From positions 1,318-65,317 of the forward strand of contig JACCWD010000090.1 of assembly GCA_013697825.1 (NCBI GenBank): a stretch of DNA of 64,000 bases. Direction: 5' to 3'. Of this stretch, positions 1-64,000 are shown one piece after another. How positions within the stretch are numbered: the stretch's first letter is position 1; every line of letters begins with the position of its first letter. The translations under genes were made by a program, and so were the position numbers. The notes below the pieces were generated by a model, which had not been told where the DNA came from, did no database searches, and was given only the letters and a program-made list of their open reading frames with translations. This DNA comes from Rubrobacter sp. (GTDB taxonomy: Bacteria; Actinomycetota; Rubrobacteria; Rubrobacterales; Rubrobacteraceae).

Positions 1-181
1 TCGCAAAGCCCGCCTCGCCGCCCCCGATCCCGGCCATGGCCTACGAAGCGACGCGGAGATAAACCCTCCGGCGAAGACGCACGCTCCGGCGAACGAACGT
101 TCCGAAACCATGTGGCGTGGAGGCTCGTGCGGGAGTACGATGCTCCATGGAGTTTGGGGCGCCGGCCACAGACAAGGAGGT

Positions 182-865
182 ATGGCGTTGAGCGAGACGG
201 ATTTGCGAGAGTTCGGGGAGGTCGCCGCAACGGAGCGGTTCACGCTCCAGAATTCCGCGATGCTCAAGGTGAAGCTGGAAGGCGACGAAATTCAGGCTCT
301 CCTCGGCTCGATGGTCGCTTACCAGGGGGACGTGAAATTCGAGCATAAGTCGGGCGGGCTCGGGAGGTTTTTCAAGAAGGCGATGACCGGGGAGGGCGTT
401 CAATTAATGGGCTGCTCCGGCTCCGGGGACCTCTTCCTCGCGCAGGATAAAAGGAAGATCATGGTCATCGAACTCGACGACGAACGCATGACCGTGAACG
501 GCGGAAACATCCTCGCCTTCAAGCCGAGCATCGAGTGGGACATAAGGCGCGTCGAGGGGGCCGGAAGGCTCGCGGGCGGCCTCTTCAACATCCTCCTCGA
601 AGGGAGCGGGAAAGTGGCCGTCACCTCAGCCGGGGAACCCGTCCTCCTCGACACGAACACCCCGACCTTCGCCGACCCGGAATCCGCGATAGCGTGGAGC
701 GGCGGCGTAAGGACGAGCGTCAAGAGCGACGTGTCATTCAAGACGTTCGTCGGGCGCGGGAGCGGCGAGTCGTTTCAAATCGCCTTCACCGGGCCGGGAT
801 GGGTTCTCATACAGCCATCGGAAGGCGCGGTCATCCCGCCGCATTCGCACGGCAACGAAAGCTGA
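182..865 (+). CDS. AIM24 family protein (DUF124-like)
   Basis: ORF 110..865. The Gly-rich pattern (GEGVQL, GSGDLFLA, GGNILAF, GGLFNILLEGSGKV, FTGPGWVLIQP) is typical of the AIM24 family. Start moved to the internal ATG (MALSETD). Confidence 0.65.
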   Translation: MALSETDLREFGEVAATERFTLQNSAMLKVKLEGDEIQALLGSMVAYQGDVKFEHKSGGLGRFFKKAMTGEGVQLMGCSGSGDLFLAQDKRKIMVIELDDERMTVNGGNILAFKPSIEWDIRRVEGAGRLAGGLFNILLEGSGKVAVTSAGEPVLLDTNTPTFADPESAIAWSGGVRTSVKSDVSFKTFVGRGSGESFQIAFTGPGWVLIQPSEGAVIPPHSHGNES

Positions 866-941
866 GTTTTCTCCGAGTCTTCGCCGTTTTTCGGAAACCC
901 GGTCGGCGGGTTCCGCACCACACAACAAAATCGCATAACGA

Positions 942-985
942 GGAGAGAGCCGGGAAATCCCGACTCTCTCCGTTCGCGTTTTCGT
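942..985. terminator. Putative bidirectional terminator hairpin between convergent genes
   Basis: GGAGAGAG (942-949) pairs with CTCTCTCC (964-971) and is followed by a T-rich CGTTCGCGTTTTCG. It lies between the AIM24 stop and the RTX-gene stop. Confidence 0.35.
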
Positions 986-1003
986 CTCGTTCGTCGCCGC
1001 AGT

Positions 1004-2132
<1,129 letters not shown>

Positions 2133-2266
2133 GGCGCCCGTGGACGCTCTCCCATGCGACCCCCGGCAAACCCGCCCGGATCACCATTCCCTGATCCACT
2201 TCGGCCCCGCGAACGCAACCGCTAACGCCGACTACAAGGATCTTAATCAACCGCCCCATGGCGGCG

Positions 2267-2290
2267 CATCACACAATCTACGTAGTTTTT
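2267..2290 (-). promoter_or_regulatory. Conserved upstream motif, copy c (rc AAAAACTACGTAGATTGTGTGATG)
   Basis: 21/24 match to the motif at 29968-29993. It lies about 135 nt upstream of, and is co-oriented with, the lipoprotein gene start at 2132. Confidence 0.4.
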
Positions 2291-2369
2291 GGGAGTTTCC
2301 AGAAGTTTCCGACGCTTTTCGGCTAGAAACGAGCCGGAACCGCGGCGAGGAGGTGGTTCGTTGCCGCGT

Positions 2370-2840
2370 CTACGAGTTCCCGTCGAGTATCCGGGCGGCC
2401 TCGGCGAGCGAAACGGAGAGACGGGCGTGTCCCGTGCCTTCCAGCCTCCTCAGCAATTTATCGTCGGCGGTCGCCACGACGGTATTCGACTCTTCCGCGA
2501 GGGCAAAAAAGAGGGCATCGTATATGCTCGCGCCGCTCTCGAAGTGGAGTTCGGCGGCGCGTTCTATGAGGTCTTCCGGGGCGTACGTGTATATGGGGGC
2601 GTGGAGCAAATCATCCCAGGCGTTGCGGGCATCCTCTGCGTCGAGGATTCCCCTCCGTTCCTGGCGGCGTATGGCGTTGAAGCCTTCGGCGAGAATTGTG
2701 GACGGGGCGATGAGTTCGGCTCTCCCCTCATCGGCGGCGTCGAGGATTTCGAGCGCGTCTTCATGTCCTTCCTCGACGACGTAGAATTTCACCGCCACAC
2801 TCGTGTCGACGACGAGCGGTCGCGGTCGTCTCTCGCCCAC
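2370..2840 (-). CDS. vapC: PIN-domain ribonuclease toxin VapC
   Basis: LVVDTSVAVKF N-terminal acidic motif plus a later IYDALFFALAEE..VATADDKL pattern typical of PIN toxins. The start sits 3 nt after the upstream small ORF's stop. Confidence 0.8.
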   Translation of the reverse strand: MGERRPRPLVVDTSVAVKFYVVEEGHEDALEILDAADEGRAELIAPSTILAEGFNAIRRQERRGILDAEDARNAWDDLLHAPIYTYAPEDLIERAAELHFESGASIYDALFFALAEESNTVVATADDKLLRRLEGTGHARLSVSLAEAARILDGNS

Positions 2841-2842
2841 GG

Positions 2843-3037
2843 CTAGCTGCGAGAGTCCCGGTCTTCGCGGACGATCTCCGTGGAATCCGGAAAGACGCGA
2901 CCGGGATATTTCGCCCTGAGCCGGGCCGCCGACCGCCGCGCCCGATCCCCCGCCCCCTTCACATCCTCCGGCCTCGGACTCCTCGTCGGTTTGAGCGGTG
3001 TTCTTTTCTTCGACAAGATCAAACCTCCTCGCCCCAT
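2843..3037 (-). CDS. vapB: Putative VapB-type antitoxin
   Basis: 64-aa ORF directly upstream of and abutting vapC. The C-terminal FPDSTEIVREDRDSR resembles VapB tails that bind the toxin. Confidence 0.5.
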   Translation of the reverse strand: MGRGGLILSKKRTPLKPTRSPRPEDVKGAGDRARRSAARLRAKYPGRVFPDSTEIVREDRDSRS

Positions 3038-3049
3038 TTTACCCCGCCG

Positions 3050-3832
3050 CTAAAACCTCGCCGGGATGGTGGCGACGGCGCCGCCCGTATGGCCCTTCTC
3101 CGCGTCCAAAAGATGGTTCATTGACTCGATGGCGACCTCGAGTTCGGCCCGGCGCGGCTCGGTGGTGGTGAAGTGTTTTTGGAAGAAGTTCCCGACGGCG
3201 ATGGACGCTCTCGTTTGACCGAGGATGAACCACGCCTCGGAGATGAGGATGAACTGGAGGATGGCGTACCCCCACCACCCGACGAGCGGGTCGAGGAGTC
3301 CGGCGGCGAGGATGTATACGAGGATGTTCGTCCCGCACCTGGGGTGGAGGCGGCTCGAGGCGCGGGCGTTTTGCATCGTCACCTCACCGTACCTCTCGTA
3401 TGCCGCGACGACCTTATGCTCCGCCCCGTGGAAGCGACCGATCGAAGTGAAGCGCATCACGAGGAAGAAAAGGAGGAGGACCGGAAGTATCGGGAAGAGG
3501 GTGAAGAACTCGAAGAGGCCGCCCGCAGCCCCTCCCGAGCCGCTCCCGAACTCGAAGAGGCTCACCATCAGCCAGAGCACGGCGAGCGTGGCGGCGAGGA
3601 ACACAAGCGTCCACAAAGAGCCGCCGACTTGCCAAATGAGCCGCCCCCAGAAAAAGAACGACCGGATTATGGGGAGGCGCGAGAGGAAAAGAACCGCCTC
3701 GTTCTTCGGCGGGTGTATGCGCGAAGGCTCGACGTTCACGTGGATGTCGCCCTTCTTCTTATACGCGACGCTCATGAAGTTCGGGCCGAAGAGGTCGAGG
3801 CCGTCGAAGCGGGCCATGCCCCCGAACGTCAT
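3050..3832 (-). CDS. DUF1385 domain-containing membrane protein
   Basis: FHGAEHKVVAAYE and RLHPRCGTNILV motifs plus several TM helices. Start chosen at the internal Met (MTFGGMARF); the upstream part of ORF 3050..3925 looks non-coding. Confidence 0.65.
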   Translation of the reverse strand: MTFGGMARFDGLDLFGPNFMSVAYKKKGDIHVNVEPSRIHPPKNEAVLFLSRLPIIRSFFFWGRLIWQVGGSLWTLVFLAATLAVLWLMVSLFEFGSGSGGAAGGLFEFFTLFPILPVLLLFFLVMRFTSIGRFHGAEHKVVAAYERYGEVTMQNARASSRLHPRCGTNILVYILAAGLLDPLVGWWGYAILQFILISEAWFILGQTRASIAVGNFFQKHFTTTEPRRAELEVAIESMNHLLDAEKGHTGGAVATIPARF

Positions 3833-3956
3833 GGGATCCGGGCCGCGTTCTTGCCCGCTTCTATTTTCGGACTTCTCCGGCAAACGATCTCCTCGGACAT
3901 CTCGGACAGAGACAAAATTTAGCACGAGAGTGGCGAAAGGATAGAATTACCAAACT

Positions 3957-5165
3957 TTGAAGGCCGAAGAGCGAGAAAACAAAGCGAAATCGGCGGAGCC
4001 GCCCCGAAGCGAAGAAGCCACGAAGGAACGCGCCAGCGAGCGGCGGGTGTATGTCGGGATCGGACTCGTGTTCGCCATCCTCCTCCTCGGGTACCTCATC
4101 TACGAGATCGCCGTCGTCGTCCTCGTCATACTTTTGACGATGCTTTTCTCCATCATTATCAGCGGCCCGGTGGACACCCTCGAAAAGCGCGGGTGGAGCC
4201 GGGGACTCGGAACCCTCGTCGTGATGGGCGGACTCCTCGTCGCGCTCGTCGCCCTCATCGCCGCGCTCGCCCCGACCGTCGAGGAGCAAGCTGTACAGTT
4301 CGCCGGAACTTTGCCCGCCCTCCTCGAAGGTACGCAAGCCTTCGCCCGCGACGCGCAAAACCGCCTCGGCCTCGAACTCCCGTTCAGCCTCGAGCCGCAA
4401 AGCCTCATAGACTCCGCCCGCGACTTCCTCTCCGGCGGCGCCCTCTCGACGGTGGCGAACGTCGGGGCGGGCGTGGCGAACGTCGTCTCTCTCGGGGCGG
4501 TCGTTCTGATCGCCACGATCTATTCCGTCCTCAGTCCGGGGCCGCTCGTCAACGGCTTCGTGGCGATATTCCCGGCGGGAAAGAGGGAGAGGGTGCGCGA
4601 GATCCTCTTCTCGATGTACTCGACGGTTCAAAGATGGTTCCTCGGGCAACTTACCTCGATGCTCATTATCGGAACTTTATGGACGATCGCCCTCTTCATC
4701 ATCGGGGTTCCATTCGCGCTCCTTTTAGGCATCTTCGCCGCCGTCGTCTCCTTCGTGCCGTATGTCGGCCCGGCGATCGCGCTCGTTCCGCCCGCGCTCA
4801 TCGCGCTCGTGAACGACCCGATCCTCGCGGTGTGGGTCGTCGCGACGTACCTCCTCATCCAAACCGTCGAGTCGTACATGATCCAGCCAATCATCATGAG
4901 CCGCGCCGTCGCACTCCACCCGGCGGTCGTGATCTTCTCCATTTTGATCATGGGAACCCTCTTCGGACTCATCGGCGTGCTTTTGGCGGTCCCCCTCACC
5001 GCCGCACTCCTCGTCCTCGCCAACGAGATGTGGGTGTACCGGATGGACGAGGTGGGAACCGACCCGAACCCCCCGAAGCCGAAAGCCTCGGACGAAACTA
5101 CGCCGAAGCGCCACCATCTTCCGGCGTGGCTTCGGAGAGCCGCAAAACGCCTCCGCCGTTCGTAA
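3957..5165 (+). CDS. AI-2E family transporter (UPF0118/PerM-like)
   Basis: 402-aa polytopic membrane protein with the family-typical FVPYVGPAIALVPPALIAL segment. TTG start. Confidence 0.8.
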   Translation: MKAEERENKAKSAEPPRSEEATKERASERRVYVGIGLVFAILLLGYLIYEIAVVVLVILLTMLFSIIISGPVDTLEKRGWSRGLGTLVVMGGLLVALVALIAALAPTVEEQAVQFAGTLPALLEGTQAFARDAQNRLGLELPFSLEPQSLIDSARDFLSGGALSTVANVGAGVANVVSLGAVVLIATIYSVLSPGPLVNGFVAIFPAGKRERVREILFSMYSTVQRWFLGQLTSMLIIGTLWTIALFIIGVPFALLLGIFAAVVSFVPYVGPAIALVPPALIALVNDPILAVWVVATYLLIQTVESYMIQPIIMSRAVALHPAVVIFSILIMGTLFGLIGVLLAVPLTAALLVLANEMWVYRMDEVGTDPNPPKPKASDETTPKRHHLPAWLRRAAKRLRRS

Positions 5166-6498
5166 GCTCCCGCCCGGAGAGGAAGCTCGTCGAGACCCCG
5201 CCCCGCCGAAACCCCTCGTCCTCCAAAATCGCGAGGTGGAGCGGAAGCGTGGTCTCCAAACCGGAGATCGCAAACTCGTCAAGGGCGCGCGTCCCACGCC
5301 GGATCGCCGTATCCCGGTCTTTCCCGTGGACGATGAGCTTCGCGAGGAGCGAATCATAGTGCGGCGGGACTTTGTATCCCGCATAAAGGTGCGAGTCCAC
5401 GCGCACGCCGGGGCCGCCGGGCGGATTGTAAAACTCGACGGGGCCGGCTTGCGGGAGGAAGTTCCGCCTCGGGTCTTCGGCGTTTATTCGGAACTCGATG
5501 GCGTGGCCGTCGGGTGATGAGGCTCTTTTCGGCACATCGAGGCTTTCGCCGGAGGCGATGCGGATTTGCTCGGAGACGAGATCCACGCCCGACACCATCT
5601 CCGTCACCGGATGCTCGACTTGAAGCCGCGTGTTCATCTCGATGAAATAAAACTCCCCGCCCGAATACACGAACTCGACCGTCCCCGCTCCCTCGTACCC
5701 GAGATGCTCGACGAGCGAAGCCGACGCTTCCATGAGTCCTTCGCGGTCGCCGTCCGGCAACCCCGGCGCGGGCGTCTCCTCGATCAATTTCTGATATCGC
5801 CTTTGCACCGAGCAATCCCGCTCCGGAAAGGCGAACGTGTTCCCGAGCGAGTCCGACAAAACCTGAACCTCGATGTGCCGAAGCTCCTCGATATACCTCT
5901 CCACATACAAAGAACCGTCCCCGAAGCTCGCCCCCGCCTCGCGGCTCGCCTCCGAAAAAGCCCCTTCCACCTCGCCCTCCGAATGGACGACGCGCATACC
6001 CTTCCCACCGCCGCCCGCGCTCGCCTTTATGACGAGCGGATACCCGAACTCCGAGCCGACCTTCTTCACCTCGGAGACATCCGCGCAAAGGCCGTCCGAT
6101 CCGGGTGTGATCGGCACTCCGGCCTTCTCGGCGGCGGCGCGGGCGGCGGCTTTGTCGCCCATCATCGAAATGACCCGCGCCGAAGGCCCGATGAACTTTA
6201 TCCCGATCCTCTCGCATATCTCCGCGAACCGCGCGTTCTCCGCGAGGAACCCGTACCCCGGATGAATCGCGTCCGCCCCCGTGAGTTCGGCGGCGGAGAT
6301 AATCGCCGGGATATTCAAATAACTTCCGGCGGCTTGCGGAGGTCCGATGCACACGGCCTCGTCGGCGAGCATCCGGTGGAGCGAGTCCGAGTCGGCGGTC
6401 GAATAAACCGCCACCGAGCGAACGCCGAGTTCACGGCAAGCCCGGACGACGCGGAGTGCGATCTCCCCCCGATTCGCGACGAGGACTTTACCGATCAT
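5098..6498 (-). CDS. accC: Acetyl-CoA carboxylase biotin carboxylase subunit
   Basis: N-terminus MIGKVLVANRGEIALRVVRACRELGV and an ATP-grasp core (IEMNTRLQVEHPVTE). 466 aa. Confidence 0.95.
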   Translation of the reverse strand: MIGKVLVANRGEIALRVVRACRELGVRSVAVYSTADSDSLHRMLADEAVCIGPPQAAGSYLNIPAIISAAELTGADAIHPGYGFLAENARFAEICERIGIKFIGPSARVISMMGDKAAARAAAEKAGVPITPGSDGLCADVSEVKKVGSEFGYPLVIKASAGGGGKGMRVVHSEGEVEGAFSEASREAGASFGDGSLYVERYIEELRHIEVQVLSDSLGNTFAFPERDCSVQRRYQKLIEETPAPGLPDGDREGLMEASASLVEHLGYEGAGTVEFVYSGGEFYFIEMNTRLQVEHPVTEMVSGVDLVSEQIRIASGESLDVPKRASSPDGHAIEFRINAEDPRRNFLPQAGPVEFYNPPGGPGVRVDSHLYAGYKVPPHYDSLLAKLIVHGKDRDTAIRRGTRALDEFAISGLETTLPLHLAILEDEGFRRGGVSTSFLSGRELTNGGGVLRLSEATPEDGGASA

Positions 6499-6550
6499 GG
6501 TCGCTCCGCGACCGTTAGCCGAGAACCGGAGCGACCGAAGGGAGCGACCA

Positions 6551-7015
6551 TCACTCCGGCTTTATGTGAAAAAGAGGCTCGTCGTATTCGACCCCGGCGG
6601 AGTTTTCGGCGAGGATCTCGACGATTTCGCCGGAGACGTCGGCGGAGATCTCGTTCATGAGCTTCATCGCCTCGACGATGCATAGAGTTTGCCCGGCCCT
6701 CACGCTGTCGCCCACCTCGACGAAGAAGTCCTCGCCCGGCGCGGGGGCGCGGTAAAACGTCCCGACGAGCGGCGACTTTATCGTGTGGAAGCCGTTCGTC
6801 TCCGGGGATGGCTCGGCCTCGGGGTGGCGGATCGTCTCGGGGATGGTTTGCGAAGGGGCGGTCGCCGGGACTTCCGGCATCGCCTTCACCGCGACTTCGA
6901 GGTCGCCTTTTTTTACCCGGATCTCACCGACGCCGCTCTCTTTGAGGAGTTCGACGAGTCGTTCGACCTCGCCGAGGGGGAGTCCTTCCGCTTCATGTCC
7001 GTTCGGTTCGTTCAC
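6551..7015 (-). CDS. accB: Biotin carboxyl carrier protein
   Basis: Biotinylation motif CIVEAMKLMNEI near the C-terminus. Immediately upstream of accC. Confidence 0.9.
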   Translation of the reverse strand: MNEPNGHEAEGLPLGEVERLVELLKESGVGEIRVKKGDLEVAVKAMPEVPATAPSQTIPETIRHPEAEPSPETNGFHTIKSPLVGTFYRAPAPGEDFFVEVGDSVRAGQTLCIVEAMKLMNEISADVSGEIVEILAENSAGVEYDEPLFHIKPE

Positions 7016-7080
7016 AGGCTCGGATTCTACACATACGAACGTGGGAAAACCGAGCGAGGTCGGTACAATCTTCCCGGACT

Positions 7081-8880
7081 ATGGGAATAAAAGTTTTGGA
7101 TGCCAGAGTGGCGCAGCAAGTCGCGGCGGGGGAGGTCGTGGATCGCCCCTCCTCCGTCGTGAAGGAACTCGTGGAGAACTCCCTCGACGCCGGAGCCACA
7201 CGCATCGAAGTCGAACTCGAAGACGGCGGAACTTCGAGGATAATGATCCGGGACGACGGGAACGGCATGCCCCCCGACGACGCGAAAATGTGCGTCCTCC
7301 GCCACGCGACGAGCAAAATCTCCGCCATCGAAGACATCGAAGCCGTGAACACTTTGGGATTCCGGGGCGAGGCACTCCCCTCCATCGCGAGCGTTTCGGC
7401 CTTCCAAATTACAACCTCGACCGGGGAGGGCGCCGGAACGAAGGTCGTCGTGGACGGCGGGTCGGAGGCCGAAGTCTCCCCCACCGGAACCCCGAAAGGC
7501 ACGACGGTTCTCGTGGATCGCCTTTTTTATAATGTCCCGGCGAGACGCGCGTTTTTGAAAGGCTCGCGCCCGGAACGCGCCTCCATCACCGAGACCCTCA
7601 CCCACATCGCCGTCGCCCACCCAAAGGTCGCGTTCCGCCTCACGGAGAAGGGAAGGGATTATCTCTCCCTCCCGGAAGCGAATGACCTCCTCGAACGGCT
7701 CGCGCAAATTCAAGGGGTGGCAAAGGCACGCGCCCTTCGGAAGGTCGAGTACGAGTCGGGGGCTTTCAAGATTTCCGGGTATGCCGCGCTCCCGAGTTTG
7801 ACGGAGGGGAGTCGGTCGCATCAAACGGTGTCGGTGAATGGTCGGTGGGTTCGGGGGGATAATTTGCATCGCGGCCTCGACGATGCGTATCGGGCGACGG
7901 TTCCGGGGGGGAGGTATCCCCCGGTGGCGGTGGAGATCGAAGTCGATCCCCGCCGCGTGGATGTGAACGTCCACCCCACAAAGCAAATAATCCGCTTCTC
8001 CGACGAACGCGCCGCCCGCGCCGCCATCGCCGCCGCCGTGCGTTCGGCCATCGAGTGGCGTCCCCCGAACGCCCCGTCCACACCGCGAACCTCGGAGCGG
8101 GCCTTCACACAAGATCGCCTCTCCGCGCCCCCCGAGTACCGTCCTCGGGAGAACGAGTATTCGCGGGCGGCGGAAGGCTCGGCGGCGTATTCCTCCGGGA
8201 CGAACAAAAGTTTGCGAGAGGTTCGGGAGGAAATATCCGCCGCCTCGAAGCCGGAGAAAAAGGCCGAAGACACACCCTTCGCCGCCGAGCTTCCCGAGAG
8301 GGGCGCGCTTCCGAGGCTCGAAGAATTGCGGGTCATCGGGCAATTGGGGGCGGGGTACATACTCGTCGAGGAGCCGGAGGCGATGTGGGTCGTAGATCAG
8401 CACGTTGCCCACGAGCGGGCGATCCTCGACCGCCTCCACGACGGGGAGAACCCGGCCTCCATACAAAGCCTCCTCGTCCCGGAGGTCGTCGAGCTTTCCC
8501 CCGGCGACGCGGAACTCGCCGCCGAGAACCTCGAAGAACTCGCCGTGTATGGTTTCGAGGCCGAGCCGTTCGGCCCGAGGTCGGTGAGGGTGACGGCGGT
8601 CATCTCCACTCTCGCCGACCGCGACGTGGCCGGGGCTTTCAAAAACGCGCTCGCCGCCATCTCCGGCACCGACCCCGGAAGGCGGCGCGAGGATCACATC
8701 CTCGCCACCATCGCGTGCCACTCGGCGGTGAAGATGGGGGATCGCCTCTCGCAGCCGGAAATGGAGGCTCTCATAAAAAGCTGGCTCACGAGCCGGCTTC
8801 CGGCGACGTGTCCGCATGGTAGATCCATATGTTATCGGACGAGTTTGAAGGAGATCGGGCGCAAGCTCGACCGTCATTGA
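7081..8880 (+). CDS. mutL: DNA mismatch repair protein MutL
   Basis: N-terminal GHKL motifs (IAAGEVVDRPSSVVKELVENSLDAGATRIEV, DDGNGM) and a C-terminal dimerisation/endonuclease region. 599 aa. Confidence 0.95.
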   Translation: MGIKVLDARVAQQVAAGEVVDRPSSVVKELVENSLDAGATRIEVELEDGGTSRIMIRDDGNGMPPDDAKMCVLRHATSKISAIEDIEAVNTLGFRGEALPSIASVSAFQITTSTGEGAGTKVVVDGGSEAEVSPTGTPKGTTVLVDRLFYNVPARRAFLKGSRPERASITETLTHIAVAHPKVAFRLTEKGRDYLSLPEANDLLERLAQIQGVAKARALRKVEYESGAFKISGYAALPSLTEGSRSHQTVSVNGRWVRGDNLHRGLDDAYRATVPGGRYPPVAVEIEVDPRRVDVNVHPTKQIIRFSDERAARAAIAAAVRSAIEWRPPNAPSTPRTSERAFTQDRLSAPPEYRPRENEYSRAAEGSAAYSSGTNKSLREVREEISAASKPEKKAEDTPFAAELPERGALPRLEELRVIGQLGAGYILVEEPEAMWVVDQHVAHERAILDRLHDGENPASIQSLLVPEVVELSPGDAELAAENLEELAVYGFEAEPFGPRSVRVTAVISTLADRDVAGAFKNALAAISGTDPGRRREDHILATIACHSAVKMGDRLSQPEMEALIKSWLTSRLPATCPHGRSICYRTSLKEIGRKLDRH

Positions 8881-8882
8881 GG

Positions 8883-8970
8883 GGGTCGCTTCGCCCCGGT
8901 TCCCGGTTCACAGTTTTCGGTTCTCGGCTCAAAACTGAAAACCGGGAACTGTGAACCGGAGCGGAGCGAC
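8883..8970. repeat. Heptamer-array inverted-repeat element, short hairpin form (GAAC-type words)
   Basis: GGTCGCTTCGCC, then CCGGTTCCCGGTTCACAGTTTTCGGTTCTCGG, loop, CTGAAAACCGGGAACTGTGAACCGG, then AGCGGAGCGAC. It fills the whole mutL-stop to EamA-start gap. Confidence 0.7.
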
Positions 8971-9903
8971 ATGACCGACGCCCGCGAACGCCTCGTCGGG
9001 GTTCTTCTCGTGGCTTCGGCGGCGGCGATATGGGGGACGCTCGGGCTTGTGGCGAGCTTCGTGTACGCGGAGGGGGTTTCCTTCGAGGCTTTCGTCCTCA
9101 CTCGGGCGGGCGGGGCTTTTCTCGTGGTTTTGGCTTTCGTGGTTTTGACGGGGCGAGCGGCGAGTTTGCTTGTTCGGGGGCGGGATTTTGTTTTGCTCAT
9201 CCCGCTCGGCGTCTTCGCGATCGGGTGCTTTTATTTGTTTTATTTTTATACGATTCAGGAGAGCGCGGTCGGCACGGCGGCGGTTCTTCTTTACAGCTCC
9301 CCGGCCTTCGTGGTCGTTTTGGCGCGGATATTTTTGGGCGAGGCTTTGAGTTTGCCGCGCATCGCCGCTCTCCTCCTCACCGCCTCGGGCATCGGCCTCG
9401 TCGTCGGGGCTTATGACCCCTCATCGCTCGATGTGCGGCCTTTCGTCGTTCTCACGGGGCTTGGGGCGGGGCTTTCGTTCGCGATGTACTCGGTGATCGG
9501 GAAGCCTTTGACAGGGAGGCTCCCGGCGTATGTAATGAATTGTCATATGCTCGGGATCGGGTCGGTCGTGCTTTTCGTGGCCGCCATCCCGACGCTCGGG
9601 ACTTTGAGTGGGCTTTCCTTCGGGGTTTATGTTCTCCTCGTAGTGTCGGCGGTCGGACAGACGGCGTTTTCGTACGCGCTTTATACGACGGGGCTGAGGA
9701 GGATCGAGGCCGGACAGGCTTCGATCATCGCGACCGTGGAGGTCGTCGTCGCCGGACTCGTCGGGGCGATATTCCTCGCCGAGGAGATAACGGTGCTCAA
9801 AATCTTCGGGGCGTTTCTCGTGATCTCCGGCGCGATTCTCGCCCAGTTCAGGCTTCGGAAGGCTCGCACAGTCCCCGTCGAAGAAGCGCATCCACCGCGA
9901 TGA
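8971..9903 (+). CDS. EamA/DMT family transporter
   Basis: 310 aa with about 10 TM helices and a two-fold EamA-like repeat structure. Confidence 0.75.
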   Translation: MTDARERLVGVLLVASAAAIWGTLGLVASFVYAEGVSFEAFVLTRAGGAFLVVLAFVVLTGRAASLLVRGRDFVLLIPLGVFAIGCFYLFYFYTIQESAVGTAAVLLYSSPAFVVVLARIFLGEALSLPRIAALLLTASGIGLVVGAYDPSSLDVRPFVVLTGLGAGLSFAMYSVIGKPLTGRLPAYVMNCHMLGIGSVVLFVAAIPTLGTLSGLSFGVYVLLVVSAVGQTAFSYALYTTGLRRIEAGQASIIATVEVVVAGLVGAIFLAEEITVLKIFGAFLVISGAILAQFRLRKARTVPVEEAHPPR

Positions 9904-9963
9904 AACGATGTCCCGTCCGATATTCCCACCCACGAAGGGCGCGAAGGGGAATGTATGTCGAAA

Positions 9964-10446
9964 TCAGGCTTCGGAGGGTTCGCGTCTTTCCCGGCGAAAG
10001 AGGAGCGAGTCCACGCCCACCCGCCCGAGCGGGGCGAGGATTATGTGGACACACAATGCGATGAGGCCGATGTCGCGGAGGAAGGCGAGCCAAAGGTTCG
10101 ATGACTCCTCGCCCGCTCCGAAGCACCCGCAGTTTATGTCGAGGCCGCGTACGGCTCCTTGAAGAAGGGCGACGGTGAAGACGGCCATGAGCGCGGTCGT
10201 AAGCCGCGCGGTCGGCTTCGTGAAGAGGCCGACTATGAGATAAAGCCCGATGAGCACTTCGGCGTATGGAAGCGCGTACGCCGAGAACGACACGAACCAT
10301 TCCGGGAGGGCGAGTCCGTACGAGCGGATGGCGGCGGCGAAGGCTCCGGGGTCGAGCATCTTCGGGATGCCCGCGGCGATGAACACGCCGCCGAGGACGA
10401 GGCGGGATACGAGGACGGCGTACGAGTTCGAGAGGGGGTTACGCAA
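9964..10446 (-). CDS. DoxX/MauE family membrane protein
   Basis: 160 aa, 4 TM, with the N-terminal LVLGGVFIAAGIPKMLDPGAF motif typical of MauE/DoxX. Divergent from a thioredoxin-fold gene. Confidence 0.6.
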   Translation of the reverse strand: MRNPLSNSYAVLVSRLVLGGVFIAAGIPKMLDPGAFAAAIRSYGLALPEWFVSFSAYALPYAEVLIGLYLIVGLFTKPTARLTTALMAVFTVALLQGAVRGLDINCGCFGAGEESSNLWLAFLRDIGLIALCVHIILAPLGRVGVDSLLFRRERREPSEA

Positions 10447-10538
10447 AGAGTCTCCGGCGGTCGCTGTGGCCTTTAACCACGACGGCGGCTACTATATCAT
10501 TTCGCTTCGAGACGCTAATCCAAAAAAAGGTCTTTTCC

Positions 10539-11171
10539 ATGGCTCGCAATACGCTGTCGAATAAGGGTTCCAAAAAGAAGTCGGGGCGCAAGATCGGGGA
10601 CGAGGAACTCAAGGCCGCATCCGGCTCGAATCGAACGCTCATCCTCGCCCTCGTCGGCTTCACCGTGGTCGCCGTCGCCGTCATCGGGGGCCTCGCGTTC
10701 ATGAACGCCGGGGGCGGCGACGCGGAGAACTTCACGGCGAACGATCAAGGGCTCATCCCGACCGGGGAGACCGTCCCCGAGTTCTCCGGCGAAAACGTGA
10801 ACGGCGGCGGGAACGTGTCGCTCGGAGGCGGGGACGCGACGATGCTCGTGTTCTTCGCCTCGTGGTGCCCGCATTGCCAGAACGAGGCTCCGGTCATAAG
10901 CGAACTCGAAGAGCAATATGAGGGACTCGACGTCGTCATGGCGGGCGTTGACGGCGATCAAGGCGACGAACCGGAGGCCGTGCGGCGGTTCGTCGAGACG
11001 TACGACATCGAGAGTCCGGCGATTTACCAGCCGGAGCTTGGGGGCGAATACAACGTCTCCGGGTATCCGACGGTTTATGTTTTGAACGGCGAGAACGAGG
11101 TTGTGGGGGCTCATTCGGGCGAGGCTCCCAGGGAAGTGTTCGAGAGTTGGATCGAGGACGCCCTCGCCTAA
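10539..11171 (+). CDS. TlpA/ResA-like thiol-disulfide oxidoreductase
   Basis: N-terminal TM anchor followed by a thioredoxin fold with the FFASWCPHCQNEAP active site. Confidence 0.8.
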   Translation: MARNTLSNKGSKKKSGRKIGDEELKAASGSNRTLILALVGFTVVAVAVIGGLAFMNAGGGDAENFTANDQGLIPTGETVPEFSGENVNGGGNVSLGGGDATMLVFFASWCPHCQNEAPVISELEEQYEGLDVVMAGVDGDQGDEPEAVRRFVETYDIESPAIYQPELGGEYNVSGYPTVYVLNGENEVVGAHSGEAPREVFESWIEDALA

Positions 11172-11213
11172 CGGGGCGGGGTCGCGACCGCCGGACTCAA
11201 GGAGGAAGACATC

Positions 11214-12341
11214 ATGCCGGTAGAGTTCGTGGACGGGAACCCACGCTATACCCTCGGGGTCGAGGAAGAACTTTGCATCGTGGACGGGGCGACGGGCGAA
11301 CTCGTCCCGAAGATCGAAGAAATAATGTCGCGCCTCCCCGAAGATTTGCGCGACGCCGTATCGTATGAACTCTTCCAGTCCGTCCTCGAAATAAAGACGC
11401 CGCCGTGCGAGTCGGTTCAGGAAGTGGAGAAGGTCCTCCGCGAACTCCGCACCCGCGTCGGGTCGTGGACGGCGGCGTGCGGAGCCTCGCTCGCTTCCGC
11501 CGGAACCCATCCCTTCTCGAAGTACCGCGATCAGAAAATAACCGACCACGAGCGGTACCGCCAAGTCATAGAAACCCTCCGGTGGGTCGCCTCGCGGGAG
11601 GTCATCTTCGGGCAGCACGTCCACGTTTCGATCCCCGGCCCCGAGGAGGCGATTCAGGCCCATAACCGACTCGCCGAGCAAGCCCCGCTCCTCCTCGCTC
11701 TTTCGGCGAATTCCCCGTACTGGCAGGGGATGGACACGGGCTTCGAGTCGAGCCGGGTGAAGATCTTCGAGACGTTCCCCCGAGCGGGGATGCCCCCGGC
11801 GTTCCCGGACTACGAGGCGTTCGAGGAATACGTGGATCTCATGGTCGAGTCCGGCGCGATGGACGACTATACGTTTTGCTGGTGGGACGTCCGCCCCCAC
11901 TCGAAGTTCGGAACCATCGAACTCCGCGTCCTCGACTCGCAAACGAGCCTCAAAGAAACGGTCGCCCTCACCGCACTCACCCGGTGCATCGTCGCCCGCG
12001 CCATCGAGGGCGAGGCTCCGAAAGGCCCGTACAACCGCGAACTCGGCCTCGAAAACAAATGGCGTGCGTCGCGCCACGGCATGGACGCCGCCTTCTTCAA
12101 CCTCGCCGAAAGACGCTCCATCCCCGCCCCCGACCTCGCCCGCTCGCTCGTCGAAAACTTGAAGGAACACGCGCAAGACCTCGCGTGCGAGGACGAATTA
12201 ATGCACGTCCTCGACATAGTCGAAGGCGGAACGGGCGGGCAAAAACAGCGTGAAATCTACGAGGAGAGCGGAGACTTCCTCGATGTGGTCGCGTTCCTCA
12301 TCGAGAACACCCGTCCGGCGATGGCGGGCGACCCGAGCTGA
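11214..12341 (+). CDS. ybdK: Carboxylate-amine ligase, YbdK / GCS2 family
   Basis: YTLGVEEELCIVD start, ELFQSVLEIKTPPC, and a full-length 375-aa glutamate-cysteine ligase family 2 pattern. Confidence 0.85.
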   Translation: MPVEFVDGNPRYTLGVEEELCIVDGATGELVPKIEEIMSRLPEDLRDAVSYELFQSVLEIKTPPCESVQEVEKVLRELRTRVGSWTAACGASLASAGTHPFSKYRDQKITDHERYRQVIETLRWVASREVIFGQHVHVSIPGPEEAIQAHNRLAEQAPLLLALSANSPYWQGMDTGFESSRVKIFETFPRAGMPPAFPDYEAFEEYVDLMVESGAMDDYTFCWWDVRPHSKFGTIELRVLDSQTSLKETVALTALTRCIVARAIEGEAPKGPYNRELGLENKWRASRHGMDAAFFNLAERRSIPAPDLARSLVENLKEHAQDLACEDELMHVLDIVEGGTGGQKQREIYEESGDFLDVVAFLIENTRPAMAGDPS

Positions 12342-12343
12342 GA

Positions 12344-12370
12344 AGAAGGTTTCAGGCTTCGGGTTTCAGG
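12344..12370. repeat. TTCAGG-type heptamer array (left arm of the pair bracketing the arginase gene)
   Basis: GAAGGTTTCAGGCTTCGGGTTTCAGG starts 3 nt after the ybdK stop. It matches the reverse complement of 13443-13475 at 24/26 positions. Confidence 0.7.
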
Positions 12371-12564
12371 AAATGCCGCAGACGATGGCGTCTTCGGTCG
12401 AGTCGCACACTCCCGAGCGAAAAGCGGAGTTCCTCCTTCAAAACGCCGTGGGGGTCGAAGATCACGAGAAAGTTCGCGAGGAAGTGAGAAAGCTCGACGT
12501 AAAGCCCGACTCGGTTCCCCACGACAGACTCGCTTAACCCGGTGCGAGAACATTCGCCGGGATT

Positions 12565-13416
12565 TCAACGAAGGAGGTTTCGAACGAGTCGCACACCCGA
12601 GCGAAGCACCGCTCCGTCGTGATCGAAGGCCGGATCGTATGAGGCGATTCCGACGGCGGCGACTTCGCAATATTCGCGCATGAGACGAACCGCTCGCTCC
12701 ACCTCTTCGACCGTCAAACCGTCCGGCGGAGCGAACTCGTTGGCGGCTCCGACACTTCGCGGGTCGAGGACGTCGAGGTCGAGATGAAGATACACCTTCC
12801 GGGTGCGACTCCCCAAATCTTCGAGCGCGAACTTCAGTTTCTCCATCCCGGCCCCGGACTTCGACTCCCGCGCCTCGAACACGGAGATTTCGGAGTCAGA
12901 GAGGCGTTTTCTTTCTTCCGGCTCTATGTCCCGAGCGCCGACCAATACCACGTTCTTCTCCGGCACGGGCGAGAAATGCGGCACGTTCGCGGCCATGCTT
13001 TTCCAGCAATGGCCCACGGCGATGGCGAGCCCCATGTTGTCCGAGAAGCCGGTGGTCGTCGTTTCCGGCGTGTTGAAATCGGCATGCCCGTCGAACCACA
13101 CGATGCCGACATCTTCGTCTCCGATTCCGGCGACGGTTCCGACGGAATTATTGCAATTGCCGGACAGTACGAGCGGAAACTCGCCCGACTCCCGGCAATC
13201 CCGGATCTCCCCGGCGACGAGCCGATCGAGTTCGAAAGCGACGGCGACCTCGGCGGAAAGCGCGCTCCCGGACTCCAAAACGCGAACCTCCACATCATAC
13301 CCGGTCGCCGAAAGAAAGTCGGCGAGTCCGTTTCGGAGGAGGTATTCGGGGCCACGCCCCATGCGAAGATTCCGGTGTCCCGAGTCGTACGGAACCGCGA
13401 TCGCACGCACGTTCAC
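12565..13416 (-). CDS. Arginase family protein (arginase/agmatinase/formiminoglutamase type)
   Basis: Mn-binding motifs (WFDGHADFNTP, SGNCNNS, HLDLDVLDP). 283 aa with a GTG start preceded by GAGGGGAGAGGG. Confidence 0.8.
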   Translation of the reverse strand: MNVRAIAVPYDSGHRNLRMGRGPEYLLRNGLADFLSATGYDVEVRVLESGSALSAEVAVAFELDRLVAGEIRDCRESGEFPLVLSGNCNNSVGTVAGIGDEDVGIVWFDGHADFNTPETTTTGFSDNMGLAIAVGHCWKSMAANVPHFSPVPEKNVVLVGARDIEPEERKRLSDSEISVFEARESKSGAGMEKLKFALEDLGSRTRKVYLHLDLDVLDPRSVGAANEFAPPDGLTVEEVERAVRLMREYCEVAAVGIASYDPAFDHDGAVLRSGVRLVRNLLR

Positions 13417-13442
13417 CGCCGCCGACCCTCTCCCCTCAATTA

Positions 13443-13475
13443 CCTGAAACCTGAAACCCGATGCCTGAAGCCTTC
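13443..13475. repeat. TTCAGG-type heptamer array (right arm of the pair bracketing the arginase gene)
   Basis: CCTGAAACCTGAAACCCGATGCCTGAAGCCTTC ends 1 nt before the stop codon of the AsnC-like gene. Confidence 0.7.
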
Positions 13476-13476
13476 T

Positions 13477-13758
13477 TTATTCCTCGAACCCCATGCTCCA
13501 TACCCGGTCGAGATCATAGTTCGAATACGTGCGGAAGGCCACCATCGTCTCGGTTCTCGCGACGCCGGGGGCCTGCGCGATCTTCCCCGGCACGATGTCG
13601 TTAAGGCTCTCGAAGTCCGGGATGCGAACCATGACGACGAGGTCGTGGGGGCCGGTGACGGAGTACGCTTCGGTCACGCCCTCTATTTCAATGATGGCTT
13701 GCGCGGCTTCCTGAACGCGCTCGCCTTCGGTGGTGACGAGGACTATCGCCGTTACCAA
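13477..13758 (-). CDS. Lrp/AsnC ligand-binding domain protein (no HTH)
   Basis: 93 aa with the pattern AIVLVTTE..IEGVTEAYSVTGPHDLVVMVRIPDFESL..APGVARTETMVAF. Confidence 0.75.
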   Translation of the reverse strand: MVTAIVLVTTEGERVQEAAQAIIEIEGVTEAYSVTGPHDLVVMVRIPDFESLNDIVPGKIAQAPGVARTETMVAFRTYSNYDLDRVWSMGFEE

Positions 13759-13771
13759 AAGAACCCCCTCC

Positions 13772-14737
13772 TCATACTCCGAACGTCACGGTTCCGGTGA
13801 GCGTGTTGTTGTCGAGGAACTCCTCGTACTCGACGGGGCCGGCCTCGACGGTGACCTCCGCGGTCTCGTCCACCTCGCCGGGGCGGAAGCCGGTGACTTC
13901 GATGGTCGCCGTCCCGCCGTTCGCCTCGATGCGCTCGATGGTCGCCGTTTGCGACTGGCGGTCGTTTTGCGTGTTTATTATGACCTCGACGGGGACGGCG
14001 GTCTCCGGGACCTCCCCCCCGTTCGTTATGACGACGGTGAAAGAAGGCTCGTCGTCGCCCGAGAGGATGACGTTCCCCCCCGGAGGGAGCGGCTGTTCGC
14101 CCGCGACTGTGACGGATGTGATCTCCACCCCGTGCAATGCGTTCGGGTCGTCCCTCGCCCCCACCGGATCATCCGTCGCCGTCTCGAACCCGGTCTCTTC
14201 ATAGTCCATGAACGGGGGTGGCTCCTCGATGAAGTCCTGGTCGCGGGTCTGACCGACGCTCTCCAGAGAACCCCCGACAGCGGGGAGATAATGGTTGCGT
14301 AATATACCATCGCTCAGGCGATAGCTGTCCACGGCCTGCGCGTACGCCTCCGGGAAGTTGTCCGGGTTGTCGGCGGCGGTGGTCGCGAGGCGTTCGGTCG
14401 CCTCCGCCCGGATACCGAGCGCGCTCACCATATAGTGATCCGCATCGTTGAACTCGAGAGGAACCTCCTCGTTTCCGAGGGCGCGGCTGTAAAGAAGCTC
14501 GGACTGGTTCGCCGCCTGGCTTATGGCTTCGGCGTTGAGGTTGCCGGGTTCTCCCTCGGCGCTCGCGAGGACGCTTTGGAGTTGTTCGGTTCCGGTGTTC
14601 GAAGAGTCGGCGAGGATGCTGTCGGCGTTCGTGACGTATTTACGGACTTGCGTGGATTCCTGAGTGGCGACGCATCCGCGTACCACGAAGAAAATAAAGA
14701 CGAACGCCATGAAGAGGAAGAAGATCGAGCCGAGCAT
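13772..14737 (-). CDS. Membrane-anchored protein with C-terminal CARDB-like beta domain
   Basis: ORF 13772..14923 overlaps tRNA-Leu at its 5' end, so it is over-extended. The first ATG after the tRNA gives MLGSIFFLFMAFVFIFFVV (TM). A non-ATG start between 14737 and 14880 is possible. Confidence 0.45.
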   Translation of the reverse strand: MLGSIFFLFMAFVFIFFVVRGCVATQESTQVRKYVTNADSILADSSNTGTEQLQSVLASAEGEPGNLNAEAISQAANQSELLYSRALGNEEVPLEFNDADHYMVSALGIRAEATERLATTAADNPDNFPEAYAQAVDSYRLSDGILRNHYLPAVGGSLESVGQTRDQDFIEEPPPFMDYEETGFETATDDPVGARDDPNALHGVEITSVTVAGEQPLPPGGNVILSGDDEPSFTVVITNGGEVPETAVPVEVIINTQNDRQSQTATIERIEANGGTATIEVTGFRPGEVDETAEVTVEAGPVEYEEFLDNNTLTGTVTFGV

Positions 14738-14881
14738 CGTCAGCCACGCCGGGAGGGTGCGCCCACCCCTTTGCTTCGGGCGCTTGGAGCCGCCACCGGC
14801 GGGCTTCCGTTGCGACCGCTGCGCGGGTTTACGCGAAGGTCTCTCTCGCTCAGCTATCTCGACACCCCCCTGAGAGGCCGT

Positions 14882-14965
14882 GTGGGCGAGGGGGGACTCG
14901 AACCCCCACGTCCTCTCGGACACTAGACCCTGAACCTAGCGCGTCTACCAATTCCGCCACTCGCC
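14882..14965 (-). tRNA. tRNA-Leu (anticodon CAG)
   Basis: Hand-folded. Acceptor GGGCGAG/CTCGCCC, anticodon stem CTAGG/TCTAG with loop TTCAGGG, long variable arm, T arm GGGGG-TTCGAGT-CCCCC. No encoded CCA. Confidence 0.9.
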
Positions 14966-15064
14966 CGCGACATACGTAAAACACTCTCTTTGAACCTCTT
15001 TCTTTCCGAGGCCCGAAGTTGCGTGGATTCTACCAGCACGAAGACGCCTTTGGCGAATGCTCGC

Positions 15065-15155
15065 CGTCGCTCGCCGTTCTCAGTTCTTAGTTTTTAGCCA
15101 AGAACCAAGAACTAAAAACCGAGAACCCGAGCGGAGCCAAAGGCGAAGCGACCCC
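15065..15155. repeat. Heptamer-array inverted-repeat element, short hairpin form (GTTCTNA / AAGAACC words)
   Basis: GTCGCTCGCC, GTTCTCAGTTCTTAGTTTTTA, then AAGAACCAAGAACTAAAAACCGAGAACC, CGAGCGGAGCC and GGCGAAGCGACCCCC. Same termini as the element at 8883. Confidence 0.7.
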
Positions 15156-15191
15156 CTTTTCTCTTCGAGGATTCAGAATCACGCGGGGGCG

Positions 15192-16841
15192 ATGGCTTAC
15201 AATACTCTTCGAGTCGTGGCGGAGACACGTTACATAGAGGGCCAGAGCCGATACGCGCTCTCCGAGATGATCGGGCGCGGCGGCTTCGCGACCGTCTGGC
15301 GAGCACGACCCCTCGGCGGCTTGGTACGCGGCGAAGATGTCGCTATAAAGGTGATTCCGGTTTACAACGAACCGGAGAGATCCCGTGCGCTGCGCGAAGG
15401 GCAAATCGCCGAGTATCTCAAACACCCGAACATCGTCGAGACGCTCGAAGTAATACCGGGCGAGCATGAGATTTATCTCGTGACCGAGTTCGTGGAGGGG
15501 CTTCCGCTCGACGAGGCGGCCCGCTTCTACGGCGTGGAGGAGGTCGTGGATTCGCTCGCGCAGGTTCTCGAAGCCCTCGTGTACGCTCACGGGCAAGGCA
15601 TCATCCACCGCGACATAAAGCCCCAAAACGCCCTCGTTGACAGGCGGGGAACCGTGAAATTGACCGACTTCGGGGTCGCATACCGGGCCGGGGACACGAG
15701 ATTGACCCGGATCGGGTTCGCGGTGGGGACACCGGGGTACATCGCGCCGGAGATCCTCGACGGCTCCGATCCGACCGCGCTCACGGACATATACGCGGTC
15801 GGGGCGACGGCGCGGGCGCTCCTCTCGCACCAGCCGGAGGAGCCGACCGACCGACTCCGGGACTTCATAGACCGGGCGACCTCCCCGAACCCGGCGCACC
15901 GCCCGCCGAGCGCGTGGGCCGCCCTCAAACTCCTCACCGGGAGGAAAGCCCCGGCGGCCAAGTCCCCGGCGCAGGCTTCCGCGAGCAAAACGCGACGGAT
16001 CGAGAACCGCGAAAGGCGCGCTGAAAAAAGGCCGATGGAGCGGATACCCGCCGCCCTCGCCTCGAGCGCGATGCGGGCCGCGAACGGTCTCGCCGCCGGA
16101 TACCTCGGGTATTTGCTCGGGAGTTCCCTTTTGCTTTTGGGCGGAGCGGAGTCGGCGGGGATCGCCGCCGGGTTCGGGGTGGCGGGGTATTTGTTGCCGC
16201 GGCTGGCGGCTATCGCGATCATCGTCGCCCTCGCGGTCGCGCTTTTGCAAGGCGGCGTGGGACTCGGCCTCGGGCTTCTCGCCCCGGCGGTCGGAGCGGT
16301 GTGGGTGGTCGGGTCGGGGTCTTTGAATCGGGGGGCCGCGAAGCTCCCTTTAGGCCCGGTACTCGCCGTCCCCCTCGCCGCCGTTAACCTCGCCGCCGGG
16401 CTTCCCATCCTCCTCGGGGCCATCATGCGGCCCATATCGGCGGGGCTTTCCGCGATGTTCGGGGGGATCGTGTTCCTCCTCGCCGCGATCCTCATGGACG
16501 ACGGGGTTCTTCCTTTCTATGGCGGAACTCCGTTCCGGGAGATACCGGAGGCGTATGGGCCGGGCGAACTCATCGGCCACCTCGAAAGGATCGTCGTTTT
16601 ATATCCCGAGGTTCTCGCTTTGCCGGTTTTGTGGGGTCTCATGGCGGTTGTCGTTTCGCTCGGGGAGTGGGCGAAGATGCCGTTCTTCGGGGTCGCCATC
16701 GCCGCGTTCGCGGGGTTGTTCGCGTATGCGGCGGTCATTTCCGGGACGCAAGAGCATCTCGTCGACGCTGTGATATCGTTCGGCCTCGCGTCTATAATAT
16801 ACGTGGCGATTAGATACCTCGTGTCATGGGCGAGAGGTTAG
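15192..16841 (+). CDS. Ser/Thr protein kinase with polytopic membrane C-terminal domain
   Basis: Hanks kinase motifs (GRGGFATVWRA, AIKV, HRDIKPQN, DFG, GTPGYIAPE) followed by about 250 aa of Gly/Ala/Leu-rich TM helices. Start at MAYNTL; upstream ORF sequence covers a repeat element. Confidence 0.85.
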   Translation: MAYNTLRVVAETRYIEGQSRYALSEMIGRGGFATVWRARPLGGLVRGEDVAIKVIPVYNEPERSRALREGQIAEYLKHPNIVETLEVIPGEHEIYLVTEFVEGLPLDEAARFYGVEEVVDSLAQVLEALVYAHGQGIIHRDIKPQNALVDRRGTVKLTDFGVAYRAGDTRLTRIGFAVGTPGYIAPEILDGSDPTALTDIYAVGATARALLSHQPEEPTDRLRDFIDRATSPNPAHRPPSAWAALKLLTGRKAPAAKSPAQASASKTRRIENRERRAEKRPMERIPAALASSAMRAANGLAAGYLGYLLGSSLLLLGGAESAGIAAGFGVAGYLLPRLAAIAIIVALAVALLQGGVGLGLGLLAPAVGAVWVVGSGSLNRGAAKLPLGPVLAVPLAAVNLAAGLPILLGAIMRPISAGLSAMFGGIVFLLAAILMDDGVLPFYGGTPFREIPEAYGPGELIGHLERIVVLYPEVLALPVLWGLMAVVVSLGEWAKMPFFGVAIAAFAGLFAYAAVISGTQEHLVDAVISFGLASIIYVAIRYLVSWARG

Positions 16842-16847
16842 GTTTTC

Positions 16848-17690
16848 TTGGGTTTCCTCAAAGGCATCGAAAAGCGGATGGAGGGACTGGTCGAGGGCGT
16901 GTTCGGTCGAGCCTTCCGCCGGCGCATCCATCCCGTGGAGATCGCGAAGGGCCTCACAAAGCAAATGGACGAGGGCCGGATGGTCTCGATCTCCCGTACA
17001 TACGCCCCGAACGACTTTACCGTACACCTCTCCGAGGACGACGCCGAGGCCATGAAGGCGTACGAGGATTCCCTCCGGGACGAGCTTATTCAATACGCCT
17101 CGACCCACGCCGAATCGAAAAGCTATCACCTCATGACCCCGCCGAACGTCCGCTTCGAGGCTGAGGACTCGCTCAGGTTCGGGGAGTTCGGGGTGACGGC
17201 GAAGCTCACGGGCGGGGACGGGCCTCGGGAGAAGGGCGCTCCCCAGGATACTTCGGGGCAGACGCGGATTTTCAAGACAGAGCAGACTACGGGAGGCTCG
17301 GTCGAACAGGGGACGGCGGCCATCTCGCTGGACGAGGCCCGCCAGCACGGCCTCGCGCGAGAGGTCGTGGAGATCGTCACGGACGACGGCCATTCGCAGC
17401 CGATCGAAGGCGCGGGGCCGTGGACGGTCGGGCGCTCGCAGGACAACGACATCGTGATCTCCGACCCGAACGTGTCGAGGCGGCACGCGAAGCTCATCCG
17501 CGAGGAGAACGGGTTCGTCATCGAGGATCTCGGCTCGACAAACGGCACACTCCTCGGAGGCGCCCCGATAGACCGCGAGCGCATCGAGAGCGGCGACGAG
17601 CTCACCTTCGGCCAAAGCGCGGCCCGCTTCGTCCGGCGCATAGACTCGCCGGAGGGCGGCGAGGCCGGGCGCCGCTCCGGGAGAGGGTAA
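16848..17690 (+). CDS. fhaA: FhaA-like protein (DUF3662 + FHA domain)
   Basis: N-terminus MGFLKGIEKRMEGLVEGVFGRAFRRRIHPVEIAKGL and a C-terminal FHA domain (GRSQDNDIVISDPNVSRRHAKL..GSTNGT). Confidence 0.85.
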   Translation: MGFLKGIEKRMEGLVEGVFGRAFRRRIHPVEIAKGLTKQMDEGRMVSISRTYAPNDFTVHLSEDDAEAMKAYEDSLRDELIQYASTHAESKSYHLMTPPNVRFEAEDSLRFGEFGVTAKLTGGDGPREKGAPQDTSGQTRIFKTEQTTGGSVEQGTAAISLDEARQHGLAREVVEIVTDDGHSQPIEGAGPWTVGRSQDNDIVISDPNVSRRHAKLIREENGFVIEDLGSTNGTLLGGAPIDRERIESGDELTFGQSAARFVRRIDSPEGGEAGRRSGRG

Positions 17691-18169
17691 TGCTCGAGCT
17701 TCAAGTTCCGCTTCTGGCGGCGAAGGCTCTCCTTCTCCTCCTCCTCTTCGCGTTCGTGTACGCGGTCGTGAGGCGCGGCATCGGCGACCTCCGAGACGTA
17801 CCCGACGACGAGGAGTTCGTGGCCGGAGCTCCACATCCCGCGAAGAAGGGCCGGGCCGCCAGCCAGCCCGAAGCCTCGGAACTCATAGTGGAGGAGTCGG
17901 AGATCTTCGCCTCCGAAACCCAGTTCGCCCTCGAGAACGGCTCGGTGAGCATCGGCCGCTCCTCCGAGAGCGGCATCGTGGTCAAAAGCGACGACTACGC
18001 CTCGGGCAAACACGCGCAGCTTTCGCGCCACGGAGGGCTTCTTTACGTCGAGGACCTCGGCTCGACGAACGGAACCTTCGTCAACGGACGAAAAACCGTC
18101 GGGGCGACGCCGCTCCGAGACGGGGACACGGTGAAGATCGGCTCGACGACTTTCAGGCTCGTGGAGTAA
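17690..18169 (+). CDS. fhaB: FhaB/FipA-like membrane-anchored FHA domain protein
   Basis: ATG overlaps the fhaA stop (TAATG). N-terminal TM helix, then an FHA domain (IGRSSESGIVVKSDDYASGKHAQL..GSTNGTFVNG). Confidence 0.8.
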   Translation: MLELQVPLLAAKALLLLLLFAFVYAVVRRGIGDLRDVPDDEEFVAGAPHPAKKGRAASQPEASELIVEESEIFASETQFALENGSVSIGRSSESGIVVKSDDYASGKHAQLSRHGGLLYVEDLGSTNGTFVNGRKTVGATPLRDGDTVKIGSTTFRLVE

Positions 18170-18172
18170 GCC

Positions 18173-19492
18173 GTGTTTTATCTCGACAGCCACGGCCTCA
18201 CCGATCCGGGCAAAGTCCGCGAAAACAACGAGGACTCGCTCCTCGTCGCCACCGGCGAGGACGAGACGCTCTTCGCCGTCGCCGACGGCATCGGGGGCTT
18301 CGAGGCGGGCGAAGTCGCGAGCCGCATGGCGATAGACGCCCTCAAGAAAATGGAGCCGAACGACCCGTTCGACGGCGCGGTGAAGGAGGCGAACCGCCGG
18401 ATACGAGCCGCCTCGAAGGGCGACGAGAGCCTCTCGGGGATGGGGACGACGATCGTTGCGATCCGCTTCGGCGGGACGAGGCAAAAGCCCCGCGCCGAGG
18501 TCGCCCACGTCGGCGACTCTCGGGCGTACCTCCTTCGGGGCGGGGATTTCAAGCCCATAACCGAGGATCACTCGCTCGTCTCCGAGCTTGTGAAGAGCGG
18601 CGACCTCACCCGCGCCGAGGCGGCGGACCACCCGCAAAGGAACCTCATAACGCGCGCGCTCGGGGCCGAGGAGAGCGTGGACGCGGACACCACGGTGCTT
18701 CCGGTGGAGGCAAACGACCGATTCCTTCTTTGCTCCGATGGATTGTCGGACATGGTGAAGGAAGCGAGGATCGAGGAGGTTCTCAACGAGCATCCGAAGG
18801 AGCCGGAGGCCGCCGCGAGGCAGCTTCTCTCCGAAGCCCTCGACGCGGGCGGATCGGACAACATAACCATCATCGTCATAGACGTGCGCGACCGGGACGA
18901 AAGAGAACGGGAAGGGAAAGAGAGCGGTCGCTCGCGCGGGACGCGCGAGATGCGGGCGGTGGGCCGCAATGCGTCCGGCGCGACCGCGGGAGCCGCCGCA
19001 CCGAGCGCGTTCGCCTCGTCATCGAGGGACGCGAAGCCCGCCAAAGGGCGGAAGGCGGGAAAGAAGCGGCGGTCGGGGATCGGGAGGTTTTTCGGGGGAC
19101 TCGTCCGGAGCCTCGCGGTCCTCGCGATCCTCGCGCTCCCGCTCACCCCGGTGTATCTGTGGGCTTCGAGCCGATACTTCCTCGACGCGGCCGGGGGCGA
19201 GGTCGTCGCGTATCGCGGCATCGCGTTCACCGTCGGCGACGTGCCTTTGAACGAGGAGTGGCAAAGGACGGGCATCGCTTTCGAGGACGTGGGCGAAGCG
19301 TACCGCGACCCGATCAACGACAACACATATTACGAGCAAGACGGCATCGAGCGGGTCCTCGATCAAATGGAGGCCGACGCCCGCTCCGACGCGCAAGAAG
19401 AGCGCGAAGCAAACGAGGAGAACGAGGCAAACCGAGAAAACGGCGGCGGAAACGACTCCGGCGCAAACGCCCCCGAAGGGCAAGGAAACTAA
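18173..19492 (+). CDS. pstP: PP2C-family Ser/Thr phosphatase with TM and extracellular C-terminal region
   Basis: Motifs TDPGKVRENNEDS, FAVADGIGG, GMGTT, LLCSDGLSD and GGSDNIT, followed by a TM segment. Confidence 0.9.
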   Translation: MFYLDSHGLTDPGKVRENNEDSLLVATGEDETLFAVADGIGGFEAGEVASRMAIDALKKMEPNDPFDGAVKEANRRIRAASKGDESLSGMGTTIVAIRFGGTRQKPRAEVAHVGDSRAYLLRGGDFKPITEDHSLVSELVKSGDLTRAEAADHPQRNLITRALGAEESVDADTTVLPVEANDRFLLCSDGLSDMVKEARIEEVLNEHPKEPEAAARQLLSEALDAGGSDNITIIVIDVRDRDEREREGKESGRSRGTREMRAVGRNASGATAGAAAPSAFASSSRDAKPAKGRKAGKKRRSGIGRFFGGLVRSLAVLAILALPLTPVYLWASSRYFLDAAGGEVVAYRGIAFTVGDVPLNEEWQRTGIAFEDVGEAYRDPINDNTYYEQDGIERVLDQMEADARSDAQEEREANEENEANRENGGGNDSGANAPEGQGN

Positions 19493-19495
19493 TTC

Positions 19496-20800
19496 ATGGC
19501 GCAGCGGGCCACCATGCCGATGATCCTCGCGCTCGCCATTTGCACGCTCGGGTTCGCGACGCTCATCTTCGTTCAGGAAGCGACGAGTCCGCCGCTCATA
19601 TACGGGGCTTATTACGCCGGGACGCTCTTCGCGCTTTACCTCGCGGTTCGGCTGTGGCTGCCGAACTCAGACATCCTCATATTGCCGCTCGTAACGATGC
19701 TCACGGGGATCGGGCTTGTGATGATCTTCCGCCTCACGTACGACGTGCCGGACGCCGAGGGCCTCGCGATAACGCAGGCGGTCTGGATCCTCGCCGGGAG
19801 CGGCGCCCTCCTCCTCACCGTCCTCCTCTTCAGAAATTACCATCGCCTCTTCGACTACAAATACCTCTTCGCCTTCGCCGCCCTCTTCCTCATATGCATC
19901 ACCTTCACGCCGCTCGGATACGAGGTGAACGGCGCGAGGCTGTGGGTTCAGATCGGGCCGGTCAACTTCCAGCCCTCGGAGTTCGCCCGCATCGCGCTCA
20001 TCATTTTCTTCGCCGGATATTTGGCGGAGAAAAGGGATCTCCTCGCGGCGACGAGCCGGACGTTCATGGGGATTCAGTTTCCGGCGATCAAATATTTCGG
20101 CCCGGTCGCGCTCGTGTGGGCGGCGTCTCTCGGTCTTCTCACCTTCGAGAAGGATCTCGGGAGCAGTTTGCTTTTCTTCGCGATCCCACTCCTCATGCTT
20201 TATGTGGCGACGGGGCGCATCGCGTACGTCATACTCGGGAGCGGCATGTTCGCCGTCGGCGCGACGATCGCGTACTTCCTCTTCTCCCACGTGCAAGTTC
20301 GGGTGAGGGCGTGGATCGACCCGTGGCAAGACCCCGACGGCGAGGGTTTCCAAATCCTCCAAAGCCTCTTCAATATCGCCGACGGGGGACTCACCGGCAC
20401 CGGACTCGGGGCGGGCTTCGCCCAAACCATCCCCGAAGTCCAAACCGACTTTATCTTCTCCGCGATCGCCAGCGAACTCGGGCTTCTCGGCGGAACCGCC
20501 GTACTCCTCGCGTTCCTCGTCTTCGTGTACCGGGGAATAAAGATCTCGCTCATGGCGACGGACGACTCCTCGAAGCTCCTCGCGTACGGCCTCACGACGA
20601 TGTTCGCTATTCAAACCCTCGTCATCATCGGGGGTATCACGAAGGCGATTCCGCTCACGGGGATCACGCTCCCGTTCATCTCGTACGGAGGATCTTCGAT
20701 CATCGGCAACTTCATCATCGCGGGCATTCTTCTCGTGATCTCCGAGAAGGCCGGAAAGAAGGAACGTGAAACGCCTTCGTATGGCGGGGGTTCGGGATGA
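19496..20800 (+). CDS. rodA: FtsW/RodA/SpoVE family peptidoglycan polymerase
   Basis: Polytopic SEDS protein with QPSEFARIALIIFFAGYL and TGITLPFISYGGSS motifs. Confidence 0.9.
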   Translation: MAQRATMPMILALAICTLGFATLIFVQEATSPPLIYGAYYAGTLFALYLAVRLWLPNSDILILPLVTMLTGIGLVMIFRLTYDVPDAEGLAITQAVWILAGSGALLLTVLLFRNYHRLFDYKYLFAFAALFLICITFTPLGYEVNGARLWVQIGPVNFQPSEFARIALIIFFAGYLAEKRDLLAATSRTFMGIQFPAIKYFGPVALVWAASLGLLTFEKDLGSSLLFFAIPLLMLYVATGRIAYVILGSGMFAVGATIAYFLFSHVQVRVRAWIDPWQDPDGEGFQILQSLFNIADGGLTGTGLGAGFAQTIPEVQTDFIFSAIASELGLLGGTAVLLAFLVFVYRGIKISLMATDDSSKLLAYGLTTMFAIQTLVIIGGITKAIPLTGITLPFISYGGSSIIGNFIIAGILLVISEKAGKKERETPSYGGGSG

Positions 20801-22389
20801 ACCGCCACCTCCGGAGGTCTTTTTATTTCTTCGCCCTCGGCTTCGTCGCGCTCGTCGGGGTTCTCGCGTACTGGCAGGTTTACGCGAGCGAATCACTCGC
20901 CAACGACCCCGAAAACGGTCTCCAAACACGAAGGGCCATCGAAGCTCCGAGGGGCTTCATCTTCGCCGGGGACGGCGAGACGGTTCTCGCCCAAAGCGAG
21001 GAGCAACCCGCCGAGGGCGGCCAAAATCCGACGTACAGCCGGATATATCCGCAAGGGCCGCTCTATGCGGGGATCGTCGGATATTGGAGCACGCGGTACG
21101 GGGCGACCGGGGTTGAGATCGCCGAGAACGCGAACCTCTCGGGAACCGCCGACCCTGCGACTTTGGATGAACTCATAAATCAAATGTCCGGCGGGCCGCA
21201 GCCGGGAAACAACGTCGTCCTCACGCTCGACCATGAACTCCAGCAAATCGCGTACGAAGCCATCGAAAACAGCGACACCGGGAGAGGCTCGCTCATGGCG
21301 ATGGATCCGCAAACCGGGGAGATCCTCGCACTCGCCTCGTTCCCCTCGTACGACCCGAACAACATCGACGAGAACTTCCCGAACCTCCTCGAAGACCCGA
21401 ACGAGCCGCTTTTGAATCGGGCGACGCAAGGTCTTTATTCGCCCGGCTCGGTCTTCAAAGTCGTGACGGCGGCGGCGGCACTCCGGAGCGGGGTCGAGCC
21501 GTCGGACCGCTTCAATGACAGCGGGACGTACGAGCAGCCCGGCTATACGGTCGTGAACTATGATGACGGGGTGTACGGGGCGGTGAACTTCGCGCAGGCG
21601 CTCGCGCTCTCCATAAACACTATCTTCGCCGAGGTCGCCGTCGAGGAGATCGAGAGCGGCGAACTCACCGAGACCTCGCAGGATTTCGGGTACGGTGACG
21701 AGTACGAGGACTTCGCGCTCCCGATCGCCCCGAGCCAACTCGGGGAGGGGAACATCGCCCAGATCGCCTTCGGGCAAGACACGAACGTCTCGAACGTCTT
21801 CGAGATGGCGCTCGTCGCGGCGGCCATCGGCAACGACGGCTCGATGATGGAGCCGCGCCTCGTCCGCGAAGTCCGCTCCCCGGACGGAGTCATCATAGAC
21901 CGCCTGCAGCCGCAAGAAAGAACACAAGTTCTCGAACCGGAGGTGGCGAACACTTTGCAGGATATGATGGTCGGCGTCATCGAGGAAGGAACGGCGACTG
22001 TGGCGCAAAGGCCCGGCGTCGAAATAGCCGGAAAAACCGGCACCGCCGAAGTTCCGCCGAACGACCCGAACTCGTGGTTCATAGCGTCGGCTCCGGCGGA
22101 CGAACCCGAGATCGCGGTTGCGGCCATGATCGAGAACGGCGGCGACGGCGAGGAGCAAGGTCTGCCCGTCGCGATGGCCGTCATCGACGCATACCTCGAA
22201 ACCGGACAAGAACCCGAAACCGAAGACTTCCCGGAACTCGGGCCGGACGGTTTGCCGGAAGAGCTTCCCGAGGGGCTTCCGCAAGAACTCCCGGAGGATC
22301 TCCCGCAGACTCAGCCGGGGGGTTTGCCCGAGAGCATACCGGAGGGTTTGCCGCCGGAGATACAAGAATTCTTCGAACAAAACCAGTAA
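20797..22389 (+). CDS. pbpA: Class B penicillin-binding protein (PbpA-type transpeptidase)
   Basis: Transpeptidase motifs SPGSVFK, SIN and KTGTAE. The ATG overlaps the rodA stop (ATGA). Confidence 0.9.
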   Translation: MNRHLRRSFYFFALGFVALVGVLAYWQVYASESLANDPENGLQTRRAIEAPRGFIFAGDGETVLAQSEEQPAEGGQNPTYSRIYPQGPLYAGIVGYWSTRYGATGVEIAENANLSGTADPATLDELINQMSGGPQPGNNVVLTLDHELQQIAYEAIENSDTGRGSLMAMDPQTGEILALASFPSYDPNNIDENFPNLLEDPNEPLLNRATQGLYSPGSVFKVVTAAAALRSGVEPSDRFNDSGTYEQPGYTVVNYDDGVYGAVNFAQALALSINTIFAEVAVEEIESGELTETSQDFGYGDEYEDFALPIAPSQLGEGNIAQIAFGQDTNVSNVFEMALVAAAIGNDGSMMEPRLVREVRSPDGVIIDRLQPQERTQVLEPEVANTLQDMMVGVIEEGTATVAQRPGVEIAGKTGTAEVPPNDPNSWFIASAPADEPEIAVAAMIENGGDGEEQGLPVAMAVIDAYLETGQEPETEDFPELGPDGLPEELPEGLPQELPEDLPQTQPGGLPESIPEGLPPEIQEFFEQNQ

Positions 22390-22399
22390 TGGGGACGGT

Positions 22400-22405
22400 T
22401 ATAAT
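22400..22405 (+). promoter_or_regulatory. Possible -10 box (TATAAT) giving a leaderless pknB transcript
   Basis: A perfect TATAAT ends 8 nt before the GTG start of pknB. No clear Shine-Dalgarno in the 24-nt gap after pbpA. Confidence 0.3.
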
Positions 22406-22413
22406 CTAGCGTC

Positions 22414-24495
22414 GTGGAACAGCTCGTAGACAATCGGTACAAGATCATGGAACCGCTCGGGAGCGGCGGGATGGCCGACGTTTTCCTCGCCCACGACAAC
22501 GTCCTCGACCGGAAGGTCGCCCTCAAAGTGATGAGCGGTCGTTACGCCTCCGACGACGAGTTCGTCGAGCGGTTCCGAAGGGAGGCGCAGTCGGCGGCGG
22601 CTCTCTCCCACCCGAACATCGTCTCCATATACGACCGGGGCGAGTCGAAGGACGGGACGTATTACATCGCGATGGAATACCTCTCCGGCGGGACTTTGAA
22701 GGATCGGATCGTAAAGAAGGGTGCGATCCCCGCGAAAACCGCGGCGGCGGTCGCCGCGCAAATCGCCGAAGCGCTCAAAGTGGCGCACGACCGGGGCGTC
22801 GTCCACCGCGACATAAAGCCGCACAACATCCTCATCACCGAGGGCGGCGACATAAAGGTGACGGACTTCGGGATCGCCCGCGCCGCCTCGTCGTCCACGA
22901 TGACGAAGACGGGCGCGGTGATGGGGACGGCCCACTATATTTCGCCCGAACAGGCGATGGGCGAGTCGGTCGGCCCGGCGAGCGACCTTTATTCGCTCGG
23001 GGTGCTTCTTTACGAGATGCTCACCGGGCAGCTTCCGTACGACGCGGACACGCCCATCGGCATAGCGATGAAGCACGTGAACGGGCAGCTTCGCCCGCCT
23101 CGGGAGGTCAACCCGAACGTTCCGGCGGGAATGAACGCGATCGCGGTGAAGCTCCTCCAGAAAGACCCGGAGCATCGGTACGCGAGCGATCAAGAACTCA
23201 TAGACGACCTCGAACGCGCCTCGCGCGGCGAATCCCCGACGAGCGCGGCCGCCACGCAAGTCATGAACCGCGCCGGAAAAACGGACGGCACACAAGTCAT
23301 GCCGCCCGTCCCGCCGCGGCAAAGCGAAAAGAAGAATCGGTGGAGAAAGCTCGTGCCGCTCATTCTTCTCGGGCTGCTTCTTCTCGCGCTCCTCGGCTTC
23401 GCGGGGTACAACCTCCTCTCCTCCGAGCCGGAGACGCCGCGAGTCAACGTCCCGGATCTCACGGGCCTCACGCTCGAAGAGGCGCGGGCGGAGGCGGGAA
23501 ACAACCTCACCGTGGTGGAAGGAGACACCGAGGACGGGCCGGACGAAGCGGGGATCGTACTCGATCAAGACCCGAGTTCGGGCGGCGGACAAGTGGATGA
23601 AGGCTCGGAGATCGAGGTCACGGTTTCGAGCGGGCAAAACGACGTTCCGAACGTACTCGGTGGTGAGCGGGGAGAGGCCGAGCAAGCCCTCTCCGACGAA
23701 GGCTTCGAGGTCGAGGTCGAGACAGCCGAAAGCGACGAGGAAGACGTGGGGCAAGTCATAGATCAAAGCCCCTCGGGCGGCTCGACGGAGGATGTCGGCT
23801 CGGCGGTCGTGATCACGGTCGGCTCGGGGCCGAACTTGGTGGCCGTGCCGGATATTCCGGTCGGCACGTCCGAGAGCCAGGCGTCGTCGCAACTCGAGTC
23901 CGCCGGACTCTCGCTCGGCTCCGTGTCGGAGACGGAGAGCAGCGACGTTGCGGAGGGCGGGGTCGTGGCGCAAGACCCGCTCCCCGGCACCGAGGTCGAG
24001 GAGGGAACCTCGGTCTCCGTCACGCTAAGCTCGGGGCCGCCGCAAGTGGAGGTTCCGAACGTCGTCGGGAGCGACATAACCAGCGCGGCCCAGACGATGC
24101 TGAACGCCGGGCTCGGCTATCAGCCGGCGGGGATAGAAAGCTCGGAGGCCGTGAATACCGTCATATCCACGAACCCCAGCGCGGGAACCTCGCTGGAGGC
24201 TGGGTCGGCGGACTCCATAGTCACCATTACGTATAGCCTCGACGAGGCGGAGGAAGTCCCAGAACCGACGGTCGAGGAACCGACCACGGCTCCGGCCCAG
24301 CCAGACAACAACGACTCGAACAATGATGGATCGAACAACAACGACTCGAACAACAACGACTCGAATGACGATGGGTCGAACAACAACGGTCCGGCGAATC
24401 AGTCTCCGGCGCCTTCCGCCCCACAGAACGGGGGCGCAAATACGCCGGGCGGCAGCGGCTCCGGCCCGAACGACAACGATAACGACGATGATTAA
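22414..24495 (+). CDS. pknB: Ser/Thr protein kinase PknB with PASTA repeats
   Basis: Kinase motifs (GSGGMADVF, ALKV, HRDIKPHN, DFG), a TM helix, then four PASTA-like repeats (VPDLTG.., VPNVLG.., VPDIPVG.., VPNVVGS..) and an Asn/Asp/Ser-rich tail. Confidence 0.92.
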   Translation: MEQLVDNRYKIMEPLGSGGMADVFLAHDNVLDRKVALKVMSGRYASDDEFVERFRREAQSAAALSHPNIVSIYDRGESKDGTYYIAMEYLSGGTLKDRIVKKGAIPAKTAAAVAAQIAEALKVAHDRGVVHRDIKPHNILITEGGDIKVTDFGIARAASSSTMTKTGAVMGTAHYISPEQAMGESVGPASDLYSLGVLLYEMLTGQLPYDADTPIGIAMKHVNGQLRPPREVNPNVPAGMNAIAVKLLQKDPEHRYASDQELIDDLERASRGESPTSAAATQVMNRAGKTDGTQVMPPVPPRQSEKKNRWRKLVPLILLGLLLLALLGFAGYNLLSSEPETPRVNVPDLTGLTLEEARAEAGNNLTVVEGDTEDGPDEAGIVLDQDPSSGGGQVDEGSEIEVTVSSGQNDVPNVLGGERGEAEQALSDEGFEVEVETAESDEEDVGQVIDQSPSGGSTEDVGSAVVITVGSGPNLVAVPDIPVGTSESQASSQLESAGLSLGSVSETESSDVAEGGVVAQDPLPGTEVEEGTSVSVTLSSGPPQVEVPNVVGSDITSAAQTMLNAGLGYQPAGIESSEAVNTVISTNPSAGTSLEAGSADSIVTITYSLDEAEEVPEPTVEEPTTAPAQPDNNDSNNDGSNNNDSNNNDSNDDGSNNNGPANQSPAPSAPQNGGANTPGGSGSGPNDNDNDDD

Positions 24496-24501
24496 GCGTC
24501 G

Positions 24502-24747
24502 TCAGCCGGCGTAGCTTCGGAGGTCGGCGACCTCCTCCGGCGGGGAGACTTCGACGAAGCTGTGGCGTCCGATGGCGTTGTCTTTGATCCACGCTTTCTC
24601 GACGGGCTTTCCCTTTTCAGTGTCGTATCCGGTGTCGGCGTGGACGGCGAAGAACGTTCCGTCGGCGGCCTCGACTATGAGGATGGTGCGCTTTCCGGGG
24701 GAGTGGGCATGGACTTTGACCTTGTTTTTCCCTGCAAATTCAGACAT
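24502..24747 (-). CDS. Hypothetical small protein
   Basis: 81-aa ORF convergent with pknB. The composition looks coding-like; no recognisable motif. Confidence 0.35.
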   Translation of the reverse strand: MSEFAGKNKVKVHAHSPGKRTILIVEAADGTFFAVHADTGYDTEKGKPVEKAWIKDNAIGRHSFVEVSPPEEVADLRSYAG

Positions 24748-24868
24748 GGGACGAGTTTATACGAAGTGCGGGTCGAGTGGAAGCCGGGGCGGGAGCGAAA
24801 GTGGGCCGTGTTAAAATCCGCGCATATGAAGATGCGACACGACATTCACATTCGCGGAGGGAGCCGAT

Positions 24869-27388
24869 ATGTCAGATCCCATACCCAGAGATGGCGGACA
24901 TAGTTCCGATGGCGGCGGCGACAACGAAGACCGAAGTAATGACCTTTCACAAAGCCTCCCGCCGGAGAACCTTCCGGAGGAGCTTCTCCATGCGAGGCTC
25001 GGCCGCCTCGATACGAGGAAAGCCCTCGCCGACCTTTGCAAAAACATCCCCGGCTTGGAGGAGATCCTCCTCCCGAGGGGCATCCAGGCCGACGCTTTAA
25101 CGAGGAAGTCCGGCGGCGGAAGCCGGATGGCTCGCGACGTGTCCCGCCGCATAAAGCAATACCCGGCGGCGTGGGATGCCTTCCGAACCGCCGTGCGAAC
25201 CCAAATCCCACCCGAGACCCTCGAAGCGGTCGAAGGCATGTCGGTGGAGAATATCGAGGAACTCTCCGAGGCGCATGGGACGGAGAACCTTCTCGTGGCG
25301 GCGATCAGCCACGACGAGGAGGAAGGCGGGCCGGGGAAAGAGGCTCTCGACGCGCTGATCGAAGCGTGGTCGGAGGCGAGCCTTCAGGCGGAGCAGAAAG
25401 CGTCGAAGGACGCGCACGTGCGGGATCTCGAGTCCGAGGTCGAGCGGCTGCGACGCGAGAACGAGCAACTTTCGTTCGCGTCGAGGGCGGCGAAGCAGCA
25501 AGCCGAGGCTCTTTCGGAGGAGGTGCGAACCCTCACCGACGAGCGCGAGATGGGTTCGGCGAGGGTTCGGGAGGCCCGCGAGAGGGCCGAGTCGGCGGTC
25601 GGCGAGCGGGAGAGCCTCGACGCGAGGATCATGGAACTCGAGCGCCGCGAAGCGCAGCTTACGAGATCCCTCGAAGGCGAGAGGCGAGCGTACTCGAAGG
25701 CCGCCGAGCGGGTGGACGAGATGCACGCCGAACTCGGGAACGTCGTCGAGGAGCGCGACCGCATTCAAGATGCCCTCAAGAACGCCCGCTTCACGGACAA
25801 GGGCTTCGGGGAGCTCCTCGTGCGGGCGGTGAAGAACGAGGTCTCCTCGCTTCCGAACTCGCTCGAATCGGCGGCGCAAACAGCGAGGCTCCTTGAGTTC
25901 ATGGGCAAAGTTCTCCACGCCCACAGCGACCTTCGGGGCGGGCGGGAGACGAATTCCGCGTCGTCGTCGCGCACCGAGGATCCCGAAGACTCGGAGCCTT
26001 CCAAAGCCCGCACGGTCGAGGCCGGCGGGGACGAGTCCGGAATCGAAGCCGGGAACGGCGAGTCCGAGAACGGTGTTTCGCGGGCGAGGAAGGCGGAGGT
26101 GTGGGCGAAGCCGAGGCCGACGCTTTCTTTTCAGGCGCTTGGCGGGGCGGGGGAGGTCGGGGGGGCGAGCCACCTCCTCGACTTCGGGACGGCGAAGGTT
26201 CTCATAGACGCGGGAATAAAGCCCGACGGGAGGGGGCCGGCGGCCCCGGCCTTCGAGAAGGCCGAGGGTCTCGACGCGGCGATCATCACGCACGCCCACC
26301 TCGACCATTGCGGGGCGTTGCCGCTCCTCATGAAGATGCGCCCCGACCTCCCGATTTATTGCACGCCGCCCTCGGCGCGGCTCATCGTGAACGCGCTCAA
26401 CGACCACGCGGCGATGGGCGGGAGCATCCCCGGCGGCGTCCCGATACACGAGGTCGGCAAAAGGCTCATATCGGTCCCGTTCGGGAAGCCGTTCGAGATC
26501 GGGGGCGGAGTCGAGGCGACCCTCACCGAGAGCGGGCATATCCTCGGGGCGGCGAGCGTCCTTCTCGAATCCGGGTCGGCGAAGGTGTTTCACACCGGGG
26601 ATATATGCATGGAGGATCACTTCTCGATACCTTCGGCGAAGCTGCCGGATGTGAAGGACATAGACCTCCTCATCATGGAGGCGACGCTCGCGGATCAAAC
26701 CCCGCAGCCGTTCAGCGAGTCGGTGAAGACGATGGTGGAGGTCGTGAACGACACGACGATGAACCGGGGCGGGACGGCGCTGATCCCGACGTACGCGCTC
26801 GGTCAGGCGCAGGAGATAATCCTCGGCCTCAAACACTACGCGAGCGACCTCGACCGGGACGCCTTCATATACGTGGACGGCTCGGTGGTGACGATGAGCG
26901 AGAGGCTTTACGCGGAGCAAATCGGGTATATGAAGCCGTATTTGCAGCAATCCGACCCTCGGGAGGTCTTCTTCTCCGAGAACATCCGGGCCGTCGCCAA
27001 CGACGACGCGGCGCGGGAGCGGATACTCACAAGCCCGTGCGCGATCATCGCCTCTCCGGTGACTATGCAAGGCGGGGCTTCGGCGTTTTACCGGAAGCGC
27101 CTCGAAAAAAGCAAGAAGAACGCCGTCATACTTCCGTCGAACGCGGCGGCGGCGTACGGGGCGGCGGAGGCGGCGGGCGAAGAGAGGCAATGGCGGGTCG
27201 AAAGGGTGAGCTTCGCGGCTCATTGCACGCAAGGAGAACTCGTCGGCATCACTGAGAAGCTCTCTCCGCGGCAAATAATTCTCATCCACGGCTCGAAGCG
27301 GCGCATAAGCGACCTCGCGTTCCACCTCGCCCCGAACCACAAGATACATACCCCGTCGGTCGGCGAGACCGTGAGGACGGTGCTTTAA
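24869..27388 (+). CDS. MBL-fold beta-CASP nuclease with ~400-aa coiled-coil N-terminal extension
   Basis: C-terminal half has HAHLDHCG (HxHxDH), IMEATLAD, FAAHCTQGEL and LIHGS beta-CASP motifs. The N-terminal half is a charged heptad-like sequence (LESEVERLRRENEQLS..). GGAGGGAG lies before the ATG. Confidence 0.8.
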   Translation: MSDPIPRDGGHSSDGGGDNEDRSNDLSQSLPPENLPEELLHARLGRLDTRKALADLCKNIPGLEEILLPRGIQADALTRKSGGGSRMARDVSRRIKQYPAAWDAFRTAVRTQIPPETLEAVEGMSVENIEELSEAHGTENLLVAAISHDEEEGGPGKEALDALIEAWSEASLQAEQKASKDAHVRDLESEVERLRRENEQLSFASRAAKQQAEALSEEVRTLTDEREMGSARVREARERAESAVGERESLDARIMELERREAQLTRSLEGERRAYSKAAERVDEMHAELGNVVEERDRIQDALKNARFTDKGFGELLVRAVKNEVSSLPNSLESAAQTARLLEFMGKVLHAHSDLRGGRETNSASSSRTEDPEDSEPSKARTVEAGGDESGIEAGNGESENGVSRARKAEVWAKPRPTLSFQALGGAGEVGGASHLLDFGTAKVLIDAGIKPDGRGPAAPAFEKAEGLDAAIITHAHLDHCGALPLLMKMRPDLPIYCTPPSARLIVNALNDHAAMGGSIPGGVPIHEVGKRLISVPFGKPFEIGGGVEATLTESGHILGAASVLLESGSAKVFHTGDICMEDHFSIPSAKLPDVKDIDLLIMEATLADQTPQPFSESVKTMVEVVNDTTMNRGGTALIPTYALGQAQEIILGLKHYASDLDRDAFIYVDGSVVTMSERLYAEQIGYMKPYLQQSDPREVFFSENIRAVANDDAARERILTSPCAIIASPVTMQGGASAFYRKRLEKSKKNAVILPSNAAAAYGAAEAAGEERQWRVERVSFAAHCTQGELVGITEKLSPRQIILIHGSKRRISDLAFHLAPNHKIHTPSVGETVRTVL

Positions 27389-27395
27389 TAAGTTC

Positions 27396-27785
27396 GTGAA
27401 AGAATACATCGTCAACGAGAAAGGCGAGAGGACGCGCGTCATCCTCGGCATCGCCGAGTACGAGAAGCTCCGCGGAGCCGCCGAGGAGGCGAAACGGATG
27501 GCCGAACACCCCGGCATCTCGTTCCGCGGGCCGGAGGGCCGGAGGCGGGCGTGGGTTCTCGGCACGGGCTTCGATGTTTGGGAGGTCGTGGTCGGATACG
27601 AAGAGATGGGGCGGGAGAGGGTGCTTCGAGAGTCGAGCCTTTCGCAGAACGCATTGGATGCGGCTCTCGCTTATTACGAAGCCCATCCGGAAGAGATAGA
27701 CGAGAAGATCGAAGAAAACCGCAAACCGCTCGAATACTGGCGAGAGAAATACCCGAACCTCAACATCGGGATTTTCGAGTATTGA
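27396..27785 (+). CDS. DUF433 domain protein (putative antitoxin)
   Basis: The pattern LGTGFDVWEVVVGYEEMG..LSQNALDAALAYYEAHPEEID matches DUF433. GTG start 8 nt after the beta-CASP stop. Confidence 0.7.
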   Translation: MKEYIVNEKGERTRVILGIAEYEKLRGAAEEAKRMAEHPGISFRGPEGRRRAWVLGTGFDVWEVVVGYEEMGRERVLRESSLSQNALDAALAYYEAHPEEIDEKIEENRKPLEYWREKYPNLNIGIFEY

Positions 27786-28138
27786 CCCGGCTGCTTTTGG
27801 ACGAGCATTTGTCCGGGAGGGTCATCGGCAAAGCCCTCGAAGAACGCGGACACGACGTGAAGTCCATAAGTGGAGACAAAAAACTCGAAGGATCCGAAGA
27901 CGGCGAAGTGTTCGAACTCGCGATCTCGGAGGAGCGGGTTCTCGTGACGGCGAACGTCTCGGACTTCATGCCGCTCGTGATCGGGCTTAACGAATCCGGC
28001 CTCTCGCACTCCGGATGTCTCTTCATACCGAACAGTTTCCGCAACGAAAACTTCGGAGCCATCATCTCGGCGATAGAGAACCAACTCGAAAAAGCGTCCG
28101 GCGAGTGGGTGGATCTCGTGATATGGATCGAGCGATGA
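27782..28138 (+). CDS. DUF5615 family PIN-like protein (putative toxin)
   Basis: The TTG start overlaps the DUF433 stop (TTGA). Pattern LLLDEHLSGRV..GHDV..DGEVFELAISEERVLVTANVSDF. Confidence 0.7.
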   Translation: MTRLLLDEHLSGRVIGKALEERGHDVKSISGDKKLEGSEDGEVFELAISEERVLVTANVSDFMPLVIGLNESGLSHSGCLFIPNSFRNENFGAIISAIENQLEKASGEWVDLVIWIER

Positions 28139-28154
28139 CCGGAGAACGTCTTAT

Positions 28155-28252
28155 GGCTCGAAGCACCGCATAGCGACCTCGCCTTTCGTCTCGCGCCTGA
28201 TCACAAGATACACACGCCGTCGGTGGGCGAGACCGTGAGGACGGTTTTGTGA
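28155..28252 (+). pseudogene. Relic duplicate of the 3' end of the beta-CASP gene
   Basis: 98 nt aligning to 27290-27388 (about 80% identity, one 1-nt deletion). It still encodes ..DLAFRLAPDHKIHTPSVGETVRTVL-stop. Confidence 0.75.
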
Positions 28253-28266
28253 GGGAATACGCGCTT

Positions 28267-28893
28267 TTACCTCGGGAAGCGCGGCTCCGTCGGGAAAGCG
28301 CGGCCTTCTTCGAGGTTCCGGAGGGTGTATTCCCCTTCCGCCCATTTCCTCCCCGCCCCGCCGGTGAGGGCGGCGAGGTCTATGAGGCGGCCGAGGATGC
28401 GGAGGCAAAATCCGTTCGTTATTTCGTCGGTGTCGTCCACTTTCCCCCTCGCCTTCGCGACGAAGAGACCTTTCGTCTTCCATGTTCCGTCCCGGTACAC
28501 AGCGAATATTTGGCATGGCCCCTCCCCCGCCTCCGGCGTCCACCCGAGGATGCGCCCCGTATACCCGCTCGGGTCGAGGCTGTATCGGCTGAGTTCTTCG
28601 TGCATGAGATCCTCGTCGGTCTCGGCGGCGGCTCCGGGGACGGCGGCGAACGTGGCTTCGGCGGACTCGCCCGCCCCGGCGGCGGCTCGGATCGAGATCG
28701 AGGCTTCGCCCCTCGAAACTTCCATCTCGAACCCGGCCTCCTCCGCGAGCGAAGATGTGTATTCGAGACCTTCGAAAAGCCGTTCGGAGAATTTCCTCGC
28801 CGCCCCTTCCGCTCTACGAAGGTTTTCGAGCGAGCCGTCGGCCTCACCCCGGTATCGGCGGAGCCTCGTGAGGGCGGCGTCCTCGAAGGTCAT
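28267..28893 (-). CDS. Hypothetical protein
   Basis: Start set at MTFEDAAL (28893). The longer ORF 28267..29244 runs across a repeat element and into the SDR gene. No recognisable domain. Confidence 0.5.
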   Translation of the reverse strand: MTFEDAALTRLRRYRGEADGSLENLRRAEGAARKFSERLFEGLEYTSSLAEEAGFEMEVSRGEASISIRAAAGAGESAEATFAAVPGAAAETDEDLMHEELSRYSLDPSGYTGRILGWTPEAGEGPCQIFAVYRDGTWKTKGLFVAKARGKVDDTDEITNGFCLRILGRLIDLAALTGGAGRKWAEGEYTLRNLEEGRAFPTEPRFPR

Positions 28894-29135
28894 GGTCGCT
28901 TCGCTCTGGGGAGTCGGGAGGTCGCGTCGCTCCGCTCGCTTCGGGAGTCGGGAGTCGGAAAAAGCCCGGAAGCGAAGTCTCTCGACGCGGACGCATCCCA
29001 CCGAGTCCGGCGCGAGCCTCCCGGAAGGCGAGGCCGAAGCGTCGAGGCAAAGAAAGCCGGGAACCCCCCGACCCACGACTCCCGAAGCGGAGCGACGAAG
29101 GCGAAGCCGGGTACGGAGCGGAGCGCCCCCCGACT
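28894..29135. repeat. Heptamer-array inverted-repeat element, ~240-bp form (GGGAGTC words)
   Basis: GGTCGCTTCGC.., CGCTCGCTTCGGGAGTCGGGAGTCGG, CTCTCGAC, ... CGACTCCCGAAGCGGAGCGAC, ... CCCCCCGACTCCCGG. Homologous to 37003-37240 and 56695-56915. Confidence 0.7.
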
Positions 29136-29146
29136 CCCGGTACTTC

Positions 29147-29929
29147 TCATCCTTTCGCCCACGAGCGGAGGACACGGTCGGTGAGGCCGGGGAAATGTCC
29201 CACGGCGGCGGCGAAGACGCGATCGTGGAAGGATACGAATACATCGCGGGAACCCTTTTCGGCGGCCCGGATTATCTTCTCGGCGACCTTCTCCGGCGGC
29301 ACGCCCGAGGGGCGCCATCCGCGCTTCTCGTTCGAGGTTCGCCGCGAGTTGTCCCGGAAGGAAGTCTGTGTCGTTCCGGGGTACACGGTCGAGACGGTGA
29401 CGCCGCGCGAGGCGAGTTCCACGCGCATCGCGTCGGAGAGGGCGTTCAGTGCGAACTTCGAAGCCGAGTATCCGCCGACCATCGGGATGGCGCGGAGTCC
29501 GACGACCGAGGAGACGTTTATGACGCGACCGCCGCGCTCCATGAGCGGAAGCGCGGCTTGAACGCAGTTCACCGCCCCGATCACGTTCACCTCGAAAACA
29601 TACCGGAGGTCGTCGACGCGAAGCTCGGAAACGCGCCCCGAAAGCCCGAGGCCCGCGTTGTTCACGAGTATGTCCACGGAGCCGAAGGCGGACATCGCCG
29701 CATCCACCATATTCTCGACGGAGGCTTTATCCGCGACATCCGTCTCGACGGCGAGGGCGTGGCCTCCGGAGGCGGAGATCGACCTTTCGAGGGCGTATAT
29801 CTTCCCGGCGTTCCGGGCGGCGATGACGACGGAGGCGCCGCGGCGGGCGAACTCGCGGGCCGCAACCTCCCCGATGCCGCTCGACGCTCCGGTTATGATC
29901 GCCGTCTTTCCTGCCAGGTTTTTGTCCAT
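29147..29929 (-). CDS. SDR family oxidoreductase
   Basis: TGASSGIG cofactor motif, NNAG, and catalytic YSASK. 260 aa. Confidence 0.9.
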   Translation of the reverse strand: MDKNLAGKTAIITGASSGIGEVAAREFARRGASVVIAARNAGKIYALERSISASGGHALAVETDVADKASVENMVDAAMSAFGSVDILVNNAGLGLSGRVSELRVDDLRYVFEVNVIGAVNCVQAALPLMERGGRVINVSSVVGLRAIPMVGGYSASKFALNALSDAMRVELASRGVTVSTVYPGTTQTSFRDNSRRTSNEKRGWRPSGVPPEKVAEKIIRAAEKGSRDVFVSFHDRVFAAAVGHFPGLTDRVLRSWAKG

Positions 29930-29967
29930 GATCTCCCGTCGGGTTCGGAAACTCCCCGTAACTTAGC

Positions 29968-29993
29968 AAAAAATACGTAGTTTGAGTGATGTG
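29968..29993 (+). promoter_or_regulatory. Conserved upstream motif, copy a (AAAAAATACGTAGTTTGAGTGATGTG)
   Basis: Near-identical to the reverse complement of 36512-36536. Lies 40-70 nt upstream of, and co-oriented with, the RDD gene. Confidence 0.4.
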
Positions 29994-30034
29994 GGAAACG
30001 TGTTTCGGGTTCATCATTTAGGAAGGCGTATTGT

Positions 30035-30511
30035 GTGTGGGCGAACAAAGGAGAAAAGGTCATGGCCGAAGTAACGGGAACGCCAGTCGCGACGATGGAA
30101 GTCCACGTCACGGGTCGGAGGGTCATCTCGACTATCGTGGACGGCATAATTTTGGGCATCGTCTTCGCCATACTCTCGATACTCTTCGGAGAAACATCGG
30201 CGAGCGGCGGGAGCGCGAACGCCTCGCTCGGGACGCTCGGGACGCTTCTCCTCACGGTTCTCAGCCTCGCGTACTTCATCGTCATGGAAGGTTATATGGG
30301 ACAGACGGTCGGGAAGATGGTCGCGGGCATCAAAGTAGTCCGGGAGGGCACGGGCGAGGCTCCGGGCCTCGGGAAGGCGGCCATACGGACGGTGCTTCGC
30401 ATTATTGACGGCTTGTTCGTATACCTCGTCGCGTTCATCGTCGTCCTCATCTCGGGCAAAAATCAGCGGCTCGGCGACATGGCCGCCGAAACCCTCGTGG
30501 TTCGCAAGTAA
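30035..30511 (+). CDS. RDD family membrane protein
   Basis: Three TM helices with the GQTVGKMVAGIKVV and RLGDMAAETLVV pattern. The start could instead be the ATG at 30062. Confidence 0.75.
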   Translation: MWANKGEKVMAEVTGTPVATMEVHVTGRRVISTIVDGIILGIVFAILSILFGETSASGGSANASLGTLGTLLLTVLSLAYFIVMEGYMGQTVGKMVAGIKVVREGTGEAPGLGKAAIRTVLRIIDGLFVYLVAFIVVLISGKNQRLGDMAAETLVVRK

Positions 30512-30536
30512 AAGCAAAGCTGAAAAACCTCTCTCG

Positions 30537-30586
30537 AAGCCGGGGACTTTTTAGTTTCCCGGCTTTTCTTTTTCCTTTTTTCCGGT
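30537..30586 (+). terminator. Rho-independent terminator after the RDD gene
   Basis: AAGCCGGG / CCCGGCTT stem followed by the TTTTCTTTTTCCTTTTTT tract. Confidence 0.55.
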
Positions 30587-30759
30587 TTTCGTTAAAGTCG
30601 GTCGTGCTTTGTGCCGATAAACATTTCCAAAGACGGCCACGGACCCGAAACCCCGACCCATCTCTTCGAGATCTCCTTTCCCCGGGGCCACCGTCTATTT
30701 CGAGGGAGCCGACCGATCACCCCCCGGCTCCCTTCCTCGTTCTCGGGTATATTGCGTTT

Positions 30760-31317
30760 ATGGAGAGAGCGAAGATCCTCGTGTGCGTAACGGGCGGCAT
30801 CGCCGCATACAAAGCGCCCGGCATCATACGTCGGCTGCGCGAAGCGAACCACGAAGTCCGCGTCGCCGCCACGAAAGCCGCCTTCCGCTTCATCCCCGAA
30901 GAAACCCTCTCCATCGCCGCCGGAGGAAAGGTGCATACGGACGAGACGTGGTGGGAGGAATCAGGGCGCGTCGAACACGTCTCACTCGCCCGATGGGCCG
31001 ACCTCGTACTCGTCGCCCCCGCCACCGCCGATTCGATGGCGAGGGCGGCCATCGGCCTCGGGGACGACCTCGTATCGTCGACCGTCCTCGCGGGCGCGAA
31101 GAAGGTTTTGTGGGCGTCCGCGATGAACCCGGAGATGTGGGCGAACCCGGCGACGCGGCGAAACGTCGAGACTTTGAAAGGGTGGGGGCATCGTTTCGTC
31201 GGCCCCGCCGAAGGACTCATGGCCTCCGCCGAGGAGCTTCCCGGCTTCGGTCGGCTCGCGGAGGAGGCGGATATCGCGGCGGCGGCGGAGGAAGCCCTCG
31301 GCGATACGGCTCGCTAA
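30760..31317 (+). CDS. coaC: Flavoprotein, phosphopantothenoylcysteine decarboxylase-like (CoaC domain only)
   Basis: ILVCVTGGIAAYKAPGIIRRL start and PATADSMAR motif. 185 aa with no CoaB half. Start set at MERAKIL. Confidence 0.75.
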   Translation: MERAKILVCVTGGIAAYKAPGIIRRLREANHEVRVAATKAAFRFIPEETLSIAAGGKVHTDETWWEESGRVEHVSLARWADLVLVAPATADSMARAAIGLGDDLVSSTVLAGAKKVLWASAMNPEMWANPATRRNVETLKGWGHRFVGPAEGLMASAEELPGFGRLAEEADIAAAAEEALGDTAR

Positions 31318-31817
31318 GTTCCCCGCAAATAGTCGGTGAGAGCGTCCTTCGTGCTCGGGAAAGCGATGTCGGCCCACGGGATCTCGTCCTTCGCAAACGC
31401 CTTCACATCCATCGTCTCGTCGAGCGGGGCGAGTTCTCCGCCGACGACGTTCGCGGCGAAGGAGGCGATGGCCGGGATTTGCCCGTCGTACGAATAAAGC
31501 CCGATGAGTCCCGTAACCTCGACCTCCACCCCCGTCTCCTCGAACGCCTCCCGCTCGGCGGCGGCCTCGGCTCTTTCACCGCGCTCGACGAAACCGCCGG
31601 GGTATGTCCACAAACCGTATCCCGGCTCGATGGCTCTTTGTGTGAGGACGATCCCGCCGTCCATCTCGAACAATGCTCCGGCGACGAGCTTCGGCCCGAG
31701 GTAAAAAACGAAGCCGCACGAAGGACATACGAGGCGTTCGGGTTCGCCGTCCTTTATGATCTTCTCGTCGAAGGGGGTGGCGCACCGGGGGCAGAATTTG
31801 TATTCGGGGGGGTTCAT
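31314..31817 (-). CDS. NUDIX hydrolase with N-terminal zinc ribbon
   Basis: CPRC...CPSC ribbon followed by the Nudix box GGFVERGERAEAAAEREAFEETG. Confidence 0.85.
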   Translation of the reverse strand: MNPPEYKFCPRCATPFDEKIIKDGEPERLVCPSCGFVFYLGPKLVAGALFEMDGGIVLTQRAIEPGYGLWTYPGGFVERGERAEAAAEREAFEETGVEVEVTGLIGLYSYDGQIPAIASFAANVVGGELAPLDETMDVKAFAKDEIPWADIAFPSTKDALTDYLRGT

Positions 31818-31841
31818 GTAATCGTTAGTGACAAAATGTTC

Positions 31842-32222
31842 CTACAACTTTCCCAGATCGGAAATCACCTGTTTGGCTAAACCCATAGAGAGAATTGTAT
31901 CGTTGGATAGACTTGGCATCGCGTCGTCATAGTCTGCTTTATTGCGCTTTTCCCGTAGCCGATCAAGGTTCCTTCCGACGCTTCGCCACACATTGTCTTG
32001 GCTGTTCCCAAACTCCCGCTTCACTTGTCCATGAACAGCGGCTCCCTTAGAAATAGGGATGCCTTCGACATCGCGCAGATAGTTTCGTGATCGGCAAAAA
32101 GCGGCATAGTAAGCTCTGCTGATCGCGGCGCGGGACTTGGCTTCCTGCCCGGAAGAAGCGGACGGGTTTTGTCCGGTCAGTTCCTGTGCCAGGCTGAAAT
32201 ATTCAGTCCAGTCGAAGCTCAT
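31842..32222 (-). CDS. HEPN-like all-helical protein (tentative)
   Basis: 126 aa. The ISRAYYAAF helix and LREKRNKADYD motif resemble HEPN-domain proteins (from memory). Low-GC DNA; overlaps the upstream ORF by 4 nt. Confidence 0.45.
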   Translation of the reverse strand: MSFDWTEYFSLAQELTGQNPSASSGQEAKSRAAISRAYYAAFCRSRNYLRDVEGIPISKGAAVHGQVKREFGNSQDNVWRSVGRNLDRLREKRNKADYDDAMPSLSNDTILSMGLAKQVISDLGKL

Positions 32223-32743
32223 TCAAACTCTACGGATACGATCAGGCTCTTCTCAAGCCAACTCGGAATACCCGGCCACCATTCCTCGTCGAACTTCCCT
32301 AGAAGCTCGAGTGCCTCATCGGCAGCATAATCGACGGCGACGAATACACCCAGTCTCTCGTCCTCGAATTCCGGGTCGGCGACAACTTCAAGATATATCC
32401 TCCGAGTCCCAAAATGCCTCCACAGAACAGGATACATGCGCAGCAGGTAAGGAAACAAGGGCTTTTCCTTGCTCAGGAAGCGCAGTATTTCCGTTGAATC
32501 CCTCAAATGATAAAAGCGTTCGAGAGTTCTCTGACCTGCCTCCGCGGCGCGGACTCGCGATGATCCGATGTTTTCCCAGGCATCTCTCTTGAAGGGGGGT
32601 TCTGTCGAGAGCTCCATCCTGACAGTCGAAACGGATCCTGTTTCAGCGATTGGAGGGCTGAAACGCGAAGCACGCACAGAGAATGCATGCGGCTCCATCT
32701 CATTCCATCGCGCAGCTTCGTTGGATCTTGCGATTACGGGCAT
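32219..32743 (-). CDS. Hypothetical protein (middle gene of the low-GC islet)
   Basis: 174-aa ORF whose start abuts the upstream gene's stop and whose stop overlaps the downstream start. No recognisable motif. Confidence 0.45.
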   Translation of the reverse strand: MPVIARSNEAARWNEMEPHAFSVRASRFSPPIAETGSVSTVRMELSTEPPFKRDAWENIGSSRVRAAEAGQRTLERFYHLRDSTEILRFLSKEKPLFPYLLRMYPVLWRHFGTRRIYLEVVADPEFEDERLGVFVAVDYAADEALELLGKFDEEWWPGIPSWLEKSLIVSVEFE

Positions 32744-33469
32744 CTACTTCTCCATCTCCTCGAACGTCTGCTTCAGGCTCTCCGTAAGGCACGCTTCAAA
32801 TGCTTCCTCCACATTGCCGTGAGCCACCTCGACCCAGTCAAAGATGCTTTCCAGCTCTATCTTCTCCGGCTCAAGGAGGACGTAATCGAGATCGAGCGTT
32901 GCGCGAATCGGCCCATTCTCTTCAGATCCAGAACCCCGGATCTCGACTTTTAGAATGTCCCGCGACTCTGCGTAGGGGATTTGAATCCCGGCAATGAACG
33001 TGTCAGTTTCTCTAGGCAAGCTCATTCCGACAAAAGGCCGCAAATTAAAGTAACTTTGCAGATTCTCAAAGCCTCCCCAGACTTCCATTTCGTTGATGTA
33101 TCGCAGATCCACGCTCCGAAGAGACTTTGGCCCGACTACTTTGCGGTATGCATCGAACCCTTGCTTTATCATTGGCAGAAATTCTTCCCATGTCGGATAA
33201 GGCTTCAGATGACTGACGGACAAAACACTCGCCCCCACTAAAATAGCCGCTTTTTCATCCTCACGCAGGAATCTGATCGCGTCGCTATACGGGAAGCCTA
33301 TGTCGCGCCCTTCGACATCAAGTACTCTCCACGGCTCTCTTTTCGGAAAGTGGCTCCGAAGCTCTTCATAAGCAAGGCCCGGCATGACGAGATCCCAGAC
33401 GGCGTCCGGCTCGAAATGGAATTCGCACAGAGCCTCGACAATCGGAGGCTTCCCGTACTTTTTGCCCAT
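32744..33469 (-). CDS. TIGR04255-like family protein (tentative)
   Basis: The N-terminal KYGKPPIVEALCEFHF resembles the signature start of the TIGR04255 family as I recall it. Start set at MGKKYG. Confidence 0.5.
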   Translation of the reverse strand: MGKKYGKPPIVEALCEFHFEPDAVWDLVMPGLAYEELRSHFPKREPWRVLDVEGRDIGFPYSDAIRFLREDEKAAILVGASVLSVSHLKPYPTWEEFLPMIKQGFDAYRKVVGPKSLRSVDLRYINEMEVWGGFENLQSYFNLRPFVGMSLPRETDTFIAGIQIPYAESRDILKVEIRGSGSEENGPIRATLDLDYVLLEPEKIELESIFDWVEVAHGNVEEAFEACLTESLKQTFEEMEK

Positions 33470-33559
33470 TGACTCGTTTCTCCCTTTACGAACTTCGCCT
33501 TTTTCACAATATAACCCAGACACTAGCCTCACGCTCGTCATGGTAAAATCCCCACCTGC

Positions 33560-33632
33560 GCGGACGTAGCTCAGTCGGTAGAGCGCCAGCTTCCCAAGCT
33601 GGAGGTCGCGGGTTCGAAGCCCGTCGTCCGCT
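33560..33632 (+). tRNA. tRNA-Gly (anticodon CCC)
   Basis: Hand-folded. Acceptor GCGGACG/CGTCCGC, D arm TAGCTCAGTCGGTAGAGC, anticodon stem CCAGC/GCTGG with loop TTCCCAA, T arm GCGGGTTCGAAGCCCGT. Confidence 0.9.
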
Positions 33633-33660
33633 CGGTTTTAGCGGGTCAGCCAGTCAGCTT

Positions 33661-36316
33661 TCAGCTTTTCTCGTTCCCACATCTCCCGGTTTGCGCCGCA
33701 CCCGGACGAAGGATCTTGACGTTTTGCCCGCCGCCCCTCGGCGGCGGTGTCGCATGGAACCGCCGCGACGATGCGTTCGCCACGTTGTCCCGGTCGCCGG
33801 GGAAGCGAACTTGAACGAGGTAGTTTCCCCGCGCCGGAACCCGGTACACGAACCGATACCGACCTTGCCCATCCAGACCGACCCTCCGGCTCACCACCAC
33901 CTTCCCGCCGCGGCGGATGGTGAGGACGGCGAAGCTCGTCTTCACGGGCCGCACGGCCCCCGCGACAACGACCCCTTGCCCCGGACGCGCGACGCTCCGC
34001 GAGAGGCGGAGGTTCACGAGCGCCCGCACGTTCACCCCCACCGCCGAAGCGGACGGGCGATTCTCCCCGTCGCCCATGAAGCGCGCCCGGAACACGGCAT
34101 TACTCGGCGGGGAGACGCGCGCGGAGAACACCCCGCTCCCGTTCGTCCTCGCCGCGCCCACGCGCCGGAATTCGCCCTCGCCCGCGAGGCGGCGCTCGAT
34201 GATGATCTCCGCGTTCGGGATGGCTCGTCCGCCGTCATCCACGAGTCCTCCGCCGAGGCCGACGCTTTGGGGGAAGACGATGAGGCTCCTCGCCGTGGCG
34301 AGGGTGAGGGAGGTGTCCGTCGGGTCGGCGGGGGGAGGAGCCGCCTCCACGAACTTCGTGAGGGTGGTGGCGACGTTGTTCGACTCGTCGGTGTCGGATT
34401 CGGCGGCGGAGACGGTCGCCGTGTTTGTGAGGTCTTCCGAGCCGAGAACCCTCACGGTGATGACCGCCACCGTCCTCGACCCGCCCGAGGCGAGCGGGCC
34501 TCCGGCGGAGCACGTCACGGTTTGCCCGCTCTCCTCCTCCCCCGTGAACGAACATATGCCGTTCAAAATGAGGATCTCGACATTCGGGGGAAGCTCGCTC
34601 ACGACCTCGCCCCCCGTGGAGGTCGAAGGCCCGTTGTTTTTCACGTCCACCGTCCACGAAAGCTCGTCCCCGCGCTCCACGCTCTCCTCGGAGGCCGTCA
34701 TCGAGATCTCGACGTCGGCGACGGGCCGGACGGTCGTCGTGGCCTCGGCGGAACTATTTTCCGGGTCGGGGTCGGGTGTCCGGGAATGGACGGTGGCGGT
34801 GTTCGTGAACTCGCCCGGCCCGATGGGACGGACGACGATCTCGACCCCCCTCGACTCTCCGCTCGGGATGTCCCCCGCCTCGCATGCGACCATGCCGCCC
34901 GACTCCGCGCACCCGGAGGAAGCGGACACGAAATCCACGCCCTCGGGAAGTATGTCTTCGATCCCCGCGTCGAGCGCGGCGTCGGGGCCGCCGTTCGTCG
35001 CCGTGAGTTTGTACGTGATCTTCCCTCCTTCGAGGCCCGGGTCGGGGGAAGCCTCCTTTTTCAGCGAGAGGTCGGCTGAGATCGCCGCATTCACGAGAAG
35101 CGAAACGGTGTCCCCGTCGAAGTTCGAGACGGCGATGTCCTCGAAGCCGTCGCCGTTCACATCCGCGACCGTCGCGGACAACGGCCCCTCCCCGACGGCG
35201 AAATCCCTCCGATCCGAGAAAGCTCCCATCCCGTCGCCGCGAAGAACCGAGACGGTGTTTCCCGGCGCGTTCGGTATCCCCCGATTCACGACCGCGAGGT
35301 CTTCGTGTCCGTCGGCGTCGAAGTCTCCAGTGGCGAGGTGGAAGGGGAAACTCCCGATCCCGAAAGTCCGCTGCGAGCCGAATGTTCCATCGCCCACTCC
35401 CAAAAGGATCGAGACGTTGTTGCTCGCGACCCCCCCGTTCGTGACGGCGAGGTCGGGGTTTCCGTCCTCGTTAAAGTCGGTCGGCGACGATCTCCGTGGG
35501 AAGCGACCCCACACCGAACGAAACGGCTCCCCCGAAGCCCCTCATACCGTCGCCGAGGAGGACGGAGGCGGTGTTCGCGAAGCTGCTCACGGCGGCGAGG
35601 TCGAGGTTCCCGTCGCCGTCGAAGTCCGCGACGACGACCCCTTGCGGAGTGTGGCGCACTTCGCTTCCCGACGGAGCCGCCGACAAAGAAACCGCCGCCT
35701 CGAAAGTTCCGTCTCCCTTTCCGAAGAGAGCCGAAATATCACCCGACACACCGCCGCTCCCGGCGTTCGAGGTCACGATGTCGAGGTTTCCGGCGGCGTC
35801 GAGGTCGGCCACCGCCACCGTGTTCGGGTGGTCGCCGACGCGGAACTTCGTCGGAGTTCCGAAAGCCCCATCCCCGTCTCCGAGGAGGATCGAGACGGAG
35901 TCGGGCCGGAATACGTTCGCATCCTCGGTGGTATTCGCCGTCACGATGTCGAGGTTCCCGTCCTCGTCGAAGTCCCCGAGCGCGAGCGCGAGCGGCCCTT
36001 CGATGACGCCGTCGCCGTCGTCCCCGACGGGGAAGCGCCCCTCCGCGCCGAAGCCGCCCCTCCCGTTCCCGAGGCGCACCCCGACGGCGTTATCGGACTG
36101 CTTCACGACGAGGAGATCCCGCTCGCCGTCCCCGTCCACATCGGCGACGACGGACTGCGCGGGCTTGCCGGAAAACGCCACGTCATTCCGGTCGAAGTCC
36201 ACCGCCGCCCACGCCGGCCCCGCAAAGACGAAAAACATCACGGCCATCGCCGCCGCGAAGACCGCGACGGCCACTGTGAACAAAACATGCTTGAGCGAGA
36301 ATATTTCGAACCTCAT
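33661..36316 (-). pseudogene. FG-GAP/VCBS-repeat + DUF11-like surface protein, split by a 4-nt tandem duplication
   Basis: ORFs 35471..36562 (signal/TM, then DFDGDGNLD-type repeats) and 33661..35514 (more FG-GAP repeats, DUF11-like and Ig-like domains) join as ..PTEIVADFNEDGNPDL.. if one CGAC of CGACCGAC (plus strand GTCGGTCG, 35476-35483) is removed. Confidence 0.7.
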
Positions 36317-36511
36317 CGCCCACCCCCGATCCGGGTCGCGGATGAGTTCGCGGCGAGTGCCGTCCTCGTCCCGACGATATGCACATTCATATCCTTTTTT
36401 TCCCCTTCCGTCGTTCCCTGTGCGGCGGAGGGGCGCCCGCTTCTCCAGGTGGAATGCTCCACCGGAGGCCCGGCGACCCGGTCGAGCATCCTCGCATGCT
36501 CCGAAAACCCG

Positions 36512-36536
36512 CACATCGCTCAAACTACGTATTTTT
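36512..36536 (-). promoter_or_regulatory. Conserved upstream motif, copy b (rc AAAAATACGTAGTTTGAGCGATGTG)
   Basis: About 190 nt upstream of, and co-oriented with, the FG-GAP gene start (36316). Confidence 0.4.
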
Positions 36537-36587
36537 CCGGCGTCGAAGAACTTTTCTTTCATCGCCGTCTCCTCGCTCTCCCGAAGT

Positions 36588-36992
36588 TCATACCGGAGTC
36601 ACCAAAAATTCGATCCCGTACCGCCGCGCAATGGCCGAAACCTCTTCCATTTTCGGCATGCCTTCGGGCGGAACGAGAGGCTTTCCGTCCACGCATGGCA
36701 CGCCGACCTCCTCGAAAAACCGCTCCGCCGGGCCGGACGGCGTGAGGATGACGAGGCGCCTCCCGGCCTCACCCCCGACGACGCTCATGCCGTGGACTCT
36801 CCCTCTCGGGATGGATATGCGAGAACCCGCCGAAAGCCTCTCGCCGCCGATCTCATACTCCCCTTCGAGGACGAATGCGAGCGCGTCTTGTGAATGGTGT
36901 ACGAAGGGCGGCGGCGACTTTTCGGGAGCGGTCGCGACCTCCAAAACCGTGTACTCGGGCGCGCGGACTTTGAAGGTGACGAGGCTTCCCAA
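36588..36992 (-). CDS. Cupin domain protein
   Basis: The core PPPFVHHSQDALAFVLEGEYEIGGERL..IPRGRVHG is cupin-like. Start tentatively the TTG at 36992; the longer ORF runs through a repeat element. Confidence 0.55.
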   Translation of the reverse strand: MGSLVTFKVRAPEYTVLEVATAPEKSPPPFVHHSQDALAFVLEGEYEIGGERLSAGSRISIPRGRVHGMSVVGGEAGRRLVILTPSGPAERFFEEVGVPCVDGKPLVPPEGMPKMEEVSAIARRYGIEFLVTPV

Positions 36993-37002
36993 AATCCAAA
37001 GA

Positions 37003-37240
37003 CCGGGAGTCCGGGTCGCTTCGCGACCGGGAAGCGGGAGGCGGGAGGCGCTCGCTTCGCCTTCGGCTCCGCTCGTTTCGGGAGTCGGGATACTCTCGAC
37101 TTTCTCCGCCCGTCCGCATCCGCCCCCGCTCTCGACGGACTCTCGATGGACACGAGCGGCGGCGATGGCGGCGAAGCCTCCGCCGGCATGTATTTCCCGA
37201 CTCCCGACTCCCGGTCTTTCCCCCGACTCCCGGTTTTTTG
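37003..37240. repeat. Heptamer-array inverted-repeat element, ~240-bp form (GGGAGTC words)
   Basis: GGGTCGCTTCGCGACC.., GCTCGTTTCGGGAGTCGGGATACTCTCGAC, ... CATGTATTTCCCGACTCCCGACTCCCGG .. CCCCCGACTCCCGG. Confidence 0.7.
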
Positions 37241-37391
37241 AGCCGTATTCATGCCTCGTCTCCGATCTCGCCGTTTTACGAACTCCATTTTGCGGGCGCG
37301 GGGGATCGAGGGACACGAAAAGCCCCCACCGACTTCCGGCAAAGTTGCGCCCATGCGCGGCGGAATGCATACTTCTTGCGGGAATGCTTTC

Positions 37392-40300
37392 ATGACGACA
37401 CAACGTTCACATACGTTCGGAGTTTTGCTCAAGCGCCACCGAGACGCCGCCGGGATGACGCAAGAGGAACTCGCCTCGCGCTCCGGCCTCGGTGTCCGCA
37501 CCATAAGCAACCTCGAACGCGGCGTGAATAAAACCCCGTACCAAAACACCGTCCGCCGCCTCGCCGACGCCCTCGAACTCCCGGACGACGAACGCGCCTC
37601 CCTCTCGGCCTCCGCCCGACCCCTCGCCCCCCACTTCCCATCCCCCACTTCCCATCCCCCACTTCCCATCCCCCGCTCCCCATCTTTCCGGCGGTTTTCT
37701 CGGGGCGGTTCCGCCGGGGCGGCTCGTGGCGCGTGAAGAGGAGTCGGCCCGGATCTCGACCGTTCTCGAAACCGTCTCCGAAGGGGCGGGGCGAACCCTC
37801 TTTCTCGCGGGGGAGCCGGGGATCGGGAAGACGAGGCTCGCTCAGGAAGCGTGTATGCGCGCTCGGGATCTCGGCTTCCTCGTGGCCGCCGGGCGATGCT
37901 ACGAGGCGACGGGCGGCGCGCCTTTTTATCCGTTCCTCGAAGCGTTGTCGATGCTTTTCGAGGCCGCTCCGAGGGGGGTTCGAGATGGGGTTTCGGAGAG
38001 GTGGCCGTATCTCACGCGGCTCCTCCCCGATCATTTCCCGTCCCGATCCGGCCCTCCCCCGGAGAGCGCCGAGGAGCTTCGATGGCTTTTTCGAGCGGTG
38101 GAGGGGTTCGTACGGGAGGCCGCCGGAGCCTCGCCTGTCGCGTTTCTTTTCGACGACCTTCACTGGGCGGACGGGGCGAGCATCGACCTCCTCGCGCATC
38201 TCTCGCGGCATACGGGCGGGGATCCCATCCTCATCGTCGGAACGTTCCGCGACGCGGAGGCCGGGCGCGGACACCCTTTGCGAAGGCTCGTCTCCGACCT
38301 CGGGCGCGAGGGCGTCGGCGAGAGGATTTTCCTCCCGCGCTTCGGGAAAGAAGACACGGCCTCGCTCGTGGGCGAGAGGCTCGGGGGACGGAGGTTTCGG
38401 GGGAGTTCGCGTGGCTCATGCACCGGCACACGCTCGGGAACCCTTTCTTCACCGTCGAGGCGCTTCGGGCTCTCGTCGAGCGCGGCGATCTTTCGCGGTG
38501 GGAGGGGCGGTGGGTGCGGAAGGAAATCTCCGGCATCGAAATCCCCGAGAGCGTGAGCGAGGCCATCTCCGAGAGGGCCTCGCGCCTCGCGCAGGGAACC
38601 CTCGAAACCCTCGAAGCGGCGAGCGTCCTCGGACACGCATTCGCCTTCGAGGATTTGCCGGGCGGCGACGAGGACGCCGAAGCCTCGCTCGAAGAGGCCA
38701 TCGAAGCCGGGCTCCTCCACACCGAGGGTGAACTTTACGCCTTCGACCACCCCCTCATCGCGCAAACTTTGTACGCCGCCCTCTCCCCCGCCCGCCGGAA
38801 AAGACTCCACCGAACGGCGGGCGAGGCGATGGAGAACCTCGGAGAGCGGGGTCGGAAACGCCGGGCGGCGGAAATTTCACACCACTTCTCCGAGGGCGGA
38901 GAGCCGACACGGGCGAGGCCATACGCCCTTCTCGCCGGGGAGGACGCCGAGGCCATGCTCGCCCTCGCCGAAGCCGAACGCCATTACCGCGAAGCCCTCC
39001 GCCTCGCCGAGGAAACCGAAGACCACACCGGAGAAACCGAGGCTTCGACGAGGATCGGCGCGATCCTCACCCTCTCCGGCCGGTGCGACGAAGCGGTGGA
39101 CATCCTCGAACGAGCGATGGAAACGGCGGCGGAGAACGGGGATCGGGAGGGCGAGGCGCGGGCCGCGGCGCGGCTCGGACTCGCCCACTTTTACAAAGGC
39201 GGAGCATCGAACGAGTTCATCACACGCCTCCGAACCCTCGCGGAGGAGTTCGCGTCCTCGGGCGTTCGGGCGGAGAGTTCGGCGGCTCTTTGGCGTTCGC
39301 TCTCCGCACTCTTCTTCGCCGCCCGGCGGTACGAGGAGTCTTTGGAGGCGGCGAGGCGGACGGCGAGTTTCGCCCGCGAGGCCGGGGATGGTTTCGCGGC
39401 GGTTCGGGCGGGGATGGCGTGCGGGCAAGCCCTCATCTTCCTCCGCCGCCCGGAGGAGGCGCGGGCGGAACTCGAAGCGGCGATGGAACTCGCCGAGGAG
39501 TCCGACGACACTTTGAACGTCCTTTTCGGCGCGCTCATGCTCGACCTCCTCGACACGGCCCGCGGAGCGTTCGAGCGAAGCATCGAGTGGTCCGCTCGCG
39601 GCTTTGCGCTCGCGGAGCGGCTCGGCAACAAAGCATGAAACGTCCTTCCGGCTCGCGAGGGGCGGACTCGTCCGTTTTTACCGGGGCGAGTGGAGGGAAG
39701 CACGCGAGCATCTCGAACGGGCGTCGGAAACATCCCGCGCCATCGGGCCGATGTTCCTCTCCGCGTGGGCGCCGATGTATTTGGGCGCGCTTTGCATGGC
39801 CGAGGGGAAATACGAGGACGCCGCCCGCCACCTCGAAGAAGCCCGAAACCTCGCGGAGAAAGTCCGGTGGCCGACCTCGCTCCGATACGAGATGTCCCTC
39901 CGGGCGGAACTCCACATCCTCGAAGGCCGTCCCGAGGACGCCGTCGCCCTCCTCGAACCACTCGCCGAAGCCTCCGAGCACGACTGGGTGTACGCCACCG
40001 TCCTTCTCACGACCCTCGCGTGGGGCCGCCTCGAAACGGGAGACGAGAAGGAGGCCGAAAAGCTCGCTGATCGAGCCACCGAAGAAGCCGCTCGCATGAA
40101 AAACTGGGTGGACATGGTGGGCGTGCTCCGAGTCAAAGGCATGGCCCTCGCCCGTCAAAGCCGCGAAGAGGAAGCGAGCGCGGCGTTCGAGGAGGCATTG
40201 TCACTCGCCCGCTCCATGCCGTATCCATACGCCGAGGCGAGGGTTCTCCGTGAATACGGTACGCTCCACGTTCACAAAGAAGCGATCGACCTCGCCCGGA

Positions 40301-40404
40301 AAGACCTCTCCGCCGCGCTCGGCATCTTCCGTCGGCTCGGGGCGGGGAGGGATGTCGAGGAGGTCGAGCGGGCTCTCGGCGCCATCGGCTTACGGAAGGC
40401 TTGA
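37392..40404 (+). pseudogene. XRE-HTH + AAA(AAA_16-like) ATPase + TPR regulator, read in four frame segments
   Basis: HTH (LASRSGLGVRTISNLERG), Walker A (GEPGIGKTRL), Walker B (FLFDDLHWAD), then long TPR-like helices. Frame changes fall at about 37620-37715, at the G5 run 38383-38387, and at about 39627-39634. Confidence 0.65.
37628..37683. repeat. 14-nt tandem repeat (CCCCCACTTCCCAT x3 plus one degenerate unit)
   Basis: Counted directly: units at 37628, 37642 and 37656, with a degenerate unit at 37670. It lies in the HTH-ATPase linker, where the first frame change must occur. Confidence 0.8.
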
Positions 40405-40421
40405 GTCTCGCGCTAGTAGGC

Positions 40422-40729
40422 GGGTTTCAGGCGTCAGGTTTCAGGCTTCAGGAGAAACCTCTCGGACGATCCGGCATCGCTGATGGAGACTTCGACGGCG
40501 CGATGGCTCGATACTTATGGACTCCGCCGTGAGTTTCGAGGGCGGGCGGCTCGACCACCCGCCCCTACGACGGGGGTGCGAAGATGGGAGGGAAGCGGTG
40601 ATCACGAACTCGGCTGTGGGGCGATGAAGGCGCGGACGCGCTTCGCCGGGAAAGAAAACGCCGCCCCGTTTTCCGAGGCGGCGTTTCGTGTATGGCGTAT
40701 TTTCCTGATGCCTGAAACCTGAAGCCTTC
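40422..40729. repeat. Heptamer-array inverted-repeat element, ~300-bp form (TTCAGG words)
   Basis: Left arm GGGTTTCAGGCGTCAGGTTTCAGGCTTCAGG. Right arm CGTGTATGGCGTATTTTCCTGATGCCTGAAACCTGAAGCCTTC, ending at the sdhB stop codon. Internal 8-bp GC hairpin ACGCCGCC/GGCGGCGT. Confidence 0.7.
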
Positions 40730-41541
40730 TAGCTCGAAGAAGAGCCGTTCCTCCGGCCGCGGAGCTTCCTCATAAGCCACTTCGCCGGATCGTAGTATTC
40801 ATCCGCGACGCGCTCTTTCAACGGGATGATGGAATTGTCGGTTATTTTTATGCCGACGGGGCATACTTCCGTGCAGCATTTGGTGATGTTGCAAAGCCCG
40901 ACGCCGTCGTCTTCCTTTATGTCTTCGAGGCGGTTTTGGTTGTCCATCGGGTGCATCTCGAGCCATTGGTTCCGCACGAAGAAGCGGGGGCCGGCGAACT
41001 CCTCATGCTTGTGGTGCGTCCGCAAAACGTGGCACACGTCTTGGCACATGAAGCACTCGATGCACTTCTTCGGCTCGTAGAGGCGTTCGACGTCCTCTTC
41101 GTACATCGTGAACGGGGCTTGCTCGTCGCTGTGGAACGGGTTGATCCTCTTCGACACCTCGTAGTTCCACGACACGTCGGAGACGAGATCCTTTACGACG
41201 GGGAACGCCCGGAGCGGCCCGACGTTTATTTCGCCGCCCTCGTACTCGTCCACGCGGCTTTTGCAAAGCAGTTTCGGCTTGCCGTTTATCTCCGCGCTGC
41301 ACGAGCCGCAGTGCGCCGCTTTGCAATTCCACCGGACCGCGAGGTCGCCTTCCTGCTCGGCCTGAATTTTCAGAACCGCGTCGAGGACGACCATGCCCTC
41401 GGCGAGCTCGACCTCGTATTCGACCTCCTTGCCGCCCTCCTCGGTGCCGCGGAAGATGTTCAGTTTTACTTTCTTCTTCGGGCCGTCGTCGGCGATGGCG
41501 GTCGCGCCCGCCCTTGCCGGGGAGTTTCCGTTCTCCGTCAA
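40729..41541 (-). CDS. sdhB: Succinate dehydrogenase/fumarate reductase iron-sulfur subunit
   Basis: Cys clusters (CKAAHCGSCSAEING, CIECFMCQDVC, CNITKCCTEVCP). The TTG start overlaps the sdhA stop (TTGA); the longer ORF 40729..42201 overlaps sdhA. Confidence 0.9.
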   Translation of the reverse strand: MTENGNSPARAGATAIADDGPKKKVKLNIFRGTEEGGKEVEYEVELAEGMVVLDAVLKIQAEQEGDLAVRWNCKAAHCGSCSAEINGKPKLLCKSRVDEYEGGEINVGPLRAFPVVKDLVSDVSWNYEVSKRINPFHSDEQAPFTMYEEDVERLYEPKKCIECFMCQDVCHVLRTHHKHEEFAGPRFFVRNQWLEMHPMDNQNRLEDIKEDDGVGLCNITKCCTEVCPVGIKITDNSIIPLKERVADEYYDPAKWLMRKLRGRRNGSSSS

Positions 41542-43325
41542 ACTTTCGCTCCTTTTGCGCTCTGGTCGAGAAGCTCCGCGAGGTGGTCGGGGATCGGCGG
41601 TATCTCGCGGCGCTCGATCTCGACTTCCCCCTGCGGCCCCTTCTTCGATATGAAGTTTATGTTCCCGTACTCTTCCACAAGCTCGTCGTGGTCGAGCCTC
41701 CACTGAGAGCCGCGCTTCTCTTTCCTCTCGATGGCGCACCTCACGATAAGCTCGGAAACTTGAACGAGGTACCGTATATCCTGCGCGGTGTGCCAGCCGG
41801 GGTTGAAAAGCCGGTTCCCCCCCACCTTCACGTTCGGCACGCGATCCTTTATGGCGAGGATCTTCCGAAGCCCTTCCTTGAGCGCGTCCTCGTCGCGGAC
41901 GAGGTTCGCATGCTCCATCATCACATCCTGAAGCTCGGACTGGAGGAGGTACGGGCTCTCGTCGTTGTCCGACGCCGGACGCTCCATCGGATCGAGGACT
42001 CGACGTATCTCGGTTTGAACGTCCTCTTCGGGGATGTCGGTTCCGTGCGTATTTTGCTCGACGTACTCGATGGCCCCGATACCCGCCCGCCGCCCGAAGA
42101 CGAGGAGGTCGGAGAGCGAGTTCCCGCCGAGGCGGTTCGCCCCGTGGAGTCCGCCCGAGCATTCCCCGGCGGCGAAGAGGCCCGGCACGGTGGTGGCGCA
42201 ATGCTCGGACTCGACCTTTATGCCGCCCATCGTGTAGTGGATGGTCGGGAAGACCTCCATCGGCTCCTTCGCGATGTCCACGTCGGCGAGCTTGAGAAAC
42301 TGCTCGTGCATCGTCGGGAGCTTCGCCATGATCCCCTCATAACCGAGGTGCGTGATGTCGAGGTACACCCCGCCATGCTCGCTCCCCCGCCCCGCCTGAA
42401 CCTCCGAGAAGTTCGCCCGAGCCACGACGTCCCTCGAAGAAAGCTCCATCCTCTCGGGGTCGTAGTCGCCCATGTACCGCTTGCCTTCGGAGTTTTTGAG
42501 GACTCCGCCTTCTCCGCGAACTCCCTCGGTCACGAGAAGCCCTCTCACTCCGGGGGGCCATACCATCCCGGTCGGGTGGAATTGAACCATCTCCATGTCG
42601 ACCATCTCGGCTCCGGCATCGTAGGCGAGGATCGCGCCGTCGCCGGTGCCTTCCCACGAGTTCGAGGTAACTTTGAAGATGCGGCCCCATCCGCCCGTCG
42701 CCATGACGGTCGCCTTCGCTTTGTAGTGGATGAACTTCCCGCTCTCGCGGGTGTACGCCAATGCTCCGACTACTCGACCGCTCGCGTCTTGGAGGAGCTT
42801 CGTGACCGTCGTCTCCATATAGACTTTCGTGTCTGTGGCGAGGACTTTTTCCTGCATGGTGCGGATGAGTTCGAGGCCGGTGCGATCGCCGACGTGGGCG
42901 AGGCGGCGGTATGTGTGCGCTCCGAACGGTCGTTGGGAGATCTTCCCTTCCGGCGTCCGGTTGAAGAGCGCCCCCCATTGTTCGAGTTCGTATACCCGGC
43001 CGGGGGATTCTTTGGCGTGGATCTCCGCCATGCGCCAGTTGTTTATGAACTTGCCGCCCTTCATGGTGTCTATGAAGTGCTGGCGCCACGAGTCTTCGGA
43101 GTCCACATTGCCGATGGCGGCGGCCATTCCGCCTTCGGCCATGACGGTGTGGGCCTTCCCGAGGAGGCTCTTTGTCACGATGCCGACGGAGAGTCCCTTT
43201 TCGGAGGCTTCGACGGCGGCCCGCATGCCCGCGCCTCCGGCTCCGATTATGAGGATGTCGTGTTCGCGAACCTCGAAGTTTTCGCGGTTTCCGTTTTTGT
43301 TTGCGTTAGCGTCCAAATCAACCAC
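41538..43325 (-). CDS. sdhA: Succinate dehydrogenase/fumarate reductase flavoprotein subunit
   Basis: FAD motif DILIIGAGGAGMRAA, the His-FAD site region AHTVMAEGG, and GLFAAGE. 595 aa. Confidence 0.95.
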   Translation of the reverse strand: MVDLDANANKNGNRENFEVREHDILIIGAGGAGMRAAVEASEKGLSVGIVTKSLLGKAHTVMAEGGMAAAIGNVDSEDSWRQHFIDTMKGGKFINNWRMAEIHAKESPGRVYELEQWGALFNRTPEGKISQRPFGAHTYRRLAHVGDRTGLELIRTMQEKVLATDTKVYMETTVTKLLQDASGRVVGALAYTRESGKFIHYKAKATVMATGGWGRIFKVTSNSWEGTGDGAILAYDAGAEMVDMEMVQFHPTGMVWPPGVRGLLVTEGVRGEGGVLKNSEGKRYMGDYDPERMELSSRDVVARANFSEVQAGRGSEHGGVYLDITHLGYEGIMAKLPTMHEQFLKLADVDIAKEPMEVFPTIHYTMGGIKVESEHCATTVPGLFAAGECSGGLHGANRLGGNSLSDLLVFGRRAGIGAIEYVEQNTHGTDIPEEDVQTEIRRVLDPMERPASDNDESPYLLQSELQDVMMEHANLVRDEDALKEGLRKILAIKDRVPNVKVGGNRLFNPGWHTAQDIRYLVQVSELIVRCAIERKEKRGSQWRLDHDELVEEYGNINFISKKGPQGEVEIERREIPPIPDHLAELLDQSAKGAKV

Positions 43326-43339
43326 CTTGCCTAAAAATT

Positions 43340-44101
43340 TTAGCCGCCGAAAGGAATGAGTACGTAGTCAGTGATCGTACCCGCCGCGACGAGCCTCAAA
43401 TATATGTCCGTGAAGAGGAGCGAGAAGAGGCTATACCATGCCCACTGCGGGTGCTTCGCGTTGAGTCGGCTCACGAAGTTGTATGTCTTCCTTCGGGCGT
43501 TCCCGCCCCGGACGCACGAATAACAATCCATGTTCCCGCCGACGAGGTGGCGGAAGGAGTGGCACGAGAACGTGTACGCCGAGACGAGGATGATGTTCGC
43601 GAACCAGAGGAAGGAGCCGACGGCGATCTGGAACCCGTCGTACGTGAAGACGGTTCGGAATGCCTCGTACCAAAGGAACGCGATGACGAAGAAAGAGGCG
43701 TAAAGGAAATAGCGGTGGACGTTGTTGAGGACGAAGAGGGCCCGCTCCCCGCGGTAGTTCTCCGCGCTGCGCGGCTCTCTATTCTGCGCGCTCGCCTGGC
43801 ACGCGGGGGGATCCCAGAAAAACGCCCGGTAATACGCCTTGCGGTAGTAATAACAAGTCGCCCGGAATCCGAGCGGTATCCACAAGAGGAGCATCGGGGC
43901 AGTAATGAAGGCCGGAGCCCACGCCGGGGTTTCCATGGTCGCCGTGAACGAGAAGAAAGGCGAAATATACTGTTCGTACTGGCCTCCGGCGAAGACGATC
44001 ACCGCAGTCGAATAAATGCCGAAGGCGATCAAAACCCCGGCCACGGTGAAAGGCTCGACCCACCACGGCAACTTCTTCCAAGCGGCTGCGACGCTAGACA
44101 A
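43340..44101 (-). CDS. sdhC: Succinate dehydrogenase cytochrome b subunit (five-TM type)
   Basis: Polytopic protein upstream of sdhA. Start set at the TTG at 44101, preceded by GAGGGAG; further upstream the ORF runs into a repeat element. Confidence 0.7.
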   Translation of the reverse strand: MSSVAAAWKKLPWWVEPFTVAGVLIAFGIYSTAVIVFAGGQYEQYISPFFSFTATMETPAWAPAFITAPMLLLWIPLGFRATCYYYRKAYYRAFFWDPPACQASAQNREPRSAENYRGERALFVLNNVHRYFLYASFFVIAFLWYEAFRTVFTYDGFQIAVGSFLWFANIILVSAYTFSCHSFRHLVGGNMDCYSCVRGGNARRKTYNFVSRLNAKHPQWAWYSLFSLLFTDIYLRLVAAGTITDYVLIPFGG

Positions 44102-44210
44102 TGCCTGAACTCCCTCTTCTAGGTGCCGATTCTCAAAGCGAAATCCCAATGTCGCTTGTAACCGGCAGTATAGAGGATTCGCACATACTGTTTTGTGAAA
44201 CATTTCCGAA

Positions 44211-44380
44211 AAAGGCTTCAGGCATCGAGCTTCAGGTTTCAGGTAAATACCCTGTGCACGGAACACTTCCCCGCTCTCGAAGCGGCTTCGGTTTTCGTGA
44301 CATATCTCTATATGTTCGCCGATGCGTAGTCTGAACAGCGAATCGCCGTGGAGGGAGAAACCTGATGCCTGATGCCTAAA
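44211..44380. repeat. Heptamer-array inverted-repeat element, ~170-bp form (TTCAGG words)
   Basis: Left arm AAAGGCTTCAGGCATCGAGCTTCAGGTTTCAGGTAAATACCCTGTGCACG; right arm GAAACCTGATGCCTGATGCCT. Lies between the rnpB 3' end and sdhC. Confidence 0.7.
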
Positions 44381-44381
44381 A

Positions 44382-44771
44382 GTCCGGGCCGTCCCGTAAG
44401 CCGGATTCCGCTCTATCCCATCATCCATCTCCGGAGTTTCCTCCGGGCTTCCCCGCGGGGAAGCTGCGCCTACCCGTCCGGTCTTTCGACCGGAGCACTT
44501 TGGCTTGCTCGCACCGGTTGTTTACCTGGCCGGCCCCTCTCGGGGTACCGCCGGTGGGCTCTTACCCCACCCTTTCACCCATCACCTGTGTGGGAGGCGA
44601 AGCCTTCCACCATCGGCTGGTCTGCTCTCTGTTGCACTTGACGTGGCGGAGGGCTTGCGCCCACCGCCCCTCGGGTTGTTAGCCCGAGCGGCCTTTACTG
44701 CGAGTCCGGACTTTGCTCTACGACGGAGGACGCATCCCCCGCCGCAGCGATGGGTCGGACGGCCCGAACCT
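44382..44771 (-). ncRNA. rnpB: RNase P RNA (bacterial type A)
   Basis: On the minus strand: AGAGCAAAGTCCGGAC near the 5' end, GGGTGAAAGGGTGGGGTAAGAGCCCACCGG, and GAATCCGGCTTACGGGACGGCCCGG at the 3' end pairing with the 5' GGGCCGTCC (P1). Confidence 0.85.
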
Positions 44772-44777
44772 CGGGCG

Positions 44778-44783
44778 ATTATA
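44778..44783 (-). promoter_or_regulatory. -10 box (TATAAT) of rnpB
   Basis: A perfect TATAAT on the minus strand about 7 nt upstream of the inferred P1 5' end. Confidence 0.5.
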
Positions 44784-44799
44784 CGGCTTCGGAGGAAAC

Positions 44800-45159
44800 T
44801 TACGATTCGCGGCGGAGAATGTATATCTTGTTTTGCGTCACATGGAGTTCGACTTTGTCGGTCTCTCTCCACTGGCTCTTCCAGTATTCATCGTCGCCGA
44901 CCTCGGGGTCGAACCATACACCCGGCCCCTCAGGCTCGACGACGCCTTCGTATGAGGAGTAGTCGGTCGGGTCTTGCAAAGGGGAGCCGAGGCTGCGTCG
45001 GTATATACCGTTGCGCGAGCGGAACGACTGAACCGACGACGAACTCGTCCCGAGCGCGCTCGCGATCCACTCGTCGCTGCGACCTTCATCCACCCAGCGG
45101 CGGATGTCTTCTATGAACTTCCTCAGCGAAACTCTCTGGTTTATACCCATGTCTTCCAC
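44800..45159 (-). CDS. Hypothetical protein with possible N-terminal HTH
   Basis: 119-aa ORF in a lower-GC stretch. The SDEWIASALGTSSSSVQSFRSRNG segment is HTH-like. Confidence 0.4.
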   Translation of the reverse strand: MEDMGINQRVSLRKFIEDIRRWVDEGRSDEWIASALGTSSSSVQSFRSRNGIYRRSLGSPLQDPTDYSSYEGVVEPEGPGVWFDPEVGDDEYWKSQWRETDKVELHVTQNKIYILRRES

Positions 45160-45296
45160 ACCGCCTTCAGCAATAGAATAACTATACTATAAAACGAAGT
45201 CACGATAAACGCGAATAACGCGAATACACCCGATATTACGTAGCCTCGATCACACGGTTTCCGGCAAACTCGAACCTGCGGATATAGACTTTCCAC

Positions 45297-45587
45297 ATGG
45301 AGACTTTGCTGAATGTGATCGTGGCGATTCTGCGACTCGTGCCGCTCGTTCTCGTTTTCTATATTCCGTCTTTGATCGGGATGGCGATATGGAGCGAGAA
45401 AGGCGAAGCCTATAAAGTGAAGGCCGGGATATGGCTCGCCGTCGGCTTCACCGGAGTCCTCATAGTCGAGATCGTCTTCCGACACGTCTCATTCGTGCAA
45501 GTCGCCTCGACCATAGGCGTCTCCGCCTTCCAGTTCGCCGTCGCCCTCGCGCTCGCAGCCCTCACGGTTTACAAGCTCGCGGACTGA
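45297..45587 (+). CDS. Hypothetical small membrane protein
   Basis: 96 aa with three hydrophobic helices. Preferred over the antisense ORF 45141..45485. Confidence 0.4.
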   Translation: METLLNVIVAILRLVPLVLVFYIPSLIGMAIWSEKGEAYKVKAGIWLAVGFTGVLIVEIVFRHVSFVQVASTIGVSAFQFAVALALAALTVYKLAD

Positions 45588-46457
45588 CTAAGCGGCTTCC
45601 GCGAAGAATGCCCGGAGTTCGGTGAAGGTCTCTTCGGGGGCTTCCTCCGCCAAAAAGTGTCCACAGTCGAGCGGGTGTCCGCGAACGTCGTCCGCCCATT
45701 CGCGCCATATTTCGAGAACATCGTACCATTCTTCCAGATTTCCCCGACCGCCCCAAAGGGCGAGTACGGGACATTCGATCTTTTTACCCCCGCGGAGATC
45801 CTCTTCGTCGTGGGCATAGTCCATCGTGGCTCCGGCCCGATAGTCTTCGCATATCGCGTGGACGGTTCGGGGGTCGCGGAGGCAACGCTTGTATTCCTCG
45901 GAGGCTTCCGGGGCGAAAATGTCGGGACGGCCACGCAAAAGGAACCATTCCGGGTCGGCTGAGATGAGATGCTCGGGGATGTCGAAGGGCTGCGCGAGGA
46001 AAAACCAGTGCCAGTATCCCATACCGAACTTCATGTCCGCCCGCTGAAAAGCCTCGAACGTCGGTATGATGTCGAGCGTGGCGAGCTTGAGGACGCGCTC
46101 GGGATGGTCGAGGGCCATGCGGTACGCGCACCTTCCGCCCCGGTCGTGTCCCGCCACGAAGAAACGCTCGAACCCGAGGGATTCCATGACGGAAATTTGA
46201 TCGCGGGCCATCTCCCGCTTCGAATATGGGGCGTGGTCGGCGGTCGTCGGCGGCTTCGAAGAGTCGCCGTACCCGCGGAGATCCGTCGCCACCACCGTGA
46301 ACTCCTCGGCGAGGCGCGGAGCCACCTCGTGCCACATGACGTGCGTCTGCGGATTGCCGTGGAGCAATAAAAGCGGCGGCCCGCCCCCGCCAACGAGCGT
46401 CCGAATGGTCGCCCCACCGTCGGTGGCGATGTCGAACGATTCGAAGCCCTCGAACAC
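45588..46457 (-). CDS. Alpha/beta hydrolase (haloacetate dehalogenase / epoxide hydrolase-like)
   Basis: LLLLHGNPQT, the nucleophile elbow VAGHDRGG, and a C-terminal CGHFLAEE. Confidence 0.85.
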   Translation of the reverse strand: MFEGFESFDIATDGGATIRTLVGGGGPPLLLLHGNPQTHVMWHEVAPRLAEEFTVVATDLRGYGDSSKPPTTADHAPYSKREMARDQISVMESLGFERFFVAGHDRGGRCAYRMALDHPERVLKLATLDIIPTFEAFQRADMKFGMGYWHWFFLAQPFDIPEHLISADPEWFLLRGRPDIFAPEASEEYKRCLRDPRTVHAICEDYRAGATMDYAHDEEDLRGGKKIECPVLALWGGRGNLEEWYDVLEIWREWADDVRGHPLDCGHFLAEEAPEETFTELRAFFAEAA

Positions 46458-46467
46458 GAAGAAGTCC

Positions 46468-47706
46468 TTATCCGCCGCCGAGCGCGCTCTTCACTTCGTC
46501 GCGGTTCTTGTCGAGCTTGTAGAAAGTCATGCTCGACTTCGCTTCCTTGTAAGGCTTCGCCCGGACTTTCGAGAGGTACTCGGCTTCGATCATGGCTCCG
46601 ATGACCTCGCCGATCTCATCGCGTGAAAGCTCGAGTTCGCCCCGGTCGTCGAGCTCGCGGATGGAGCCGAAGACCTCGACCATCGAAGCCGGCTGGCGAA
46701 GCGAACCGACGTTCTCGCATATCGTCCGAAGCTCGTACGGCGTGAGGTCTTCGAGGAGGTCGAAGCCGTCGGATGACGAGCCGCCGCCGTTTTGCGAGCG
46801 CTCCGGCTTTTCCTCTTTCTTTCCGGCGTTCGAGGAGCGTCCGTTCTTCGCCTCTTCCTTCGTCGGCTCCTTCGGCTCCTTCGGCTCCTCGGAGGCGAGG
46901 TCGGCGTCCGGAGTGTCCGGGGCTTCGGGAACCTTCTCGTCGGGAAGGTAAACCTGGAGTTCGAGGTCTTGATCCACGGTGTTCACCAAATTCCGCCGCT
47001 CGGCCTCGACGACGAAGTCCTTGAATTTCTTGAACCCCGCGTTCCGCTCGTCGAACGAACCCATCTGGACGATCATTTGCTGCTTCACCTGCCCGAGAAC
47101 CCGTGTGTTCCCGGCTTTTTTGAGTACTTCGACGGCGCGGACGAGTTCCTGGAACGGGTCGGCCTTCGGCTTCTTCGGCTCGCGGTCGCGCGCCCTCGCC
47201 TCCCTCTCTTCTTCGAGGAGCGAGGCGTACGATATGAAATGGTCCGCCGACTCGATGAGGTGGTACGAAGTCGCCTCCGACACCCCGATGACGACGACGT
47301 TCTTTCCCCGGCTCCGGAGCAAACTCACGAGCGGGATGAAGTCCCCGTCTCCCGTGACGAGGACGTATGTATCCACTTGCGGGTGGTTGTGGAGGAAGTC
47401 CGAGCATTCGACGGCGAGCATCACGTCTATGGAGTTTGTGCGCCGTTTTTGGGCGCGGCCTCCGGGAAAGTATCTCGCCGAGATGTATCGGGGCGAGATG
47501 CCGTTCGAGTAAAGAGTCGGCGGGGCGTTTCGGAAATCGCCCTCCGTCCAGTCCGCGTACGCGGTGGCGGAGACTATTCGCCCGTATTCGCGGGCTTTTT
47601 CGAGTATGGCCGACACATTCGGCTTCGAGCTATATTCGCTGACCGTGGAGATATATATGTTCTCCCAGTCTATGAAGATCGCGAGGTCTTCGGTGGTTGA
47701 TGGCAT
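46468..47706 (-). CDS. NYN (LabA-like) domain protein with OST-HTH/LOTUS-like regions
   Basis: N-terminus AIFIDWENIY..ATAYADW..VLVTGDGDFIPLV, followed by helical modules and an acidic/lysine-rich linker. Confidence 0.8.
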   Translation of the reverse strand: MPSTTEDLAIFIDWENIYISTVSEYSSKPNVSAILEKAREYGRIVSATAYADWTEGDFRNAPPTLYSNGISPRYISARYFPGGRAQKRRTNSIDVMLAVECSDFLHNHPQVDTYVLVTGDGDFIPLVSLLRSRGKNVVVIGVSEATSYHLIESADHFISYASLLEEEREARARDREPKKPKADPFQELVRAVEVLKKAGNTRVLGQVKQQMIVQMGSFDERNAGFKKFKDFVVEAERRNLVNTVDQDLELQVYLPDEKVPEAPDTPDADLASEEPKEPKEPTKEEAKNGRSSNAGKKEEKPERSQNGGGSSSDGFDLLEDLTPYELRTICENVGSLRQPASMVEVFGSIRELDDRGELELSRDEIGEVIGAMIEAEYLSKVRAKPYKEAKSSMTFYKLDKNRDEVKSALGGG

Positions 47707-48228
47707 GGTTATGTCCCTTACATGGTCGAAGAGGCGCCCCGATTATGACGGGACGCCTCTTTTGTGGTGTTCGTTCGGTCTGTGTGTTTATACATTGTAT
47801 CGGTCGGCGGAGCCGGATCGCGGTCTGCGAGAGCGGCTCGTCGTCGAGGACGGCCTCGACCCACAAAACCCGGTCGCCGCCGTCGAAGTACTCTTCCGGG
47901 AGGTCGAAGGAGGCGACGGCGGTGTACGGCTCGTCGGAGCCTTCGATCCACACTTCGTACTCCGGCGACTCCATCAATATTTCCCCGCCGTCGTCGGATA
48001 TGACGATGCGGGCGTTCCACTGGCGGTCGGTGGCGTGGTCGCACACCCCTCGAACTTCGCGTACGCCACGAAGGAGGTGCCGCCCTCCTTCGCCGGACGG
48101 ATCTCATCGAGGACGCCGAAGAGCGTGTGGCGACCGTCGAACTCCGTGCAGCTTTCCGCGAGGACGAGCGCGGTGCATTCGACCACGCCTTCGCAGAAAA
48201 TCTCGTCGTTCATGAAGTCGTCACCCAT
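47630..48228 (-). pseudogene. Hypothetical ORF translationally coupled to gyrA, frame-split at a G4 run
   Basis: The ATG at 48228 overlaps the gyrA stop (ATGGGTGA) with GGAGGA upstream. Frame A (..FVAYAKFEG) continues as frame B (VCDHATDRQWNARIV..) if one G is added to the run at 48046-48049. Confidence 0.45.
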
Positions 48229-51200
48229 TGAAATCTCCTCCGTTCTCGCTCGGCTCGAAGCCCTCCGGATCGAAGCCCGGCTCGGGCGGCCCGGCGGTGG
48301 TCGGCCCGGTCTCGTCCTCGCCGACGATGTCGTCGAGGGTGAGTTCATCGGTCGCCCCGTCCATCGAACCGACAGCCGCGTCGCGCGAGGAGACGACTTT
48401 GGCGAGCGCGCTCACCACGTCGCCTTCGCGGAGGTTCATAACGCGGACTCCCTGTGCGGTGCGCCCTTGCTGCGAGACGGACTCCGCGTCTATGCGGATC
48501 GTCGTCCCGAAGTTCGAGACGATGACGAGTTCGTGCGTGCCGGATTTGACGACTTGAACGCCGGCGAGCTTGCCGCGCTCCCCGTTCGTCTTCATGGCGA
48601 TGATGCCTTGCCCGCCGCGTCCCTGAATGCGGAACTGCGAGAGCGGGCTCCGCTTCCCGAAACCCTTCTCCGTCAGCATGAACAAGTCGGCGGCCTCGTC
48701 GGAGATGACATCCATCGAAAGCACGTCGTCGCCCTCGCGGAGCGTGATGCCCTTCACCCCGGCGGTCGCCCGGCCCATAGAGCGGGCGTCGTCCTGATCG
48801 AAGCGGATGCTCTTCCCGTCGCGGGTAACCATCACCACCGCGTCCCCGCTCGAGGTGTGGCGAACGTCTATGAGTTCATCCTCCTCGGCGAGGTTTATGG
48901 CGATGATGCCGTCGCTCTTCAATGGCGTGTTGTAATCCTCGAACTTCGTCTTCTTGACGATTCCCTTCCTCGTGGCGAAGGTGAGATGCTCGGCCTCGTC
49001 GAACTCCTTTGTGGCGACCACGGCGGCGATCCGCTCGTTCTGCGCGAGCGGGAGCATGTTCGCCACGTGCCGCCCCTTCGCCGTCCGGCTCATCCGCGGA
49101 AGCTGATGCACTTTCAGACGATAAACCTTTCCACGGTTCGTGAAGAAGAGCATGAAATGGTGGGTCGTCGTGATGAAGAGGTGCTCGATATAGTCGCCCT
49201 CTTTGAGATCCATGCCCGCTACCCCGACGCCGCCGCGGCCTTGCTTGCGGAACGAGTTCACCGGGACGCTCTTCAAATATCCGCCGTTCGAGATGGAGAT
49301 GACCATCTCCTCCTCGGCGATGAGATCCTCTATCTCGAAGTCCACGCCCTCTTCGGCGGTGATGACGGTGCGGCGCTCGTCGGCGTAGGCGGCCTTCACT
49401 TCGGCGAGTTCGTCCTTGATGATCCCGTACACGAGTCCGTCGTCGGCGAGAACGCTTTCGAGGTATTCGATCTTCTCCATGAGATCCCGGTGTTCCTGCT
49501 CGACCTTCCCCCTCTCCATCGCCGTGAGCCTTTGCAAACGAAGGTCGAGTATCGCCTGCGCCTGCCGCTCGGAGAGATCGAAGTTCTTCATGAGGTTCTT
49601 CCGGGCGGTCTCGGGGTTCTTCGACCGACGTATCGTCTCGACGACCTCATCCAAACTATTCAGCGCGATGAGGAGTCCTTCGAGGATGTGCGCCCTCGCC
49701 TGCGCCCGGTCGAGTTCGTACTTCGTCCTCCGCGTAACGACCTCGAACTGGTGGGCGACATAGTGCTTCAACGCCTCCATGTACGAGAGGGTCTTCGGGA
49801 CACCGTCCACGAGGGCGACCATGTTCACGCCGAAACTTTGCTGCATTTGGGTGTGCTTGTACAAATTGTTGAGGACGACCTTCGGGATGGCGTCCTTCTT
49901 CAACTCGATGACGATCCGCATCCCGTTCCGGTCGGACTCGTCGCGGAGATCGGAGATGCCGTCGAGCTTCCGCAGCTTCACAAGCTCGGCTATCTTTTGG
50001 AGGAGATAGCTTTTGTTGACCTGGTACGGGATCTCCGTGACGACGATTTGCGTCCGGTTCCCCCGCATTTGCTCGGTGTGGGCCTTCGCCTGAACGCGGA
50101 TGGAGCCTCGCCCGGTGGCGATCGCGCTCTTTATCCCCGAAAGACCGACGATCGCGCCGCCCGTCGGGAAGTCCGGCCCCTTTATGTGCTTGGCAAGGTC
50201 GGCGTCGTCCATATCCGGGTCGTCAATGAGCGCGGTCGTCGCATCCACGACCTCGGAGAGGTTGTGAGGCGGGATCTTCGTCGCCATACCGACCGCGATG
50301 CCGTCCGATCCGTTCACGAGCAAATTCGGGAACCTCGACGGAAGCACGACCGGCTCCCTCTGACTCTCGTCGAAGTTCGGAGCGAAGTCCACCGTGTCGG
50401 CGTTTATGTCCCGGAGCATCTCCGTCGCCATACGAGTCATACGGGCTTCGGTGTTGTGGCTGACGAATCCGTTTGTGATAAACGAATGGTCTTCGGAATC
50501 CACCCGGATCGAATACACCGGACGAACCCCCGCCTCCTCGACGGACTCGACTTCGGCGTAATAATAGCCGGAGGAAACGATCGGCTCGACGACCGAGCGA
50601 ACTTCCTCGGACTCGATGCGGTCGAGTATCGCTGTTCCACGCTGTTCCCACCGCTCGACGCGATCCACGTTGTTGTGGGTCAGCCAATGCCGAGGCTTTG
50701 AAGAGAGATAGTCGGTACGAATATAGTCGGCAAGATAAGGTATACGGTCTTTACTCAAACCCGCTTTGGTTTTCAATGGCATGACGGCAAGCGTCGCCGC
50801 CAGTTTCTTCTGCTTCGTGCAAAGGAAGCCTATGCGCTTAGAGAAAACCAGCGCGTCCCGGCGGTTGCTTATTACGACTTTGATCTCGCCGTGCCCGTAT
50901 CGAACTTGACGAGACACGATGCCGAACTCAAGGAGCATTTGTTGAACATCTTTGGCAAGCTGTACGCTTCGCGTCGAATACGAAACTTGAATGCTGTTCC
51001 GGGGGAGGACAGAAAATGAGCCATCCCCTTCGAAGAGTGCTTGCATGAACGCACGCTTGCAATCGGCTTTCGCACGCCAAATGAAGGACGGAACTCGCTT
51101 TTCGGCGCTGGCTGCTCCAAGCAGTTCTTTAAGCGGGCTATCGGCAAATTTACTATGCGCTGCGGTCGCCTTGTAAAGCGTCTTACCAGAGGGTATCGGC

Positions 51201-52081
51201 TCCTGAATTACCTTCCGGAGTTTTCCCACAGAATCTTCGTAAGCCGCCTTCACGATATCGAAATACGACTTGACAGAGTTGGCGAAACAAGCCTGTCTTC
51301 TGCCCGTCATCGCCCCCTCTGCTACCAACCCTCCGGCGGCTATCGCCTCCGACAATTCTTTGGTGCTTGACTCGCCGTCGTTCGGATCGCTGCTCGGACG
51401 GGAGAGCGCAACATAATCCCCCGGCTTGATTTCCTCCAAGAGCTTCCATAGAAGCACAGGCACACCCAAAACGTTGGCCAAACAAAGAACCGGATGGTTG
51501 TATGTACCCGTCGTCTCGTACCCCTCGACGGTTTGGAGCTTCAACGTTGGATGGTCACCGCTATGAAAGAGCTTGGAAGCGTGGACACGCTTGCCGCTAC
51601 GATCATAAACTTGCTCGTCTATGTCAACGGTGGTATCCGGCTCGGAATACGCGATTTCGGATATAGGGAGAGTGCCACGCGCCGTCCTGACAAGGGTGTC
51701 CCCAACTTGGCAGTATCTCATTGCGGCAGCCGAGTCCCCGTCCACGGAACCGAAGTTTCCTTGTCCGTCGACGAGCTTGTAGCGCATCGACCACGGCTGC
51801 GCGAGGCGAACCATCGTGTCGTACACCGAGGCGTCGCCGTGCGGGTGGTATTTACCGAGGACTTCACCGACGACGGTGGCGCTCTTCCGGTATGGCCGGT
51901 TCGGCTGAAGGCCGATGTCGTTCATCGCATAGAGAACCCGGCGATGCACCGGTTTCAAACCGTCCCGCACGTCGGGGAGGGCGCGGGAGACGATCACGCT
52001 CATCGCGTACGAGAGGAAGGAGTCTTTTATCTCGTCCTCTATGGAGTGCGGCTGTATGTTCCCTGCGAAAGAATCAAGCAT
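48221..52081 (-). CDS. gyrA: DNA gyrase subunit A (intein-containing precursor)
   Basis: LPDVRDGLKPVHRRVLY, GKYHPHGD and the AAMRY catalytic Tyr, then the intein, then TEARMTR.. and the beta-pinwheel CTD. 1286 aa. Confidence 0.97.
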   Translation of the reverse strand: MLDSFAGNIQPHSIEDEIKDSFLSYAMSVIVSRALPDVRDGLKPVHRRVLYAMNDIGLQPNRPYRKSATVVGEVLGKYHPHGDASVYDTMVRLAQPWSMRYKLVDGQGNFGSVDGDSAAAMRYCQVGDTLVRTARGTLPISEIAYSEPDTTVDIDEQVYDRSGKRVHASKLFHSGDHPTLKLQTVEGYETTGTYNHPVLCLANVLGVPVLLWKLLEEIKPGDYVALSRPSSDPNDGESSTKELSEAIAAGGLVAEGAMTGRRQACFANSVKSYFDIVKAAYEDSVGKLRKVIQEPIPSGKTLYKATAAHSKFADSPLKELLGAASAEKRVPSFIWRAKADCKRAFMQALFEGDGSFSVLPRNSIQVSYSTRSVQLAKDVQQMLLEFGIVSRQVRYGHGEIKVVISNRRDALVFSKRIGFLCTKQKKLAATLAVMPLKTKAGLSKDRIPYLADYIRTDYLSSKPRHWLTHNNVDRVERWEQRGTAILDRIESEEVRSVVEPIVSSGYYYAEVESVEEAGVRPVYSIRVDSEDHSFITNGFVSHNTEARMTRMATEMLRDINADTVDFAPNFDESQREPVVLPSRFPNLLVNGSDGIAVGMATKIPPHNLSEVVDATTALIDDPDMDDADLAKHIKGPDFPTGGAIVGLSGIKSAIATGRGSIRVQAKAHTEQMRGNRTQIVVTEIPYQVNKSYLLQKIAELVKLRKLDGISDLRDESDRNGMRIVIELKKDAIPKVVLNNLYKHTQMQQSFGVNMVALVDGVPKTLSYMEALKHYVAHQFEVVTRRTKYELDRAQARAHILEGLLIALNSLDEVVETIRRSKNPETARKNLMKNFDLSERQAQAILDLRLQRLTAMERGKVEQEHRDLMEKIEYLESVLADDGLVYGIIKDELAEVKAAYADERRTVITAEEGVDFEIEDLIAEEEMVISISNGGYLKSVPVNSFRKQGRGGVGVAGMDLKEGDYIEHLFITTTHHFMLFFTNRGKVYRLKVHQLPRMSRTAKGRHVANMLPLAQNERIAAVVATKEFDEAEHLTFATRKGIVKKTKFEDYNTPLKSDGIIAINLAEEDELIDVRHTSSGDAVVMVTRDGKSIRFDQDDARSMGRATAGVKGITLREGDDVLSMDVISDEAADLFMLTEKGFGKRSPLSQFRIQGRGGQGIIAMKTNGERGKLAGVQVVKSGTHELVIVSNFGTTIRIDAESVSQQGRTAQGVRVMNLREGDVVSALAKVVSSRDAAVGSMDGATDELTLDDIVGEDETGPTTAGPPEPGFDPEGFEPSENGGDFNG
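50453..51712 (-). mobile_element. GyrA intein (420 aa) with LAGLIDADG homing endonuclease
   Basis: It starts with Cys directly after AAMRY (CQVGDTLV) and has a TxxH block (TGTYNHP). LAGLIDADG-like motifs are GGLVAEGAM and ALFEGDGSF. It ends ..GFVSHN before TEAR, and its central DNA is visibly lower in GC. Confidence 0.9.
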
Positions 52082-52157
52082 CTCTGTTTCCCGTGTTCCG
52101 TGTTATGTCGTTTTTTGCTTTCAGATGTTCCTCCCCCGTAAAACCTCTTTCGCGCCG

Positions 52158-55418
<3,261 letters not shown>

Positions 55419-55556
55419 TCATCTCATGGGTGGAGTTGCGGAAACCGTTGTCGTCTATGTTTTCGTAAACGAAGTTTCGCACCCGAAGATTGTAACACAT
55501 CTTGTAGTCTTTCCCAACCCCCGGCTCTCGGCGTTTGCGGCTTAAATAAGCCTTTT

Positions 55557-56693
55557 TCAGCCGACCCCCGCATCCCCCACACCACCGCTTGTAGTGTCGG
55601 AGATTGTACCACCAGATATGCGTATGACCCTCGCCCGCCCGAGCACCCCTTCCTCAAAGTACTCGAGGTTCGTCGTCGAGACGATGGCCTGCGCGCTTTC
55701 GAGGAAATACTCCGCGAGATAGTCCCGGCGGCGTTCATCGAGTTCGCTCATAACGTCGTCCATGAGGAGGATCGGATCCTCCCCCGTCTCGCTCCGCACG
55801 TGATCCCTCGCCGCGAATTTCAAGGCGAGCGTCGCAAGTCTTTGCTGCCCCTGCGAGCCGTACACGTTCAAGTCCACCCCGTCGAGCGAGACCTCGAAGT
55901 CGTCTCGGTGCGGCCCGACGGAGGTGGTGCCGCGCTCGACGTCGGCGCTGTGCGCGTTTTTAAGGGCTTCGGAATAATCGTCCGGTGTCGCGCTATACGA
56001 ATAGGCGACCGCGGCCTTCTCAGGGCCGTACAACGCCCTCATGGAGCTTTTGAAGTTCTCGTCGAGGGGACGAATCGCCGTCGCCCGGCCTTCGAGAAGT
56101 GTCGTGCCGAGTTCCACGACCTTACGATCCCACGTTTCGAGGGTCTTTCCGGAGGAGAACCCGTCCCGGATTCGACGGAGGAGCTGGTTGCGTTGCTGAA
56201 CGGCTTTCGCGTACTCGCCGACGGCCCTCGCATACGACGGTCGGAGCGACGAAAGGAGCGCGTCGAGGAACTCGCGCCGATCCGAGGGCGCTCCCTTCAC
56301 GATGCGGATGTCGTCGGGAAAGAATGTGACGACCCTCGCCCCCGCCCCCCCGGCGGCATAGTCGGCGAGCGACTTCGCCGAGGCCCCGTCCACGGTGAGC
56401 CGCTTCTTTTGCCCCGGCGCATACCCGACCGCGACGGAGCGTTCGCCGCCATCGCCTCCGAGGGCGACACGGCCTTCGACGCGGGTGAAGTCCTGGCTCC
56501 ACCGGACGGTCTCCGCGTCGGTGGAGGTTCGAGGTGAAGAGCCGGTCAAAGCGAAGGAGATGCCTTCGAGGAGGTTCGTCTTTCCCTGCGCGTTCTCGCC
56601 GACGGCGATGTTCAGGCCTGGGGTGAAGAGGGCGGCCGCGTCGGCGTAGCTCCGAAAGTTGACCATGCGGAGTGCGCGGACATGGGGGGTCAT
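55557..56693 (-). CDS. recF: DNA replication and repair protein RecF
   Basis: N-terminus MTPHVRALRMVNFRSY, Walker A GENAQGKTNLLE, signature GSQGQQR, and Walker B LLMDDVMSELD. The longer ORF upstream covers a repeat element. Confidence 0.9.
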   Translation of the reverse strand: MTPHVRALRMVNFRSYADAAALFTPGLNIAVGENAQGKTNLLEGISFALTGSSPRTSTDAETVRWSQDFTRVEGRVALGGDGGERSVAVGYAPGQKKRLTVDGASAKSLADYAAGGAGARVVTFFPDDIRIVKGAPSDRREFLDALLSSLRPSYARAVGEYAKAVQQRNQLLRRIRDGFSSGKTLETWDRKVVELGTTLLEGRATAIRPLDENFKSSMRALYGPEKAAVAYSYSATPDDYSEALKNAHSADVERGTTSVGPHRDDFEVSLDGVDLNVYGSQGQQRLATLALKFAARDHVRSETGEDPILLMDDVMSELDERRRDYLAEYFLESAQAIVSTTNLEYFEEGVLGRARVIRISGGTISDTTSGGVGDAGVG

Positions 56694-56694
56694 G

Positions 56695-56915
56695 GGTCGC
56701 TCCCTCCGGACTTGAAAACCGGGAGTCGGGTCGCTCTCGACCGTCTCTTTTGGGTCACCTTCGTATCCCCGCCCGAGAACCCCTCGCCGGACTCGAACGA
56801 TGCGTCGGCGGGCGCGGGCATCGCCTCGTGTATTTCCCGACTCCCGAAGCGAGTGGAGGCCGAGGAGGAGCGACGCGACCTCCCGACTCCCGACTCCCGG
56901 CGAGCGACAGCGAGC
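56695..56915. repeat. Heptamer-array inverted-repeat element, ~220-bp form (GGGAGTC words)
   Basis: GGGTCGCTCCC.., AAAACCGGGAGTCGGGTCGCTCTCGAC, ... CGTGTATTTCCCGACTCCCGAAGCG .. CCTCCCGACTCCCGACTCCCGG. It fills the yaaA-recF gap exactly. Confidence 0.7.
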
Positions 56916-56916
56916 A

Positions 56917-57120
56917 TCACTCCACCTCCACCCTCTCGCCCCCCACCTCGACGACGTCGCCGGACTCGAGCTTCCGTCCACGCCGCGTCTCGACCTCGCC
57001 GTTCACCGTGACTTCGCCGAACTGGACGAGGATTTTCGCCTCGCCGCCCGTCCCGGCGACGCCGGAGGCTTTTAGAGCTTGGCCGAGGGTCGTGCCGGGG
57101 GGGACGGATGGGGCTTCCAA
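56917..57120 (-). CDS. yaaA: S4-domain RNA-binding protein YaaA
   Basis: 67 aa. The pattern TLGQALKASGVAGTGGEAKILVQFGEVTVNGEVETRRGRKLESGDVV and the dnaN-recF position are typical of YaaA. Confidence 0.75.
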   Translation of the reverse strand: MEAPSVPPGTTLGQALKASGVAGTGGEAKILVQFGEVTVNGEVETRRGRKLESGDVVEVGGERVEVE

Positions 57121-57127
57121 AACGCGC

Positions 57128-58282
57128 CTAGCTTTGCGACGGGTCGCGCATCGGCATGATGAGGTACAGGAAGTCCGGCTCGCTGTCGTCGTCGGCGTCC
57201 CCCCCGTCCCCTTCGCCGTTCGGGACGATGATGCACGGCTTCAGCGGCTCGTTGCATTTGAAGACGACCTTCTCAGAATCGAGCGCCGAAACGCCGTCGA
57301 GCAAATAGCCGGGGTTGAAGGAGATGAGGAAATCGTCCTCGCTCGACGATGGGAGCTTCTCGTGGGCCTCGCCGATTTCCTGGCTGCGGACGATCACCTC
57401 GACCGACCCCTCGGAGAACGAGAGGCTGACCGGGACCGGAGGCGTTTGTCTTTGGGCGAAGAGGTTCACCCGGCGGAGGGTGCCGATCAAACTCTCCCGG
57501 TCAACGGATATCTTCCGCTCGAACGAGGTCGGAAGGAGCCTTCGGTACTCGGGGAAGTTCCCGTCGATGAGCCGGGTGCCGAAGAGGACGTCGCCGATGC
57601 GGAACAAAGCCTGGTTCTCGGAGAGATCCACTTCGATCTGCTCGTCGTCGGAGGCGGCGAAGATGCGTCCAACTTCCTGCATCGCCCTCGCCGGGATGAT
57701 CGCCTCCCGATTCCCGTCGAAGGTAGTCGCGAGCTCCGTCTCTTTTATGGAGAGCCGGTACGAGTCGGTCGTGACCATCCGCACCCGATTGTCCTCGAAG
57801 CTGATGAGAATGCCGGTGAGGACGGGCCGCGTCTCGTCCCGAGAGTACGACCGGGAAACTTTCTCCACGGTGTCCACGAGCGCATCGCCCGTCATTTTGA
57901 ACGCCCGATCCTCGCCGAACTCCGGAAGCTGCGGAAAGTCCTCCGCCGCATACGACCGAATACGGTACTCGTTCTCCCCCGCCGCGAGCCGAACCGTCCC
58001 CGTCGAGCCGTCGTACTCCAAAGTGAGTTGCCCGCTCGGGAGCGAGCGTACGATGTCGTTGAAGATGCGGGCCGGGATCACGACCTTCCCGTCCTCCTCG
58101 ACCTCCGCCGGGGATGACGTTCGGACGGAGATCTCCATGTCCGTCGCGGAGAGTTTCACCGCCTCGGTTCCGGCCTCGACGAGGATGCCCCCGAGGAGCT
58201 GGATCGTGGATCGAGTCGAGACTCCCCTCGACACCTGCGCGAGCTTTCTGCTGAAGATGTCAGTGTTGCAAACTACCCTCAT
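57128..58282 (-). CDS. dnaN: DNA polymerase III beta sliding clamp
   Basis: 384 aa directly downstream of oriC/dnaA. Three-domain clamp pattern (LSATDMEISV.., ..MVTTDSYRLS.., ..LIMPMR). Confidence 0.95.
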   Translation of the reverse strand: MRVVCNTDIFSRKLAQVSRGVSTRSTIQLLGGILVEAGTEAVKLSATDMEISVRTSSPAEVEEDGKVVIPARIFNDIVRSLPSGQLTLEYDGSTGTVRLAAGENEYRIRSYAAEDFPQLPEFGEDRAFKMTGDALVDTVEKVSRSYSRDETRPVLTGILISFEDNRVRMVTTDSYRLSIKETELATTFDGNREAIIPARAMQEVGRIFAASDDEQIEVDLSENQALFRIGDVLFGTRLIDGNFPEYRRLLPTSFERKISVDRESLIGTLRRVNLFAQRQTPPVPVSLSFSEGSVEVIVRSQEIGEAHEKLPSSSEDDFLISFNPGYLLDGVSALDSEKVVFKCNEPLKPCIIVPNGEGDGGDADDDSEPDFLYLIMPMRDPSQS

Positions 58283-58298
58283 GCCGCCTCCTTTATCG

Positions 58299-58723
58299 CC
58301 TTATTATTATTAACTAACCATATATGTATTAGAACAATAATAATAATAAGGGCTGTGGATAAGTGGATAACTCAAACGATACCCTTTATTTAAGCCGAAA
58401 ACTAGCCGTCGCGCCTGTGGACAAAAATGTGGATAAGTAGCAAAACCCTGTGGATAGATTGTGGATAACTACCCCACTTATCCACAGGCGCGAGTTATCC
58501 ACAATTTTGTCCACAACTTTATCCACAGATTTTACCCCTCTTATCCACAACTTTATCCACAGGCAAATTAGCCATGTATGCTCTTTCTTAACATTTACGC
58601 CCGGAGTTATCCACAGAAACGGAGAGTTATCCACAGAAACTGTGGATAAACGGAAACTTCTGTGGATAAGGTATTTCGGTTATCCACAGGCAAAGTCTAA
58701 ACCTGTGGACAGGGTGTGGATAA
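58299..58723. other. oriC: AT-rich unwinding stretch plus DnaA-box cluster
   Basis: 58299-58350 is almost pure A/T (TTATTATTATTAACTAACCATATATGTATTAGAACAATAATAATAATAA). 58354-58723 holds about 19 DnaA boxes, roughly 14 of them a perfect TTATCCACA/TGTGGATAA in both orientations. Confidence 0.9.
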
Positions 58724-58997
58724 CTTTCGATTTGTATGTCTCGGATTTGTTACAAAGTAGTTCCCCTTAGGGGGAGGGGATTCAAGAGCGTCGGGGCCGC
58801 ATATGACTTGCTGGCGACGTTGTTTTCGAGGCTTGGATCCGCGATGGTTTACGCTAGATTCGGTCGAAGAATTTCGGGCGTCGCGAAGCGTGTCGCGGAT
58901 GCCATTCCACGGCCCGATCCGCAACACAGTTCGCCATTCGCGGCGCCTCGAAACGGCTTTGGTTTTCGGTGGTCGGGGGAGGCGGGGTTTTGTGGTT

Positions 58998-60350
58998 TTA
59001 GCGTTTGCTTTTCACGTGGTGGGTTATTTCGTGGATCTGGTTGAAGGTGTCTCGGTCGCTGTTTATGAGTTTCGAGATTTTGCTTGTGGCGTGCATGACT
59101 GTGGAGTGGTCGCGGCCTCCGAAGGCCTTGCCGATTTTCGGGAGGGACTCGTCGGTGAGCTCGCGCGAGAGGTACATGGCGACCTGGCGCGGGTAGGCGA
59201 ATGCCCTCGATCGGCTCGTGCCTATGAGGTCTTGTTTCGCGATGCCGAAGTAGCGGCACGCTTCGTGCTGTATTAGCTCGATCGGGATCTCGCGGTACGC
59301 CGAGTCGGGCAATATGTCCCGGAGAACCTCCTCGGCGAGCGCGACGCTGACTTGGCGACCGTACAAAGAGGCATAAGCCAAAATTCGGATGAGCGCGCCT
59401 TCGAGTTCGCGGATGTTCGTCTCGACCTTCGAGGCTATGAAGGTGAGGACTTCGTCGTCCACCTCGAGCTTGTCCATCATCGCCTTTTTGCGGAGGATGG
59501 CGATCCTCGTCTCGAGGTCGGGCGGAGTGATGTCGGTGATGAGGCCCCACTCGAAGCGGCTCACGAGGCGGTTCTCGAGGGTTTGTATGTACTTCGGGTG
59601 CCTGTCCGAGGCGATGACGACTTGCTTCTCGTCGTCGTAGAGCGAGTTGAACGTGTGGAAGAACGCTTCCTGGGTCTCGATCTTGTTCTCCAAAAACTGT
59701 ATGTCGTCTATGAGGAGGACGTCGTTCTCACGGTACCGCTTCTGGAATTGGAGCGGGGCGTTGTCGCGCATCGAGTTTATGAAGTCGTTCGTGAACTGCT
59801 CGCACGTAACGTACCGGACGCGGCTGCTCGGGTCTTGCTCCTCGACGTACTGCCCCACCGCCCGCAAAAGATGCGTCTTCCCAAGCCCGACCCCGCCATA
59901 TATGAAGAGCGGATTATACTGCGTGCCGGGGCTCTCGGAGACCGCGAGCGCCGCCGCGTGAGCGAAGCGGTTCCCAGCCCCGGTGACGAACGAGTCGAAG
60001 GTGTATTTCACCCGCACTGGACGTGAAGGCTTCGCGTTGCGGACGGACTGCGCCCCCTCGGCGTCGGAGCCGTTGCTTTGCGTCCGGCTCGGGCCGCCCT
60101 CCCCGACGGTCACGATGAGGGAGGTTTCCTCCTTCCCCATCACGTCGTCGAGAGCCTCTTCGAGGAGCGGGCGGAAGCGGCTCTCGATGTATTCCTTCGC
60201 GAAGCTGTTCGGGACGGAGATCTCGAGTGAGTCCTCATAGAGGTTGAGCGGGCGCGTGCCTTCGAACCATACTTTCAGGGACGGGGCGTTGATATGCTCC
60301 GAAACGCTGTCGAGGACTTCATTCCACACATCTTCGACTCGCCTTTGCAT
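58998..60350 (-). CDS. dnaA: Chromosomal replication initiator DnaA
   Basis: [14 protein letters not shown]-terminus, AAA+ ([26 protein letters not shown]), and the C-terminal DNA-binding domain (..[11 protein letters not shown]). 450 aa. Confidence 0.97.
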
Positions 60351-60353
60351 GGG

Positions 60354-61175
60354 CTACTTGACCCAGGTGCTTATTATCGCCTCCACGTAATCCCGTCCGA
60401 GAGGCGAGATCACCCGCTTCCCGGACTCGTCCCCGGCGACTAGCCCATGCTCCTCGAGAACCGAGAGGTCGCGGTACGCCGTGCTCACGCTGATCTCCAG
60501 ACTGCCCGCTATCGTCGAAGGCCCGACCTCCCCGCACTCGAGAACCGTCACGAGAACGTTTTGCTGCCGCTCGGAAATGTTTATCCTCGGCACCTCGTCG
60601 GGATATTTCCGCTTGGGAGACGGCTTTTGGAATTCTCGCGCCTCCTCCGGTGCTCCGGTCGGCTCCGGCTTATCATCGGTTCCCGATTCCTCGGCGATGG
60701 AGACCGTGACGACGGATCCGCCCCCGAGGTTGTCCTCGATGGACAGCCTCCCCCTCGCCTTTACCATCTCGGAGCGTGCGATGCCGAGGCCCGCCCCGAT
60801 GCCGCGTATCTGGCTCAAAGCCTCGGCGTTCGCGCCGGAGAACCCGAATTCCATCGCCTGGCTTTTGCTCGCTATCCCCGGCCCCTTGTCCGACACGCGG
60901 ACGGTCTTTCCGTCGTCGAGGATGGAGATGACCACGCCTTTGTAGTCGGCGTGTATGAGGTTCTCGATGATTTCGCGCACGGCTCTTTCGGGGATTCCGC
61001 TCTCCATCTCGGCCGCTTTCCGGTCTATGAGCCTCGTGAGCTTGGCGGTCGCCGCTCCGGGGCTTCCGGCGGAGACTTCGGTGATCTCCGGTTCCCCGCC
61101 CTCGGGGTATACGACGACTCGGACGTTTATCTCCGCCCGGTCAGCATCCCGTCGTGTCCGCTGTTCGTGGATCAT
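60354..61175 (-). CDS. GHKL (HATPase_c-like) ATP-binding domain fused to a C-terminal winged-HTH
   Basis: N-box EIIENLIHA, G1 DKGPGI, G2 GIGAGLGIA; the C-terminus (QQNVLVTVLECGEVGPSTIAGSLEISVSTAYRDLSVLEEHGLV) is wHTH-like. Its stop lies 3 nt before the dnaA ATG. Confidence 0.7.
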   Translation of the reverse strand: MIHEQRTRRDADRAEINVRVVVYPEGGEPEITEVSAGSPGAATAKLTRLIDRKAAEMESGIPERAVREIIENLIHADYKGVVISILDDGKTVRVSDKGPGIASKSQAMEFGFSGANAEALSQIRGIGAGLGIARSEMVKARGRLSIEDNLGGGSVVTVSIAEESGTDDKPEPTGAPEEAREFQKPSPKRKYPDEVPRINISERQQNVLVTVLECGEVGPSTIAGSLEISVSTAYRDLSVLEEHGLVAGDESGKRVISPLGRDYVEAIISTWVK

Positions 61176-61257
61176 CCCCAGACAAATCTAACCCACACCC
61201 GCCGAAGACGCTAGATCCAAAGCCAGAAAAATACTGTTTTGCAGGACATAGAGATTT

Positions 61258-61290
61258 TTATCCACAGTTTTATCCACAGCTTGTGGATAA
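61258..61290. promoter_or_regulatory. Three perfect DnaA boxes in the divergent rpmH / GHKL-dnaA promoter region
   Basis: TTATCCACA at 61258 and 61270, and TGTGGATAA at 61282. Confidence 0.8.
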
Positions 61291-61530
61291 AACGCCCGGT
61301 ATCCCCAAAACTATGCTTTGTTTTCCCTTTGTTACGCGCCGCATCGCTCGTAATCAGCCTCCATTGAAACCATATAAACACCGCTTTTGCAGAACTTTTC
61401 TTAGAAAGGGGCATGAAGCGCGATACACGCTCGGATTTGTATCCCGTGTGGTTTTTACTGGATGGGCGGCGGTGGCTTGGATATACTCTTTGGCTGTTTG
61501 TGGATCTGAGATTCTTCCAGAGGAGAGAAA

Positions 61531-61665
61531 ATGAAGAGGACTTACCAGCCGAACCGTCGCAAGCGAGCGAAGACGCACGGGTTTCGCAAGCGCATGAGTA
61601 CGGTCGGCGGGCGGAGGGTTGTGGCGGCTCGCCGCAGGCGCGGTCGCAAGCGGCTCGCTGTCTGA
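61531..61665 (+). CDS. rpmH: 50S ribosomal protein L34
   Basis: Hand-translated as [51 protein letters not shown] lies upstream. Below the ORF-track length cutoff. Confidence 0.95.
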
Positions 61666-61668
61666 TCC

Positions 61669-62019
61669 TTGCCGCGCCGCGCCGACATGAGGATCACCGA
61701 TTCCCCCGAGTTCGACCGAGTTTACCGCCGGGGCGCAGCTTATAGGGGGAAGTTGTTTTCCGTCCACGCTTTCCCGAACGAGGCTGGAAACCCCCGCCTC
61801 GGGCTGTCCGTATCGAAGAAGGTTGGCAATGCGGTGGTGAGGAACAAGGTGAGGCGGCGTTTGAAGGAGATTTTCCACGCTCGGATGGAGGAGAAGGAGC
61901 GGGTGCTTCAGAGTTTGGATTTCGTGGTGTCCGCCCGGCCTGCTTCGTCGGCTGCGTCGTTTCAGGATTTGGAGCGGGAGTTTTCGGTGGCGTTGAAGAA
62001 GCTCGAGGGTCGTGTTTGA
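61669..62019 (+). CDS. rnpA: Ribonuclease P protein component
   Basis: Position after rpmH, plus FDRVYRRG.. and the RNR motif KVGNAVVRNKVRRRLKE. The start may be the ATG at 61687. Confidence 0.9.
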   Translation: MPRRADMRITDSPEFDRVYRRGAAYRGKLFSVHAFPNEAGNPRLGLSVSKKVGNAVVRNKVRRRLKEIFHARMEEKERVLQSLDFVVSARPASSAASFQDLEREFSVALKKLEGRV

Positions 62020-62049
62020 TTTTGGAGCGGTTAGAATGGCGAGTAACTT

Positions 62050-62874
62050 ATGATTAATGATATAGCGAATTTCTTCGAGAGCATCTTCAGTCCGGTCGTC
62101 AGCGTTCTCGCGTACGCGCTCGAGTTTTTCCACGGCCTCGGTTTGGAGTGGTGGCTGAGCATCGCCGCGCTGACCATCGTGGTTCGGATGATCCTCTTCC
62201 CCCTCACCATCAAGCAGGTCAGGAGCATGAGGGCTATGCAGGATCTCCGCCCGGAGCTGGAGAAGATCCGGGGCCAGTACAGCAACAACCGCCAGCGCCA
62301 GCAGGAAGAGATGATGAAGCTCTATCAGGAGCGGAACATAAACCCGCTCGGCGGATGCCTTCCGATTCTCCTCCAAATGCCCATTTTTATAGGTATTTTC
62401 TACGTGATCCGGCAATTCGGCGGCTACGGCGATGTCGAGGGGACAAAGCCGAGTTTCCAGGACGGCGGCATTCTCTGGTTCACGAACCTTTCGGAGATGG
62501 ATCCCTACCTCATACTCCCGGTCGTCTCGGCTCTGACTATGCTGGCAGCTACCGAGATCACGGCTAAGAATCTCGAGCCGCAACAACGCTGGATCATGCG
62601 TATCCTCCCGATCGGAATCACGTTTTTCTTGTGGAGCTTCCCCGCAGGTTTGTTCGTTTACTGGATTACATCGAACGTCGTTACTTTCGTGCAGAATTAC
62701 GCCATCTATAATTACGGACCTGGCAAAAAGTCGGCCACCGAACCGTCGAAGCCGGATAGTGGAGACAAGGGTGGTGGAAAGGGTTCGGAAGAGCTTTCGA
62801 CGAATGGATCCTCGCATCCAACCGCACAGGCAGCTAAGGTAGCGAAAAGGAAGCGTAGAAAGAAGAAAAAGTGA
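62050..62874 (+). CDS. yidC: Membrane protein insertase YidC (short form)
   Basis: RMILFPLTIKQVRSMRAMQDLRPELEKI.., NPLGGCLPILLQMPIF, and a basic C-terminal tail. Confidence 0.9.
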   Translation: MINDIANFFESIFSPVVSVLAYALEFFHGLGLEWWLSIAALTIVVRMILFPLTIKQVRSMRAMQDLRPELEKIRGQYSNNRQRQQEEMMKLYQERNINPLGGCLPILLQMPIFIGIFYVIRQFGGYGDVEGTKPSFQDGGILWFTNLSEMDPYLILPVVSALTMLAATEITAKNLEPQQRWIMRILPIGITFFLWSFPAGLFVYWITSNVVTFVQNYAIYNYGPGKKSATEPSKPDSGDKGGGKGSEELSTNGSSHPTAQAAKVAKRKRRKKKK

Positions 62875-63686
62875 GCGACTCAAAGGAATTCAACGCATCT
62901 TCCGTGGAAAGTGCCGTGGCGAAGGCTTCGGAGAAATTGGGTGTTTCCGCAGACGAGCTTTCTTACGAAGTATTGGACGCGGGAAGCGATGGTTTTCTCG
63001 GCATAGGAGCCAGAGACGCGCGGATCGAAGTGTCCCTCCCTTCGTCCAGCGCTCCTGCTGAAACGGCTGAAGGGGGCGACGAAGACTCTTCGGTCTTTTT
63101 GGAGAGCACTTCCCCCGCCGAGTCCTCGGATCAGTCCGAACCTCTCGTCCCAGCCGAGGCGCCAATGGAAGATGAAGGGCCAGACCGGGAGTCTGAAGAA
63201 TCGGAGTCGGGTGAAAAGATACCGTCCGCCCCCGAAGACCTCGTCGAGGAAGTCAGAAACTATGTCGTCTCTGTCGTGGACGCTATGGGGCTGGACGCCC
63301 GGCTCGATGTCTACGATACCGAAGAGTACATAGCCGTAGACATCGCTTCGGACCACACAGCCCTCATTATCGGCCAAAAGGGCGAGACCATTGATTCTTT
63401 GCAGTACCTGACGAACTCGGCTGTCTACAAGGATCGCGAGTTTGTCAAGCGTATCGTCCTCGACTCCGAAGGCTACCGCCAACGGAGGATCGAAGCGATT
63501 CAAGGCATGGCGCACAGAACGGCCAGAAAATCTATCCGTGAACAGCGCGACATCGAGATGCCCCCAATGAACTCCTCGGAGCGAAGGGCGGTTCACGTTT
63601 TCCTCAAAGAGAATCCCTCCGTAACCACTTTCAGCGAAGGCTCGGGAAGTGACAGAAGAGTCACAGTTTCTCCCAACCGTGACTGA
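62871..63686 (+). CDS. jag: Jag/KhpB RNA-binding protein (Jag_N, KH, R3H)
   Basis: The GTG overlaps the yidC stop (GTGA). KH-like IGQKGETIDSLQYL and an R3H-like MNSSERRAVHVFLKE. Confidence 0.85.
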   Translation: MSDSKEFNASSVESAVAKASEKLGVSADELSYEVLDAGSDGFLGIGARDARIEVSLPSSSAPAETAEGGDEDSSVFLESTSPAESSDQSEPLVPAEAPMEDEGPDRESEESESGEKIPSAPEDLVEEVRNYVVSVVDAMGLDARLDVYDTEEYIAVDIASDHTALIIGQKGETIDSLQYLTNSAVYKDREFVKRIVLDSEGYRQRRIEAIQGMAHRTARKSIREQRDIEMPPMNSSERRAVHVFLKENPSVTTFSEGSGSDRRVTVSPNRD

Positions 63687-63700
63687 CCAAAACCCAACGA

Positions 63701-63716
63701 CGTTTCACGTGAAACC
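63701..63716. promoter_or_regulatory. parS site (core GTTTCACGTGAAAC)
   Basis: Perfect 14-bp palindrome at 63702-63715 matching the parS consensus core. Confidence 0.8.
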
Positions 63717-63746
63717 ACGCATCCAGTGCAACCAGAGAAGCCTTGT

Positions 63747-63778
63747 GGACATTTGTTTGCCAAAGCAAACAAGTGTCC
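63747..63778. other. Strong hairpin in the low-GC non-coding stretch between the two parS sites
   Basis: GGACATTTGTTTGC, loop CAAA, GCAAACAAGTGTCC: a 14-bp stem with one G-T position. Only a weak T tract follows. Confidence 0.4.
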
Positions 63779-63955
63779 ATCTTTGGTGTCCAGCGCCTTG
63801 GTTTCGGACTTGGCAAGAAGATGAGATTGTTTGCCTGGGTCGGTTTACGATGTTCATGCCCCATAGCGCAATAAGATGCGTTTAGGCAAGGCGGAATATG
63901 TTGGGTCTGATTGTATAGATCGCTGAATCTGATTGCGCCGTCTTCAAAGTTTGGA

Positions 63956-63971
63956 TGTTTCACGTGAAACA
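63956..63971. promoter_or_regulatory. parS site (TGTTTCACGTGAAACA)
   Basis: A perfect 16-bp match to the canonical parS palindrome. Confidence 0.85.
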
Positions 63972-64000
63972 CGACTTCCGAGAAATCGAAAAGATAATCG

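Follow-up and report, generated by a model that had tools for sequence, protein, structure and literature searches.

Gene content and control elements of the rpmH–dnaA interval

The window, by which we mean the entire 64,000-nucleotide stretch of Rubrobacter sp. DNA that was analyzed, contains a 273-aa open reading frame between rpmH and dnaA, to which we give the working name X (Table 1). An earlier sequence-only reading of this region had reported this ORF, which the ORF list and the sequence bear out, and had placed it between a DnaA-box region and dnaA as part of the dnaA operon, an assignment that conserved synteny supports (see below). X is followed by dnaA and then dnaN, and the rpmH, rnpA, yidC, and jag genes lie on the plus strand, divergent from X–dnaA and starting at 61531. 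In model Actinomycetes (Mycobacterium, Streptomyces), rpmH stands directly opposite dnaA, without X. An Rfam scan of positions 58200–61700 returned chance matches only.

Table 1. Features of the X–dnaA locus in window coordinates.
Feature	Position	Strand	Description and basis
rpmH	61531..61665	+	Divergent from X; bounds the 355-bp control region; ORF list, tblastn across loci
Two conserved CTGCAAA motifs	61238–61244, 61386–61392	-	Flank the DnaA boxes; alignment and k-mer conservation
Three perfect DnaA boxes	61258–61266, 61270–61278, 61282–61290	.	83–115 nt upstream of the X start; box scan
Candidate X–dnaA promoter	61185..61213	-	Alignment of 24 upstream regions; k-mer conservation
Gene X	60354..61175	-	273-aa HK-type ATPase + wHTH; ORF list, sequence, Pfam
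X, family-specific N-terminal element, aa 16–56	61008..61130	-	Two beta strands and a helix ahead of the N-box helix; AF2 pLDDT ~82–86
X, HATPase_c (Bergerat-fold) domain, aa 63–161	60693..60989	-	Pfam, invariant columns, AF2, Foldseek, PDB profile
X, disordered acidic/Pro-rich linker, aa 162–197	60585..60692	-	pLDDT below 50; alignment gaps
X, winged helix-turn-helix, aa 198–272	60360..60584	-	Pfam, AF2 pLDDT ~90 (three-helix + wing), invariant columns
Coupling junction TAG-CCC-ATG	60348..60356	-	X stop (60354–60356), 3-nt gap, dnaA start at 60350, no SD
dnaA	58998..60350	-	450 aa, cistron 3′ of X; DnaA_N/Bac_DnaA/Bac_DnaA_C matched in orthologous loci
dnaA–dnaN spacer, probable oriC	58283..58997	.	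18 DnaA boxes (58354–58723) and an AT-rich tract next to dnaN
dnaN	57128..58282		Comes after dnaA

DnaA boxes with at most one mismatch number 22 in the window compared to 2.95 expected, a count reached by 0 of 100 shuffles. The dnaA–dnaN spacer, which holds 10–20 DnaA boxes in relatives, is the probable oriC; this spacer is the usual site of oriC in Actinobacteria. The three perfect boxes are upstream of X and not directly before dnaA, as had been claimed. On the X strand, they read TTATCCACA-n3-TGTGGATAA-n3-TGTGGATAA with 12-bp spacing, they are present with fixed spacing in essentially all Rubrobacterales loci, and they look like a promoter or autoregulation set. In distant lineages, a DnaA-box cluster (5–10 boxes in 700–1100 bp) occurs upstream of X, and the dnaA–dnaN spacer is short and poor in DnaA boxes. 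Among the loci examined, X always borders the DnaA-box cluster, and a box almost never falls inside X.

The candidate promoter comprises a -10-like TAGATT at 61185–61190, 9 nt before the X ATG, and a conserved TAGCGT at 61208–61213, 17 nt upstream of TAGATT. Among the upstream regions compared, a conserved -10-like TAnAtT hexamer is found 9–12 nt before the X start codon, a distance short enough to suggest a very short or absent leader. The 355-bp rpmH–X spacer also contains a conserved GCTATAGC palindrome (TCTAGCG in the window), which with CTGCAAA makes up the only non-DnaA-box motifs conserved upstream; both are restricted to Rubrobacterales. We considered CTGCAAA as a class-wide operator for X and rejected it, because the motif is absent from the oriC spacer and was not found in distant lineages.

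Association of X with dnaA across lineages

A search of 5.8 billion proteins identified 1638 relatives of X. The best 120 of these 1638 are all full length with both domains present, and the named ones among them come from Rubrobacteraceae MAGs and are labeled only 'ATP-binding protein'. An exhaustive search of 50%-identity representatives yielded 742 clusters at E ≤ 0.001 and 411 at E < 1e-10, and a search seeded with a Coriobacteriaceae homologue yielded 3982 relatives, cultured Olsenella species among them. A profile protein search with a 33-sequence alignment (A1) recovered abundant soil Rubrobacterales only and added no diversity. GTDB species genomes, searched with a smaller alignment (A2), contained 79 X loci: ~60 from Rubrobacterales and 18 relatives at 34–45% identity, which carry the labels Coriobacteriia, Thermoleophilia, Miltoncostaeaceae, 'Actinomycetes', 'Eubacteriales', and, for one MAG, Armatimonadota.

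In every GTDB locus with DNA downstream, tblastn found dnaA as the next gene 3′ of X, in the same orientation. Three long contigs, with X at 63–76% identity, have rnpA–rpmH diverging from X–dnaA–dnaN–S4–recF–gyrB; Olsenella loci have the same gene order, with X directly 5′ of dnaA, as do four of the most distant representatives (29–38% identity) for the X–dnaA pair; and X is the last gene before position 1 of the complete Rubrobacter marinus chromosome. Altogether, dnaA was immediately 3′ of X and on the same strand in ~90 of ~90 X-selected loci with downstream DNA, over a range of X identity from 85% to 29%, and the lineages with X–dnaA include Rubrobacterales, Coriobacteriia (cultured Olsenella), Thermoleophilia, and unnamed lineages. 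In a Thermoleophilia MAG (L075), thiamine-related genes are upstream and the rpmH cluster is gone, and X is still attached to dnaA. In the L167–L170 locus set, the presence of mnmE/mnmG beside jag may be a sign of non-actinobacterial origin.

For the reverse test, we searched metagenomes with DnaA from the window. Of the Rubrobacterales dnaA loci recovered, 65 extend at least 850 nt upstream, and X is adjacent in all 65; the nine shorter loci all show a truncated X. No copy of X away from dnaA was found among the loci examined. Conservation of the gene upstream of dnaA, which the sequence-only reading had named as a check, was thus confirmed for every homologue examined and in the reverse direction, and the contrary outcome, that relatives lack X or carry it mostly elsewhere, is decisively contradicted.

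These results bear on whether X arrived recently at the dnaA promoter as an element of mobile, defence, or toxin–antitoxin type. X does interrupt the canonical rpmH–dnaA arrangement, and PADLOC gave weak matches, but these matches cover the wHTH only and are of the Csa3/CasR HTH type. Moreover, X matches the flanking genes in GC content, neither repeats nor an integrase or tRNA were found around it at the locus, PADLOC and composition revealed no defence or mobile-element signature there, and X is universal and vertically conserved in at least 170 loci. An insertion of this kind is highly improbable and is effectively refuted by synteny, composition, and the restriction of the PADLOC matches to the wHTH.

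Domain architecture of X and comparison with known ATPases

Pfam matched HATPase_c (PF02518) to aa 63–161 of X above its gathering score (E 3.7e-11) and a TrmB-type wHTH (PF01978) to aa 198–258 (29.0 bits, compared to a cutoff of 25.6); the wHTH also matched HTH_IclR and HTH_20. No NCBIfam model reached its cutoff for X. HisKA/DHp had no Pfam match in X or in the 120 + 120 relatives listed, and no DHp-like helical hairpin was present in an AlphaFold2 model of X built from a 68-sequence alignment (mean pLDDT 70.8). The Pfam matches and alignments therefore agree with the initial description of X as carrying HATPase_c motifs and a C-terminal wHTH but no His-phosphotransfer region.

The nucleotide-binding motifs of X are an N box (E68/N72/H75), G1 (D96-x-G98-x-G100), and G2 (G125-x-G127-x-G129), and the ATPase domain also contains a conserved E147-D148-N149..G153. 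In 33 X sequences, down to 29% identity, N72, H75, G89, D96, G98, G100, G111, G125, G127, G129, N149, and G153 are invariant, and E68 is near-invariant. As judged from the alignment, the invariant residues are the complete Mg-ATP contact set of an HK-type domain. In the AlphaFold2 model, the N-terminal element (aa 16–56) and the wHTH (aa 202–272) have high confidence, the Bergerat-fold ATPase spans aa 63–160, and the disordered linker spans aa 163–196; the ATP lid (aa 103–127) has low confidence, which predicts flexibility. Two residues of the N-terminal element, Y23 and P29, do not vary and are found specifically in the X family (alignments A1 and A3). The length of the linker varies across the family, in which proteins range from 250 to 430 aa. 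In the wHTH, the recognition helix S229-x-S-T-A-Y-R235-D-L is near-invariant in the family and is altered to T-W-S-R-x-L in the Olsenella branch. These residues and the predicted fold make it almost certain that X is functional in ATP binding and contains a DNA-binding module.

By sequence, the ATPase of X belongs to the HATPase_c superfamily, within which HK catalytic domains resemble it most. The top-ranking Foldseek matches in the PDB were the catalytic domains of the sensor HKs HK853, CpxA, ZraS, and WalK and CheA P4 (E 4e-5), and a search of PDB sequences with the X family profile found KinB (6e-8) followed by BceS, HK853, WalK, and CheA. X has the Bergerat fold and the N, G1, F-like, and G2 motifs in common with HK853, CpxA, KinB, WalK, and CheA P4. 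Compared to sensor HKs, however, X has no DHp/HisKA, HPt, sensor, or transmembrane region, and it has an additional N-terminal beta-beta-alpha element and the C-terminal wHTH. No invariant His other than H75 of the N box is present in the X alignment, and no response regulator gene was found near X in the loci examined. X is not a classical histidine kinase, because DHp, acceptor His, and response regulator are all missing.

SpoIIAB and RsbW resemble X in being stand-alone HK-like ATPase modules without DHp, and they act by binding, and sometimes phosphorylating, a partner protein. The JGI automatic annotation labels X-type relatives as SpoIIAB/RsbW. Unlike these proteins, X carries a DNA-binding domain, and the sequence match is weak: SpoIIAB (1l0o) aligned to the family profile over aa 69–166 with an E value of 2e-3, HATPase_c_2 (PF13581) had no match in X at E ≤ 1, and no sigma factor or STAS antagonist gene was beside X in any locus examined.

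As the main alternative to the function proposed below, X might nevertheless act, while tethered to DNA, as a protein kinase or partner switch like SpoIIAB/RsbW or CheA P4. Its HK-type domain would bind DnaA or another initiation protein and phosphorylate it in trans, and the wHTH would serve only to localize X at the origin region. The motifs are of HK type throughout (G1 DxGPGI, F-like, G2 GxGxGLGI, C-terminal GxGT), X is without a DHp of its own, as are stand-alone kinase modules, the predicted ATP lid bears a conserved Ser/Thr-rich G-F-S-T-A motif, and the SpoIIAB alignment points in the same direction. Phospho-regulation of DnaA by AfsK has reportedly been observed in Streptomyces. We consider such a kinase unlikely given the missing HATPase_c_2 match, the lack of any acceptor domain or partner gene (STAS, HPt, response regulator) near X in the loci examined, and the lack of a conserved His outside the N box.

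Other GHKL-like proteins resemble X in part. GHL ATPases (MutL, GyrB, Hsp90, MORC) share the Bergerat fold and a catalytic Glu placed four residues ahead of the Mg-binding Asn (E68-x3-N72 in X), and the N-terminal region of MutL matched the X profile at 4e-5, over motifs I–II only. In X, however, the linker and wHTH follow the ATPase in place of a transducer of ribosomal S5 fold, for which X had no Pfam match. DIP2311 (3lmm; AlbA_2 + HATPase_c_4 + wHTH) also has a GHKL-like domain followed by a wHTH, and Foldseek aligned X to 3lmm over 285 columns spanning both domains, with an RMSD of ~16–17 Å and a TM score of 0.4. X differs from it in HATPase subfamily and in having no N-terminal AlbA_2; PF04326 (AlbA_2) and PF13749 (HATPase_c_4) had no match in X, and the resemblance is one of domain order only. 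To our knowledge, DIP2311 has no link to dnaA. Because the defining features of each group were not found in X, we place it outside two-component kinases, SpoIIAB/RsbW, transducer-bearing GHL ATPases, and DIP2311-like proteins.

With TrmB/ArsR/IclR-type transcription factors, X shares a winged-HTH DNA-binding domain. Its likeness to known regulators of DnaA or oriC (Hda, DiaA/HobA, SeqA, YabA, SirA, Soj/ParA, MtrA, AdpA, and CtrA) lies in the role that we propose for it, and some of them (Hda, Soj) also use a nucleotide switch. Pfam, NCBIfam, PDB-sequence, and Foldseek searches found no homology of X to these regulators, and we know of none that is a GHKL protein or a conserved upstream cistron translationally coupled to dnaA. 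Full-text literature searches found no description of X or of a conserved gene intervening between rpmH and dnaA in these taxa, and X has no curated family or name, 'ATP-binding protein' being what databases give. What appears to be new is the family itself, together with its unusually strong and likewise undescribed tie to the initiator; its domains are known, and its function is one that we infer.

The X–dnaA junction and the proposed function of X

The sequence-only reading had proposed that X and dnaA are translationally coupled, noting that the X stop codon is 3 nt before the dnaA ATG and that no obvious Shine–Dalgarno sequence precedes dnaA. Both observations are correct: the nearest GGAGG is 29 nt upstream of dnaA, and the 20 nt before its start contain no Shine–Dalgarno sequence, in contrast to dnaN (AAGGAGG) and rpmH (GAGGAG). 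In 105 of 106 distinct Rubrobacterales junctions, dnaA starts 0–6 nt after the X stop, and in 94 the gap is 2–3 nt; an SD-like 4-mer at the right distance was present in 2, and the dnaA start codon was GTG in 81, ATG in 19, and TTG in 6. This pattern strongly supports termination–reinitiation coupling, of which it has the signature. Outside Rubrobacterales, the proposal holds less generally. In Coriobacteriia and Thermoleophilia, the gap is often 10–170 nt and dnaA has its own SD (a recognizable GGAGG); at the distant loci L167, L168, and L170, the gaps are 0, -4, and 3 nt. As these comparisons indicate, it is adjacency that all lineages share, tight coupling being a refinement of particular lineages. 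The further statement that X and DnaA are expressed stoichiometrically is unsupported, because coupling implies dependence rather than a 1:1 ratio.

Two other arrangements at the junction were considered. Normalized synonymous-site entropy along X was flat at ~0.7 in 61 sequences, the last 60 codons included, with no conserved embedded element or dip in synonymous variation at the 3′ end. A sigma-70 promoter and terminator scan, which detects actinobacterial promoters poorly, found none on the coding strand within X. Thus neither the entropy profile nor the scan points to a dnaA promoter conserved inside X in Rubrobacterales. An X–DnaA fusion produced by UAG read-through was rejected: X and dnaA share a frame in the window, but the gap is 2 nt in 31 of 106 relatives, and such a fusion is not conserved because the frame relation varies between 2-nt and 3-nt gaps.

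Coupling and synteny also bear on another reading, in which X would be a conventional transcription factor responding to ATP or a ligand, with a regulon unrelated to replication, and would stay beside dnaA only because the shared promoter or the position near the origin makes for convenient expression. The wHTH is of a generic TrmB/ArsR/IclR type, the first gene of an operon is a transcription factor in many cases, and the function of X is deduced from adjacency only. Set against these points, the adjacency is exceptionless over class-level divergence (X at 29–40% and DnaA at 42–53% identity) and survives upstream rearrangement, no copy was found away from dnaA, and coupling would tie the output of DnaA to X. 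A regulon of that kind therefore seems quite improbable to us.

As judged from conserved gene order, X is the first cistron of a conserved X–dnaA operon, and it is a strong candidate for an unrecognized factor in starting chromosome replication. To judge from gene association and domain content, its most likely function is that of an ATP-gated, DNA-bound regulator of dnaA expression or of DnaA/oriC activity, in line with the origin or DnaA regulator that the sequence-only reading had suggested. Transcription would begin in the rpmH–X spacer, beside the three DnaA boxes, which would give DnaA autoregulation. Ribosomes finishing X would then re-initiate on dnaA, such that DnaA synthesis would depend on, and scale with, translation of X. 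X itself would bind DNA of the origin or the dnaA control region via its wHTH, and its nucleotide state (ATP binding or turnover) would switch its modulation of dnaA transcription, of DnaA assembly at oriC, or of both. X would thereby be a lineage-specific initiation regulator that ties the initiator to cellular ATP or energy status.

We lean toward this combination of a spacer-promoter operon under DnaA autoregulation, DnaA synthesis that needs translation of X, and a nucleotide-switched X at the origin, and regard it as somewhat probable. A regulatory role is favored by the exceptionless synteny with dnaA (~90 X-selected loci and 65/65 in the reverse direction), by the invariance of the ATP-binding residues and recognition helix together with a fold confirmed in the predicted model, and by the conservation of promoter-like elements and DnaA boxes in the upstream spacer. 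Several observations argue against it, however. The upstream non-box motifs are confined to Rubrobacterales, although conservation of the recognition helix extends across classes. Catalytic domains of HK type as a rule act as phosphotransferases, not switches. Tight coupling is not a consistent feature of Coriobacteriia or Thermoleophilia, and adjacency can reflect co-regulation without direct functional interaction. More tentatively, X may be an ancient and so far unrecognized initiation factor: an origin-tethered HK-like ATPase that gates DnaA directly, whether through nucleotide-dependent binding or through phosphorylation, and serves as its obligatory partner, with DnaA synthesis hard-wired to translation of X. 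The scope of such a gating factor would be Rubrobacteria, Thermoleophilia, and Coriobacteriia, and possibly lineages outside Actinomycetota.

The regulators of initiation known so far are specific to lineages, and nearly all stem from a small number of model organisms. In the present case, one uncharacterized protein family is tied to dnaA without exception across class-level divergence, an association that is about the strongest that comparative genomics can offer, and the 'rpmH–dnaA' paradigm fails for several deep actinobacterial classes. Carriers of X include Coriobacteriia of the human and animal gut (Olsenella) and the radiation- and desiccation-tolerant Rubrobacter group. On the coupling evidence, the X–dnaA locus would be a natural case in which synthesis of the initiator is translationally slaved to an upstream ORF.

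Probable replication origin and its position relative to X

The spacer between dnaA and dnaN contains a cluster of DnaA boxes (see table) and, immediately ahead of the dnaN Shine–Dalgarno sequence, an AT-rich tract, which together probably constitute oriC and its unwinding element. This spacer is 715 nt long in the window, whereas it is about 500–600 nt in most relatives. Spacers of about 1100–1220 nt at three relatives' loci (L001, L061, and L063) suggest that some origins hold insertions.

Features of the dnaA region (window positions)
Feature	Position	Strand	Description
gyrA	48221-52081	-	1286 aa; intein with LAGLIDADG homing endonuclease, aa 139-543
gyrB	52158-55403	-	1081 aa; intein (Intein_splicing), aa 451-877
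S4_2-domain ORF	56917-57120	-	67 aa; YaaA/RlbA-like; between dnaN and recF
dnaA-dnaN spacer	58283-58997		18 DnaA boxes at 58354-58723, both orientations
AT-rich tract	about 58290-58350		
Palindrome	61208-61214		GCTATAGC in most relatives
CTGCAAA, two copies	61238-61244, 61386-61392		same orientation; on either side of upstream DnaA boxes

Coriobacteriia, Thermoleophilia, and further lineages (L066–L083 and L167–L170) carry a DnaA-box cluster upstream of X, the HATPase_c–winged-HTH gene directly 5′ of dnaA, with 5–10 TTWTCCACA-like boxes in 700–1100 bp, and their dnaA–dnaN spacer is short and contains few boxes. Thus, the predicted oriC of these lineages lies on the other side of the X–dnaA pair compared to Rubrobacterales.

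The X–dnaA junction and upstream motifs

X and dnaA share a reading frame in the window (TAG CCC ATG, 60348–60356), and UAG read-through would therefore yield an X–DnaA fusion. We rejected this possibility, as the frame is not conserved and the gap is 2 nt in 31 of 106 relatives. The final codons of X (ACC TGG GTC AAG, within 60357–60371), which encode its C-terminal T-W-V-K, show strong conservation in Rubrobacterales. A GGGT within these last codons, embedded in the X coding sequence, might serve as a weak ribosome-contact element for dnaA, given its spacing of about 9 nt from the dnaA start.

The CTGCAAA motifs and the palindrome are kept throughout Rubrobacterales but occur neither in oriC nor in other classes. 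They are candidate promoter elements or binding sites of some factor.

Neighboring genes and reach of the X family

Both gyrase genes contain inteins, and two relatives, L001 and L003, likewise have gyrB intein calls. The dnaN–S4 ORF–recF order is typical of Firmicutes, unlike that of model Actinomycetes.

Among loci with distant X homologues, mnmE adjoins jag in L167 (1–1207), and mnmE and mnmG adjoin jag in L170 (1–1649). GTDB labels assign one locus to Armatimonadota (L076) and two to Eubacteriales (L066 and L074). Because mnmE and mnmG, to our knowledge, are generally not present in Actinomycetota, their position beside jag in L167 and L170 indicates that the X family may extend to other phyla.
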